The notes below the pieces were generated by a model, which was not told the DNA's origin, searched no databases, and saw nothing but the letters and a program-made list of their open reading frames with translations. A stretch of 63,933 nucleotides of DNA, filler included, from Choristocarpus tenellus KU-1152 (Eukaryota > Protista > Phaeophyceae): assembly GCA_964200185.2 (NCBI GenBank). It is 12 parts of 12 records of this genome, joined end to end, with 100 filler letters (N's around TTAATTAATTAA, not from the genome) between each part and the next. Parts side by side here need not be neighbours in the genome. Positions count along the whole stretch, not along the records: positions 1 to 9,527 come from CAXNAD020003604.1; 11 more parts are not named here. One strand, written 5' to 3'. Positions 1 to 63,933 of this stretch are shown piece after piece (the first letter of the stretch is position 1; the number at the start of each line of letters is the position of its first letter). Made by a program: the position numbers and the translations under genes.

Positions 1-69
1 CAAAAAATGCGACATAAAAAAATTGACCCCAAATAGACAACCGCCACCCCCTCCCAGATACTTTGAGCC
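1..69 (-). mobile_element. MITE family A, partial (cut by window start)
   Basis: Ends in cccagatactttgagcc; reverse complement of the left part of 935-1115. Confidence 0.85.
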
Positions 70-319
70 TCAAGGGGTTTTTCGCTCAACAGGTACGATA
101 AAGAAAGTATATGAAAAAGGAACCGAGATTTTCATACCCTTCTTTTTCAAAAATCCGTTGGTGTAATCCAAGGGTTCACATTCTTTTGCTCGATTCTCAG
201 CAAGAACTTGGCACACTATGAGGTCCTTTGCTGTTGAAGTAGGAGGACTTTCCTTGTACTTCTTTTTGTGGCTTGTCTGTAGCAGTCCCTGCTGTATTGT
301 CATCCTCGTCGAGATCATC

Positions 320-414
320 ATGTTAGGGCATTAGTAAACCCCTATGTCTACCTAGCAGGTAGTCAGGCTGACTACCTGCTAGGTAGACACAGGGGTTTAC
401 TAGTGTTCTAACAT
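320..414. repeat. Near-perfect inverted repeat (47-bp arms, 1-nt loop)
   Basis: atgttagggcattagtaaacccctatgtctacctagcaggtagtcag-g-ctgactacctgctaggtagacacaggggtttactagtgttctaacat. There are 4 non-Watson-Crick positions, 3 of them G:U-compatible on the + strand. Confidence 0.95.
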
Positions 415-934
415 ATCATGAAGAGAGTAAAAGTTGGTCTCCTCGGGCATGTAGCTGGATACGATGAAGTTGCCCGTCACCAGCGCAATACACCTATGTT
501 TGGTATACTTGTCCTTGATCCTCTCGATCATTTCCCGCTTTTAAACCCCATGGTGAGCACGGAGGGCCAGTCGGCAGGAGAGAGACTACACAGCATGACA
601 CGATGTTGGACAATTATTTGTGTGTGTAGTGGGGAGTGATGGGAGGATAAAAGATGTAAATCAAGTGGTCAAACGTGGTGGGGTGAATTTAATACAGTTA
701 CCTACTTGTAGTGTGTCCGTTGCAAACTTGGAAAGGGAATTGAGGTTTGCTTGTAACGTTGTGCCTGCATTCACCTTGATCTCTTCGTGCGAAATTCCTT
801 TCCAGTTCACTCTCCACAATGAGTGTATATGTGCTGATGAACTCATTTCAGGTTATCGTAACAGACTGTGAGTCCAGCATGTGAGGTCACTTCCCAGATG
901 GGGTGTTCCTTGGAGTAAGCAGTCGCACACTCCA

Positions 935-1115
935 GGCTCAAAGTATCTGGGAGGGGGTAGCGGCTGTCCATTTGGGGTCAATTTTTTCATATCACTATTT
1001 TTGTCTGATTTGGTTGCCATACGTCGGATGGATAATTCAAATGCACTTTTCCCGATTTTGGTTCAAATGGACACCCTCGTGTAGACCCCCCCCACTCCCC
1101 CAGATACTTTGGGTC
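935..1115 (+). mobile_element. MITE family A (~180 bp), full copy
   Basis: TIRs GGCTCAAAGTATCTGGG / CCCAGATACTTTGGGTC, 4-bp TSD TCCA (931-934, 1116-1119), at least 9 related copies in the window. Confidence 0.92.
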
Positions 1116-4100
1116 TCCACATCCAAGCTCTCTATACCAAAGGGCTCAATAAGGAGTTACAGGACATCAGGTAAGTAGGAGAGAGGAGAAGCATTTCTGG
1201 TGGTTGTCAACTCACAAGAGGAAGTTCATCATGTTGTAAAAACTCTCTTAGGGCAGTCTTGATCTAGCGACTATTTGGCGTGGCCCCCATTTCATCCGAC
1301 CACCTGTTTATGGTGCTCGTGTTATATAATTCAGTCCCTTGGCGGCCATCTTCATTGTCACTTGATGCACTGTGAATGACCGATTATCTGAGTTGATACT
1401 ACGTATTGCAGCCATTTTGGTTGGTGCAAGCTCTGAAGCCCGCCCACTACATGTCACCACCCCTAGGTCAAGCGTGTAGCCACGGGCGAGCTGATTGGCA
1501 ACGCCCTCCCAGAGCCCTCGCATCTAGCACTCGGACACTCCAAACTCCATTGCGAGGGCTGGCCCAACGTGTCGCAGCAGTTTATGTTCATCAGGGAGCA
1601 TCGTGAGGGCATGCCGCACTGCAAGTGCAACCCTGGTATTCAGGGATACTTGGGTACCCTTCCTATGCGGGGGGGTCAACAGGGGGCTTGCCATGCCAAC
1701 ATTCTGACCTCGACATGCCCAGTTCTGGCCTCAAAATCACTCCAAAAGACCCCCTACTTTGACGTATTGAAGCACCTTGAGTTTGTACCTGACGATCCTT
1801 GACCCCCACCTACTAAGAAAGCTGAGATTGTCAGTCCGATTTCATTCTATGGGGTTACCGTCCGATTCGGCGCCGTTCTCGCTCAGCGAGTCCAGATGTT
1901 TCACGGCACAAACTTATGTCACAGAAGTGGTATTTATTTCTCTTGTCTTACAGGTGATTGATCGCAAAGACGCAGGCATAGATACAAAGTGTATTACTTC
2001 TTTCTTCCTTCAAATATTTCCAGAATGCATGATGACAAAGGATTTTTTAAGTTTCAAAATTGTCCGCATCATCACTTCACTCACTTGTCCCAACAGTCAC
2101 ACGTCATTTCATTTTGTTTCAAGCGCCCTTAAGTAGTAGTAGACGATACTTAATGTACTTGGTGTGTTGCATGAGCTATAGTCGTAGTAGTTCTACCCAA
2201 CCTATAAACAAGAGCTGGCAGACTGGGGTCGCTTGGTAGGCCACTGGAAGTTGGGTATCTATGCACTAATGCCACCTTAGACAGCGGGAGTGAGATCACT
2301 CTGAGTAAGCGCTAATACATGTAACAATAGCAAGAAGAGTGATAAAGATTCTATCGAAACACAATTCAGAACATTAAATTAATGAGTAGGCATGACTGTC
2401 TGGGACGGATGCAAAACTTTCTAGGCACTCTCAAATAGTGTTAATATTTGGAAAGGGAGATTCAGTGGGCAGTCACTCACTTATCTAGAAAAAAAATCCA
2501 CAGTAAGAAATCGGAGGCGGGCAGAGTAGTGCGGATTAGTGTAATACTATACTGTTCCCCGAGAGGCACAACAGACTCCAAATATACTGTCAATATTTAA
2601 TACTTTTATGCAGTACTCCCCACAATAAAGCAGAACCCTACTATCAACACCAGCTGAAAAGGGGGTAGACTCCCTGTTTATTACTATGTTCCTGTTCATC
2701 GTGTTCTACTTCTCAGAACATGTCAGTAAGCGTACCTTTTGTTGCCCTGCACTGGTTTCAACCAGGAATGGCTTGGATGGTCAAAATAAATACGCCATCC
2801 TCTCTATGTTTCAAGTTTCACAAATAGCACAATGTACTACTACTGTAAACTCTGCCCACTTAAGTGGATGAGCTTCGTATCTTCGTTTTCGATGATCAAG
2901 TCAGTGAGTGTGGCAACCACCATAAATTGTACACCTGTCCATAAATTCCTTAGTACCACAACACAAAGAATAAGGGAAAACTGAAAGTAGGGTGGAATGC
3001 TTCCTTGTAGATCAATCCTCTTCTTAGCAAAGGTGACGAATACTAAGTAAGATTGGTCCGAGGAGGCAAGAGTAATTTGTGGTGAAATGACTGAACCAAA
3101 TGAGTCAAATGCAAGGAAATGCAAAGGGCAGAACAATTAATGGAATACGAGATGATTTACAGAAAAAAAGCTCATACCATGCGTCTTCAGGTTGGAAGAG
3201 TCCCCAGGCTAAAGTGAAAATAACAATGAGAATAAAGTCAAGTGCAACTGTAAGACATTATCAGTGTGGTAAAAACATCCAATTTGCAGGCAATATACTA
3301 AAATACAGAATGGAGTAGGAAAATAAACTGAAAATGAAAAACACTATAAAGTTCACAAATGATATCCTGTAACAAATATGTTGAATACTTGTAAGTACAA
3401 GGATTCAATCCATTCGAAGTCTTTGTTGGGAGCAGACCCACACAACAGTCTAATACCTACGAGTGCTTGTACCAATGATGTGGTCATTCCATGCTAGATG
3501 ACAAAAAATGGCAGTATCAAGCAAAGCATGGCCCAATCTGACACTTGTTTTAGATCGCCCAATCTTCAGGAATGAAGACTGAGCTGTGTAACGATCATTA
3601 GTGAGGCAGTTTTTGAGAAAAATTTAACAAATCAAAAAACATCAATATTCACATGAAAGGCTTCACTTCAATTCAACTGGTTTGATTCTCGCACACCTGC
3701 ACAATCTTTTTCATCTTTGATGCGTCATCTTCTTGCGCCCTGCTTATGCTATTTGTTGATTTCATGAAAATATTGAGTCAAAGCAATTTGTACACAGCAA
3801 ACCTTGCTCATCTGCAATCTACAACAATGCAATAAGCTCCACTTGCAAGTAACTACATGTAACACCTAACATGTCAATCAAGTCAGGTGACTCTTCTCGA
3901 ATTCACACACTGTGAGTTCAATTTGGTCTTAAACAAGCATAAATTTGTTAAAACACGATAGTAGTAGGCGCTTTCCACACACACTTGCCTTCAGTTGATA
4001 AAAAGAGAACCAAAACAAGGAGTTTTCCATACATGAAGAGGCAATTGAACCTACTCTACATCCAAATTAATCTTACCTTTCCGTAAGCTTCGTTTCATCC

Positions 4101-5086
4101 TACTGTAAGAGTACTTTGCGAATACAAAAAACTACATTGAGACAGATAAAATGCGTTTGGAACCCAACTCAGCTGATCAGTGAATCTGTTCAGCTACTGA
4201 GCACCACTTACGAAGTTTGTATCTCGGTGTGTACTTTAGTGCTATAATTAAAGAGTTGGAAAAAAAACTGTTTAAACACACATGACATGGCTCACCTCTC
4301 TCTGATATCAAGATTATGCATTCTATTCTTGTGCAAAACTAGTTTATGTTAAGAAACAACCAGTTTGTGGAAGAGAAGAGTTTGTAGTGTGAAGGTCAAG
4401 AGATAAGTATGGGTTAATGAACTAGAATATGGAAGAGTTGAGTAAGAACCACTGTAGCAAGCAATGCAAAATTCGTGATCACAGAATAAGATAGGTTTGG
4501 CAGTGAGGACACTCCCCCCCTGAGTTCAAAGGCTCACTACTCGTTTCATCTTAATTCATCTACAACCCATCTATCCCATGAAGGAATTAATTAAGTCATA
4601 TACATACAATTCTTGAGAAAAATTAGGTTCTTAAACACTTTTGTAGTTGGTAATGGGATCAGTACAAAATAGGAGACAAGCAAAAATAGAAACTCATGTA
4701 ACTCAGGTGTTATTACCCAAAATCAGCTAGGGAAAATGTAACAAAGCATACAAAAAACAACTTGGCAGAAATCAAATAACAATATAATCCTAGTACCATG
4801 CAAGTTGCAGGACAGAATATGCGGGAAGCTTTCGATAGAATGTTCACATGCTAGTGAAGGAGGCATGCTCTCAAAAAAAGCTGTTGCATTGTTTTCTTGA
4901 ATATATTTGTTTACAGAAGAATATCTGGTCGGGTCTTATTCTATCCTTGCCACACGCTTTTTAAGTGCCCTCTTGAAGAGCTACACAGGTAGCAGAGAGA
5001 TGGAAAAAATTGCCAACAGAAGCCCAGTAAACAAACTCAACCCAAAAACAGGACAGATACGGCTCCTCCCATCTACAGGACTGCTC

Positions 5087-7600
5087 TTAGAACTTCATCT
5101 CATGGGGCCTGTCTCCATTCTTGAGAGAGAACCTGGCAATGAGATATGCTTTGAGCATTGGCTCCGCAGTAATTGCCTTCAACAGTCCAGCGTCCACAGT
5201 TTTCTGGTCAGCCTTGCGCTGGTCAGATACCATGGACACCTGGAGAGAAATCAAAAACAGAAAGTTTGAATGGAATGGGAAGGGGGTAAGATGACTTGTG
5301 AAACGCGCCCACTCCGTAGAGCACCGTCTGTCGGTGGTGCCGGAGTGGGGCGTAGAAGAGACAAGGTTTAAGAGCGAATCAGTTGATGTCCAATATATTT
5401 GGAATACAACCTTGCTCATGTGTAGGAAGGTGAATCGCAGGCTCTTTTCACTTTACAATTGCTATTCAGCTACAAAAAAAAGTGTATGGAACGAGTGCCT
5501 CACCAAATGTTCTACTATTTACAGTACATCATGCACTATGTTGCAAATTACAATTTTTTCAAGTCAATAAATGATTTCCCTCTTCAGAGCTCACCTTCGA
5601 GTCCTGAGCAAAGAACTTGTCCTCATCCCCCTTTTTCTCTGCTTCCACACGTGCAAAGTACGAGTCGTCAATTTCCGGAATAGTGACACCCTCAAGGCTT
5701 ACCTTTACCGAGGTACCAATCACGTATGCCTGGTTTACCCGACGCAGGGGCACCCCATTGATCTTGTAGGGACCTGTGTAGGGGGAAACAGAGGGGGATC
5801 ACCGAGAGCTTGAGGGAAATTGTATCGCTGCATCTCGAGGTTGGATTTCCCCTCAACTTGACACAGAGGGGTGGGGATACATAGCACATATCTATGTTGT
5901 GTGAAGGATTTCACCTCAGTTCTCATAAGCATTTCGCATCCATCGGCTTCATCAACTGCCAGTCAAATCAAGTCAAGGACTCTACTTGGGGGAGAGTGAC
6001 CCCCACCATTGAGGCATGCATCTACCCCCAGCTGAGACAACCTGTCTTTACTGGCGAAGCCTCATGCGCTTATTTTTCATCACAGGAAAAATAAAAATGA
6101 TCACGTAGGGTCTAGAGATAAGTGGAATAAAATTTATCAAGCACTATTACTGTTTTGCTCTTCTCATGCTGTACTAATAATAAAACCTTTTCCAGCCTCC
6201 ACAAAAAAATCTTCTACCAACTATGCTATACCTAAGTGTCTTCCTGTTCCTCTTTTCTCATCACCATTTCTACAACTAATGCCTCCAAGAACTGGTCACA
6301 CCTGACTGAGACACTTTCAGAAGAAAGGGCACCACTATTATTGAGGCATGCGACCCCCCCTTACAAGATTAGGCCATCAACTTCCTTGTCATACGGAACT
6401 TTCCACACAAGAATCAACATTTAGAGTGCGAAAACTACTAATCCCTGTACAATACCATCAATAGCTTCTCTGCAAAAACGGGTCTTTCTGTTTCATAACA
6501 AGAAAGTTTTTTCCTAAGAATATGTACTGCCTTTCATGTCAGCTGATCTAGTCTACAAAAGAAAATATCACAACCATTTTGCTTCACTAGACGTTTTCCC
6601 TCAGTTCTCATAAGCATTTTCGCATCCATCGGCTTCATCAACTGCTGGTCGGATTCGGCCAAGACCGGTACAGAGGAAGGGGCACCCCCACCACTGGGGC
6701 ATACAGCTTCCTAAGGCGGGACTGAGCTAATAAGACCAGCGAAACCTCAAGCGCTTGATTTTCGTCATTGGGAGCTCGTCTCGAGGTATTCTTGACACTC
6801 ATAAAACCTCAGTTTACACTATCACAAAATCAAAATATTTGAAGGGAGCCTGTTTGACCAATAAGCATCCACAATACTGTCTGCCTAAGCCTTGTTTAAG
6901 GCTTCCCGTTCCACTCATCGTTCCAAGCTCAACTCGATCGGTTGATCCATTTTTGAAATAATACTTGAAAGTACGTCTGAATTCATTCGGGCAAAGAAAA
7001 GATCAGTGAGATCCGATCAATGAACTACAATTGCTATCCGAGTAGATCATGCCAAGAAGTGCAGGCAAAATCTCATACGAGGTATACTGCAAGAGAATAC
7101 CAAACCACAGGTCAACTTCTGGAATGTAATCCACGCCCGACATCCTTGACTGGTGGTATGTAGTCCATTAAACTCACCAGTGACGAGAAGAGTTCCAGAG
7201 CCGAGCTGCTTAAGGAATACCACTCTCTTGCCCCTAAAGCGTCCGGAGAGGAGGATTAGAATGGTTCCAGGTGTGATGGTGCTGCGGAGCTTTGTGGGAT
7301 TCGACTTCTGAGTCACCTTCACCTTCTTGACATCATCCGCTGAATACCATTTAGGGCCCTTGGTAACCTTGACAGTGGGTGCCTGAAACCTCAGACCGCG
7401 AGGGAGAGAACGGGTAGTTGTGAGTTCAAGAGGACACGCACCATCCACAAACATATTCCACTCACCCAGTACCTCACCACAAGACTTGAGTTAATCTTCC
7501 CAATCGTTAACTAAATGTATATACAATTGATAGAGAAACGCCAATTGATCACGCTATCTTTGAGACTCACCACTGCACCCGTGGTCTCAGCTTTTGTCAT
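5087..7600 (-). CDS. RPL6: 60S ribosomal protein L6 (eL6), 4 exons, 188 aa
   Basis: Exons 7571-7600, 7178-7382, 5595-5773 and 5087-5239, all GT..AG and phase-consistent (567 nt). Translation [103 protein letters not shown] carries the canonical eL6 motifs. Confidence 0.97.
5909..6090 (-). ncRNA. Intronic box C/D snoRNA/scaRNA, copy 1 (candidate tRNA-Met C34 guide)
   Basis: Lies in RPL6 intron 2 on the sense strand. Box C GTGATGA (6077-6083), box D CTGA (5916-5919), short terminal stem, D'-like ATGA and C'-like TTGATGA flanking a GCCAGT/ACTGGC stem. Paralog at 6596-6774. Confidence 0.8.
6596..6774 (-). ncRNA. Intronic box C/D snoRNA/scaRNA, copy 2 (candidate tRNA-Met C34 guide)
   Basis: Box C ATGACGA (6762-6768), box D CTGA (6601-6604), TCCC/GGGA terminal stem, GCTGGTC/GACCAGC internal stem. 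The 3' ~45 nt are nearly identical to copy 1. Confidence 0.8.
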
Positions 7601-8279
7601 GATGTCTGGGAAGAGCACTACTGTGACCACTAACCACCATTCACCCTATCATCACAAAATCTCGCGCGCTGTGCACGAGATTAGCATCAATGCGCGATGA
7701 ACGAACATCCTATCCCATCATGTTCATTTTGTATTTCAACCAAGGAAAAACAATAATGGAAAGGGAACCAACTCGATAATATCGCGATAAATCGGAAATT
7801 ACGAATCCATTTCAGAGTGTGGTAGGTAGGTTCTTAATGACACGTTGTGTCATAGTGGGTCCTTTTAGCAAACCCAAAGTTCTCTCAGCCATCAAATCTG
7901 TTTGAAGTTTGAATGGAATCTCGGATCCGATGGGTGACTTCACAATCTTGTGACCGTCGGCAAGCGGTCTGAGAATTCTCAAGAGTTCTTCTCTGTATTT
8001 GACGTGGATGTTGATGTGAACATCACCAATGACAGAAATGAGGGTGCAATGCACTTGTGCGTACACACGGATGTGGATTGGACTGAGATCACTTCCCAAC
8101 GGGACCTGTCCGTCATATTACCCCCATCCCAGTGTGTGCTCTGTCTGCACACGAGAAAAAAAACGGCTGGTGAGCACAGGCAGTCCCTTGGGAGAACAGA
8201 GAATGAATCATCTGGGGCATCCCAAGAATGTTCATTTAGCCAATTTGGAGGAGTTCCTTGAGGATCATTTTGGGTATCC

Positions 8280-8563
8280 GAGCCAAAGTAGCTTAGAGGG
8301 TAGAGCCAAAGTAGCTTAGAGGGTAGAGCCGCATCCATATGGAGGTTCGTATCTAATGTTGCGATGTTCGATGTAATTTTTGGCTATCGTGTTTATTAAG
8401 AAGTGTCAATATCTATGTTTCGGACACATCTTTTCATAACGTACACATCTTACCTACTCCTAAACATTTTGGAGTAGGAAAATGTCATTAAAAAAACTAT
8501 GGGAACCCAAGCCCAAAATGGACAAACAGGGCAAAACTCGTACCCTCTAAGATACTTTCACTC
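8280..8563 (+). mobile_element. MITE family B (~260 bp), full copy with duplicated left terminus
   Basis: TIR GAGCCAAAGTA(G)CTTAGAGGGTA present twice in tandem / TACCCTCTAAGATACTTTCACTC, TSD ATCC (8276-8279, 8564-8567). Confidence 0.9.
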
Positions 8564-9199
8564 ATCCCATAGATGTCAATGCCAATTTTGAGTTCCTTGA
8601 AAGGTCGTCCTCAACAAGGTTAGAACCCCAAAGTTGTTGATGGTGGAAAACATATTAGTATACCTTCAATCACCTGGGGTTACGTTATATATCCCAGGAA
8701 TTTTGGTACCAAAAAAGATTGCTTGGGTCATTATGATGATCAAGCTAGAATGCCTCGCCTAGTTTAATTGTAAATGGGAAAATATTGTCCCCTATTCTTG
8801 GTTATGGGTTGCGCTAGCCCGTGACAGATGTCCCAAGAGGGACCACACTGAGTCAGAGGGTTTTGAAGGAATTGGATCAGTACTTAACTTTTATGGGTGG
8901 ATCATTACCTTGAATTATTACCTTGCTTTCCTGGAAGCGACTGTTCATATATCTTGTCTCGTCAAGAAAGGGTTGTCCACTTCCACTCCGAAGAATATGT
9001 GTATACTGTCTAATCCTTCAGTTTGAAAGTGAAAATTCGTGGTGTTCTCACCGTCAGGTATTGTTGTTAGTAACCCTAATATCCGGAGTTCTGGAGTGAT
9101 GAGGTCGAGTTTTCTTCCAATTCCAATATTTTGGACTAAGTGGAGCAGAGACCATGTGCCTGCCTATAAGGAACACAGTCACCTCCCATTGGGTAAGCT

Positions 9200-9243
<44 letters not shown>

Positions 9244-9458
9244 CTTAAGGTGCCAAACCATTGAGAGGGCCGAGGGATCCCAATATTTTTCTGCTAAGGC
9301 AAAGGTTTCAAAACAATAAATGACAATTCCGAGTATTCACATCAATTACTCATTTTGCAGATAGGGTGAAATCAAGCTTGGAGATGAAAGAAGAGGTGCA
9401 TGGGGATCTTCTTACATTCGAAACTCGACAAAAAAGGGATAAGACCCTGACCACCCCA

Positions 9459-9527
9459 GGCTCAAAGTATCTGGGAGGGGATGGCGGCTGTCCATTTGGG
9501 GTCAATTTTTTCATGTCGCGATTTTTG
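9459..9527 (+). mobile_element. MITE family A, partial at contig end
   Basis: ggctcaaagtatctgggaggggatggcggctgtccatttggggtc runs into the N gap. Confidence 0.85.
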
Positions 9528-9627
9528 NNNNNNNNNNNNNNNNNNNNNNNNNNNNNNNNNNNNNNNNNNNNTTAATTAATTAANNNNNNNNNNNNNNNNN
9601 NNNNNNNNNNNNNNNNNNNNNNNNNNN
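9528..9627. other. Artificial contig linker N44-TTAATTAATTAA-N44 (first of 11)
   Basis: The same 100-nt cassette recurs at ~16917, 23156, 26781, 30920, 34620, 41595, 44292, 49867, 52689 and 58910. Confidence 0.97.
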
Positions 9628-9930
9628 GCTTTACGAATATGACTAGCTTAACATTTTTAGCAAATAATTATTATCCCAACCAGAATGTTTAATATAATAT
9701 ATGATAAATATTTATGAGGTTTTTGAGGTACGTCAAGCGTTTCAACTTAGAGACACCAAGGGAGATGGGCAGCAAGGGCTTGACAAATTCTTGGGATTCT
9801 TTCGTAAACTGGGAGTACAGTGTGAAAAATAGTTGGTAGAGGACAATTTAACACCTACATTGGTTGGTTTAGGATAATTTTTTGGTGAAGTAGTATTTCG
9901 GTTTTGTACTACGAGTATTTTTATACCATA

Positions 9931-10274
9931 CTCCCTCTGTCCCATAAGTCTGTTCCTTGATGCATGTACCTCTTCAGGATGACCTCCGATTTGAAAACGG
10001 ATTTTTGTGTTGAATTCCTCGGAAACAGTTACGTAAGATGAGTTACATTGAAAAAAATATCCCGAAATTGTTCTGAAAATATGGAATAGAGGTTAGGTGG
10101 GCATCGACCCATAACAAGGCACTCAATTGGTGGATTGAAGGCGTCGAGTGAAAGCAAGAAATAGTAATCTACTCCAAAAATGTCAAGGAATCCAATACAA
10201 AATTCCATTTTGAAATCAGAGTTCATCCCGAAGAGTTACATGCATAAAAGAACAGACATATGGGACAGAGGGAG
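9931..10274. mobile_element. Stowaway-like (Tc1/mariner) MITE with ~95-bp inverted arms
   Basis: TA|CTCCCTCTGTCCCA ... TGGGACAGAGGGAG|TA. Termini and TA TSD match the Stowaway consensus; arms 9931-10025 and ~10183-10274 are imperfect inverted repeats. Confidence 0.85.
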
Positions 10275-10276
10275 TA

Positions 10277-10646
10277 TTACATTCCAAAACACAAAAAATG
10301 AGTAGGCTATGTTTCAATACGTTTCAGACCTTCCTATACTCTTCAAATATAACTCAACATATGTAAAATATTCCGAGGAATCCAATGCAAAATCCATTTT
10401 GAAATCGAATGTCATCCCGAAGAGGTACATGTATAAAGGAACAGACTAACCCTAACCCTAACGAGTATATTATCAATAACACAAAATATGAGTAGCCTGT
10501 GTTTCAACACCGTCCAGACCTTCCTAAGATCTTCAAATATAACTCAACTTACATAAAATATTCCGAGGAATCTAACGTAAAAAATCGGAGGACATCCCGA
10601 AGATGTATATGCATAAAGGAACATAAATATGGGACAGAGTGAGTAT
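10277..10646 (+). repeat. Two tandem ~190-bp units, each ending in a copy of the Stowaway-like right arm
   Basis: Repeated caaaa(a/t)atgagtag..ttcaaatataactcaac..ttccgaggaatc..catcccgaaga..ataaaggaaca; the last unit ends in tgggacagagtgagta. Confidence 0.85.
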
Positions 10647-11007
10647 AGTAGTAGTCTTCAAATATTAGTTGTTTATTTGGAACAGGATGCGTAGTCAATG
10701 TTTTGTTTTCTCTTTGTATTTTCTTCAATTTGTCCTATTACATTTCATATATTGTATAGAGGAAACCTAATCAATTGAAAATAGTATTGGTTCGCTTTAC
10801 TTTTATAGAATTAATTGGTTACGCCATCTTTCTAAGACCACAAATCAGACCCCAATACAAAACAATTCAAGACATTGATATATAGTCTACATCTGTACAA
10901 TATTATAATGTTATGCCCTCGTCACAATACCATTCAAAGTTTTTATGTCGTAGTTCTACTCTTGTTTTTTCTCTACCTTCTAACGCCTCAAAAATTTCAG
11001 AGATATT

Positions 11008-11545
11008 TTTATGCCCTTTGACATTTTGGAGATGTGTCACGGAAAAGTCAATTCAATATTAAACCACCCCTCGAAAAGTAAAAGTTTTGGTAAGAGTAAA
11101 AGATATCTCTTCAAAATCTATTTACTCTTTGACTACCACCTATACTACCAATAATCATAATGGTGTATTTTTTTGATTGTCTTTTCCCTCATACATCTCC
11201 AAAGGTCTGAAGGCATAACATATATATGTATATATGTGTGTATTAATAATGGAAATGAAATAGTATTATCTAATTTTTTTTTACCACATTTACTCTCGAC
11301 CATGTTTATTCTGTAAAAGTAAAAGTTTTTGTAGAAGTGAAAGATATCTCTCCAAAATCCATTTACTATTTGAGTACCACCTCTACTACCACTAATCATA
11401 ATGATGTATTATTATAATTGACATCTTCTTGATACATCTCCAAAATGTCAAACGCATATCTAATAATATATGTAAGTATAAGTAAGGGAAATGTAGTATT
11501 ATCTATATTTTTTAATAATATTTTCTCTCTACCATGTTTATTTCC
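11008..11545. repeat. Foldback-type repeat: one left motif plus two ~240-bp tandem units; related pieces at ~25840-26135 and ~39580-39665
   Basis: atgccctttgacattttggagatgt (~11010) is the inverse of acatctccaaa(a/g)..ggcat/cgcat at ~11193 and ~11434. Units start aaaagtaaaagttt at ~11074 and ~11315. Confidence 0.7.
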
Positions 11546-13369
11546 CTGTTCAATACAACTTTCATTGGTGTATCCAGAGAAAATATACTCTTTGTTTTTT
11601 TGTTATTATCTATTTGCATTCTTTATTTTTTTGTTAGATGTTTCTTCTTTTTTCCTGTCATCAATGAACACAAGACACGCGATTTTCTTTGACCAACCAT
11701 TTCTAGGTTTATCACCTACACAACAGACACAGATAGTAACGGAAGCCAGTAATGGAGTGTAATATATAGAAGTAATATCCATGTCAGTAATAGTAGTAAT
11801 ATATTTGTAGTTGTGGTTGGTCTCGAAAAATAGTATGGTAGTGAGAAATCCTGAACTACAAAATATAAATCTTTACTGAAATTGAAGAGAAAATTATATA
11901 GAACTCCATGACAACATGTACAACCTCCAAAACATCAATGACCATTATTAGTTGCAAATAGATACTGCAATAGTATTTTATTTTACACGAACCTTTATTA
12001 CCACTCTCTGTAACTAAGATAAATTGTTGTAATTTCTGTCTTCCTTTTTTTGTGACATTTCCAAGATATCTTGAGGCCAAAAGAAGAAAAACAAAGGATC
12101 TATAGTAACAATTGATTTTTCGGTTTTGTCAACTGTGTAGTCAGGGTTTTCGTATTCTTTTTGTTCTTTTGTTCTTTTGTTCTTTTTTGATATGCTACGA
12201 TGCACAACCAACGAAATATTACGATGTGACTGTATATGTGCTATTATTTTATATTGTGATGTTTTGAAAAGCGCTGAAACTTGACGATGTGTGAGTGGAG
12301 TAATTGAGAGACCAAAGATTAAAGACCTGGAACAACAATTTCAATTCAGGTCAAAAGAGTCATGCCGGAGAGGTGAAGGTGGAGAACAAGACCACCTCAT
12401 TGTCCTCTTCAATCCTTTGTACGCACAGAAAGAGATGCAGAAGGACTGATCACTCGTTCGAACTTTTTAGAGAACTTCAGATCAATCGGGGTGGTTTCAA
12501 CGGAACGAACAGTTGCATTGTTTCTTTTGCACAGGTTAATTGCATTAGATTATGCTATATTTTCCTGTCCTTACAGTTTGATCGATCGACTTCGAGCCCA
12601 CAGTTGAAGCCCCTAAGTTTGCTGAGGTTAGGTACTCATTGATGGATGGTCCGATCAGCAAGAAGAACTGGTGATTTTTGTTACACTTTTTTTCAAATGG
12701 ATGATCCATCCCCATCTGGTTCTATGAGGGATGGAGGCAGTGAGGAGTTAGGATTAGACATACTCGCATTCGTGGACTCTAGGGACCGAGACAATGGCAA
12801 TACACCGCGAAAAAGGAAGGCAAGAACGATTTCTATTTTATTCTCTTTAACCGCCACTATTGCATTGTATCTGCTTTCAAAGTCGTGGATCGTTTGGATT
12901 GTTGGGGTTCCCTTCGTTGACTCTGCTGAAATGTATTTTAGATACGTTTTGCCTGTACAGATGTAGCCAGAGGTTTGTTCTTAGGTGTTGTTTAATGTTT
13001 TACCCCTCACTTAACACCATACATGTTCGCGAACGAGGTTTTGATCGTGTGGACATCGACCTGAACGAACTGAACGAACTGAACTAGAGCTTTCCCCACC
13101 CGTCTGATACTTCCCTATCAATCCAGAGTGAAGGTGCTGCACCTAAAACTATCAATGGAAATCTCGACAAGAGAGCGCAGCGAACTACTGGCATCGGAGA
13201 GGTGGGTGGAAGACTTAATGTATCTATTTGAAGTCGTTAGCCTCTCCAAGTCCAACCGTCGTTAAGGAAGAAAATGTGACTTGGGGATGAAGCAATGGCT
13301 TCAGGATAAGAAGCGTGTAACAACGAACTGGGGGGGTGTTGCTTGTCCTCTCCATGGTGTTAGTTGAGA

Positions 13370-13660
13370 TTTGAGTATAACAATCAGCATTATTGCTAGA
13401 CTATACTCACCCACGAAGACCTCACATGTGGACATCTTGCTCAAAAGTATCCTGGAGGTGTGTCAACTCCATCCTACCTATTTTGTGTGCATGGATCAAA
13501 AGAATGTCTCGCAGGTGGGATGGACAAAGATGCTATCCTGTCCTCATGGTGGAAGGAGTGGAGTGGTGGAAGATTCTCGTGTCAGGGTGTCTGCAGGTCG
13601 CCACAAGGGACTCATAGGGGTAGGTGCTTTTCGTGCAATTGATCCAACTAGAAAGTAAAG
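13370..13660 (+). pseudogene. Degenerate LINE (RTE-like) AP-endonuclease fragment
   Basis: ITISIIARLYSPT..FVCMDQKNVSQVG..GVGAF resembles the APE motifs IISAYAPT / FVLMDANARTG / VLGAYG. The match is weak and the sequence is disrupted. Confidence 0.35.
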
Positions 13661-15727
13661 GAATAAATCGCATTTGATGTAAAGTCTTCTTCTATGCACA
13701 TGATCACTTTCTTCGTCTTGTCTTGGTTTACGACTATATAGTTTCCATTTTTGCGCTGGCCTCGAATATGTTCAAGTTTGCGCAGTGCTGTGCTGTAGAT
13801 TAAAATCCGCTTCTTACGTCGGAAGTCACACCTAAGTTTGGTGTTATAATGATGAAAGTTCCTTACGCTACCCAGGTGTGCATAGGTCTGCCCGCTGTAC
13901 AGGTTGATGCCCACTTGGGTTGAGAGCGTTACACAAATAGTTGGCCGATTGAAACCAGATAATCTCCAAAGCATGTCTATTGCCCAACGCACACCATGTC
14001 AACCTGGGTATCACAAGGCATAACCTTACCCTGATAAGCTCTTCCACCCTGCTATCTTATTTCCATGTACTTCAGAGCCCTTCCTAGCACTGTTTCGCCA
14101 ATTGCATGGATTTGTTACGTGAGCTCCATTCATGTCATAAAACATGAACATCGAAATACTAGCATTACTCCAAATGTCAACTGATTAGTTTTACTCTTCT
14201 TTGTCTTACTCATACTTACATCTTCCAATTATGATTTGTACTGCATATGATATTCCTAGAAACCACTGTTGCCTTCCAGTATTGTCCTGCCTTCACAAAC
14301 ACGCACATACATATGCACGTCTTTGTTGTTGCCCAGGTTGTGGTGAAAGGCTCTGGATTGTTGGTTGAAGTACGACTCCCTCATCCATCCAGGTACAAGT
14401 CAATCCACGTCAGCAGAGACCAGGTGAGGTCGAGTGGGGATTAGGAAGGGAATACAACCAACCAGATGTTTACTTGTAGAGATCAGTACAGGGAATACAA
14501 CCAACCAGAGGAAACTTATGTGAGGGGTGGGTTTTGTGCAAAAATAAGTCTTAAGACCCATGGCAATTGAAAATGCCAGTGTAGATAAGAGCTCTCTTGA
14601 CCACGTTTTTTGACACGTAGTAGGGTATGCATCCGCCAATGAAATGTAGTTGGGATTGTTCCTCTCCGCAGCGGTCGCATGCATGACACGCCTGCGCGGA
14701 TAACGTATTGAGTAGGTCCTACCGTTTATCTTCTTTCGAATTAGATAATTAGTAATATTATTATTACGTTGGCTTTTTGAGTGCATCCCTGATGTGTGGC
14801 ATCTCTCCTCCCCTTCTATCGCAGATTCAGGTGACGACACAGCTGTCCGTGAACGCGGTCGAGGTGGAGCCAACGCCAATCAAGGTGAGAGAAACCTTAG
14901 AATGGCGCTGTTGTTGTCAATGAAATCCGCCTTTGCGCTCTCGCTAAAGGAATGAAGATGTTTGTTTGTTTGTTTGTTGGATTGATTCAGGGCCGAGAAG
15001 GTTCATTGCGGAACCGCTCGCCTACAGAAGAGTGTCTTGCACCCCCTGCTACGTAATTCAATGGACTTGGGGACATATCTAGACATGAAGTATCTACTGT
15101 GTTGTGCCATTTGTGTAAGTAGGGATATATACTTAAATACGCCTTGGGTGTTTAGAGGAAAACCTCTTTGTTGCTGTGTCGTTTGAGGGCAGTTATCATC
15201 GGGTGTTGAAATGCAGAAACTGAGAAGAAGTGTGTGCAGTGAACCACCGTAGATTCTTAGTTGTGTGCATGTGAGTGTGTTGGGGAAAAATCGGTTACAA
15301 ATGTCTTTTTTTTGGGGGGGGGGAGAGGGGGAGATCGTCTAGTAGAACAACACATCATGAATCTATGGATGATGCATGTCTTACTTGGAGACTGAGGCCG
15401 TCACGGGAACCGCTGCAGAGGCTAACCATGCATGCTTCAAAGGATGTCTTGATGTGAATGGAGTCGAGCAAAGTACTTTGAAGTACTGTATATAGTATTT
15501 GTTAACGGTTGGCTAATAACTTTACTACGTTGAAAATGTTTATGTAGTATGTTGTAAGGCGTTTGTCAGTTGTGATGCGAGTAGATGGAGCAACGGGACC
15601 CGACTGTTGTCCTGGACAATGCGTGTTTGCAGAGGAAATAGTATTGTTGTTAGTCGGAAGATGAAGGGTTAGGGTTGGCGGGAAAAATATCTATGGGCCA
15701 GAATATGTTTGAAACACGGTGGGAAAG

Positions 15728-15921
15728 GTTCTATGCTTTAGATTACATTTGAAATGTTCTATGCTTTAGATTACGTTTGAAATGTTCTATGCTTTAGATT
15801 ACATTTGAAACATGCTGGAAAAAGCTCTATGCATTGGATTACGTTTGAAATGTTCTATGCATTAGATTGCATTTGAAACATGCTGGAAAAAGCTCTATGC
15901 ATTTTGGATTAAGTTTGAAAT
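15728..15921. repeat. Minisatellite, ~26-27-bp core (atgttctatgctttagattacatttgaa) with longer variants
   Basis: About 6 tandem copies visible directly. Confidence 0.9.
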
Positions 15922-16852
15922 GTACGGTAAGCGCATCAAGTAAGGTGTGACTATCTCCGAGTTCTGCGGGCAGACTGTGTCGTGCGTTTTAAATAAAAAA
16001 ATAAAAAATGGATGACTACCCCTCAATTTTTGGCTCCAACTAATCTCTACTATTCTTAGTACTAGAAAGTGTACTTTGAATGTTGCCTTGGACTGCAGGC
16101 GGTCTACACAACACTGTAAGTATTTCCAAATGATGTACCACTTGCTTGGATACCATGGCAGTACGTGTTTTGCTGGACAGCACAGCCGTGCCCCATAGAA
16201 GGCGTTCGCATGCTGCTTGGAAGCACCTCACACCGTTCCAGTTATACTCGTATGTATGAGGTATACCTTCTAAGGGGTGCACAGAGCTGCTGCCGTTGAT
16301 AATTATTGGGAAGCGTTGTTGATGTGTGGGTCACTGCTCTGCCGTAAGACATTTCAAGTGGAGAGGTGTGGTGTGGCATTTGCATCTGTTGAAAATGTCG
16401 TGGCACTTTATAACCGTCAGGAACATTCTTGTAACCATCAGGAACATTCTTGTAAACGCCAGGAAGGTCTGGGTGACAGCCTTCAATGTAACCCGGACCA
16501 TTCTGGCAACCTTGTACTTCGTGTGCAATACAAAGTTGTTCCGGAATGTTCTCAGTTTCTGTATGGCGAATGCTGTTGTGAAGGAAATGGAATCCTAGTG
16601 TTCTCCCGGACACGTTGCTTCATTAGTGAAATGACCTTCCAAGGGTCATCCTTGATCACTTCTGACGTAGACAGAATGAACCCTGATCCCTCTCCTGGAA
16701 AAACTGCTCCATATGTAGAGAGTTAAGAGTGGAAAGGACTTTGGACGAGTGTGACTAAGATCATCTCTAAGAAAATCAAAGTACTCCTTAAGAACCAAAA
16801 TGTGTGCGCAGTTCGTAAGGCTAGGCAGGCGAGTCTCTGAAAGGCATCCCCC

Positions 16853-16887
<35 letters not shown>

Positions 16888-17413
16888 ACCACCCCCCCCC
16901 CCCCACATCGTACCCCNNNNNNNNNNNNNNNNNNNNNNNNNNNNNNNNNNNNNNNNNNNNTTAATTAATTAANNNNNNNNNNNNNNNNNNNNNNNNNNNN
17001 NNNNNNNNNNNNNNNNGGGGGGGGTACATTCACATGCATCAGATTCGTGCATCTGGAACGCTCATAAAAAAAGAAAATGTAGATGACGCTTTGCTTCCCT
17101 TCATAATAGAATAAAAAACAAATATGCTCAGAGTATCGGATAATGGTTAACAGATAATTGTTAGCAAAAGGAGGAAATAATGTTTGACAATCACAACTAA
17201 TAAATACAAAAGACAGATAAAAAAGAAATAGAAGAAACAAATACCAAAACAGTTTGAAAATAAAAAGAAATATGTGAAAAAAACATTGAAAATAAAAAAG
17301 AAATATAAACAACTACCTCGAGGTCTCCAAATGCACACAATGTATCAGTCAGCCAGGTGCATATTTAATTATAAAAAATAGCACCGATAATATATATACA
17401 TATAACATATAAC

Positions 17414-17451
<38 letters not shown>

Positions 17452-17624
17452 TCATTGAAATTTCATGATGGCATGGTACACATGCTATCATGCCAAAACT
17501 AAAGTGCTAAACACACACTCCATAAAAATTGAATTATAGTTCACCATGTCCAACACCATGTCCATGACCATCAACTTTATAAAGAGCCCCTCCTTCGCAA
17601 ACCAAGCCATGAAATAGAACCCAC

Positions 17625-20600
17625 CTGGAGAGTGGGGTTTCCTTTAGGTTTGAGAGGCGGGGCATCCCCCTTTCGCATTACACTCTCCACATGAATCCTG
17701 CATGATGATACACGGAGGCGTTATTAGCTATGTTGTACGCACCACACTCACAAAGATTCGAGTTAGGGATAAACGGACATGGCAGTTACAGTTACAGTTA
17801 CAGTTACAGTCACAAAGAGGATGTAACTGATGTAACTGATGTAACTCGCCATCATGATATTATGATACTAATGTTTAGACGGTTACTACCATTAACATTA
17901 GTGGGGTGGTATGTATCTCCCATTGGTAGTTGTCATGTAGGTACCATGCAAGTGTACCTTTTGAAAGGAAGAAATAAAAAAACAGACATGAAAATAATAA
18001 ACAAAAAAAACAACGAGGAAAAGTATGTGACACTTTTTTAGGGTAATACCATTAAAAGTGAAAATGGCAGAGATAATTGTGTGATGTATGACCAATCAAA
18101 GGTATCAACAGTCAAGAAATGAGACACACCCAAGACCAGAAACTAAAGATTCCAACTAAATGCCCACCATACTTGTACCACTTTTAAAACACCCTTCCAA
18201 GGATACAAAAATCTCTATCATAGAAGTAACACACTAGTGTTATCCACACTGTATATGACCCTGGCCCTATCCCTAACCCTAACCCAATTACCACAATTTA
18301 TCAGAAAAAAAAAAGAACTACAGCATCCCACCTGCCTGCACATAAGTGTAGGATAAACTGTAACTTCTGATCATGATCCAAAATCACAATCACCTCACTG
18401 TCACTCAAAAACACAATCAAGTGCCTTGAAAATAAAAATAACTAAAATCGTGTATACAGTATACTGCTCTCTTAAATACCAAAATTATGGGTGTTCTTTT
18501 TTTTTACAAGTGCAGGTACACGCCTTCCAATTTCAGCTACACCTGCAAACATCTCTAGACACGCCTTAGCAATAAATGGAACACCACGGCATTTCCACAA
18601 ATGAAAAAAATGATCTCATTAAATTTTCTCTGTTAAAAAAGAAAAAATTCCATCGTCAGTCGATCCTTTATATTTATTTATATTTATTCTAGATTGTATG
18701 CACCCTTCACAACTGACTCTGTGTTTCATATACTTGCTGCTGTAATAGAAGCAGTCACGTAGATTCACTTAGATTCAACTGAGAGCGCTTTGACAGTTTG
18801 ACTGTCTATTTTTTTTCAACAGTTAAAGATTTCTTTCAATTCAAACCCTTTGACCACACAAAGAACCCTAATCCTAACCCTAACTGCAAAAAACATGGAT
18901 CGTTCATTGGTTTTGCTCCAAAAAGTAATCCTACCCCTGAACCTCACTATGATCTTGTTGTTCTCATGATGAATGTATAATATATACTATAATATTCATA
19001 CATTCTTCAATAAAAAATAAAACAATTCCAGTACAGTACTACGGTGGTGGTACAAGGAGGTACTAAAAAGTAAAAAGTACAGTAGTGTAGAACAGCATCG
19101 GTACTAAGTGGTACTGTAAAGTACAGTGCACTAGGGGAAGAGGAGTATGGTATTGTACAAAAAATAAAAATGAAAAGAATAGGAGTAATGTTGTCAAACA
19201 TTGTCAATATGCAGCATCTCTATCTCTTGTCACCTGTCATCTCCTTCAAACACCCAGTAGCAACGGCCATCCCTGTCTGTCCCAAGGGACTCTGTCCTCA
19301 CAAACTTTTGTGCAAGTAACTTCTTGTACTTTCTAAGGATGGAAGCATGCTGCATGCGATCTCTGGCTGCTCTAAGCTTGACGTAACAGTCTCTCATCTG
19401 AAACACAACAAACAAAAATAAACATCAGGGAATACTCATCATCACACCATACTGGGAGGAGAGATTAGAGTGACATCACAATCTCTAGTGCAGTGTGTCT
19501 CTGAATCAATGAAAAATACAAATTAAGCCATACAGAAACCAAAACAAAATCAAACCAACTCCTTGCTTGCCATTGCAGCTACAGAGAGAGGGGAGGAAAA
19601 AAGGATGCAAAAAAGGCACTAGCAAAAAGCTATCTACACCCTAGCCCTAACCCTTAATATTCTACGCTAAAAAATACAATAAATACGGATACACACACTT
19701 CAACAAACAGAATAATAATAATAATAGTAATAACTATTCGTATTATTACAATTCCTCTGTTCCACATCAGTTTGAATTTTTGAATATTTTGAATAGTTTG
19801 TGGGGAAGTTGGCAAAGGCAAGAAAGATGGTATCATACTTTCTTTCACTAGTTTTGTAAGAGTCTTGCAAAAAGACATTATGAGGTTACCCTGAAATATC
19901 AGTTGTCCTCTTTATCACTCACTACAAGAACTGATCCCCACACAATGAGTTTTGGTTTTGTTTTTATATATTGATAACATTGATAGTAACATTGATAATA
20001 TTGATATGCGTGTGTGCTATTTTCCGGACTCGAACTACAACCTGTTGAAACTGAAACTGAAACTGAAACTGAACAAAATTACTATACTAACATAAAATAA
20101 AAAAATATTATTATTATTATACATTTCCTAGAATGGTCAGACCAGACCACCCACTAAGTTTCACACACATACAGAAAACACAGTGTAATGTAACACACAA
20201 CACCAACACCAACACCAACCCTAACCCTAACCCCCCTTTCCCCACCTCCTGACACATCCAACGCTTCCCATCATCATCCTGCCCCTCCAACCCTGCCTGT
20301 CTCCCCTGCTTCATGGCATCTTCTATGGTGTGCAGGTCTTCCTTGGCCAATGCAGATCTCAGTACCTGTTCAAAGTCAAAAGGTAAAAACCAACACTCCT
20401 GTCTGCTAATCCATTTGTTCATCTCCACCTACATACCAGGAATAGCATCCTCCACCCATCCATCTATTGATGAACTATGATGATCAATCACCACTACAAG
20501 ATCTTTCCAATCCCCTTCATCACTTTTTTTGTGGAGATTTTTATTATTGTGTAAAGTACAGTTCATTTCATTGCTGTTTCTATATTGTTCTGACTATTAA

Positions 20601-23155
20601 ATCAAATAAGCAATGACTCAGTCAGAAATATTGCAACACACATAATGAAGCACAAACCACCTCCCTACCAAGATGTAATGTAGGATGTAATATGTAATGT
20701 AATATATAACATAAGATGTAATAGAGGAAGTAAAAAAGGTGAGATAAGGTATGACAAAGACCAATATACCATACATGTTCAAATCCCTCCCAAGGTGTGC
20801 AATCCCCTATTTTATGTTTTTTTCTGGTCTATTGTGCACGCAAGAAACACCTCCACGTGTTATTACATATTCATTATTAATTTATTATATATTCATTATT
20901 AATTTATTACATATTCTGGATTAATTAAAAAAAAAGTTAGACAGTAAGAGCAAAACCCAACACAATATGTATAGCTCTAAGTAACCAAGGTCGTCATATC
21001 ACAACACACTTTAGTCCCCCTGCAAACCATCAAATCTTGACATTTTGAAAATAAGCAAAAGTGCAATAATACTAATAATAAAATAGTAACAAAACAGCTT
21101 TTTGTAACAACCCAAGTTTGTTTCTCTGGCATAACACAATAAATGATGCCATTTCACCAAAAAATACAGTACATAACTTGTTTCAGGAAGAAACAATAAC
21201 AAACAAAAACAATACCATAATTTCATAATTCTCATACACTCTTAAAAAATAAAAACAATGCATTTGTTTATCTTTGTGTTTTGTGTGTGTGCCAATTCTG
21301 TTTTCTAACATCAAACACACACCACACACACACCAAGGACATCCAACATCCAACATCCAACATCCAACATCCAATAGGTCAAACACACCTGTCCATCAAC
21401 AAACCACAAATGGACTGACAGCATCGGACACCTGTAACATACCAAACCATCAAATCACAAGCTGGGACTGTTCTGGGACTGTTCTAATACATACACAGAT
21501 AAGATACAAGACAATAAAACCCGAGAGTACAATTATTGCAGCCCAAAGCATTTCCAGTCAAAGCCATCCACAGTAGTAGTAACTCCACCACCACCACAAG
21601 TCAATCAGATAAATACTACTAATAGTACAGAGATAATGCCCTATGTGGGGCCACTCCAGTCTACCTCTCTCTCTGCCTGGTATGGTAATATCTCTATTAT
21701 TATTAATATGATCCCTTCCACATAGTATGTGGTCAAGAGTGAGAAGAAAAAATATATATATATATTTGAAAATTAAAATTAATAAAGAAAAAGAAATCAA
21801 GACATTTTTATAATGGCTGTGCAACACTAAGGTCAACAAAGAGAAAGAGCTTGGGATATACATATAGATTTACATTGAGTAGCATAAAAAATGGATCAAA
21901 TTGGTTCATCATTATCAGAGTGCTTGTGGAATCTCAATAAGAAACACTAGATCCACATAATTAAACCTGTCCCATCCCATCCCATCCCATCACCCAATAT
22001 ACAAAGTAATCAAAAAATAAAACAAAAAGCATGTAAAGGGAATATTTTCAACCAATCAAACGGCTTCGTCACCTGGAGTGCCCTCTCCTGATTGGCCCTT
22101 CGCTGCTTTCTCTCCTTCACCTCCTGCCTCTTCTTTTCCTTGACTCTACAATATTTAACAAAAAAAGATAAAATAAAAAAATATTCAACAGATTCACAGA
22201 CAGACAGACAGACAGACCAAAGATACTCCTGTAAGAGAGATATACAACGGACTCTAAGCAAGGTAGGGGGGGCAACTTGACAACCCTGAATTAATTCAAT
22301 GGCAACTCTAACTCAAGCCCCTAATCCTAACCAACACTTGGAGTGAGTTTTGTATGTAGGTGTAATTAAAGTTAGTATTAGGGTTATGGCTTAAGTGTAA
22401 GGCTAGAGACAACATGAAGGTACAGACTTGGATAGGTTTAGGGTTTCAACTGGATGAATAGAGTTAGAGTTAGGGATAAAAATCAGACTTTCTGGGCAAT
22501 GAAATCAGAGACAGGCATACACTTGTCCAATAAGATGAAGTGATTTTTAAGTTAGGGTTATGGTTCATCTACAGCACCATTGTGTCAATACAATATCAGT
22601 CTAATATCACATCCTAAGTAAAGATAACTAACTTCATTTCAAGCAATACATTTTACACCACTAGTTTAATCATTCATTATCACTACTATACAATAGTTTC
22701 TAGTTATCTACAAAACATACACAAAGGCAACCTGCCTTATCGCTACCATAACTATAATCACAGTATCAATATACCATTATCACATGATCAATGTACCATT
22801 ATCACATGATCATTATATCATTATCACATTGTCAATATACCATTATCACAGTATGAATATATTACCAATACATTATCAATATATCACAATAATCACACGA
22901 TCAATTCTACTTCACTATAATATATCACTATAATATATCATTATAATATATCACTATAATATAATCCTACCTAACCGACATCACCTTTCAGCTGCCTCTT
23001 TGTCCCTCCTTCGTTTCATTAACTCAGTACGACTCAACCTAAGCATCAACACCTCCTCTGGCTCTTCCTCCTCCTCCTCTCCCCCCCCTCCCTCCTCTTC
23101 CTCATCCACCTCCATTTCATCCACTGCCCCGAAAGCACCCCCTCCCCCTCCCCCT
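17625..23155 (-). CDS. WHIM/WSD (DDT/BAZ-type) chromatin protein, partial, 5 exons
   Basis: Exons 22985-~23155 (acidic, ..LSRTELMKRRRDKEAAER), 22073-22145, 20246-20428, 19234-19397 and 17625-17697 join in phase with GT-AG. KFVRTESLGTDRDGRCYWVFEGDD-RIHVE matches the WHIM2/WSD motif R.xxLG.DR...YW.F....RI.VE. Confidence 0.8.
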
Positions 23156-23875
23156 NNNNNNNNNNNNNNNNNNNNNNNNNNNNNNNNNNNNNNNNNNNNT
23201 TAATTAATTAANNNNNNNNNNNNNNNNNNNNNNNNNNNNNNNNNNNNNNNNNNNNCCCCCCCCCTCCCCCCACACACAAGTCCCATGCATCTGTGGTTGG
23301 TCGTCTAAATATCCGGAGAGTCTAATACGCTCGTAATGCTCTTATGCACAATAAAGACTTCAAATATATGCCCATATCAGACTTCATTGCAGCTGCCGTT
23401 AACATATTGGCACTTTGACGGCAGGGACACACATTCCAATTCACTCAGCAGATATTTACACACACACACACACACACACACACCAACACTTCACCTACAG
23501 GTACACAAAAACAACTCTGGTTCAGAGAGTTTTTGTTGTATTCAAAAACGATTCCCTTGTCATGCACATAGGACAAAAGCAGTGGACAACCATGCTTACT
23601 ACATACAAAGGGAACAAAGTGCATTCATCCAAGAAAAAAAAAGAACACCGTTACTGAATATACTAAAGCATATGCAACAACAACAAAAAATTAACAAAAA
23701 AAGAAAAAGCAGCGTATGGGGCACACGTTTCCATAAAACACCACATGAACCTAACCAGAAACACAGTACAAAAACTGTGTGACGGCAGAGTGCCCCCTTG
23801 ATATCATTGCGTTGGAGTACACTGTCTAATTGCCAGCAACTAAAGACCAAAGAAGCACTCCATGTTTGCCTTTAC

Positions 23876-25513
23876 CATGTGCAGTTGCAGAAGAGCCTCA
23901 CACAGGCCAAGCACCACTGCAGCAATCTTATTCGCCTTTAGGCCTCGTGGAACAATGTTTCGCATCCCTGTTCCAGCCCCCCCACTCCCAGCTCCCCTTC
24001 CCCTCATTGCTTTCTTCGGCTCTACCGATGGCTGTGTCTCCTTCTTTGTCCCTGCACCATCTCCAATAGGGGAGACAAGATGTTCGCCACCAGAAAGTAT
24101 GAAGTTGGAAAGATCTCCCCCTTCACAGTAGTCGAGCTCCATGAACGCAACAGTGCGGTGTCCTAGTGTCTCTACAAAAAAATCATGCATCTGTTCATAA
24201 CAGTGTGACACACAAGACAAAGAATAGTCGTTTGTGAATGGATAAGTTGAGCTTGGATTTAGGGTAAGGGTGGGCGCGGAAAAATGTGAGCTAGAGGCAC
24301 AAAAGGGGGACAGAGTCTATTGAGGAGTTTACTCTTGTAGAAAATATCAAATGGGTGCTTGGGGTTCATATCTAACCTCTCTGCGATCAACAATTCGTGC
24401 AAACACTAATCCACACCCAGCCATCATCATATCCAACACGCTCCCTGTATTCAATAGGTAGTGGATTCGTTCAGACGTGATTTCGTACGGCATCCGTACC
24501 TGGATCACCTCGCCTCGACAATTACTGCAGATTCCTTTACTGCTCGTCCCACCTCTCATCTTCCCCTCATTGCAGGGAGAGTTGCCTATCGAAGGATCCT
24601 CAATCGCCTGTTGGGTAGACAAAAGAAGTAGTCGCGCCTCATTTACGGCCTCATGCAACGCCTCACTCTCCTTCAATACTCTAAGTTCAAATTCCCCTTG
24701 CGAGCGTTCTGTTTTCCCAACACGCCTTTTATTGCCTACTCCTTCGATTCGTTTTCGAACAAGAAAAACAGTTCCATGAGCCCCTTGCCCCAGTTTCAGC
24801 ATGAACGAATAGCGCCTAAGTTTGGAATGGTGAGGGACCTGCCCAAGCCTGGCATTCCATTCCCACATATCACTGTTGTCCAAATCTTTGTGCGCCATGT
24901 GATCTTCCCCGTCTGTACCAACATGTTGACAGTCTCTACTTCCTGCGGTACCTATGCGGATTGCCTCTAGACCTCGTCCTGCCAGGAGATCTTCCGGGGT
25001 GGGGGTGCCATCGGAAACACTGTTTCCACCCGTGGAGATGTACTCCCCACAACACATTCCTTCCCTCCCCGTCCCATTCACAAGTTTTGACAACAACGCT
25101 GCTACAAGAGCACTAGAGTGGTCATTCGTCCTCGGCCACATCCACGACCCCTTTGGAAGAGCACATCGCCCTCGTAATCTTGTTAGTAGGGGCTGATAGC
25201 TACATGATGCTGGAGGTACATCAACAGGGGAGGTGTACATTGGGAATATTGTTGCATACGGAGCGACACGACCCCTCGAGTCGATACCAGAGGATCGCTT
25301 CGCTGGCTTGAGCTTGAGGGGAAGGGGAACCAGGCCCCCGAAGCGGCCTTCACAGAAGCCCATCAACCTAACATTTCGTGTTGCCCTCTCCCCTACTAGA
25401 AAACCGTTACGGACATGGTCAAGAGAGTGACCCCCTATCTTTGTAGGGGTAAAAGTATACGAATCGTGCTCGATTGGGGCATACGTATGCAGCTCAACGG
25501 AGCGGTGAGACAT
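23876..25513 (-). CDS. Ser/Thr protein kinase (NEK-like N-lobe with insertions), 5' part
   Basis: Exons 24500-25513 and 23876-24190 (EVIQ|MHDFFVE). Gly loop LGQGAHGTVFLV, catalytic Lys (RVLKE), alphaC Glu (AVNEARLL), hinge FMELDYCEGGDL. The HRD/DFG exons are not seen before the gap. Confidence 0.8.
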
Positions 25514-26880
25514 GCCTCGCTTAAGTCACTCGATGCCTTGAGCCCAGGCCTCGATTTTGTAACATCGATGCATCACAAGTAGGATGTTTGGATTTCTGAA
25601 TAGTATGATTGTCTTGAAATATATCGTACCAAAGGTAATGTAAGTACAACCTATTGTTTCTTCTATGTATATATATTAAGGTGAAGGAAGACACCACAGA
25701 GATACACGACTAACCCAGGTACAGGAAGGTAGTGTAGTAGTAAAATGGTAAATAGAATAATGTTTTTCACATTGTATGACAAGTGTGACTTATTGGGGAT
25801 TTTTCTGACACGTGAACAGTTTTCATTGCTTTTTCCCTCACCCATCTCCAAAATGTCCAACAGCATACAAATAAGAATAAATATCTATGGGAATGGTGAA
25901 GTTTTAACGTAAAAGACACCTCTCCAAAAACTATCTTCTATTTGGGTAGTAGTAATAGTAGTTTTGTCCTTCAGGTTTTTTTCCCCCTCCGAACGCATCT
26001 AATCTACAAAATGTCACGTCACATCGTACAAAAAATATTTTTTGTTTTCCACTTTCGACTTGATGGAGGTCGATGTATGTCAAGTGTTTGTAATATTTAT
26101 TATTATTATGCCCTCTGACATTTTGGAGAGGTATCAATCAGGGGGAAAGAAACAAATAAAAACTATACGTATGTCAGTATAATCCCCAAAGAAATAAAAT
26201 ATCATAAATGTGAAAAACTATAAATCACTATAAATGTGAAAAACACTTACCTATCAGTTACTTCACCACTATCAATAACATTTTAATAATACTGTCTTCC
26301 TGTGCTTCCAATCTGCGCCCCGAGGGGAGGAGGAGCTAACATTTTTTATCCACAATATATGCACAACGCCCATTCAGAGTTAACTTTGTACGTAATGTAT
26401 TAGGGTCTAAGGGTACTAAGTAAGGATTACTTGGAATGTTAGGTGTGACATAAGAAGATCGGAACTAGGAATCCTACAAGAACCAACTTTTAGATAGGCG
26501 ATCGTTTTGCATCTCTTCTGTCAGTTATGAATGATGTTATGTGGAAGTCTTGAGTTAAATCATTGACAAAATACACTAAACCAACCCCTGAATTGAACGC
26601 TGGAACAGCCCCCTACCAGGACTAAGGCCTTCTACTCGATGTTGCGTTTGTGGAAGTACAGGCAACCTCCCACCTCCTACCCTCATCCACCAGCAATGGT
26701 GTAGCTGCTGCAGCAGCCGAGGCGCAAAAGCGCACCCACTAAGAGGGTTCTTTTGACCCTTGTAGTTATAACCTCAACACNNNNNNNNNNNNNNNNNNNN
26801 NNNNNNNNNNNNNNNNNNNNNNNNTTAATTAATTAANNNNNNNNNNNNNNNNNNNNNNNNNNNNNNNNNNNNNNNNNNNN

Positions 26881-26919
26881 GGTGTAGACCCCCCCCCCTC
26901 CTCCCAGATACTTTGGTCC
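26881..26919 (+). mobile_element. MITE family A right end at contig start
   Basis: gtgtagaccccc..cccagatactttgg. Confidence 0.75.
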
Positions 26920-28218
26920 TTACCCACGCCCCCCAGGTTGGGTCACAGCCCCCCAAAAGTTCCCTAACCCTATCTCCATCAAAAAAGAAAAATAGTGTCA
27001 AGAGGGATCAAACCCACAAGATTAATGTAGGGCACACTGCCCACTAACTAACTAACCTCTCAGCTATGTTGACACTCACCTGGGGAGGAGTAAAAGGTAT
27101 ACTAACCCTAACCCTACGGAGCACAAGCGCTCAACTGACTTGTTAACATAACAGGGTGGCAACAAAGTCGTTCCAACACAGTCCACACACAAACAGTCCC
27201 AGGCACAGAGGGTACTACACCCCCATTCCAATGTGACTACGAGATCGATGATAAAAAAAAACCCTTTGACTACACCAATCAAACTACAGGCGCTGGATAG
27301 CACAAGAGGCTCATTTATCGTCCCAAGAAAATTTAGGGAGAAGCTATTTGTGCACGCTGGCGAGGTGGTGAGCAATACCCACAAAATCAACGTGAGCGCG
27401 GTAACCAACAAGGTTACATCAACAGATTGGGAACAGAAGGTCATTCCTCACTCTGCAACAAGATTTCTTGCGTAAGACTTCTGGATAGAAATGGCGTGTA
27501 CATCTTCACTGCTCCTTCAATCTTCAACCTTCATCTCCCTAACCCTAACCCAAGGGACACTGCCGCCGCAAGCGGTTCACCTAGTTACCTCCTCAGCTCA
27601 AACAGGATTTCATATTACATGGACAGCCTCTGCATGACCTTCCTCCCCCGGTGTAGCTTTGACGGACTAGACACGCCATTGGATGTTACCATTGGATATT
27701 CTTTCTTATCTTTGCTTGAATACTCAAGTGGTAGCGTCAGATATTGCGATCGCATTGCACCAAGGATGCGTATGCAAAAGGTATACCCTCCTCTCAAGGA
27801 GACCGCTTCACACCCCTACAGTAATTCCACTAACTCCATTGATATTCTTACAAGGCTCTATGAGCGGGAGGCACCACCCAAAGGTTAAAGCCTTTCAGGA
27901 CCTAAGCTGTTGTTAGGTTAACATCGGTACAACATTGGTATCTATCTCCTCCAGCAATAACAGCATGCCTGTGACTTGTCACTCCTTTCAAGTGAAAGCC
28001 TCCTCTCAGAGGATAAGATACCCGTACACGTGTATATAAACTATTTTAAAAAATGACAATAAAAAAAAACAAAGAGAGTCAGGCCTACACTGGTGGATTG
28101 CATTGGAAGTATCCACATCTTAGTGCAGCAGTAGGACAACTTAATACTCGAATGCCTTTTACTTGAAAAGACCATCTGCAGAGTAACACATTTTTCACAC
28201 TATTACTATTATTATCAC

Positions 28219-28249
<31 letters not shown>

Positions 28250-28339
28250 TGTCAAGATTATGCTTGACTATTTGTGAGAATATGATTTGAAGTATTATCT
28301 TATGTACGTACAGATGATAGTGCAGGACATTTGGGATAA

Positions 28340-28363
28340 TTAGGGTTAGGGTTAGGGTTAGGG
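28340..28363 (+). repeat. Interstitial telomeric repeat (TTAGGG)4, the longest of many
   Basis: Direct reading. Others at ~10446, 18271, 18866, 20219, 27104, 27537, 29253, 29351, 49661, 50160 and 53838. Confidence 0.9.
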
Positions 28364-28519
28364 TATTATTTGACCGAAAGTAATCGACTGACTGTTACAT
28401 TAGAGTCATTAGACTATTAGAGTCGGAGTGTTTCTGACGGGAAATAGAGAACCGTCGAGTCATTTGGTATTCTGAGTCATTCAATGTTAGGATTGGCGAG
28501 TCCCACCTAGTGCTGGCTC

Positions 28520-29652
28520 ACCCCAGCCGAGTCCGATCCTCTTTGAATGGAGCGCAGTCTACATCTTTTGAGGACTAATCTTTCCTCTAATCTTTCCGAT
28601 TGAATCCTTCCTTCCGCCGATTCTTCATCATCTATCTGTGACATCATGTCACAGATAGATACTCCCCCCCGAGTGAATTCTGAAGCCAACCCACTTGATC
28701 TTCCTCGGTGACGGTACCCCCCCCCCCCCCCCCCCCCCCCACACCCTCTCCCTCATCACCATCCCCTCATGGGGCATGAAATGCTCAGACNNNNNNNNNN
28801 GAGTCCCCCACCCCCCCCCCTCGTGCTCCCTCGGTGGCGCCCCCCCCCCCCCCCCCCCCCAAGCTCTTTAACTCCATCATAAGAGCCTCCTGCCGGTTGA
28901 TAATATTTGCAGGATCTCCTCCAGGTTCCAGTAACCATGTCCATCAATTGCCTTTTCACCAGATTTCTCTCAGTCTGGCCTGAATGGGCATAGTTCTTCA
29001 CCAGTGCGGCGATATTATTATTATTATTATTATTACAAACAACGCTAATAGAAGCGACATTTGTCTTTTCAGTGCATTGAACACCTGTAGGGGTTATCGA
29101 ATCGACAATGGTTGTAACAGGTGCTTGGTATTGATATTGGTATTGATATTGGTGTTGATATTACACATACTTAAATCAAGACAAAAAAACTCACTTGATA
29201 GATTGATGGATGGATTGATTCAATCGACTCACAAATCCATTAGTTGCAACAGTAACCCTAACCCTAAGATGCCAACATTGGGACCGCCAAAATGAAACTG
29301 AATTACTTCTTCCCAGTATACAAGCCAGGGTGAAATGAAAAATCAACAGTAACCCTAACCCTAACCCAAAACCCCCCAATGAGAATACATCAGACCATAC
29401 GCCACCTATTGCACCAGCCCTTTAAGGGGGCAAGAACAGGAAAGCACTCGGGAGAATGGCTGTAGAGTGTGTACCCCAGTTCGTCAAATTTCCTGTTTCT
29501 CACTAAACTGACTCTACTAAGCTGGCTCTAGAACAGTTACGTACCTCCAAGGAGCTCTCTGTGACGTTATTGTAGACAGTCTGAACAGTTGTCCAACCCA
29601 CTGGCACAGGGCGTCCATCAGGTCTTGGGGGTATACGATGGGTGCGTGGTGC
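28520..29652 (-). CDS. Probable exons of an unidentified gene
   Basis: Exon-like 29545-29652 (HHAPIVYPQDLMDALCQWVGQLFRLSTITSQRAPWR, AG/GT bounded), plus open coding-like stretches ~28860-28980 and ~28522-28710 ending at a gtgag donor. The phases could not be fully joined. Confidence 0.45.
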
Positions 29653-29907
29653 CTTTCAAACAAACACACACAACACAACACAACGTAGTACATGGACACC
29701 AATCAGCACAGGCAGCAAGCAGGCGGACACGACGTAAGAAAGAGCCGGTTATGTTTAGTTATGGTCATACACAAGCCAGTCTGCACGCCCTCCCACAGTT
29801 AAGTCGATTCTAGGGTCAAGATGGGGTAGTCCATGGACGAATGGGGGGCATGGGGTATGTCCAAGCCAATCAAAAGGTACGGTTCTTCTACTTGTACCGA
29901 AAAATGG

Positions 29908-30180
29908 AGGTACCATGGTCTGTACCACGGTGTGTACCACAGTGTGTACCACAGTGTATAACATCGTGTGTACCATGGTCTGTACCACGGTCTGTACCAC
30001 CATGTGTACCACGGTCTGTACCACAATGTTTACCATGGTCTGTACCACCGTGTGTACCACGGTCTGTACCACTGTGTGTACCATGGTCTGTACCACCATG
30101 TGTACCACGGTCTGTACCACAATGTGTACCATGGTCTGTACCATTGTGTGTACCACAGTGTGTACCATGGTGTGTACCAT
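29908..30180. repeat. 12-bp minisatellite (TGTACCAY-NNTN), ~22 units
   Basis: Tandem tgtaccacggtc / tgtaccatggtc / tgtaccacagtg units. Confidence 0.95.
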
Positions 30181-31019
30181 TGATACAACAATACCATGAT
30201 TTACTATTTTTTCCGTTTCCCAACTCCTAATCCAACGCCACACTTCTACCAAAACCACCACCACCACTACTGTTCCGCACAAGAATAAAAACTACAAAAA
30301 AAGAAACGAACACTTCGAAGGTACAAGCCAAGAACAAAATGAAAAAAAAAGACATCACTTCCCGAAAACAATAACTGCACCGGCTCTACAGCCAAAAATA
30401 GAGATACCACATAACCAACCGCTTATCACTCGGCGGCACGGCCAAAGGGCAACACACATAAAAAAAAATTAAAAGCAATAAAAACAGGACAGCAATCCAT
30501 CCAGGCTGCGACACCTCCCCCACGTCAAACTCAACAGTTAGGGACACCGCTTCTGCAAAAAAACAACATACTGCTGCTGGTGTTACCAACAGGCAACTAA
30601 CTGGAAACGCCTCCTTATTAGAAAAAAACAAACAGTTTTTAGGGAGAGTACGTTTGCCGAAGATTATGTTGTCAGAAAAAGGTATCGATGTCTTTTCCAT
30701 TATGTTGTCAGAAAAAGGTATCGACGTCTTTCCCAGCAAGACCAGTCCAGTCCCCTCTCACTTCCCCCACGCATTTGCACCATATACACACATATACACA
30801 TAGATGTATGTATATATGTATATATGTATATGCATGTATGTAAAGATACCCATACCTAATGTAATTGGAGGATCGACCATTGTGACAGTTCAGGTGTTGG
30901 GGGGAGAGGGAGGTAGGGGNNNNNNNNNNNNNNNNNNNNNNNNNNNNNNNNNNNNNNNNNNNNTTAATTAATTAANNNNNNNNNNNNNNNNNNNNNNNNN
31001 NNNNNNNNNNNNNNNNNNN

Positions 31020-31257
31020 GGTAGAGCCGCATCCATTTGGGGGCCAAAATCCAATGTTGCGATTTTGATGAAATTTTGGCTATCGTGTTTGTTAGGAAGT
31101 GTCAATATCCTTGTTCCGGACACCCTTCCATAACGTATACATTTTACCTACTCCGAAATATTTTGGACAAGAAAAATGTCATAAAACACCCCGAGGGAAG
31201 CCAAGCCCCGAATAGACAAACTGGGAAAAACTCATACCCTCTAAGATACTTTCACTC
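31020..31257 (+). mobile_element. MITE family B, left end truncated by gap
   Basis: gtagagccgcatccatttggggg..taccctctaagatactttcactc. Confidence 0.88.
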
Positions 31258-31264
31258 TTGTATC

Positions 31265-31760
31265 TCTACGAGTGTGACGTCTAGCAGAAGACCTTTGTCC
31301 CTGTAGGGAGCTGTTCCGGTGTCTGCTATAGTACCCCTGCATGGAACACCAGATCCATGCGGAGATCCCTGTCCACGGTGAAAAGGCTATTGTCCTCCAT
31401 AGTGCAAGGGATGCCCATCCTCTTGCATAGTTGGGGCAGGCGTTTTACCATTGGAGTGTGCTATCGTACCTGTCCACCTGCCCTGGGGCAAGTACGGGCA
31501 TGTCTGGTATCAACATTTTGCCTCCTGCACCCTGCCACTGGACACCTGTTGGATAGGGCCTCCTCCCTACCTAGGGATCTGCCGACTGTGAGCTTGAATT
31601 CCAGAGGAGGATCTAGCATGCTGGTTCCAGAGGTTGAGGTGAGGCCCACGCGTTTGCCCCTTGTCCACACTGGCTCCGTTGGCGCGCTATGGCCAATGAG
31701 GACCTTTCCCTCCCTTGATGTGCCTCATTTGGAAGGCCAGTCAGTTGTGTCCTGAAGGAG
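31265..31760 (-). pseudogene. Degenerate CRE-like non-LTR retrotransposon 3' region (CCHC knuckle plus restriction-like endonuclease)
   Basis: CPVAGCRRQNVDTRHARTC (Cx4C..H..C) followed by VEDNSLFTVDRDLRMDLVF..LLDVT, a PD-(D/E)xK-like REL motif, with stops and frameshifts. Paralogous pieces at 41695-41810, 42880-43195 and ~38520-38700. Confidence 0.65.
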
Positions 31761-31977
31761 TCAAAACGCATATTGTTCGGGAGGCGTGTGATCTTGTGTT
31801 GAGCCCTCCTTGTGATCCTGGCGTCATGGGTGGCTAGAATATGTACCATAGTAGTATGCGTTTTATATTCTGACATTTAAATTGTCATATCTTCTTTTTC
31901 CTCGGACACATCTGGAAAATGTGAGACAGCAAAAAAATAGACATAAATCGTGTTGGCAAACGCCTCTATTATCAGAA

Positions 31978-32286
31978 CGATCTTGATTTTTCTTAAGGGG
32001 TTGCCCAACAAGTTAATCGACAATCAGCACATCGCATGAAAGCTCTTAAACTAAGCTATCGAGTTCCGCAAAGAAATTCTTTGGAAACATTATTTTGGCG
32101 ATGTTAAATTCTAACCGAAGATTTCGGCACAACCTTGAAAATGTTTCGGAATAAATTATCACGACCAAAAATATTTTCCCGAAGTATTTCTTTGCCTAAA
32201 TCGATAGCGTAGATGAAGAGCATTCATTCAATATGTTGATAGTCAATTAAATCCTTGGGCAACCCTTTCAAAAAAATCAAGATTGG
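31978..32286. mobile_element. ~310-bp imperfect palindrome (foldback MITE)
   Basis: atcttgatttttcttaaggggttgcccaa.. pairs with ..ttgggcaaccctttcaaaaaaatcaagat. Complementarity continues inward (gctatcga/tcgatagc, caaagaaat/atttctttg). Confidence 0.8.
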
Positions 32287-32496
32287 TAACCGTCAAAACG
32301 GTATAGGTGGGCGGGCCTTGGCTTAATACCGTTTAAGCCACTCACAGGACACTGTGACGCCCAATGAGATCCGAGTTGTCACCTGACGACGTTGACATTG
32401 TAGTGCGGTCACTCCCTGATGAATTTGAGTTCGTCCGGTGGCGCCGGGAGGCCAGGGGCAAGTGATATCGCCTGAGGATTTCCGAGCGTCCACAAG

Positions 32497-33180
32497 GTGA
32501 GAATGGGGAGGTCGTGGAGTGCTGCAGCTGGACACTCAAACCAACGAAGCACAGGCATAGTCACGACATGGATGGTGAGCACTAGGGTGTTGGCAGATAC
32601 ACCTCCCATGAAAGCTGGTGATATTCAGATACTCACGTTCACTCAGGGTGATCCACCCCCATTCCACCAGCCCTACATGCCTCCCAAGGAATATGTTGGA
32701 TAGGTTAAGGGGATGAGACAGACTTCGCAAGAGAGACTTTTGTTTATCCCAGGGATGACCAAGGACGGGGGCAAGGACAAGAATAAGAGCATGAGCATGG
32801 TGTACGTTCTTGGGGAGCAGCCGAATTTCAAGGTGGTAGAACCGACTCTTAAGATTCTGGTTGAGCGTCTTGGCGGACACTGCTTGGTGCTCCCAAAGTA
32901 CCACTGTGAATTGAACCCGATAGAGATTATCTGGGGGCGGGCGAAGCACTATGTACGAGGCCACAGTGACTACACGTTGCCTGGAATGAGAGCCAACATT
33001 CCTGCCAGTCTTAAGGAAGAAGGGGGGCTGTCCAGAGTAATTGTGGAGAGGTTCTTCAGGATGAGTATTGCTTACCACATATATTCCAACGAGAAAAGCA
33101 TGGAGTGCACCAAATTGGACAGGGTGTACAAGACATTTAAGTCTCACAGGAGGCCTGCACCTTCAGAATACTTCATTTGA
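32497..33180 (+). pseudogene. IS630/Tc1/mariner-superfamily DDE transposase C-terminal half, inactivated
   Basis: LVLPKYHCELNPIEIIWGRAKHYVR is the DDE_3-type catalytic Glu motif, preceded by KGMRQ..ER. ORFs 32497-32703 and 32713-33180 are in one frame, separated by a TAG. Confidence 0.8.
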
Positions 33181-34364
33181 CTAGGTATGGATTATCTGGT
33201 TCAGAGATCCAGGTTCCCATGAGTGAGCCTTAGTCAGCAGGTGACAACATCGCAAAAACGGGAAATAATGGAAAGAGAACGGAGAGACAACAATGCACAT
33301 GTTCTCCGGGTTAAGACTGCCTCTTCTGGCGTAAAAATCGTCCTCAAATGAGCGGTTCGCGCGCACCGCATAGCACGTACGCGCATGTCGCGCGTGGAAT
33401 ACTTGATTTAAGTATGGTCCTTTATTTCTCACGATTACTTTAAGTTGACCAACCGAGCCCATCAAATAAGGTTAAGCATGATTATACGATTACAGTAAAC
33501 AAATTTTCATGAAAAAATTAATTGTTGATCGAAAGGTATGGCATTACAAAGTTGATGCAGGAGGCCCTTGCCAACACTGTAGTGGTGCATGTTTCAACTT
33601 TAAAAGGTTCATTAAGGGACCTCAACCTGACACACTACAGACGTCATCATGTTAGGACCCTACTGACGATTCCACAATGTGTTAGTTTTTTGAAGGGGGG
33701 TAAAAAATTTATACTTTCAACAGGGGAACCAAATACTACATAAATTACAGTAGTAGTAACCTAAGACTTAACAGATTTCCCCCCCCCGTTAAATCACAAG
33801 ATTTATTCATCAATATGAGGTAGGGACAGATCACCGATACACAATAACCTTCTCTCGACAAATGGGCACAAATCATTTATACATGTTGATAAAAACGATG
33901 AGTGATCTCTGCAAATCGTGTGGACATGGTAACCAACAAGGTTAAATCGAATCTATTTGTACATCATTCCTCAACATTGAGTTGTATTCAGTTAGTACAT
34001 GATTTGTAACAACATTTTCGTGGGTAGAAACGATTTGTGCTCGGAGTACATCTTCACCACACGTCTTCAACCTTCACATACAAATATTTGTACATACTTT
34101 TTTCCTACTTATTTTTGAAGCACAAATGAGTTAAATCATGATTAGTCCGACTTGTGTACATTATACTGATGGCAAAACACATCTGGTATTCACAGAGGCA
34201 AAGAGAGATCATCGTCAATTACTTCTGAGTAGAATTCCAGGGTGATCAGACATACTGCCCATATTGTTGTTCCACTGGAAGTATTGCTCGGATCATGGGA
34301 TGATGTACATGTGGATAATGATGAGGAGGTGAGGACAAGGATTGATATAAATCGTCTTGCATAT

Positions 34365-34588
34365 GAGTCAAAGTATCTGGGGGGGGCGGGTGCCGGCGTC
34401 CGTTTTTTACCCTGGCTCAAAGTATCTAGGGGGGGCAGCGGCTCCATTTGGGGTCAACTTTTTCATGTCGCGATTTTTGAGTGATTTGGTTGCATACGTT
34501 GGATGGATAATGAAAGTGCACTTTTCCTGGTTTTGGCCCAAATGAGCACTCTAGCGTAGACCCCCCCCCCCCCCAGATACTTTGGGTC
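34365..34588 (+). mobile_element. MITE family A with compound (double) left end
   Basis: GAGTCAAAGTATCTGG at 34365 plus a second GGCTCAAAGTATCT at 34414. Right TIR ends at 34588; TSD ATAT flanks the outer ends. Confidence 0.88.
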
Positions 34589-34774
34589 ATATGAAGTTGT
34601 GGGTGTGTCAACACGATTGNNNNNNNNNNNNNNNNNNNNNNNNNNNNNNNNNNNNNNNNNNNNTTAATTAATTAANNNNNNNNNNNNNNNNNNNNNNNNN
34701 NNNNNNNNNNNNNNNNNNNTCCCTTCCCTTCCTCTGCCCCCCCTCTCTCCCGCCCGGCGGGGGGCGCGGGGGGT

Positions 34775-34812
<38 letters not shown>

Positions 34813-35567
34813 ATATGGTGCTGTAAAATAGGCAAGGTATGGTACAGTAGTCAGGGATAAGGGTGGAAGGGAAGGACAGAGATTGACTTCATTAGGTCCA
34901 ATACACAATTATGGGCTAAATACCGGTTACTGCATTTTGGGAGGACTGGGGACATCACCCTCTATATTATTCACACTTCTCCCAATCAAATAATATACAA
35001 CCAGATCAGGAATCCTCTTCCTGTAGCCTTCAACAAGTTCATTATTCCATCTTAAAATTATCATACCTTGCTGTACTACAATGCCACACACATGCTTCTG
35101 AAATCTGAGTTGCATGGACTACATACGCTTCACATATTAGACGTGCGCCATGAAGACCAGCATCCCAAGAGGAAAAACTACCCTTCCTTACGTACAAAAA
35201 CTCTTAATCACTGAACTCAAGAGTCAATTCAAGCTCACTTTTGCAATGGGGACCAACAAGGGAGAGCGACAGAGATACAGCACAAAATTTTGCCCCCTTC
35301 CATCCCTGCTGGACCAATGTCCAACTTCGCCTTGTGTCATCAGTGTTTCATTACATAAGTGATCGTCTTCTCAACAACTTGTTTCTGGTAACACATGAAT
35401 GGCGCAAAGGATTTACCACACCCCATGGATAACAATTTGTGTGCGTGTGCAACAGTAACGCAAGCTTCCTATGATTTCCAACACTCTTAGCGGTCCAGCC
35501 ATGCCAAAAAAAACAAAAAAAAAACACTGTCATTCGACAATTGACTATGTAGAAAAGGTCAGATCAC

Positions 35568-37653
35568 CTCCGTCTTGATTCCCTTGACCACACCATAGAT
35601 GCTGTCCAGCGGGACAGCAGTACGACCTCCCCAGCTCAGGTTCATGGTCCCCTTCTTAGTGACAAAAGTGACCGTTACATTCTTGGGCTTGGACCGGCTT
35701 CCGAATGGATGCTGTCACAAGCAGTGAACAAGTTGTTAGATGGAGGCATTGGACAGTGCTCCTAAAGAATGCTTAGATGAACACAAACATCAGTTACACA
35801 CATACGTGAAAAACAGAATTGCCTACACTGACCTGATCTCAACGCAAGCTACCACAGAATCAGAATGGATGAACGAATCTGTCACTTGTCATCCTCCAAC
35901 CCTTGCTGGTCTCTGTTCTACACCGCCAGAACCCAAAGCAAAAAGTTCAATAACCCAACAGACCACCACCGTATTCACAAGCTGGTCTAAAAAAAAAATA
36001 GAGATCCATTTATGACTTGAGTCAGGTGGCTCATGGCTAAAACAATCCATTAAAAGACATCCTCAATCGGACTACAACTATACAGCCTCACATGCACATT
36101 CCAAATACAAATTGGGCTCTGAGTAGAACCAAGGAAACAAAATGATAACAGAAACAAGAGGGAAGGTGTAGGTATTTCTGAGGTGGAGCCTAAGTACATC
36201 ATAACAAGAACTTGTGATGGTTCTTCAGAAGCAAATCTGCAATTAGATGTTATCAGGGCAACATGGAATTTTTTTGTAACCTGCTCAGTCAGTGCAGCGC
36301 TGAGAGACCATTTATAAAAGAATAAGATTTTGAGAAGCTTACAACCTAGATGGAGCCCAAACAAAACAATAAAAACCAGTATCAACCTTTCAATGCTCAG
36401 TTCCGTGCAAATTTATGCTACCCCTTTTCTCTCCCTCATCCTCCTACATCCTCTGAAGAGTCTGTGTTTTGCATCAGAATTCCCATGATGAAGAAAAAAC
36501 TGTTCATGATGTGGGCTACATACTTAGGGGTAGCAAAATAGCAAATTACACAACAACACAATGCTACATCTGAAAAACTGGTTTAAGGAAGTTCAAATAG
36601 CAGAAGAACTAAAATGAGAGCTTAAGAGAAACGGGATTAAAACGGAAAGAAAAGCAGAGATGGCATGATAACACAGGACACAAAGAATACCTCCACTGGA
36701 AAAAAAGCTCAATGATCGCCGCAATAATATACTGGCTCATCACACACCTTAATAACTTCTATTCCCCGTTCCATAATGAGGGAAAATGCAGTGACCTCCG
36801 ACACCAGCTTTCGTCTCACATACCCTCTGGCAATCAGCACACGCATGACTGACTGTATCAAGACCGCAGCAGAAACCACCACGTTGATTGGTACCCCTGG
36901 TGCCACTTCCTCCGCCACCTGTACTACCTTGTCAACTTTCGCCACCCTTGCAGGCCTCCTAGAGGAGGTACCTTTGCGAAGTTGTTGGTTCTTTCCCCTG
37001 CTACTCTCACCCACCTCTCGTCTCTCGGCTACTTTCCTTGTTGCCTTGCCATTTTGGTGGTGTTGGAGTGATGGTGATAGGGTTTCCCGATCACCTCTCC
37101 CTCTCCGTCTTCTCTGAGACCTCGAATCACTCGATACGAGTGACACCCGGTATTTCCCTATATCCAGAACAGGGCTGTGTTCCTTCGAGGTTAAACCTTC
37201 GAGATCGCGATACACCTTGTCCTCTGCGCGACGGATCGTCTCCTCTTGTTCTCCAGCAAACTCTTGTTTTACCATTACCTGAACGTCCCTTGGGGTAGGT
37301 GAGGGGGAGAAACTGCCATTAGACAGCATGTCCTTGATGCTTCCGACTACCGTACCATTGTCACCGCGCTGGAGCGCCTTGGGCGTCGGAGTGTGAGGGG
37401 GGGTGAAATCGCTTCCGTTTGATTGTTGATAATTCAAACCTCTCGTTCGCTCTGATACACTAACGGCTGGAGATGGCGCAGGATAAGAACTCGCCGATCC
37501 CAACTCGGGTGAAGTCGCTGAGAATGACATAGGCCCATCCTCCGGACTTGATAGGGGTCCGGTGACAGCAAAATCCCTGGACAGTGATACCCCCTTCCTC
37601 AAATTGTGAGAACTTTCGGCATGGTCGCTGGAGTGTTCACCGTTCTGGAACAT
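35568..37653 (-). CDS. IQ-motif plus PH-like domain protein with Ser/Pro-rich N-terminus, partial
   Basis: Exon 36748-37653 contains the IQ motif AAVLIQSVMRVLIARGYV and ends MERGIEVIK|GT. It joins in phase to exon 35568-35711 (HPFGSRSKPKNVTVTF..LSWGGRTAVPLDSIYGVVKGIKTE), which resembles PLC/Mcp5-type PH domains. Confidence 0.75.
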
Positions 37654-40600
37654 GGGCGGGTTTCGGCAATGTAATCCCTTCTCCTCGGTTCCAGGGCCAA
37701 ATTATCGTCTGGAGCAGATCTCTGACCTCTAACCAAGGACCTATGTGACCTCCAATGTCCCACAGTTGAAGGTCGGAAAATCCAGTCTAAGGTTCGATCC
37801 GTAATCGAACCTCCTTTCCACGGGTCCCTTTTCCTGATATCGAGTAGAGATGAACTTGTGACCGCGCACAGGAATAAAGTATTTCTCCTATATCATGGAG
37901 CAGGGCATCAACCACAACTTGAAGCACCAGTTCCTACCTCCCTTTCTTCACTAGTAAGCAAACCCTGGGGGGTCTGATTTTTTAGTCAAACGCTCAAAAC
38001 CTAATCGATTCCCGGTAAAGTTCGACTCCACCAATATAATACAATAATGTGTGTGTGTGCGCGCATTGTTGTAGAGATGTGTAAGGGAAAGAACAGATGC
38101 CACACATTGTACAAGTTGGTTTTGATGAATACACCGTTAAAAACAATATCAATTTTATTGAACAACCATGCACAGAAAATATCACCAAAGTTACTTGATG
38201 TAGGAATAATCTTGTCACAAAAGTTCCAAGTTTTGGTCGGAGTTTCATGAAATAAGCGAAACTTCTGGAAGTACGAAGATTATCCAATCCAAGAGTCCGA
38301 ACTACTTCGAAGTTGATTTCAGTGGAACATGTGAAATTGGATGAAGTAAAAGAAAGAGTGATTCCACACTCCACATTCCACACTCCACACCTCACTATTT
38401 AGACGTTGAACGGTAGGAATACAGCGTTATAATATAACAAGAATAGCAGGTAGAAATACGTATTTGCGTAGAATTTGTATATTCAAATATATAATACACA
38501 CACCTATCACAGAACCACCGTTTAGAGACACATGGAGGATGGAAATCCCCACATCATTGACGGGAGTTTCCGTACGGATGCGGCATTCCATCCTGGGGCA
38601 CTATCCAACGCAACTAAGGGGATTTCTGCGTGTCAAGACTCATCTACAAACAACACCATCGCTACTCCTACTGGTGAGGTCCAGAATCGCGCAAGCACAA
38701 CAACGGGTGTTTTGACCCTCGTATTTTTAACCTCAATACCTTCATGGAAAAATAAAAACCTTCGGTCGTGTTGGTACACAAGCAGAGCAAATATATTCTG
38801 GATGCGGCTACCTGTGATGGTTCATGTAGGGGGTGGTAGGGGGGCTGCATGTTTTAGCAAGATGGGAGCAGTGAAGGGACGTGTGATACAGGTTGTGGAC
38901 TTCACGGTACAAATGGCAATTTCAAGACATTTCAAGCTAGAGATAGGGGGTTGGTACCAAAGTCACCAGGCTTGACAAAGCCGTATGAGACTCTGTTTCT
39001 AGATTGTCTTACACGTGCAAATTAGGTCCTATTCCAGGTTTCTTGTTTTCTTGTTTTCAAATATGTCTAACATCTACAACCTTTGGTGCTTGTGTATGGT
39101 ACTACTGACTACTACTATCTGTGTCTGTATGCCTGCGAGTATTGTTGTTGTGTTTGTTGTATTATTTGCTTCTTGTTCCGAATGGAGCATATAAACCATG
39201 TAACGTAGTAAAACTGTAATGTCGAGATGTGTGTTATTTCACTTCTATATCTACTATCTAGTAAAATATTACATATTATTATGTCTGTGAGTTTGTTCCA
39301 GGGATTATTGCGTAGAAAGGACAAGGAATATTACGGGGAAACCATCCCAAAAACACTGTAATAGGGTCGAGACGTGTCATGCGTTTTTTTAGTTGGAGAC
39401 ACCAGGGGGATTGGCAAGGAGGGGCCTGTCAGATTCTTGGGATGCTTCCATAGTTCCTCGCTCGGGATTATAGGCCTAAGCTAGGCTGGAGTCATAAGAG
39501 GGGATTGGTGTAGCATAGCTGGTAGTAAAATAGTGATTGGATGATAGAAAAATGTCTTTCACATTTATGACAGCTGTTACTTTTTCAGGGGTTGTTCTGA
39601 CATAAAATTGGCTTTTCATCGGTTTTTCCCCTGATACGTCTGCAAAATGTCAGAGGGCATAATAATATAATAATAGATATTATAGGAAAGGGGATATGAG
39701 CGGCAACAGAACGTCGTAATACCAAAATAGATACAGATAAATATTGTAGGAAAGGGATGTCAAATCCCGTTTGAGACGGCATCCAATACTATTATAACAC
39801 AGGATCTTTTGAACTCAGAATCACTCATTGAAACAAACCCCAGTGGCATTTTGTAGGACTTTGAATTGTTTTGGCCATACAGTTTTGTGAGGGAACAAGG
39901 AGAAATTTTATCTTGCATAGAGTACTCTGTCCTCGGACTAGACCTTGCTGAAATTAGGCCCAATCTGGCCCTGTGTGGTAATCGTATGAGCGTTCTGTTA
40001 GGATTTCAAGGTGGGTTGTACCCTCCTCACTCAGTGACGCTGATGATGTCTGTTGTTTCTTTGTTTTGTCATAACCTCTAATGTTTAATGTTGTGCGTAT
40101 AGTTTATTGTCCCACTATGCCTATTATTACTACTACTACTTCTACCAGTTCTACAACCACTACCACTACTACCACTACTACCACTACCACCACTAAATAC
40201 ACTGACACCTGTGCCCACGTCGTGAGCAATACCTGCACTTCTTCTGTTGCAGGCGAATAGTGCGAGTATTTCTTCCCACGCTTTAACTGGCGCGAGCAGT
40301 ATATACGCGTGGGGAACCCCAAAAGGAGGAACTCCGATTTGCCTATAAAAGTTGCAGAATAACCTGTAACTCGGGTAGTTGCAGAGGGTCATGGATGGAT
40401 GGTCGGAAAGGGTTCTCAGATACATACCAGTATTTACATACCCGAAAAAACCCCAAATAGCAAATAATGACGATTAGAGTTCCTAAAAACGGCTCAAAAC
40501 GGTTCAGTTATTCTGACCTAAAAGACGCTCATAGCTCACTCTTATTTCTGATATCAAACTTTATATACTTTTCTTATATGGATTGATTAATTTAAGAGTA

Positions 40601-41936
40601 CCCCTGTTCAGCTGAGCTGACGTTCGATAATCTGTGAATTGGACTTGACTTGTACATCCTGGGAAGGTGAGCATTGAGGGGCGGCTGTAACACTTCTTCT
40701 CTGCCCCCTTCTTCTAGCGTTGTTGCTGTGGTTGTTAGTGTTACTCGTAATTATCTGTAGTCAATGGTCCTTTCTTCGTTATTATTGTGTACTTCTAGTA
40801 GCAGTAGAGAACTTTTTGGATTTCAACTGTATTATTGTGTATTGAGTGAAAACAGTGTCAATAACAGTAGTAAGAAAAAGATGGAGAACAAGAAGAACGA
40901 CGAGTAAAAAGGTAAGGAACAACACTAGGAATTGCACTATTATTACTAACCCTGAGTAGATGCAATGCTAAAGAGATGACCAACAGCAAACCACTACTCA
41001 CTGTTGGCTGTGCTGATACAGCATGATAACAAAAACAGGCACTTCGCCATACATCAACAATAATACCAACAATAGCAAAAAACGCCCCCTTGCCTAAATT
41101 GGCATGCTCGCCCATATGCCACCAAAATCCCAATTGCATGTATGAAGCAACAAGAGTAATCTAGGGTAGCTCTAGAGAAGGAATATATATATATATATAT
41201 GTATATAAACAAGAGAGAGGAGGGAGGAGGGGGAAGGGAAAATAAAAGTGTTTTATAGTCTTGGTGTTGCCCTGATCTCTCAACTACAAATTCATTGTGA
41301 ATTCAAGAGGTCAACAACAATAACCCTCTTTAATAGTTTGGAAACGGGCGTGGTGCTTCAAAATCTTACCGAACATGGAGGTAGACAATGACAATAAAAA
41401 AAAACATAGAAAGGAGGAATTATTTTTTCAGTGAGTGGAACAGATACTATGGTAGAAGATCTGAGTCCTCAAGAACCTAAACGAGTAGTGCCGTACGAGC
41501 ATGTAGCGGAGTTGTTTAGCAAGTTGGAAGTGCAAGCTGCGCAGGGATGCATGGACCAAGTGTCCTTTCTGAAGAAAAAAAAAAAAATGGAATGNNNNNN
41601 NNNNNNNNNNNNNNNNNNNNNNNNNNNNNNNNNNNNNNTTAATTAATTAANNNNNNNNNNNNNNNNNNNNNNNNNNNNNNNNNNNNNNNNNNNNCTCCTC
41701 TCTCCCTAGGGATCTGCTGGCGGTTAGTTTGAACTCGACGGGGGGGATCTGGCATGTGGACTCCGGGAGTTGTGCGGAGGCCCATGCATTTGCCCTTTGT
41801 CCACGTATTGAATTGAAAAGAAAACCTGGGACTGGTTTGGCAGGACGAGGGGGGCTAGATCAAGACGACCCCCAAGAAAGTGGATCAAGACAGAACCCGA
41901 GCAATCCTTCGTACAGTTGAAAGAGAGAAAGGCTCT

Positions 41937-42195
41937 GAGCCAAAGTATCTGAGACGGTAGAGCCGCGTCCATTTGGGGTCCACAATGCAATATTGTGTTT
42001 TTGATATAATTTTGGCCATTGTGTTTGTTGGGAAGTGTCAATATCCATGTTCTGGACACACCTTTTCATAACGTATACATTTTACCTACTCCGAAATGTT
42101 TTGGAGTAGGAAAATGTCATCAAAAAACCCATGGGAAGCCAAGACCCAAATGGACAAACAGGGCAAAACTCGTACCCTCTAAGATACTCTCACTC
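41937..42195 (+). mobile_element. MITE family B, full copy
   Basis: gagccaaagtatctgagacggtagag ... taccctctaagatactctcactc; colinear with 8280-8563. Confidence 0.9.
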
Positions 42196-42879
42196 TCTAT
42201 GGAAAGGCGGGAATGCTTCAGAACAAGAAATACAATTGGTATGGAAAAGTCCACAAGGCAAGGGGGATGATGACCGTGACAATGAAAAACATCGTAGATT
42301 AGAGTATGATAGGAATGGGACATGAGTAGTGAAGTGGGAGATTCAGACACAATGCCAGGGGTATCAGGGGTTAATCCATAGAAGAAGAAATAATGACGGA
42401 ATGACCACGATGTTATCAATGTTATGGTGGAGTGAAACAGGATAGAGGCATAAATAATTAATCGGGTCGATTCCTACGGTAGTGGTCTTGGCAAAGGTGG
42501 GAGTACTGTTACAGGAATAGCGCGAGTATTTCTTCCCATGTTTTAGCAAACACGAACATTTGTGACAGACGTATAGTGTGAGGATTGTTTCTTGCATTCT
42601 AACAAGTGCAAACAATATACGATATTAGTAACACATAGATAGGTAGCCTTACAGAATAAATGCAGACTTCATTTAACTCTTTGGTAGGTGGGGATTAGAG
42701 GTGGAGTGAATGCAATGGAAGTAAGAATTGGGTTTTGCGAGTAGATGCATGGTCGGCGATATATGATGATTACAAACGAGATGCGATAGTTAAAAGAAAG
42801 GGACTGGGCGAGAGCATCATATTGGAAAATGTGGAGGTAAAGAAGAGTAGATCAATCCAAAGATGGGGGGAGGGGAATG

Positions 42880-43195
42880 ATTAACCGAGTTCCTGCACCA
42901 CCCTGCGTACAAATTTGAGATAACCTTGTGGATAAAGGGCTACTGCTTATAACGGTAGGTTGCATTGGAGAGCTTCAGATTGCTTGAAAAAAAAAGTAGG
43001 GATTGGGACTATGGTGGATGACTGTTTAAGGAAGATTCGTGGGCATCCTTTCTACCGCCATCGGCGTGTGTTGGCGAACCTGTCCTCCTGCCCTAGGGTA
43101 GGGCAGGTATGGGCATGTCTGGTCTCTACATTCTGTCTCCTGCAACCAGTGACCAGGCACCTCTTTGATAAGGACTCCTCTCTCCCTAGGTATCG
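42880..43195 (-). pseudogene. CRE-like retrotransposon relic
   Basis: Nucleotide similarity to 31460-31580 (cctgccct.ggg..ggcatgtctggt..acatt.tg.ctcctgca.cc). Confidence 0.6.
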
Positions 43196-44124
43196 ACTGA
43201 TCCGTGTGTACAAATTATTCTGTACACCTTCTGATCGTGCTGAAGACTGCTTGTGTTAGACACAAAACTAGACACGCACACAAATGAAACTCTACGGCTA
43301 CTTTTGAACCTTACGTAAAAAAAATACTAAGTGCTTCACAAGATATATGCCACCAGGACGATAGTTGCGACCTGTACATTGCTCCTGCTGCTATTGATAG
43401 GCCATGTACCAAAGCTGCAGGTATGGTTTGCCAGGCCATAGACGCCTGTTGAGTAGCCTGATACTTGAATGAAGTGAAGGACTCTATCCATTGAACAAAC
43501 CGTTTGATCTTTTCCGCATGCTTTTACAAATTCATAGTTAAACTTGTGCATATGCCTATTGAAACCTGATTTTGTATGAGTTGTGTGTTGTTGTGATGTG
43601 TCTGGTTTGTGATGAAGGAGATCATAGCACAACAAAGCACCGATGAATTAGGTAGGTCTGATGATATGTTGTATTCGGTCAGACAGTTTTCGATGTGGAG
43701 GTATGTTTGATTGTGCTGTGATTAGTACGGTTAGAGGCAAGTGTGTGTCATAGTGCGACAAGATACCCGTGGGTTCGGTTTGATGTGTCTGAAGGGATTT
43801 CTTACTCCATCAGACTTTGGTTGAAGTGAGATGGGTACTGGTATGTCTGTGGCATGTTCTACTCAAGCAGACGGCGATTGATAGAAACTGTGTGATCTTC
43901 CATTGAGATATTCAAATGAAGAAATTAATCCTCTGTGAAGAGGGCTGCCACCTTGGCAGAGAAGGGTTTCGAAGAATGGTTTTAACTCAGTCTATATTTC
44001 ATCCCGGTGTGTGTCTTATACATGTTGCAGAGTGATGGGATATTTTGTAGTAGGCAATGCCAGTCAAGTAAAAAATGAGAATCAACACATGCTATATGCA
44101 ACTGATAACTTGCGTGAAAAAGAA

Positions 44125-44291
44125 GAGCCAAAGTATCTTAGAGGGTAGGGTCGCGTCCATTTGGGGGCCAAAATCCAATGCTGCAATTTCGATGTATTTT
44201 CGGTTATTGTGTTTGCTAGGAAGTGTCAATACCCTTGTTCCGAACACACCTTTTCATAACGTATACATCTTACCTACTCTGAAACATTTCG
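44125..44291 (+). mobile_element. MITE family B, truncated by gap
   Basis: gagccaaagtatcttagagggtagggtcgcgtccatttgggg.. Confidence 0.88.
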
Positions 44292-44629
44292 NNNNNNNNN
44301 NNNNNNNNNNNNNNNNNNNNNNNNNNNNNNNNNNNTTAATTAATTAANNNNNNNNNNNNNNNNNNNNNNNNNNNNNNNNNNNNNNNNNNNNAATAACCAA
44401 AATCCCCCGCACCCCCCCCTACCCAATACTAATCAACCCCCCCCCCCCCCCCCCTCCCATCATGAAATCTACACTATGCAGCTTTCTTTTTCTTGCTGTG
44501 GTGTCCACATCTGGAACTCGTTTCAACCATGACAGGAAGGTCAGATTGATTTTTTTTTTTTTAATTACGATGAATATGACAGTAACTGTTGCAACAGGGG
44601 GCAGGTAATTATGAAAAAAATCTGGTCAC

Positions 44630-45660
44630 CTTGAAGCCTGTGAGGTCTGGAGCCACGATCTCCAAGCGACGGGATGGGTCCACAATGAACCGTCCTGTTG
44701 ATAGATAGGACAATGATGTAGTTGGGGGAGGTAGGGAAGAAGATCGTGTGTCAAATCTGACAAAAGATCAAAGCAGAGGGGCCGACCAGTCATCTTTGCA
44801 GAGGATTCAATGGTGCAGATGTGTAATTTGAACTGTCTAGTTAAGATGCACAATGTTAACATGTGCCATGAGTAGAAAAAACAAGATCAAGACTCTTCCT
44901 GCCTTTCTCTTCCTTGGTATTTTGTAGTGGTCTCATCTTTCTGCAATTCACATACATTTTTTCCTCCTCGGTCAAGTTCTGTTCCTCTTGAAAGGAGCCG
45001 ATAACCGTAAGAAGTGTTATGGTGCCCGACTGATTCCTTTGTCACAGATAACCTAGGTCATATGGAAGAACTAACACTCAAGTCAGCGTGCTAGCTCTAG
45101 GAAAGAGAACAAAACGACACTTATAGGGCTAAGGAATAATTGTGAGTATCAACTCTAGCAAAAACAAGCCCACACAAACATGACCCCTCCCCCCACTCCT
45201 CTACCCCTTACCCCCCCAGAAAACAGTGCATTTTAGCTCCAGGAGGTTGTATCAGTTAGTCACCGCACAGGTGCGTATCCTCTGCTTTGCGTTCAATCTC
45301 CTTTGATCTTTCGCCTCGTGTAGGTGAATGCAATGCCCAAGTGAAACCTCCTCCAACCCGAGTGCCACATTAATGGGTGGGGTCTGTATCTAGTGTTAGC
45401 ACTCAATCGTGGGTCTCGGCTACGAAGTACTCAGCACATTGCAATCCGAGTGTTGTCACCTTAAAAACACTGTCCCAATCTTCCCTTTAACTTCACCACC
45501 CACCTCGACTGTTGAGCCATCCTTCCTTTCGCGCTCCCTTTCCCTTGTAGTAGTTTTTATTACCCATCTTAGATGTCATTGGTATCCGCTTCCGAGCAGC
45601 CTTCGAGATGTACTTCGACATACGGAGTCCACCTCGAGCGATATCACCCAACAGAGGCAT
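44630..45660 (-). CDS. MRPL41: Mitochondrial ribosomal protein mL41 (MRP-L27 family), last exon missing
   Basis: Exons 45504-45660 and 44630-44694 join in phase: MPLLGDIARGGLRMSKYISKAARKRIPMTSKMGNKNYYKGKGARKEGWLNSRG-RFIVDPSRRLEIVAPDLTGFK. Matches the mL41 signature (TSKxGNKNYYKGKG..G.F...PDLTGFKLKPYV). Not shown in the ORF track. Confidence 0.9.
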
Positions 45661-46297
45661 GTCCAAAAGTTGACTACCGACAACTTAATCCCGTGCACCT
45701 TCACTTTGCCAACGCACTAGTCAGTGCCAGCTGCTCTTGTAGGGTCAGACAAATGTTAGGGTCAGCTTTGAAGGCTTAGCTGGAGGCTAGAGGGTTGGTC
45801 TTTGATGGAGGAAAGGGATCCATTTTCGGTGCGCACAAGCCACAATATATATTCTTATATTATTTTAATCAAGAAAAGTTATACTTGACACTTGAAACAA
45901 TAACATGCTATGGTAGGCACGTCCATTTCTTGCTTAAACAGATGCGTGTCGTGTCTCACTTCACCGTACCTGTTTTCCTTTCAAACTTGACTTCCTCCCG
46001 TACCCCTCTTTGGAAGATACACCAGTCTAAATTGTTGGTACCGCACAGAGATGAAATATGCTGTCTGGGGTATTGGTGTTGAGTTGCTCTCCAGGTATGA
46101 CCCCCTTGAGTACAGAATTTGTACATCCAGACAAGAAACAACCCTAGGCAACGCCATCCTAAGGTCGAAAACCACATATACCTGAGCCTACCCAATAATT
46201 TGAGGGGCACAAAAGAACAAAGTTGAGTTAGTTAAGGGTCTTAAAAAGGATTCGTAGAAGCCTCATAATTTAGTCGTGTCCTGGCTACCCTCAAAAA

Positions 46298-46936
46298 ATG
46301 TTCCAGGGAGCAGGAGGGTTCGGGGGGATGGGGGGAGGCGGAGGAGGAGGTTCCAAGGGCTTTGGTCAATGGTACGCCGATATGCAGGAGGAGAAGGAGG
46401 TGATCTTCCCCCTTCCCCTCACGCATTACGGCCATGTTGTGTGTTTCCCTTTTTTTGAGTTTGAACTGTTTTTGGTCTTTTCTTCTCAGCCCATACCTCG
46501 CAACAGTGTTGCTGTTAGTTCGAGACGAGTGTATTGAGTGCAGCTCCTGTGCCTTCATTGTTGTTCGGCGTGTTCGTCAATAGATTAGAGCGCGGAGTCA
46601 TGTCCGTCATGTTTCTATTCGAGCATCTACCTCAAATGACTATAATCAAGGTCTTACTGGTATGACTGGTCTTCTTTTCCTATTTTCACCGCATTTCTAG
46701 TGCGCACCTGTGTGAGCGGAATGTTGATTATCGGTTACGTCTTTCAAATTTTTCTTGTAAGCACAACCCTCCCTTCTGGTATGTTGCGTAGGGACAGCTG
46801 GCGGGAAAAGATGGGGATGCGGGGGATGGGGATGCGAAGGGGAACTGGCGCTTTTGGCAGGGAAGCGAGAAGAAGACAGACGGCGCGTCAACGTCGCTCC
46901 TTCCCACTTTTATTACTGGGAAGCCAGCGGATACGA
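46298..46936 (+). CDS. 5' exons of an unidentified gene (possibly an SFT2/Got1-like N-terminus)
   Basis: Exons 46298-46399 (MFQGAGGFGGMGGGGGGGSKGFGQWYADMQEEKE) and 46792-46936 (GQLAGKDG..WRFWQGSEKK..SLLPTFITGKPADT) join in phase with GT-AG. Divergent from MRPL41. The product guess is weak. Confidence 0.55.
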
Positions 46937-49187
46937 GTGAGTTTTCTGACACAGGGTAGGTTAGGGTGACAACCTTGAGGTGTGAACTTGGAATAGTCCC
47001 AGTTCGGTATACTTCTGGAATATGCCTTGAGATACTTTCTCTTACATGAGGGCAAATTGCCAGTTTGGACGTTCACTTCCAGCACGACATAACGCCCTCT
47101 TACCGGTTCACATTTCACGATGAAAGGGGATGAAAATACCATGGCATCCCTGGTTGGTGGGAGATTCGACGATAGACAAAATCCTCAAACGCAACATCGT
47201 TTTCAGGTTGAAAGAAACGTCTATGTGGGTGCAAGGCCCCGTCTTTTACTCAGGATTGGGAGGTCAGAAACTTACCAACTCGATGAACTGTACGATAGGA
47301 AACTAAGAACGTAAGTACTCTCCTCACTACAATCCGTGAAAGTGGGCAGATGCAGTGAATCTGTACACGAAACTATCGTAAGCTTGTGTATTTGTTCACC
47401 TCGACGCATCAACCACGGTACGGTCAACAAGTCCCTGAGTGCTGTGTGGCGATGTCGTGGGTGTGATCGAGTCTATACACCCTGAGCTCCCTCGGGAGGT
47501 GCAGAAGAGTGAGCTAGATACTCAGAACGGCCAAGAAAAAAGTAGCTTTATGTTGTTGAACCGTGTAATCCGAAACGTTGTGAACGGCGGTAGTGTACCA
47601 ACACATCCTGGCTGGAAGTGGTTAGTTTCATATATTGAGTCGGACAAACATGTTGCATGTAGATTCGTCTCTCATCCACAGCACAGAAAAATATTATGTT
47701 TGTGACACTGCAGGTGGTATGAAGACCGGCCTGAGAAATATCTATTGTGTAATCTCCATCTTAATACGATACAGGAGGTGGGTTGAGCAAGCAAGCACTT
47801 GCTAATGATAACGGTGTCATTTTTTTTTGTGCAGTAACTGTAGTAACTGTAGACACCTATTGCTTATGTAAGGCTTGTCGTAGAACACTGCATCTGATCT
47901 AGACTTGAAAGAAAGAGCCATAGTTTGTTTATCCAGGTTCTTTTTGTGTGTGAAGACTGCCTGTTTGCAGGGGTCATTTACATCATGGTTGAAGTTGGAG
48001 TATGGATTTTTTGGATGGGCACTCTCACAACTGTGTGTTCTAATAGTGATTCCATTGTTTTTGCTGGTACTACTATGCATTTTACATTCCAGTTTGTTTT
48101 AATCATGCCTTGCCTTGCATAACACCCTAAGCAGCAGTATATTTATGTTCACATAGATAGAGCACATATGTATGTGTGTATGTGTGTGTGTGTTGAGTTG
48201 TTGCCTGCTTGTTCTTATTAATACACAGTAAGTGATTGGAGGTGTGTGTGTATGAATGTATGTATGTACGCCTATCCATGGAGTCTCATGTGTTTGCCTG
48301 TATACATATGATTGTGAAATATGATGCATGCATATACGTACATATGCATGAACTGCGCACACCTGCATGTGAGGGTATATGCAGATATGTGTAATCACTG
48401 CCCTATTTCTTTGTCCTTAGGGTTATTTTTCGCATCCGTCAGAGGGCCTCCAGATCCATTATCTGACAACAAGAAACGAAAAGAATCGTATCGAAAGGTT
48501 TTAAGGTCCCTTCATGTATGTTCAAGGTGTATGTTCAAATATTCTCTTGACGTGTCCGTACAAGGTGTATGTATGTAGCCTCATCTAAGACTGTATTTAG
48601 TCACTCGTGTGTTCCGAAAGCAATTTTTTATTTTTTTAAGAATAATAATAATAATAATAATAATTTTGAATGACTCGTATTCATGCTTTGTGTGTCCTTT
48701 GGGAGCGCGAGATCGGAGCAGTCCAAGATTGGTTTCAAGACGACCTCGATGGGATTTTCGATCAATCTCGTCGAGTAATTTTTTTGGTTTTTTGTGTTAA
48801 AATAATGGTAGTGCTCATTGATTTGAATTAAAAAAAAAAAAATGAACAATAAAAGTACAAATTACTTCGTTATTGTTCTCTACTCTGCCGAAGAAGAAAA
48901 TATTGTTTTTTAATTGTTCTATTTCTGTGTGCCTTCGATACACAGAAATGTTTTGTTCGACTCTGTGTTTTAAATGTCAAATAACTAGACTATAACTTTT
49001 TTTAATCTTCTGTCTTGCAAGCAGCCGACCAATAAAATACAGATTCTCTCGACAGTACGGACACGCTCCTACTATTGATGCTATACACTGTACTCATCTG
49101 CTGTATTGATCATAACTATATAATCTGTTGAATAAAAAAGAAATAGTAATAGTAATAACAAAGGCGTTTGAGAGGGGACACGAATGC

Positions 49188-49475
49188 AGGGGGGAGGGGG
49201 GGTTCTGCTCCACAGTGTCCATTTGGGCCCTGACCAGGAGAAGTGCACTTCCATTATCTATCTGATGCATGCCACCAAATTCACCTAATAATTGCGACAT
49301 AGAAAAATGGACCCAGATGAAGAGCCAGTCACCCCCCCCCCCCCCCCCAGTTATTCCTTCTAAACCTGGAACTATAGGAANNNNNNNNNNAATACACAAA
49401 AAAATTAAAAAAAAAAAAAAGGGACCAAAAAAAAAACCCACCCCCCCCCCCCCCCCCCCCCAGATACTTTGAGCC
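49188..49475 (-). mobile_element. MITE family A, degenerate and interrupted by a 10-N gap
   Basis: gtgtccatttgggccctgaccaggagaagtgcactt.. and terminal cccagatactttgagcc. Confidence 0.7.
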
Positions 49476-50001
49476 ACTCTAATGCAATTGTCAATATTAG
49501 GGTTGGGGTTACGGAATATTGATCTGCAGGTCTCTCCTACCTCTGTGGATATATATATTGTATTGGTGGTCTTGTCTGAGCTTGTCACTTTCATTGGATG
49601 ACTCTGGTTGTTGAAGTATTTTGATCTTGGAGGGAAAGGAGACAGGCGGTGTTGTTGAGGGTTAGGGTTAGGGTTGGATGGTTCAAGGTTAGGGATTGGG
49701 TTGGATGTGATCCCCCTCCCTCTTCTAGTGTAGAATCAGACAGGTGTATAAATAAACAATATTTTGTGTACAGCTGTCATTCACTTATTTGTTGAGTGTA
49801 TTGGATGAGTTGGGGGGGGGGGGGGGGGGACACCTTGTCGGGGTTTTTATTTTGAAACCTGTTTTTNNNNNNNNNNNNNNNNNNNNNNNNNNNNNNNNNN
49901 NNNNNNNNNNTTAATTAATTAANNNNNNNNNNNNNNNNNNNNNNNNNNNNNNNNNNNNNNNNNNNNCCACCCACTCCCCCCCCCAACAAAAAAAAAAAAA
50001 C

Positions 50002-50038
<37 letters not shown>

Positions 50039-50790
50039 TGCCATCCCTTTCTTTTCAGCATCACCTTCAACCATTTGTGGGGTGGTACATTGAGCTGAAC
50101 AGTTCACAAGATGGAGGGGGGGGGGGAGGGGGGTTAAAAAATAAGTCATTATGAGGTCACCCTAACCCTAACCCTAAATGATTCAGACGTAGTCTAAACA
50201 GTCCTCTATTCTACACTGCACCACCACAATAAAACGCCTTCCAAATGCTGAATGTTTTTTCTTTTTCTTTTGACCCTAACCCTGCAAACCATGCGAACTG
50301 ATATTTAACGAGGGCATTATTCTTAAAAAAAAAACAAAACATGTTTCCACCAGATGAACCGGTGATTCTACAAAATTATAATTAAAAAAAATTCATAATC
50401 ATATTTGTTGTTACAAACCTTGCCCAGGTTAGACAGACCCTTCAACAGCTGCATTTTGCCAAGGGATCATTTCATCTCGGTGCTGAACAAAACTAACCTA
50501 AACCCTAACCCTACAAAATAACTCTGGGTGCATTCCCTTCCAAACGAAACGCCTTCCTCGATTCAATACGCGTGCAGTCTATCTGTGCGGATACTCTAAG
50601 TTCTGGTCTTGTTTTGAATATCTCATTCTGAGAGCTGATAACAACAACAACAACAACAACAATAATAATGATGATAAAATAATAAAAATGCCTCTCCAAA
50701 ACTTACTAAAACCCAACCGTACAAAAACTCTCTACCCATTCTTCGACCAATCGTAAGTTAGTCGGTACAGAGCTTTTAAACTCAATAAAA

Positions 50791-50828
<38 letters not shown>

Positions 50829-52218
50829 CGGAGAAAATCAAATAAATAAAACAATATAATGTTATCAACAAAAAGTAGTAGGTTCGAGGTTCTAATCCTT
50901 GATAGGCATGCTTCCATCCCTGGGGGGGTGGGGGGGGGAAAATTTGACAAAAATCGACATGCATCATACTCAACCCACACACCATCACCATCCATCTAGA
51001 GCCATGATATAGTTGATCCCCAGATACACCATCATTCCTACGAATAATCCGAACAAACCCCAGCACCCCCCTGACACATTTCAGGGTTAGGGATACAACA
51101 GAAATGTATACGAACCCCTAACCCTACACAGGGCACTCATTGCTACTGTAAATATCAACGGTAGGAGGGGAGAGAGCATTGGGACAGCGTGCACACTACT
51201 ACTTTGACAGTGTAGAGTCTTCAAACAAAGAAGGGTGCAGCAGGTTCAGTGTCCACACACAAGAGATCGTTCTTACTGGTCCCAAATTGTTGCTTTCTCC
51301 TCTCTGGAAAATATGTTTTACATTCAAGTTCGGGTTTTTTCTCGCCCCCCCCCCCCCCCCCCCAGGCTACACCACTAACTCGAAAGAATGAGGCTGCTTG
51401 TTGTGAGGCTACACCATTCAAATCAACATCAAAAACAGAAGGAGCTCGGGCGCATGAGTCCACGAACTCCAAACCCCACTGGAAACATAATGGGCAAGGG
51501 TTAAGGGTCAGGGCTAAAACCCTGTAACCCTAACCCTATACACACACTTCCGGCAGTGGGAAAAAAAAAAAGTTGAGAGGAGTGGCGGGTCAAAAAAGTT
51601 AATAAACAAAGAAAGAGTACAGTCCCGACCAATCAGCGGTGGTACATTGTCTGATACGCCTTCCATGACAGCAGGGAGTCAAACAGACACTTCTGTTACA
51701 CTCCTATTATTGAAAGATTGTCATCCTGCCATCGACCAATAGCAACACTGCTAGAAAGAGACGGTGAGAGCACCGCCCTAGAACCACCCATCAGATTCAA
51801 TTCAAATCATACCGTATACATGTCGGTATACATATACCCACCCCATGCTATCCCAAACGCCTTCGGAGTATGCTTCCACACATAAACCCAGCGAGTGGAA
51901 CTTCTTCCCCCTTCAGAAAAACAAAAACAAACACTACTACGATTTTAACACCACCTTGACATTCCGGATGGATGGATGGATGGATGGGCCAGCAGTAGTA
52001 CTTGTAGTAGCACCATCATATATATATTTTTTTCATACAAAAAACATTTAACCGTCTTCCCTCAAAATCAGACACTTTTATTTTCTTCTCCCCTTTCCTG
52101 CTCTATAACAAATAAATGTCCTCCTAATCTCTACAACAATATATATATTAATATATATTCATTTCTCAGAAAACAAGCAACCCCCCCCCCCCCCCCCCCC
52201 CGCCTGCCCAGGCCTCAC

Positions 52219-52425
52219 CGGTTGGTAGAGCTCCACGTGCTTTGCCATGGGGTTGGCGGAACGAGATGTCTCCTCAAGCTCCTCTGCGATCCTCTCCTCC
52301 TCTCCCTCCATCTCATCCTCCTCCTCTGCCTGCCCCATACCTACCTCAATCAACTCCCCCTCTTCACCATCACCCCAGAAGTCGGCCGAGAGCTCAACTT
52401 CCTCTTCTGCAGGGGCTTTCCTAGC
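52219..52425 (-). CDS. Acidic internal exon of an unidentified gene
   Basis: cacag|ARKAPAEEEVELSADFWGDGEEGELIEVGMGQAEEEDEMEGEEERIAEELEETSRSANPMAKHVELYQP|gtgagg; 207 nt, phase 0-0. Confidence 0.65.
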
Positions 52426-52995
52426 CTGTGATCCACAACAGTGAAATTAATGCTTGGGTTGGATGTTTCAATGATGGAGTGGAGCACATTTCAATCAACT
52501 CCCAGAGTCACAAGCTCGACCGGGGACTCAAAGGACTACAGGGATTGGTGCACATCTGGTACAGCGGGAATTTGTCGGATGGACAAACGCCTGCCTTGCC
52601 AAGATGCTCGAGCTCCTCCCGTCCCCCCGCAACATAATAAGAAAAAAAAGAAGAATCATGGTGTGGAGTAGGCGGGGGGGGGAATGGANNNNNNNNNNNN
52701 NNNNNNNNNNNNNNNNNNNNNNNNNNNNNNNNTTAATTAATTAANNNNNNNNNNNNNNNNNNNNNNNNNNNNNNNNNNNNNNNNNNNNGGGGGGGAGGGG
52801 GAGGGAGGGGGGGGGGTTCAAGATTGTTCAGTACCAGCGGCCTAGGAGTAACATTTCCGACTAATGAGAAGAAAGAAATCTCTTATTTTTTTAATACTTG
52901 TTCAAGGTTTTGCAACAACATACAGTAAAACCAATCAGTATAGTTTGTTGACAAGTCTCCTGAAGCTATCAGCATTCCTGAAGGCGTTGTTGAAC

Positions 52996-53055
<60 letters not shown>

Positions 53056-55063
53056 ACCCCCGGCCGCGCNNNNNNNNNNTTTTTCGACAACTCCCCCAAA
53101 GCATCCAACATCCCTAAAGGTTTTGTTCACCCCCCCCCCCCCCCCCCCCCCTCCCCCCTGCCCAGACACACATTGGACATTTTCTGGCACCCAGTCCCTC
53201 ATTTCGGGTCACCCGGAAGTGTGAGAGGAGGGTGTGTGTGTGTGCTGGTGGTCTATTGTATGTTTAATGTACAAAGTACAACGGCGGAGTTTATTTTATC
53301 TTAATGAAATGGGTGAAAAAAAGAAAAATGGTTTCGGGGAGGGTTTTAGGACTTGGGGTTAGGGATTGATTGTGTGGCCAACCTGCAGTGTCATTTTTTT
53401 TCTGGAGCACTCACTGCTGCTGACTTCTTTTTTTGTTTTCTCAAAGGAGAAAGTACGCCCATTACGCATGCATGCACACACAGCAATTGACAGTTACAAG
53501 CGGTTGGTTACGCACACCACGACGAGAATAATTGTTGAGAATAATTGTTACAAGAGGGTGAAACAGAGTACTACAGTATTTAAAATAAATAAATAAATAA
53601 ATAATTGGAAGCGCATAACACATTTTGCTGCACATTAAATGATGAACAACCCCCCACCCCACCCCACCCCCTCTGAGCCTATCTACTCACTTCTTCCTTC
53701 CCTGTAATCAAAAACCCATCGCCTTCCAAGTAATTTGCGCGCTGTTGGCCAGCACTACTGGCTCTCTCTCTCTCTCTCTCTTTGATTAGATTTGACGGCA
53801 TCATTAGTTGATGGTTGGCATAATGTGGTTACATGATCTAACCCTAACCCTAACCCTAACGAGGACACAATAGATAGATGGGTGATTACTTTACTACACT
53901 ACACTGTTACCACTTTCCCGGAAGGTCTAGTTTTTTTTCTTGTCTTGTCACTGATCGGGCTGGTAGCACAGCATGGCAATAGATGTTGTCACCCCCTTCA
54001 ATTTATGCCCCCCTTCACTGGAAACATTTTAATACAGAGTGTTTTGTCGTGATGAAATTAAAAAAAATATATATATACATATATATGTGTGTGTGTATGT
54101 GTGTGTATGTATGTAGTTGTAGCGTTGATGTATTTTATTCATATTACTGCTGTTCTCAATAAATACCACCAATATAGTTAGTTATCTCTGTTCCATCTTA
54201 CTTTTTTATATATATATTTTTTTCCCTGATTCCCTTCGTTTCGACTGTGCAACAATCAAGATCAGTCACTCCCCTCCCCCCCCAGGTCCCTTTCCTAGTT
54301 TTTACTCTTCAACTGGTTCAACCTTTGACATCGTACAACACGTCAAGGCGCAGGAGGAGCAATTCAACAACACTTGGCCGTCAGGCCAAATGGCGATGCC
54401 ATCATCAGACAGACTGGCAGGTGAAACAAGCAGGCGGGTGAAACAAGCAGGCAGCAACTGAATGAACCAAGTCACGAATCATTCGATGGTCAGAAGAGAG
54501 GAGGGCCGTGTCCTAAGGTGTGGTCCTATTCCCTCCCAACTCACAATGATACTAGTTACTTTCCCCTGCTCTCACTTAGATCAACTGAGAGTCAGCAAGC
54601 ACATCCCTGTGTCTCCTTCACTGAGACACGTCATAATTTGGTGAGTTCATGGTGAGTGAGTTTCGACTTCTTGGCATCCATTTTCCATGCTCCCATTTCA
54701 CCTTCCGCTACTACCATTCTTAGGATAAGCGAGTCACAGAATCACGTCTCAGGGGATAGAAATTGGATCAATCTAGCTATCCCCCTGTGACGACACAAGT
54801 CACCTGCTACTCTCCACCCTCCCCTCTCCTCCCCTCCCCTCCCCTCCCCTCCCCTCCCCGAGTTGAGAAAAATTCCATAAATAGACGAGATCTTTTCCCA
54901 CTTCCTGGTCCTCTATCTACCTCCATAGAATAAGGTCAAGCTCTGTCTACGTTTTTCTGACAGTGGGAAAAGTAAAAGCAGCGTGCCTGAGCTCATGGTT
55001 GACTGAACACATTAAGAGTGAGACGAGACTTCCTCGCAAGGCCCCTCCCCAATGATAGCTTGG

Positions 55064-56355
55064 TCAGGAAAGGATGGTCTGATACTCGCACATGGTGCCG
55101 TAAAAGCCAAGGAAACATGTGCACAGGCCAAGGGTGTAATCGCAGACTCCACGGCCCGAGCAGTCCCTGCCCTCTTCAGATCCGTCACCTCCCATGATAT
55201 CAGCCCCTGATGGGCACTCTTGGAGGGAGCAGTCGGGACCGCGGAATCCAGAATCACACTTGCACCCCACATGCTTCTCAGAGTCCCACGGTGAGTCATA
55301 GGTAGCACTTGCGTCAGCAGCAAGCTGCTTCTCGGTGAAGCAAAAGCCGTTACCAGAGCAGTCATTTGGACATATGGTCCGCTCACAAGCCACCCCCTCG
55401 TAACCCTCGAAACACATGCAAAGGCCCACGGTCTTGTCGCATACGCCCTTAGCTGAGCATTCAACTTCTGGGTGGGCGTCGTTCGCAGCCGTAGCCACCA
55501 TGGCCCAGGCAGAACCTCTGGCGTATAGAGTGAGATGGGATTAAGTGACGCAAGGGGGGATTGAAAAACCAAAGTTGGTGAGCAGAACGAACCTATCGAA
55601 GCCAATGACTTTGTGCAACTCTTAATCATCATAGTGGCATTAAATCCAAGACATTGTGCAGTAGAGAATGCAAAATACTGGCGAATAGCAAAAGAAAGGA
55701 ACTAGACAAGCCCATAAGCTAGACCAGCGCCGGGCACCATCTTCTCTCGACTCGAGGATATTTGGGTTGATCACGTACGGCTCATAGAGATCGAGAGCGA
55801 AACCAACATTTCCTCAGTTTCTCGGTAGAAAGAACGCGATCTGTCCGATGATTTGTTCATCTATGAGATTGTCATCGCAGTTCGTGGTTATTTCTGAGGT
55901 AGTTATTCGGACTGTTGCCATGTTTTTGCCACAGGAACGAAGACACATGGTGCATGCAAGTGTCCGATCTTTGAAAAATGACAAATGTCTTCTACATATA
56001 TCACTAAATGCTCATTGTGAAATGAATCCAAACAATTTGCAACACTCAGCGACAGGCGGAAGGAATTAGAGGTATGAACTACTTATCCATATACTTTATT
56101 GTAGGAGGTTTCGTCTCTTCCCTGTAAGCATAAGTCACGTTCTTCGTATTCGGTCGGCGTAGACAGCACCTACTTGGGGCAAGTGCGCAGCGAGCAGTCC
56201 GCCCCTTCCCACGCAGAGTCGCCATTGGGGCGCAGGTAGCACGTGCATTGATCATTTGTCCCGCATGATCCATGTCCACTGCAGGCATTGGGACAATACG
56301 CAGTGGCAGTGGCCAATAGGCCTGCGATGAACATCACGCATGTCTTAGAAAACAT
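55064..56355 (-). CDS. Tubular mastigoneme (flagellar hair) protein, Sig/Ocm family with tenascin-type EGF repeats, 211 aa
   Basis: Exons 56174-56355 and 55064-55517. Signal-peptide-like N-terminus, then [100 protein letters not shown]: the motif set of stramenopile Sig1/Sig3/Ocm proteins. Confidence 0.88.
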
Positions 56356-56724
56356 GATGACCTTTGTCTGGCACACGAGTGGGATATATGTTTTGCGCCT
56401 GCTTCGTCTTGTGGAAGGGAGGAAATGGCAAAGGAGATCACCTTGTTTACTTGTTTAATTTACCATTTAGAAACTACGAGAGTCCTTGATGGGTAAATCG
56501 AGCGGTTACAGGGCGAGAGGTTGAGAAGCATTCTAACACTGATACTATCGCGTCATGAATTCCATAGTTTGATTGGCGCGAAAGGTATGAGTAATTAATT
56601 CCCTCTTACAGTTTCACATTCTGACAGTTACGGAAAGTCCACAGCACGCCTCCCATGTCAGAACATAATTCAACAACACTTAACACATGTCCACAATTTC
56701 AAAAATCAACAGAAGAAGACCACA

Positions 56725-57754
56725 ATGTCCGCAGTTGATAATCTAGAGCTAGGGCTGGATGCAGACGAGCGCATTGCAGTGGTCGATGAATCCACCAATG
56801 AGGTCGTTGGATCTGTTCGAAGGGCGGAAATGGTAAGATAAGTGGCCCTAACCAAATTGATATGGGTGTGATACTGAATATGAGGGTCATTTCAAAAGTT
56901 CATTTTGTATTGACCACTACGCAAAGATTTTGGGGCGTTTCAAATTGAGATGTACTATGCGGATAGTGAGGCATGCTCCAGTCATTTAAGGCACATAGCT
57001 GATGTGCGATGTACCCACGTAAACGGAGGTTTCAATGCAGAACTTTGCACATGCGGTTGCCAAATGGCGACATAGCAACTTCAATTTACCTCAGCAGTGC
57101 CGACGTGTTTTCCTGTTTCACTCTTTGCTTCTCACTCTCCTTATGTTGCTTCTCACGGTCTAACTCAGCGTGAAGGTAACCTTCCCCATCGTGCAACTTA
57201 CGTCTTCGTTCGAGTGCCTGGCGGAAGCAGCACCAACCCAAAGCTATGGGTTCAAAAGCGGACGATGATCAAAGACTATTGCCCGGGTTACCTCGACCCA
57301 ACGGCAGGTGAGTATCAAACTGGTTCCAGTCAACCCCACCCCATCCTTCTTTTCAGTCATTTCGGTGCTTTCGCGTCTAGGGATGTTGATCTTCTCTTGT
57401 GTTGGGCAATCAGATTATTTCCTACAAACTTTGGCCTTCTCTCATGTGCACCCTTGACCATTACCCGCCCTTCCACCCTGCGTGTATGTTTGCACTTCTC
57501 CAAAACCTGACATAAAATCTCCGTTGATCACCTCCTCAGGGGGTGTAGTGGGCGCGGATGAGACGTACGAGGAAAACGCGCATCGAGAGGTTGAGGAGGA
57601 GATGGGTGTGATCACAGAGGGTTCTGGCGGTGAAGATGGAGCCGAAAGAGCTCATCTAAGACATTGCTTCTCCTTCCACTACAAGGATGACCGTGCCAAC
57701 GTCTGGGGAGATGCCTGGGATTGTGTGTGGGGTGGCAAGATCGTGCCACAAGAG
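56725..57754 (+). CDS. Nudix hydrolase, YfcD/IPP-isomerase-like, 3' end missing
   Basis: Exons 56725-56832, 57169-57307 and 57540-57754 are in phase: [68 protein letters not shown] (Nudix box GX5EX7REUXEEXG). Confidence 0.9.
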
Positions 57755-59009
57755 GTGCAGTATGTTGTTCTACTATTTGCATGTATATTTTTCTTTTCTA
57801 ACTACAGTAGTACGTATATTTATGTAGTGCGAAGAAGGGATGCAGCATACTACCGTGTAATTCATTGTGTCTTTTTGTTCTTGTAGACCTTCTGCAATGT
57901 CGCTGTCACAGTGTTGGCTCCTGGTACTGTTGATGACCAAGAAGAATCGTCCAGATGTTGAAACCCTAAGCCTAAGTAGGTGTCAAATGTCCGTTTTTGT
58001 GAGCACAATCACCACGAGCACAGAGCAGGCATAGAGCAGGAGGTAGCACGCCCTTGTTGAGTTGGTAACCGAATTTAAATTAAGCTGTGTGCTCTACTAT
58101 TGTGGTGCACAGGGTGTATTTTGCAGTCAAAATTTGTTGTGTTGTGTTGTGAATGCTTTTCAAAAGGGCTTGTAAACACAAATTGCATGTGGAACCCTTC
58201 TTAATATCAAACTTGTATTTCCTTTGTGCATGTATTTTGATAAACACTTAAGCACTTCGAAGTAGGTGACCATAACTATTCCCGAGCAGTGCTTTTCTTT
58301 CTTTTTGGGGGGGTCAATATTTACAGGTTGTGTTTTTCCATATTTATGGTGCTTCTAGGGGTGGCAGAAGTACCCAAGATGCCAACCTTGAAAAGTACCC
58401 AAGACATCCATCCATCCATCTGAAGTAACAGCATTACAGATAAGAAAGATTCTTCTGAAAGCACGTCATATTGTACTGGAGGGGACTTCTTTTGAGGGGG
58501 ATTGGTATTGGTCCCTGGTAAGAGTTAAGTTCAAGTGGAATTTGGTGCACAGTGCCTGTGATAATTCGTGCTTGTTGTGTACCTTCAATGTGTCAGTAAG
58601 AGGTGCAGTGTATGTTTGTATCTCACGCTTGGAAAACTAAAATCGTATCCTTATCTTTTCAAAAAAAATAAAATAACATATACTGTACTTCCAAGAACTA
58701 GATCAGATGCAAAATCACAAAAGAAGGAAGGCGTGTCCATGTCCAAAACCTATTTTCACCTATGTGAGATATTGGTCCATTATGAATCTATGTATGCCAT
58801 GGCATCGATGCAACGCGAACGATTGGGCTTGGGTTTGGAAGTAGGGGGGGGGGGGGGGAGGAGGGCCCGCAATAAGGCTATACTTTTCCTTCTCGTTTGT
58901 TTTTTTAATNNNNNNNNNNNNNNNNNNNNNNNNNNNNNNNNNNNNNNNNNNNNTTAATTAATTAANNNNNNNNNNNNNNNNNNNNNNNNNNNNNNNNNNN
59001 NNNNNNNNN

Positions 59010-59160
59010 CTGTCCATTTGGGGTCAAATTTTTCATGTCGCGATTTTTGGGCTATTTGGTTGCCTACGTCGGATGGATACTGTAAATGCACTTTTCCTAA
59101 TTTTGGTCCAACTGGACACCCTGGTGTAGACCCTCCCCCCCCTCCCAGATACTTTGGGTC
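59010..59160 (+). mobile_element. MITE family A, left end in gap
   Basis: tgtccatttggggtcaaa..cccagatactttgggtc. Confidence 0.88.
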
Positions 59161-59482
59161 AGGTTTTCCCCATTATCATTGGGAAAGATATACAATGTTC
59201 ATGGAGGATATGGTACAGGTCTACATTACTGTAGTAACCACTGCAGTACAAATGTGTAAAGGGGATTTCAAGGCTTGTAACCAAGTGAGTTATGATCTCA
59301 CAACTTTCATCAACTGTGCGAAACCGTCCTTGTAAACAACAGCTTTAAAAATGAGTATGAGGGGTTGAAGGAGAACAATATGTTTAAGGTATTGCGCTCC
59401 AGTTTGTGCCTTACCACAACCCTAACTCTGAGTAAGTCATATGGGCGCCTCATCTGGGGGTTGATTGTGATCTCTACATTAC

Positions 59483-62400
59483 CTGATAGAGGAAGTTCAA
59501 TACCTCCACTGCTGCTCGCTTCGGTTCAGCATTGACAGGAAGGAATTCTTCGCATCCTTCATACCAATTCCAAGGAATCTTGACAGGAGAAGGATATTTC
59601 TCATACTCACCATCTCCTTCAGAAAATTCAATCTGGTCAAGAAAGTTGATTTCGGGGGTTAGGCACACCATCAGGTTTAGTTCCAGGTGCCACGTAAGGT
59701 CTACAGTGGTACTGAAGTTGTGCTGTATGAGATCAAGAAGAGATTGGATCTAACCAGGAGTCAGAGCTCTGGGGTTTGGGATCCCCACTTATTTCAATCT
59801 TGTTCAACTGAAGGCATAGGCTTTGAAGTAAATGACCTGAAGTCCTAAGGACTCAGAGCAGTTCAGTATAAAAGGTCAATGTCTGGGGTTCTGTTTTGCA
59901 GTGCAGAGGATACAAGTTGACAAAAGACCCTTCTAGAGGGAAAAAAATGAAGCGGACTTGAGAAGATCCAGCACCTGTCACAAACAAGTGCGCTCTGCAC
60001 AATATAGATGTGCACTACACTATTCAGCTACGCTTCCACATCCCTTGAATTAATTTTATTTTTATAAGAGGAAGAGTATCCTGATCTGCAAGTCAGTAAG
60101 TCCGCAAGTCAGCAAAGCTGTGCGCTGGGTTCATTCCAAATCATGTACAGAGCAACAATAGCAGATTGTTTAGTTGCATGATGAACTCAACAGGACCAAT
60201 TGTGCTTGTCAGCAGACCCACTGGATTGTAGATCGTTCCATTTCCGTATTACATCTTCCCTTACCTTAAATCTTCCATCCCACATCAGCCCCCAACTATC
60301 TCCGTTAATCCTCTCCCCAAACCTTAAACCAGTGAAAAGCGAACCACACCTGAAAACGGTACCCACCCCTCCGTGCTGTGACAGTTACATTCTGCAGCCC
60401 CCAAAAGGACAGAGTTCCAAGTCCCTGCAGAGCTTTCAAGGCGCCTTTACTTGAGTTGAACCTGGGGTGCAGAAGACAGGTACTCGTTATATGTGGATTG
60501 TGGGGTACACCACGTTACTAGAAGTTGTTACTATGTGATTAAGGGCTTTGGGGTTATTATACTTTCGACTGGGGAGTGGTGGTGGTGAAAGTCTCACCCT
60601 GTGTTACGGGTAGTAATTGGTTGATATGGACTCCTAAGTGTTGAAACTATGGTGTATTCTGCAGTGGTGATTAAGATAAGTAGACATGGATTGATTGGTG
60701 GAGGATGAAGATTCATTAAGTGCTTTCTTGAAGGTTTCCATCTCTCAAAGGATTGCTTTTGTTGATAGAACGCAATATTGTATGCATTTCAGCACATGTA
60801 CTTGGAAGTATCAAGGAGCAGTTATTTTCAACCTTAATCCTAGTTCCTGAGGTATTGTATGAAATTCATAGTATCCAAAATTATGTTTATAATGCGATGG
60901 CTATTTAGTGTCCTCCCACCTCAATGCAGCTCTCAGGACAAGTTGAAAAATTTCATCGCTTTGTGACAGGGGAGAGGCTAGATTGTATTCACATCCTTTC
61001 AATGCTCACCCTATGCACTCTGTGATCTCCCCTTCATACTCCAGCCGGAAAGAACCAGCAGTGACCTGACTCACACCTATGGAGAAGTCTGAATCATCAT
61101 CCCCTGAGACATCAACCACCTGATTACCATGGTTAACACAAAGGAAATGGCATTTTGGCTGCATAGTATTACAGTTCTACTTTATGCAGTTGTACCTCTT
61201 GATATCAAGAATCAAGAGCCCCACTTACAACATCCGAACACTCCCAAGTTCATATCCAAAAATCGGAAGTAGACCATTCTCTTTCCTGTATGTCTTTTTT
61301 CATTCCTTTTGTACTCACTTTGTACCCCCACCCACACAACATGGACTCAAAGCAGAGAATTAGCAAGACATAAGCCAGATATGTCCTATCATTCTTAAGT
61401 TCTCTCAAAGGTGCCTTTTAAGAGGGTGAACCCCCGTCCACCTCAACCTTTCCCCCTTGCCTGTATACGACCCCCTTGTGTGAATGTGGCCTTGCTCCCG
61501 GAGTTGAGAGCAAGGGTTGGTGTTCCCAAGACGTCGATGGCGTCTGAGTACTTAACATGAATCATTATCTCCTCTCCCTCACCATAAGTACGGTTATCCT
61601 TGAGGGTGTACACAGACATAACCTATTTCAAGCAATTACATGTCGTTCATACAAGGTATTCTTGCAGTTGTCAGTGACCAGTTTTTCAATATACTGACAG
61701 CATGTCACAATGGCAGAGTGGTAACTGAGTTGGTGGGGGGTGCTTGCCCACTGCAATCATCACACCAACCCCTAACCTTAACCGCCAAAAAGGGACAATA
61801 ACTGCCTTGGGAGGGACAATAAATCTTAGGCGGAAAGAACAAAATTATGGAGAGAGAACAAGCGCTAAGTAGAATCTGACTCGTGATCTGGGGAGAATAA
61901 GGAAAAACGTATTAGAGAATCTAATTGCCCTTGTTGAGCCTCAGTGTTGGAAATACAGACTGGGTAGGATTGGAACAGGCGGTATGAATACTTCTTGGTC
62001 AGGTCCAAAGCACTATAACTTCAAAGTAGTATTTTCCTCTTTTTTCTCTCTTCCACTCCATATCACGTGTGGGATTGATTGTGTTCACCCCCCCGAATTG
62101 ATGTAGGAGGTGCCTCTCGAGCTCTCTCTTTTGACAAATCCTACAGTACATTTTTGTTCTTGCCTGAGGTGTTGACGTGTCCAGAACAATAGCATCTCCA
62201 TCTGCAGAATAATTGCTCGCACTTGAAGGGCAAGAACAGAATATGAACGGCAGGTGGGACAAGGCAGGCGGAGTAATAATAAATCTTCTGGGGATTGTAA
62301 CGTTTTCTCAATCACAGAGTCCTCGGCCACAGTCACCTTGAAAGTGACATGCATAACCAAACACCTACTTCCAATTTGTTGGCCTCCAGGATGAAATCAT

Positions 62401-63499
62401 AAGCTTAAGAATGGGAGCTGTGCTATTATGAACGCAGGCATATTATTAAGGTGAGGATGTTGCGACAAAATCTTAAGCACAGAGTTTGGTGTACAATTCC
62501 GCAGGAAGATCTGTGAATACTAAGATTTGGGCTTTCCATGACTGAAGCATCACTATTCACTTGGAAGAGATCCAAAGTATCTGGGGGAGGGGGGGGGTTC
62601 TACACCAGGGTGTCCATTTGGACCATAACCAGGAAAAGTGCACTTATATTTATCCATTAGACGTATGCAACCAAATCACCCAAAAATCGCGACATAAAAA
62701 AATTGGCCCCAAATGGACAGTCGCCAACCCCCCCCCAGATACTTTGAGTCAGAACAGAATTTCTTATACTCCTGATAACTATATCGTGTTATGATATGGA
62801 GCAGGAAAATGGTGATGCCCAATTTGCACTCTCATCAACTACTTTCACCACCAGTGCCTAGAACGCACCAGGGATAGAGCTATCATTTTTTTTTTATCGA
62901 TTAAGTGGGCGAGATGGCCGTTGGATCCTTTTTGGCACCACTCACCGCCGTAACAGCAATACAGCATTTGACATTGTGCAAGTGTGGGCCGGCATCCTTC
63001 AAAACAAATAAAAATGCACATAGATACTGCCTGGATTTTCAATTCAAGGACATTTTGTAACGTTCATGTAGTTTTGTGAATCATAGCAATGGAGTCGCGA
63101 TTAATCAAAACCCGATATTGAGGGTTGATTTTCAGTTGGCAATTTTTCGCGAGAAGGTACGCTCTGTGAGCATTGCAAACGGATACCAACAATTCATACC
63201 CTCCAATTCATGCCCTATTGCGTGTGTGATTCCACCTTAATAAAATAGATCCAGATTATCTCCCACTTCAAGTTTTATTCTTAACTGCTTTCAATTCACA
63301 ACACTAAATTCGGACAAGAATGGCCATAATGTGTGCTGTCTGCTATCATACTCCATATCACGTTTTCTGATGCTCACCTTTGGGGTAGTCGTAGGTCTGC
63401 ATCCACTGACTTCTGGAACCTGACACTAAGCACATGGCCCCCATTGCGTGTGAGTGCAGTGCTGGAGAACGGTCGGAGGGACTTCACAGAGTCCCCCTC
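59483..63499 (-). CDS. Internal part of a giant repeat-containing extracellular/adhesin-like protein (6 exons)
   Basis: Exons 63378-63499, 62164-62221, 61461-61622, 61010-61119, 60350-60461 and 59483-59632 join in phase: EGDSVKSL..STALTRNGG..ADLRLP..AIVLDTSTPQ-VMSV..RTYGEGEEIMIHVKYSDAIDVLGTPTLALNSG..-GSFRLEYEGEITECIG..GYRFQ-IEF..LNFLYQ. Two donors are GC. Confidence 0.8.
62569..62750 (-). mobile_element. MITE family A, full copy in an intron
   Basis: gatccaaagtatctgggg ... cccagatactttgagtc; reverse orientation relative to 935-1115. Confidence 0.9.
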
Positions 63500-63864
63500 C
63501 TGTCATTTTTTAAAAGGATGTGTAAAGATCTGGAATCTGTATCATGTTGCCAACATATTACCACTTCAGCCTTTGCAGTACTATCGGTTTAACTTACCTC
63601 ATTTGGAGTTATATTGGACATTAAGTTATGGTTTCAACATTTTCAAGTGTCTCAATTCAATAGTACAGTGCAGCTTGGCTAAGTATGGGTTTATGGAGGC
63701 ACTATGTTCCACCGCAATATACAGACCTCGGCAAACTTGGATTGTAGGGGGCACCATGTATAGCTTCAATGATAGCAACTGTTTCGATCAGCTCGAACTT
63801 TCTTAGGACTATTTGTGGCAGTGCCTTTCTCTTTCACTCTATGAAAGGGTCCTGCTTTAACTTG

Positions 63865-63933
63865 GGCTCAAACTACCTGGGGAGGGGGGGGGGGTCTACA
63901 CCAGGGCGTCAATGTGGGCCCTGGCCAGGGGAA
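63865..63933 (-). mobile_element. MITE family A, degenerate, cut by window end
   Basis: ggctcaaactacctggggagggggg..tctacaccagggcgtc. Confidence 0.65.

Follow-up and report, generated by a model that had tools for sequence, protein, structure and literature searches.

RPL6 intron 2 of the brown alga Choristocarpus tenellus encodes two intact copies of a long box C/D RNA, whose guide can base-pair with the anticodon loop of the elongator tRNA-Met of the same organism. Together with their homologues, these copies most probably constitute an intronic box C/D snoRNA family of brown algae and Phaeothamnion (PX clade, Ochrophyta) that acts, like SNORD97, as a guide for 2′-O-methylation of C34 (Cm34). 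All coordinates given below refer to the window, i.e., the whole 63,933-nt stretch of DNA that was analysed.

The host gene was identified by protein matches and exon mapping. Used as a query in a protein search, an open frame that includes exon 2 was 100% identical to the Choristocarpus tenellus RPL6 protein (9527-nt contig), and exon 3 matches the Pfam domain L6e (E = 1.6×10−17). Mapped with the database protein, the RPL6 exons read as 7600-7571, 7382-7178, 5773-5595 and 5239-~5087 on the minus strand, a layout which identifies the host intron as RPL6 intron 2. The gene is transcribed and spliced, as its exons reach thousands-fold depth in the RNA-like run and the junction between exons 2 and 3 was read in a loose end of that run, thereby revealing the splicing of intron 2. 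The whole intron lies within one contig at a flat depth of 24.9 (RNA-like run, contigs only). Both box C/D RNAs are encoded within this intron in sense orientation, and the exon mapping confirmed the initial annotation in placing them in RPL6 intron 2 on the strand of the host gene. The features of the host gene are as follows.

7178-7382, minus strand: RPL6 exon 2, ending in ..LLVTG (exon mapping, protein match)
5774-7177, minus strand: RPL6 intron 2, host of the array, 1404 nt, GT..AG (exon mapping, spliced junction in the RNA-like run)
5595-5773, minus strand: RPL6 exon 3 (Pfam L6e match, exon mapping)

The intron contains an array of three units with a period of ~335-350 nt. The initial annotation had described a tandem pair of ~180-nt paralogs, each with a box C, a box D and a terminal stem. 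Two intact copies of 175 nt (copy A) and 174 nt (copy B) are indeed present, each carrying these three elements that define box C/D snoRNAs; the array is not a simple pair, as a third, decayed unit lies between them. The decayed unit has AUGUUGA in place of box C, GGUGAUGAGAA in place of the guide and AAGA in place of box D. Copies A and B share 71% identity in an alignment of 15 sequences; as had been noted for a near-identical 3′ end of ~45 nt, their last 46-47 nt are identical except for one extra A, and their middles have diverged. A DNA search of the Choristocarpus genome with copy A as the query found no further copy of the element outside the array locus. Several units per intron are also found in plant intronic snoRNA clusters. 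The features of the array are listed below in the order of the transcript; guide positions are numbered n1, n2 and so on from box D.

6598-6772, minus strand: copy A, intact box C/D RNA of 175 nt, first of the array in the transcript (nhmmer E = 1e-38)
6762-6768, minus strand: box C of copy A, AUGACGA, preceded by CCC (6770-6772)
6747-6750 (inside 6745-6754), minus strand: D′-like UUGA of copy A, internal-loop partner of the C′-like element
6681-6704, minus strand: conserved central hairpin of copy A (helix 7, 98% of cells paired)
6621-6633, minus strand: C′-like element of copy A, GCCGAUGGAUGCG, internal-loop partner of the D′-like UUGA
6605-6615, minus strand: D guide of copy A, n1-n11, GCUUAUGAGAA read 5′ to 3′, with n5 = G at 6609 facing C34
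6601-6604, minus strand: CUGA, box D of copy A; the next three nucleotides, GGG (6598-6600), form the stem with the 5′ CCC
~6248-6394, minus strand: decayed middle unit (nhmmer E = 0.004)
5913-6086, minus strand: copy B, intact box C/D RNA of 174 nt (nhmmer E = 4e-40)
6077-6083, minus strand: box C of copy B, GUGAUGA, canonical
5996-6019, minus strand: conserved central hairpin of copy B
5920-5930, minus strand: D guide of copy B, n1-n11, same as that of copy A
5916-5919, minus strand: box D of copy B, CUGA; the terminal stem of this copy is only CC/GG

Homologues were found after the ..LLVTG|gtgagt donor of the RPL6 intron in Discosporangium, Sphacelaria, Ectocarpus, Ascophyllum, Laminaria, five further assemblies and, outside the class of the brown algae, Phaeothamnion, whose homologue is in the same intron. 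The comparison of orthologous RPL6 introns that had been proposed as a check on the initial annotation thus revealed an RNA conserved across brown algae and Phaeothamnion, which nhmmer detected at the orthologous intron in all related genomes examined (E = 1e-7 to 1e-43). The aligned family comprises 15 members of 156-207 nt from at least 11 sources, 14 of them brown-algal and one from Phaeothamnion. The nhmmer matches end at the CCC..GGG stem, and the flanking intron sequence is unalignable between species. Judged from these alignments, conservation of the array element is far beyond chance.

The terminal stem is invariant across the 15 homologues, as is UGA at the core of box C. Box D is CUGA in 14 of 15, the Sphacelaria assembly having CUGG. 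Box C is off-consensus in most species; AUGACGU, with a C at position 5, is typical of brown algae, and Discosporangium has GUGAUUU. Positions n1-n11 of the guide are invariant in all 14 brown-algal sequences and n2-n9 are identical in all 15, while the two positions 5′ of n11 vary. The central hairpin (~24 nt) is nearly invariant in brown algae, unrecognisable in Phaeothamnion and degraded in homologue L048, the guide being retained in both. Copies A and B cluster together, as do the two copies of Discosporangium (support 93/92 and 94/93), and this within-species clustering indicates that each duplication arose separately within its own lineage; elsewhere in the family, the RPL6 intron contains one copy per species. 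Rfam, which probably includes a U97 model, returned no family match at E<1 for the whole Choristocarpus piece, the array, or the Ectocarpus and Phaeothamnion elements, and gave only sub-threshold matches to archaeal sR41 (E = 1.4-2.9) and SNORD74. A metagenome scan for the 18-nt guide plus box D plus stem produced three chance matches, with no homology beyond the 18-mer.

The interior of the RNA is structured and covaries across the alignment. Alignment cells are paired in 90.7% of cases compared to 33-47% with partners slid, and 17 pairs have changed on both sides compared to 4-9 in the slid controls. None of 500 shuffles reached the observed values on four of the five measures, and 7 of 500 did so for further pair types. 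Helix 1, which is the terminal stem, is paired in 100% of cells, and helices 2 and 3 show compensatory changes. An asymmetric k-turn-like internal loop lies between the covarying helices P1 and P2, with xUGA, GA or UA on its 5′ side and GAUGA(G) on its 3′ side; the D′-like GA is UA in Ectocarpus, Laminaria and Phaeothamnion. The C′-like and D′-like elements are predicted to form this k-turn-like loop.

A pattern scan of the Choristocarpus genome revealed 14 gene copies of elongator tRNA-Met of one sequence type, all of which share CUCAUAAGCC 3′ of the anticodon; the four copies examined in full are identical. This intron-less tRNA reads GGUCUCAUAAGCC. The initial annotation had claimed that the guide complements the anticodon loop of tRNA-Met with C34 at the fifth nucleotide, and had called for pairing over at least 9-10 nt around C34. 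Against the organism's own elongator tRNA-Met, n2-n11 form 10 contiguous Watson-Crick base pairs with U31-C40, in which C34 is opposite n5, the fifth nucleotide from box D. U31, G39 and C40, which lie outside the 7-nt loop, had been predicted to pair and all three do, whereas the other CAU tRNA found forms 7 bp with the guide. The pairing was judged at the level of the guide; duplex prediction with the whole RNA gave meaningless long duplexes. Ten base pairs lies toward the lower end of the range for eukaryotic guides.

The Phaeothamnion guide (AGAUUAUGAGAC) differs from the brown-algal guide only at n1, n10 and n12, the positions facing anticodon-stem nucleotides. Its complement, GUCUCAUAAUCU, corresponds to positions 30-41 of animal and plant elongator tRNA-Met, which has U39 compared to G39 in Choristocarpus (PMC6601510, Suppl. 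Fig. S4). Guide and tRNA are thus predicted, from the sequences compared, to covary between brown algae and Phaeothamnion. Since C and A at n10 have no pairing partner in common, an invariant target, for instance an rRNA or snRNA core, fits the two guides worse than a tRNA stem position does.

Other targets and copies were sought across the Choristocarpus assembly. The exact 13-mer target has three extra matches in 164 Mb, in unremarkable non-RNA-gene contexts and consistent with chance, and none in a stable-RNA gene of this assembly, in which rDNA is either missing or withheld. A universal 18S motif had no match in the assembly, and an 18S 3′-end motif was present in two fragments only, one of them on a contig without rRNA beyond 70 nt. 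The guide plus box D pattern occurs 16 times elsewhere in the genome compared to 24 times for the reversed control, and none of these 16 matches (0/16) combines a box C with a terminal stem. Locus L058 was considered as an extra guide, with the box-C-like AUGAUGU 171 nt upstream and 11 bp of complementarity to the tRNA including one G-U, and was rejected as a chance match given the lack of a stem and of conservation.

In human cells, knockouts established SNORD97 and SCARNA97 as guides for C34 methylation in elongator tRNA-Met (Vitali and Kiss 2019, PMC6601510). The algal RNAs resemble this pair in being intronic, sense-strand, unusually long box C/D RNAs (156-207 nt compared to 216 nt for SCARNA97, PMC6601510), in carrying one conserved guide, at box D, that faces the elongator tRNA-Met anticodon loop and puts C34 opposite its fifth nucleotide, and in targeting a tRNA-Met devoid of an intron. 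Their host is RPL6 instead of EIF4G2 or LARP4, their interior consists of G+C-rich helices and a conserved hairpin instead of a pyrimidine-rich unstructured tract, and n10 is C in brown algae, matching G39, whereas the animal and plant tRNA has U39. SNORD97 and SCARNA97 form a conserved nucleolar/Cajal-body pair, whereas the Choristocarpus copies stem from local duplication. Rfam detects no sequence homology between the human and algal RNAs, and the algal function is a predicted one.

Archaeal sRNAs guide the same Cm34 methylation, according to Joardar et al. (2011, as cited in PMC6601510), and thus share with the algal RNAs the substrate nucleotide and the fifth-nucleotide rule, as well as a short spacer between box C and the D′-like element. 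Archaeal tRNA guides are, moreover, typically single-guide, with only one of the two guides used for tRNA (PMC7994747), as in the algal RNAs. In contrast, archaeal sRNAs are ~50-70 nt long without the internal insert of the algal RNAs, do not lie in introns of protein-coding genes and work with aFib/Nop5/L7Ae; the sub-threshold Rfam match to sR41 is the sole similarity seen. Single SNORD97/SCARNA97 candidates are known from insects, Ciona, Arabidopsis and rape (PMC6601510, Suppl. Fig. S3C). Like the algal RNAs, these single-copy candidates are predicted tRNA-Met guides outside vertebrates, and the Phaeothamnion guide complements the same GUCUCAUAAUCU; none of them comes from stramenopiles. Finally, the algal RNAs share with ordinary snoRNAs of ribosomal-protein introns a highly expressed host gene of the translation machinery, but differ from them by a predicted tRNA instead of rRNA target and by a much greater length.

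By analogy with these systems, we infer a stable RNA that assembles into an RNP and directs methylation of C34. The RPL6 pre-mRNA would be spliced and each unit trimmed to its CCC/GGG stem, as for other intronic snoRNAs. Snu13, Nop56, Nop58 and fibrillarin would assemble on the C/D k-turn and on the internal C′/D′-like k-turn, the D′-like and C′-like halves of which would be parted by a structured insert of ~115 nt. The single-stranded guide 5′ of box D would then pair with U31-C40 of elongator tRNA-Met, and fibrillarin would 2′-O-methylate C34, which is the job of SNORD97 and SCARNA97 in human cells.

Four other explanations were weighed against a Cm34 guide. That the locus is an intronic tandem repeat with chance box-like motifs and yields no functional RNA fits the existence of a tandem array with one decayed unit, but conservation in the orthologous intron across two algal classes contradicts it, as do the sharp boundaries, the invariant guide and the compensatory base-pair changes, making this by far the least credible of the readings considered. 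A genuine box C/D snoRNA could also have an rRNA or snRNA as its real substrate, in which case the fit to tRNA-Met would be coincidental. Most eukaryotic C/D guides act on rRNA, and the rDNA was recovered from the assembly as fragments only. However, the exact 13-mer target has just the three extra matches mentioned above, outside RNA genes, and a random 10-mer would match exactly at C34 of tRNA-Met with a chance of about one in a million. Furthermore, given the differences at n1, n10 and n12, an invariant target would keep only 8 bp in one lineage, whereas both guides fit the anticodon arm of tRNA-Met, over 10 nt in brown algae and 12 nt in Phaeothamnion. We therefore consider an rRNA or snRNA substrate improbable.

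It is also unlikely that the C/D RNP binds elongator tRNA-Met, or another RNA via the hairpin, mainly for a purpose other than C34 methylation, candidate roles being chaperoning, protection from anticodon cleavage and localisation. The near-invariance of the ~24-nt central hairpin in brown algae and a length two to three times that of an ordinary guide would suit such a role, as would the human knockouts, which showed no growth defect and only increased tRNA cleavage (PMC6601510). Yet the guide abuts box D on its 5′ side and faces C34 with n5, which is the placement of a methylation guide, and it has been kept in Phaeothamnion and in L048 despite the loss or degradation of the hairpin. About equally unlikely is a division of copies A and B into nucleolar and Cajal-body isoforms, as for SNORD97 and SCARNA97. 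The initial annotation had raised this idea by suggesting that the diverged middles route the copies to different compartments, and two intact copies with such middles have indeed retained their boxes, guide and helices while the third unit decayed. The idea fares poorly against the presence of the same helices and hairpin in both copies, the separate, lineage-specific duplications in Choristocarpus and Discosporangium, and the single copy in this intron in other species; nor do the copies contain a pyrimidine-rich tract resembling the SCARNA97 signal, or have a further copy elsewhere in the genome.

In eukaryotes, tRNA methylation guided by a snoRNA has a single experimental case behind it, from human cells in 2019, and whether it exists in plants is still called unknown in a 2026 review (PMC13578239). 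With the mechanism proven only in human cells and archaea, a Cm34 guide in these algae would extend it to another major eukaryotic lineage, and a deeply conserved guide in the same intron that tracks the local tRNA-Met would argue for an old, widespread mechanism and not an animal peculiarity. Literature searches found no description of this RPL6-intron RNA family in brown algae, and a search with the guide string gave nothing useful. The novelty is more limited than suggested initially, given the insect, Ciona, Arabidopsis and rape candidates already reported in PMC6601510.

A joint reading of these comparisons is possible, although we hold it only tentatively: Cm34 guidance would be ancestral to eukaryotes and inherited from archaea, the PX-clade guide would have remained stable in the RPL6 intron, and guide and substrate would have co-evolved. 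If so, the guide has resided in this intron since before the split between brown algae and Phaeothamniophyceae, and brown algae switched position 39 of tRNA-Met from U to G and n10 of the guide from A to C, which would be one of the few documented cases of a snoRNA and a tRNA changing in compensation for each other. The brown-algal-specific hairpin would then be an added module for tRNA docking or localisation. A Cm34 guide of this kind predicts G39 in brown-algal elongator tRNA-Met and U39 in that of Phaeothamnion, and Ectocarpus, with one copy in a defined intron, offers a clean genetic test system.

The initial annotation had placed two box C/D RNAs in intron 2 of RPL6, and this host assignment was borne out in Choristocarpus tenellus, a PX-clade brown alga. 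Exon 3 matched Pfam Ribosomal_L6e (E = 1.6e-17), and the exon-2 part of the open frame was a 100% match to a partial RPL6 protein from the same species. The exon layout identifies the host intron, bounded by GT..AG, as intron 2. The stretch is contained in three public sequencing runs, read here as contigs, of which X1 and X3 are DNA-like and X2 is RNA-like. In run X2, exon bins had values between about 4,700 and 47,000. The intron formed a single 1407-nt contig of depth 24.9, with a loose end at 5778 that continued into exon 2. On the contigs of this run, RPL6 is thus strongly expressed, its splicing agrees with the exon model, and its intron is transcribed. The features of the locus are as follows.

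7600-7571, 7382-7178, 5773-5595 and 5239-~5087, minus strand: RPL6 exons as read
5774-7177, minus strand: RPL6 intron 2 (GT..AG)
6598-6772, minus strand: copy A, 175 nt, comprising CCC, box C, interior, single-stranded A-rich stretch, guide, box D and GGG
6762-6768, minus strand: copy A box C, AUGACGA
6605-6615, minus strand: copy A guide, GCUUAUGAGAA
6601-6604, minus strand: copy A box D, CUGA, with GGG directly after
about 6248-6394, minus strand: middle unit, nhmmer E = 0.004, with box C, guide and box D all mutated
5913-6086, minus strand: copy B, 174 nt, with a shorter terminal stem than copy A
6077-6083, minus strand: copy B box C, canonical GUGAUGA
5916-5930, minus strand: copy B guide and box D, same as those of copy A

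Both minus-strand paralogs carry boxes C and D and a terminal stem, confirming the earlier observation of paired box C/D RNAs in this intron. Their 3′ ends are near-identical and their middles diverged, as had been described: the final 46-47 nt are the same except for one A. Units of the array recur about every 335-350 nt and include a third one that had been missed. Copies A and B retain all functional parts. Read from its sequence, the middle unit is a decayed copy, since its box C (AUGUUGA), guide (GGUGAUGAGAA) and box D (AAGA) are all altered.

The comparison of orthologous RPL6 introns in brown algae that had been suggested was carried out by retrieving relatives' RPL6 loci via their proteins. 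A homologous element was found in the same intron, on the gene strand, in the brown algae and also in Phaeothamnion confervicola, which belongs to a different class (nhmmer E-values 1e-7 to 1e-43); matches stop at the CCC..GGG stem. In Ectocarpus, Laminaria and Phaeothamnion, the element lies a short way past the ..LLVTG|gtgagt donor. Discosporangium has two copies, 98% identical (Disco1 and Disco2), while Phaeothamnion, Sphacelaria, two Ectocarpus assemblies, Ascophyllum, Laminaria, four Logan assemblies and one ENA metagenome contig have one each. Copies A and B grouped together in the tree (support 93/92), as did Disco1 and Disco2 (94/93), indicating separate, lineage-specific duplications. 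Box D is CUGG, not CUGA, in the Sphacelaria homologue (L039:1373-1376), and both Discosporangium copies have GUGAUUU at box C (L036:6641-6651); possible explanations are assembly errors, tolerated variants or decaying copies. The RPL6 span of Ectocarpus sp. 4 is 4.4 kb and includes a called 274-aa ORF lacking Pfam matches (L037:8887-9711); this ORF was probably inserted into a downstream intron and is missing from the 2.8-kb span of the other Ectocarpus assembly.

RNAalifold on a 12-sequence alignment returned nested helices closing a large interior and a central hairpin. With the terminal stem included, 90.7% of cells were paired, compared to 33-47% with partners slid, and both-sided pair changes numbered 17, compared to 4-9 in slid controls. 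None of 500 shuffles reached the observed values on four of five measures, and 7 of 500 did so for further pair types. Compensatory differences also separate copies A and B (e.g. GCCAG/CUGGC versus GCUGG/CCAGC). In brown algae, a near-invariant hairpin spans about 24 nt; it is not recognisable in Phaeothamnion. The asymmetric loop between helices P1 and P2, with xUGA or GA opposite GAUGA, may be a C′/D′-type k-turn, in which case the topology would be C, short spacer, D′, a roughly 115-nt insert, C′, guide and D. We consider it nearly certain that the array copies represent a conserved C/D snoRNA.

Guide positions are counted upstream from box D (n1, n2 and so on), n5 facing the methylated nucleotide under the fifth-nucleotide rule (PMC6601510). 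One type of elongator tRNA-Met, in 14 gene copies, emerged from a pattern scan of the 164-Mb assembly; ARAGORN called tRNA-Met(CAT) without an intron, and four retrieved copies were identical, with the anticodon arm GGUCUCAUAAGCC. Tested against this intron-less tRNA, n2-n11 match U31-C40 in an unbroken run of 10 Watson-Crick pairs, placing C34 opposite n5 (G), as the initial annotation had proposed. Only the 7-nt loop had been spotted then. The flanking matches at U31, G39 and C40 were real predictions, and all held; animal and plant tRNA-Met have U39 (Suppl. Fig. S4, PMC6601510), differing from the G39 of Choristocarpus. A second CAU tRNA, which may be organellar and belongs to a tRNA cluster on contig C1, pairs with the guide over only 7 nt. 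In a 15-sequence alignment (14 brown-algal sequences plus Phaeothamnion), n1-n11 of the brown-algal guide are invariant and the next two positions variable, so conservation stops where the tRNA duplex stops; in most species, n1 could form a base pair with the final nucleotide of box C. Most informative is the Phaeothamnion guide, AGAUUAUGAGAC: it departs from the brown-algal one at n1, n10 and n12 only, and its complement, GUCUCAUAAUCU, matches animal and plant elongator tRNA-Met exactly over positions 30-41. The part opposite U31-A38 is fixed in 15/15 sequences, with changes falling at anticodon-stem positions, and we predict from the sequences that guide and tRNA covary between Phaeothamnion and brown algae.

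The pairing could be coincidental and the real substrate of this box C/D snoRNA an rRNA or snRNA. In an assembly without retrievable rDNA, the exact 13-mer target had only three further occurrences, in unremarkable contexts. Moreover, C and A at n10 share no single pairing target base, so an rRNA or snRNA core identical in both lineages would be left with just 8 bp in one lineage. This pattern of guide variation argues, at the sequence level, against a conserved target, and we consider such a substrate quite improbable. The tRNA-Met interpretation is supported, and the element likely acts as a guide for C34 methylation of elongator tRNA-Met.

In humans, Cm34 of elongator tRNA-Met is directed by the intronic SNORD97 and SCARNA97 (216 nt), and archaeal sRNAs act likewise (PMC6601510). 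One candidate gene each was listed for insects, Ciona, Arabidopsis and rape (PMC6601510), so the idea was already known outside vertebrates. A 2026 review called the situation in plants unknown (PMC13578239). The novelty hoped for earlier holds in part: the literature yielded no report of such a guide for brown algae or any stramenopile. The proposed Rfam run detected no family homology for the element, which would qualify as SNORD97-like by its function-defining features but is not assignable to that family by sequence. A suggested split of the two copies between compartments found nothing in its favour, copies A and B lacking a pyrimidine-rich tract resembling the SCARNA97 signal.

Neither DNA search nor the guide-plus-box-D pattern revealed a further copy in the Choristocarpus genome. 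The pattern gave 16 other matches compared to 24 for a reversed control, and none of the 16 combined box C and stem. The locus L058:1340-1513 (contig C3262) reads GGUUUAUGAGAA-CUGA, forms 11 bp with tRNA-Met including one G-U and has a box-C-like AUGAUGU 171 nt upstream; with neither terminal stem nor conservation, it was judged a chance match.

Elongator tRNA-Met genes occur in tandem on C11285 (3274-4476, three copies 588 nt apart) and C16157 (2967-3454, two copies 461 nt apart). The C1 cluster (L006:886-1689) comprises tRNA-Ser(UGA), the CAU tRNA, whose GGGCUCAUAACCC arm is initiator-like, and tRNA-Pro(UGG) inside 800 nt, and may be organellar or bacterial-type. A repeat family with CTCATAACCTGTGCAAAAGAGCTGTTCRA (at least 13 copies, e.g. 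L007, L008, L019, L022 and L034) resembles an anticodon-loop to T-loop segment and may be tRNA-derived; ARAGORN calls no tRNA in it. Within the window, a near-perfect 59-nt hairpin at 339-397 gave a sub-threshold Rfam mir-24 match (33 bits, E = 1.9e-4, gathering score 50) and is probably an inverted repeat, not a microRNA. The ORFs at 23-166 (plus), 853-1020 (minus) and 9350-9514 (minus) have a common ..PNGQPPPPPRYFEPGV.. motif, which suggests that the 9.5-kb contig carries at least three copies of a dispersed repeat. An (AT)n microsatellite at 9190-9255 explains several spurious Rfam microRNA and virus-element matches.
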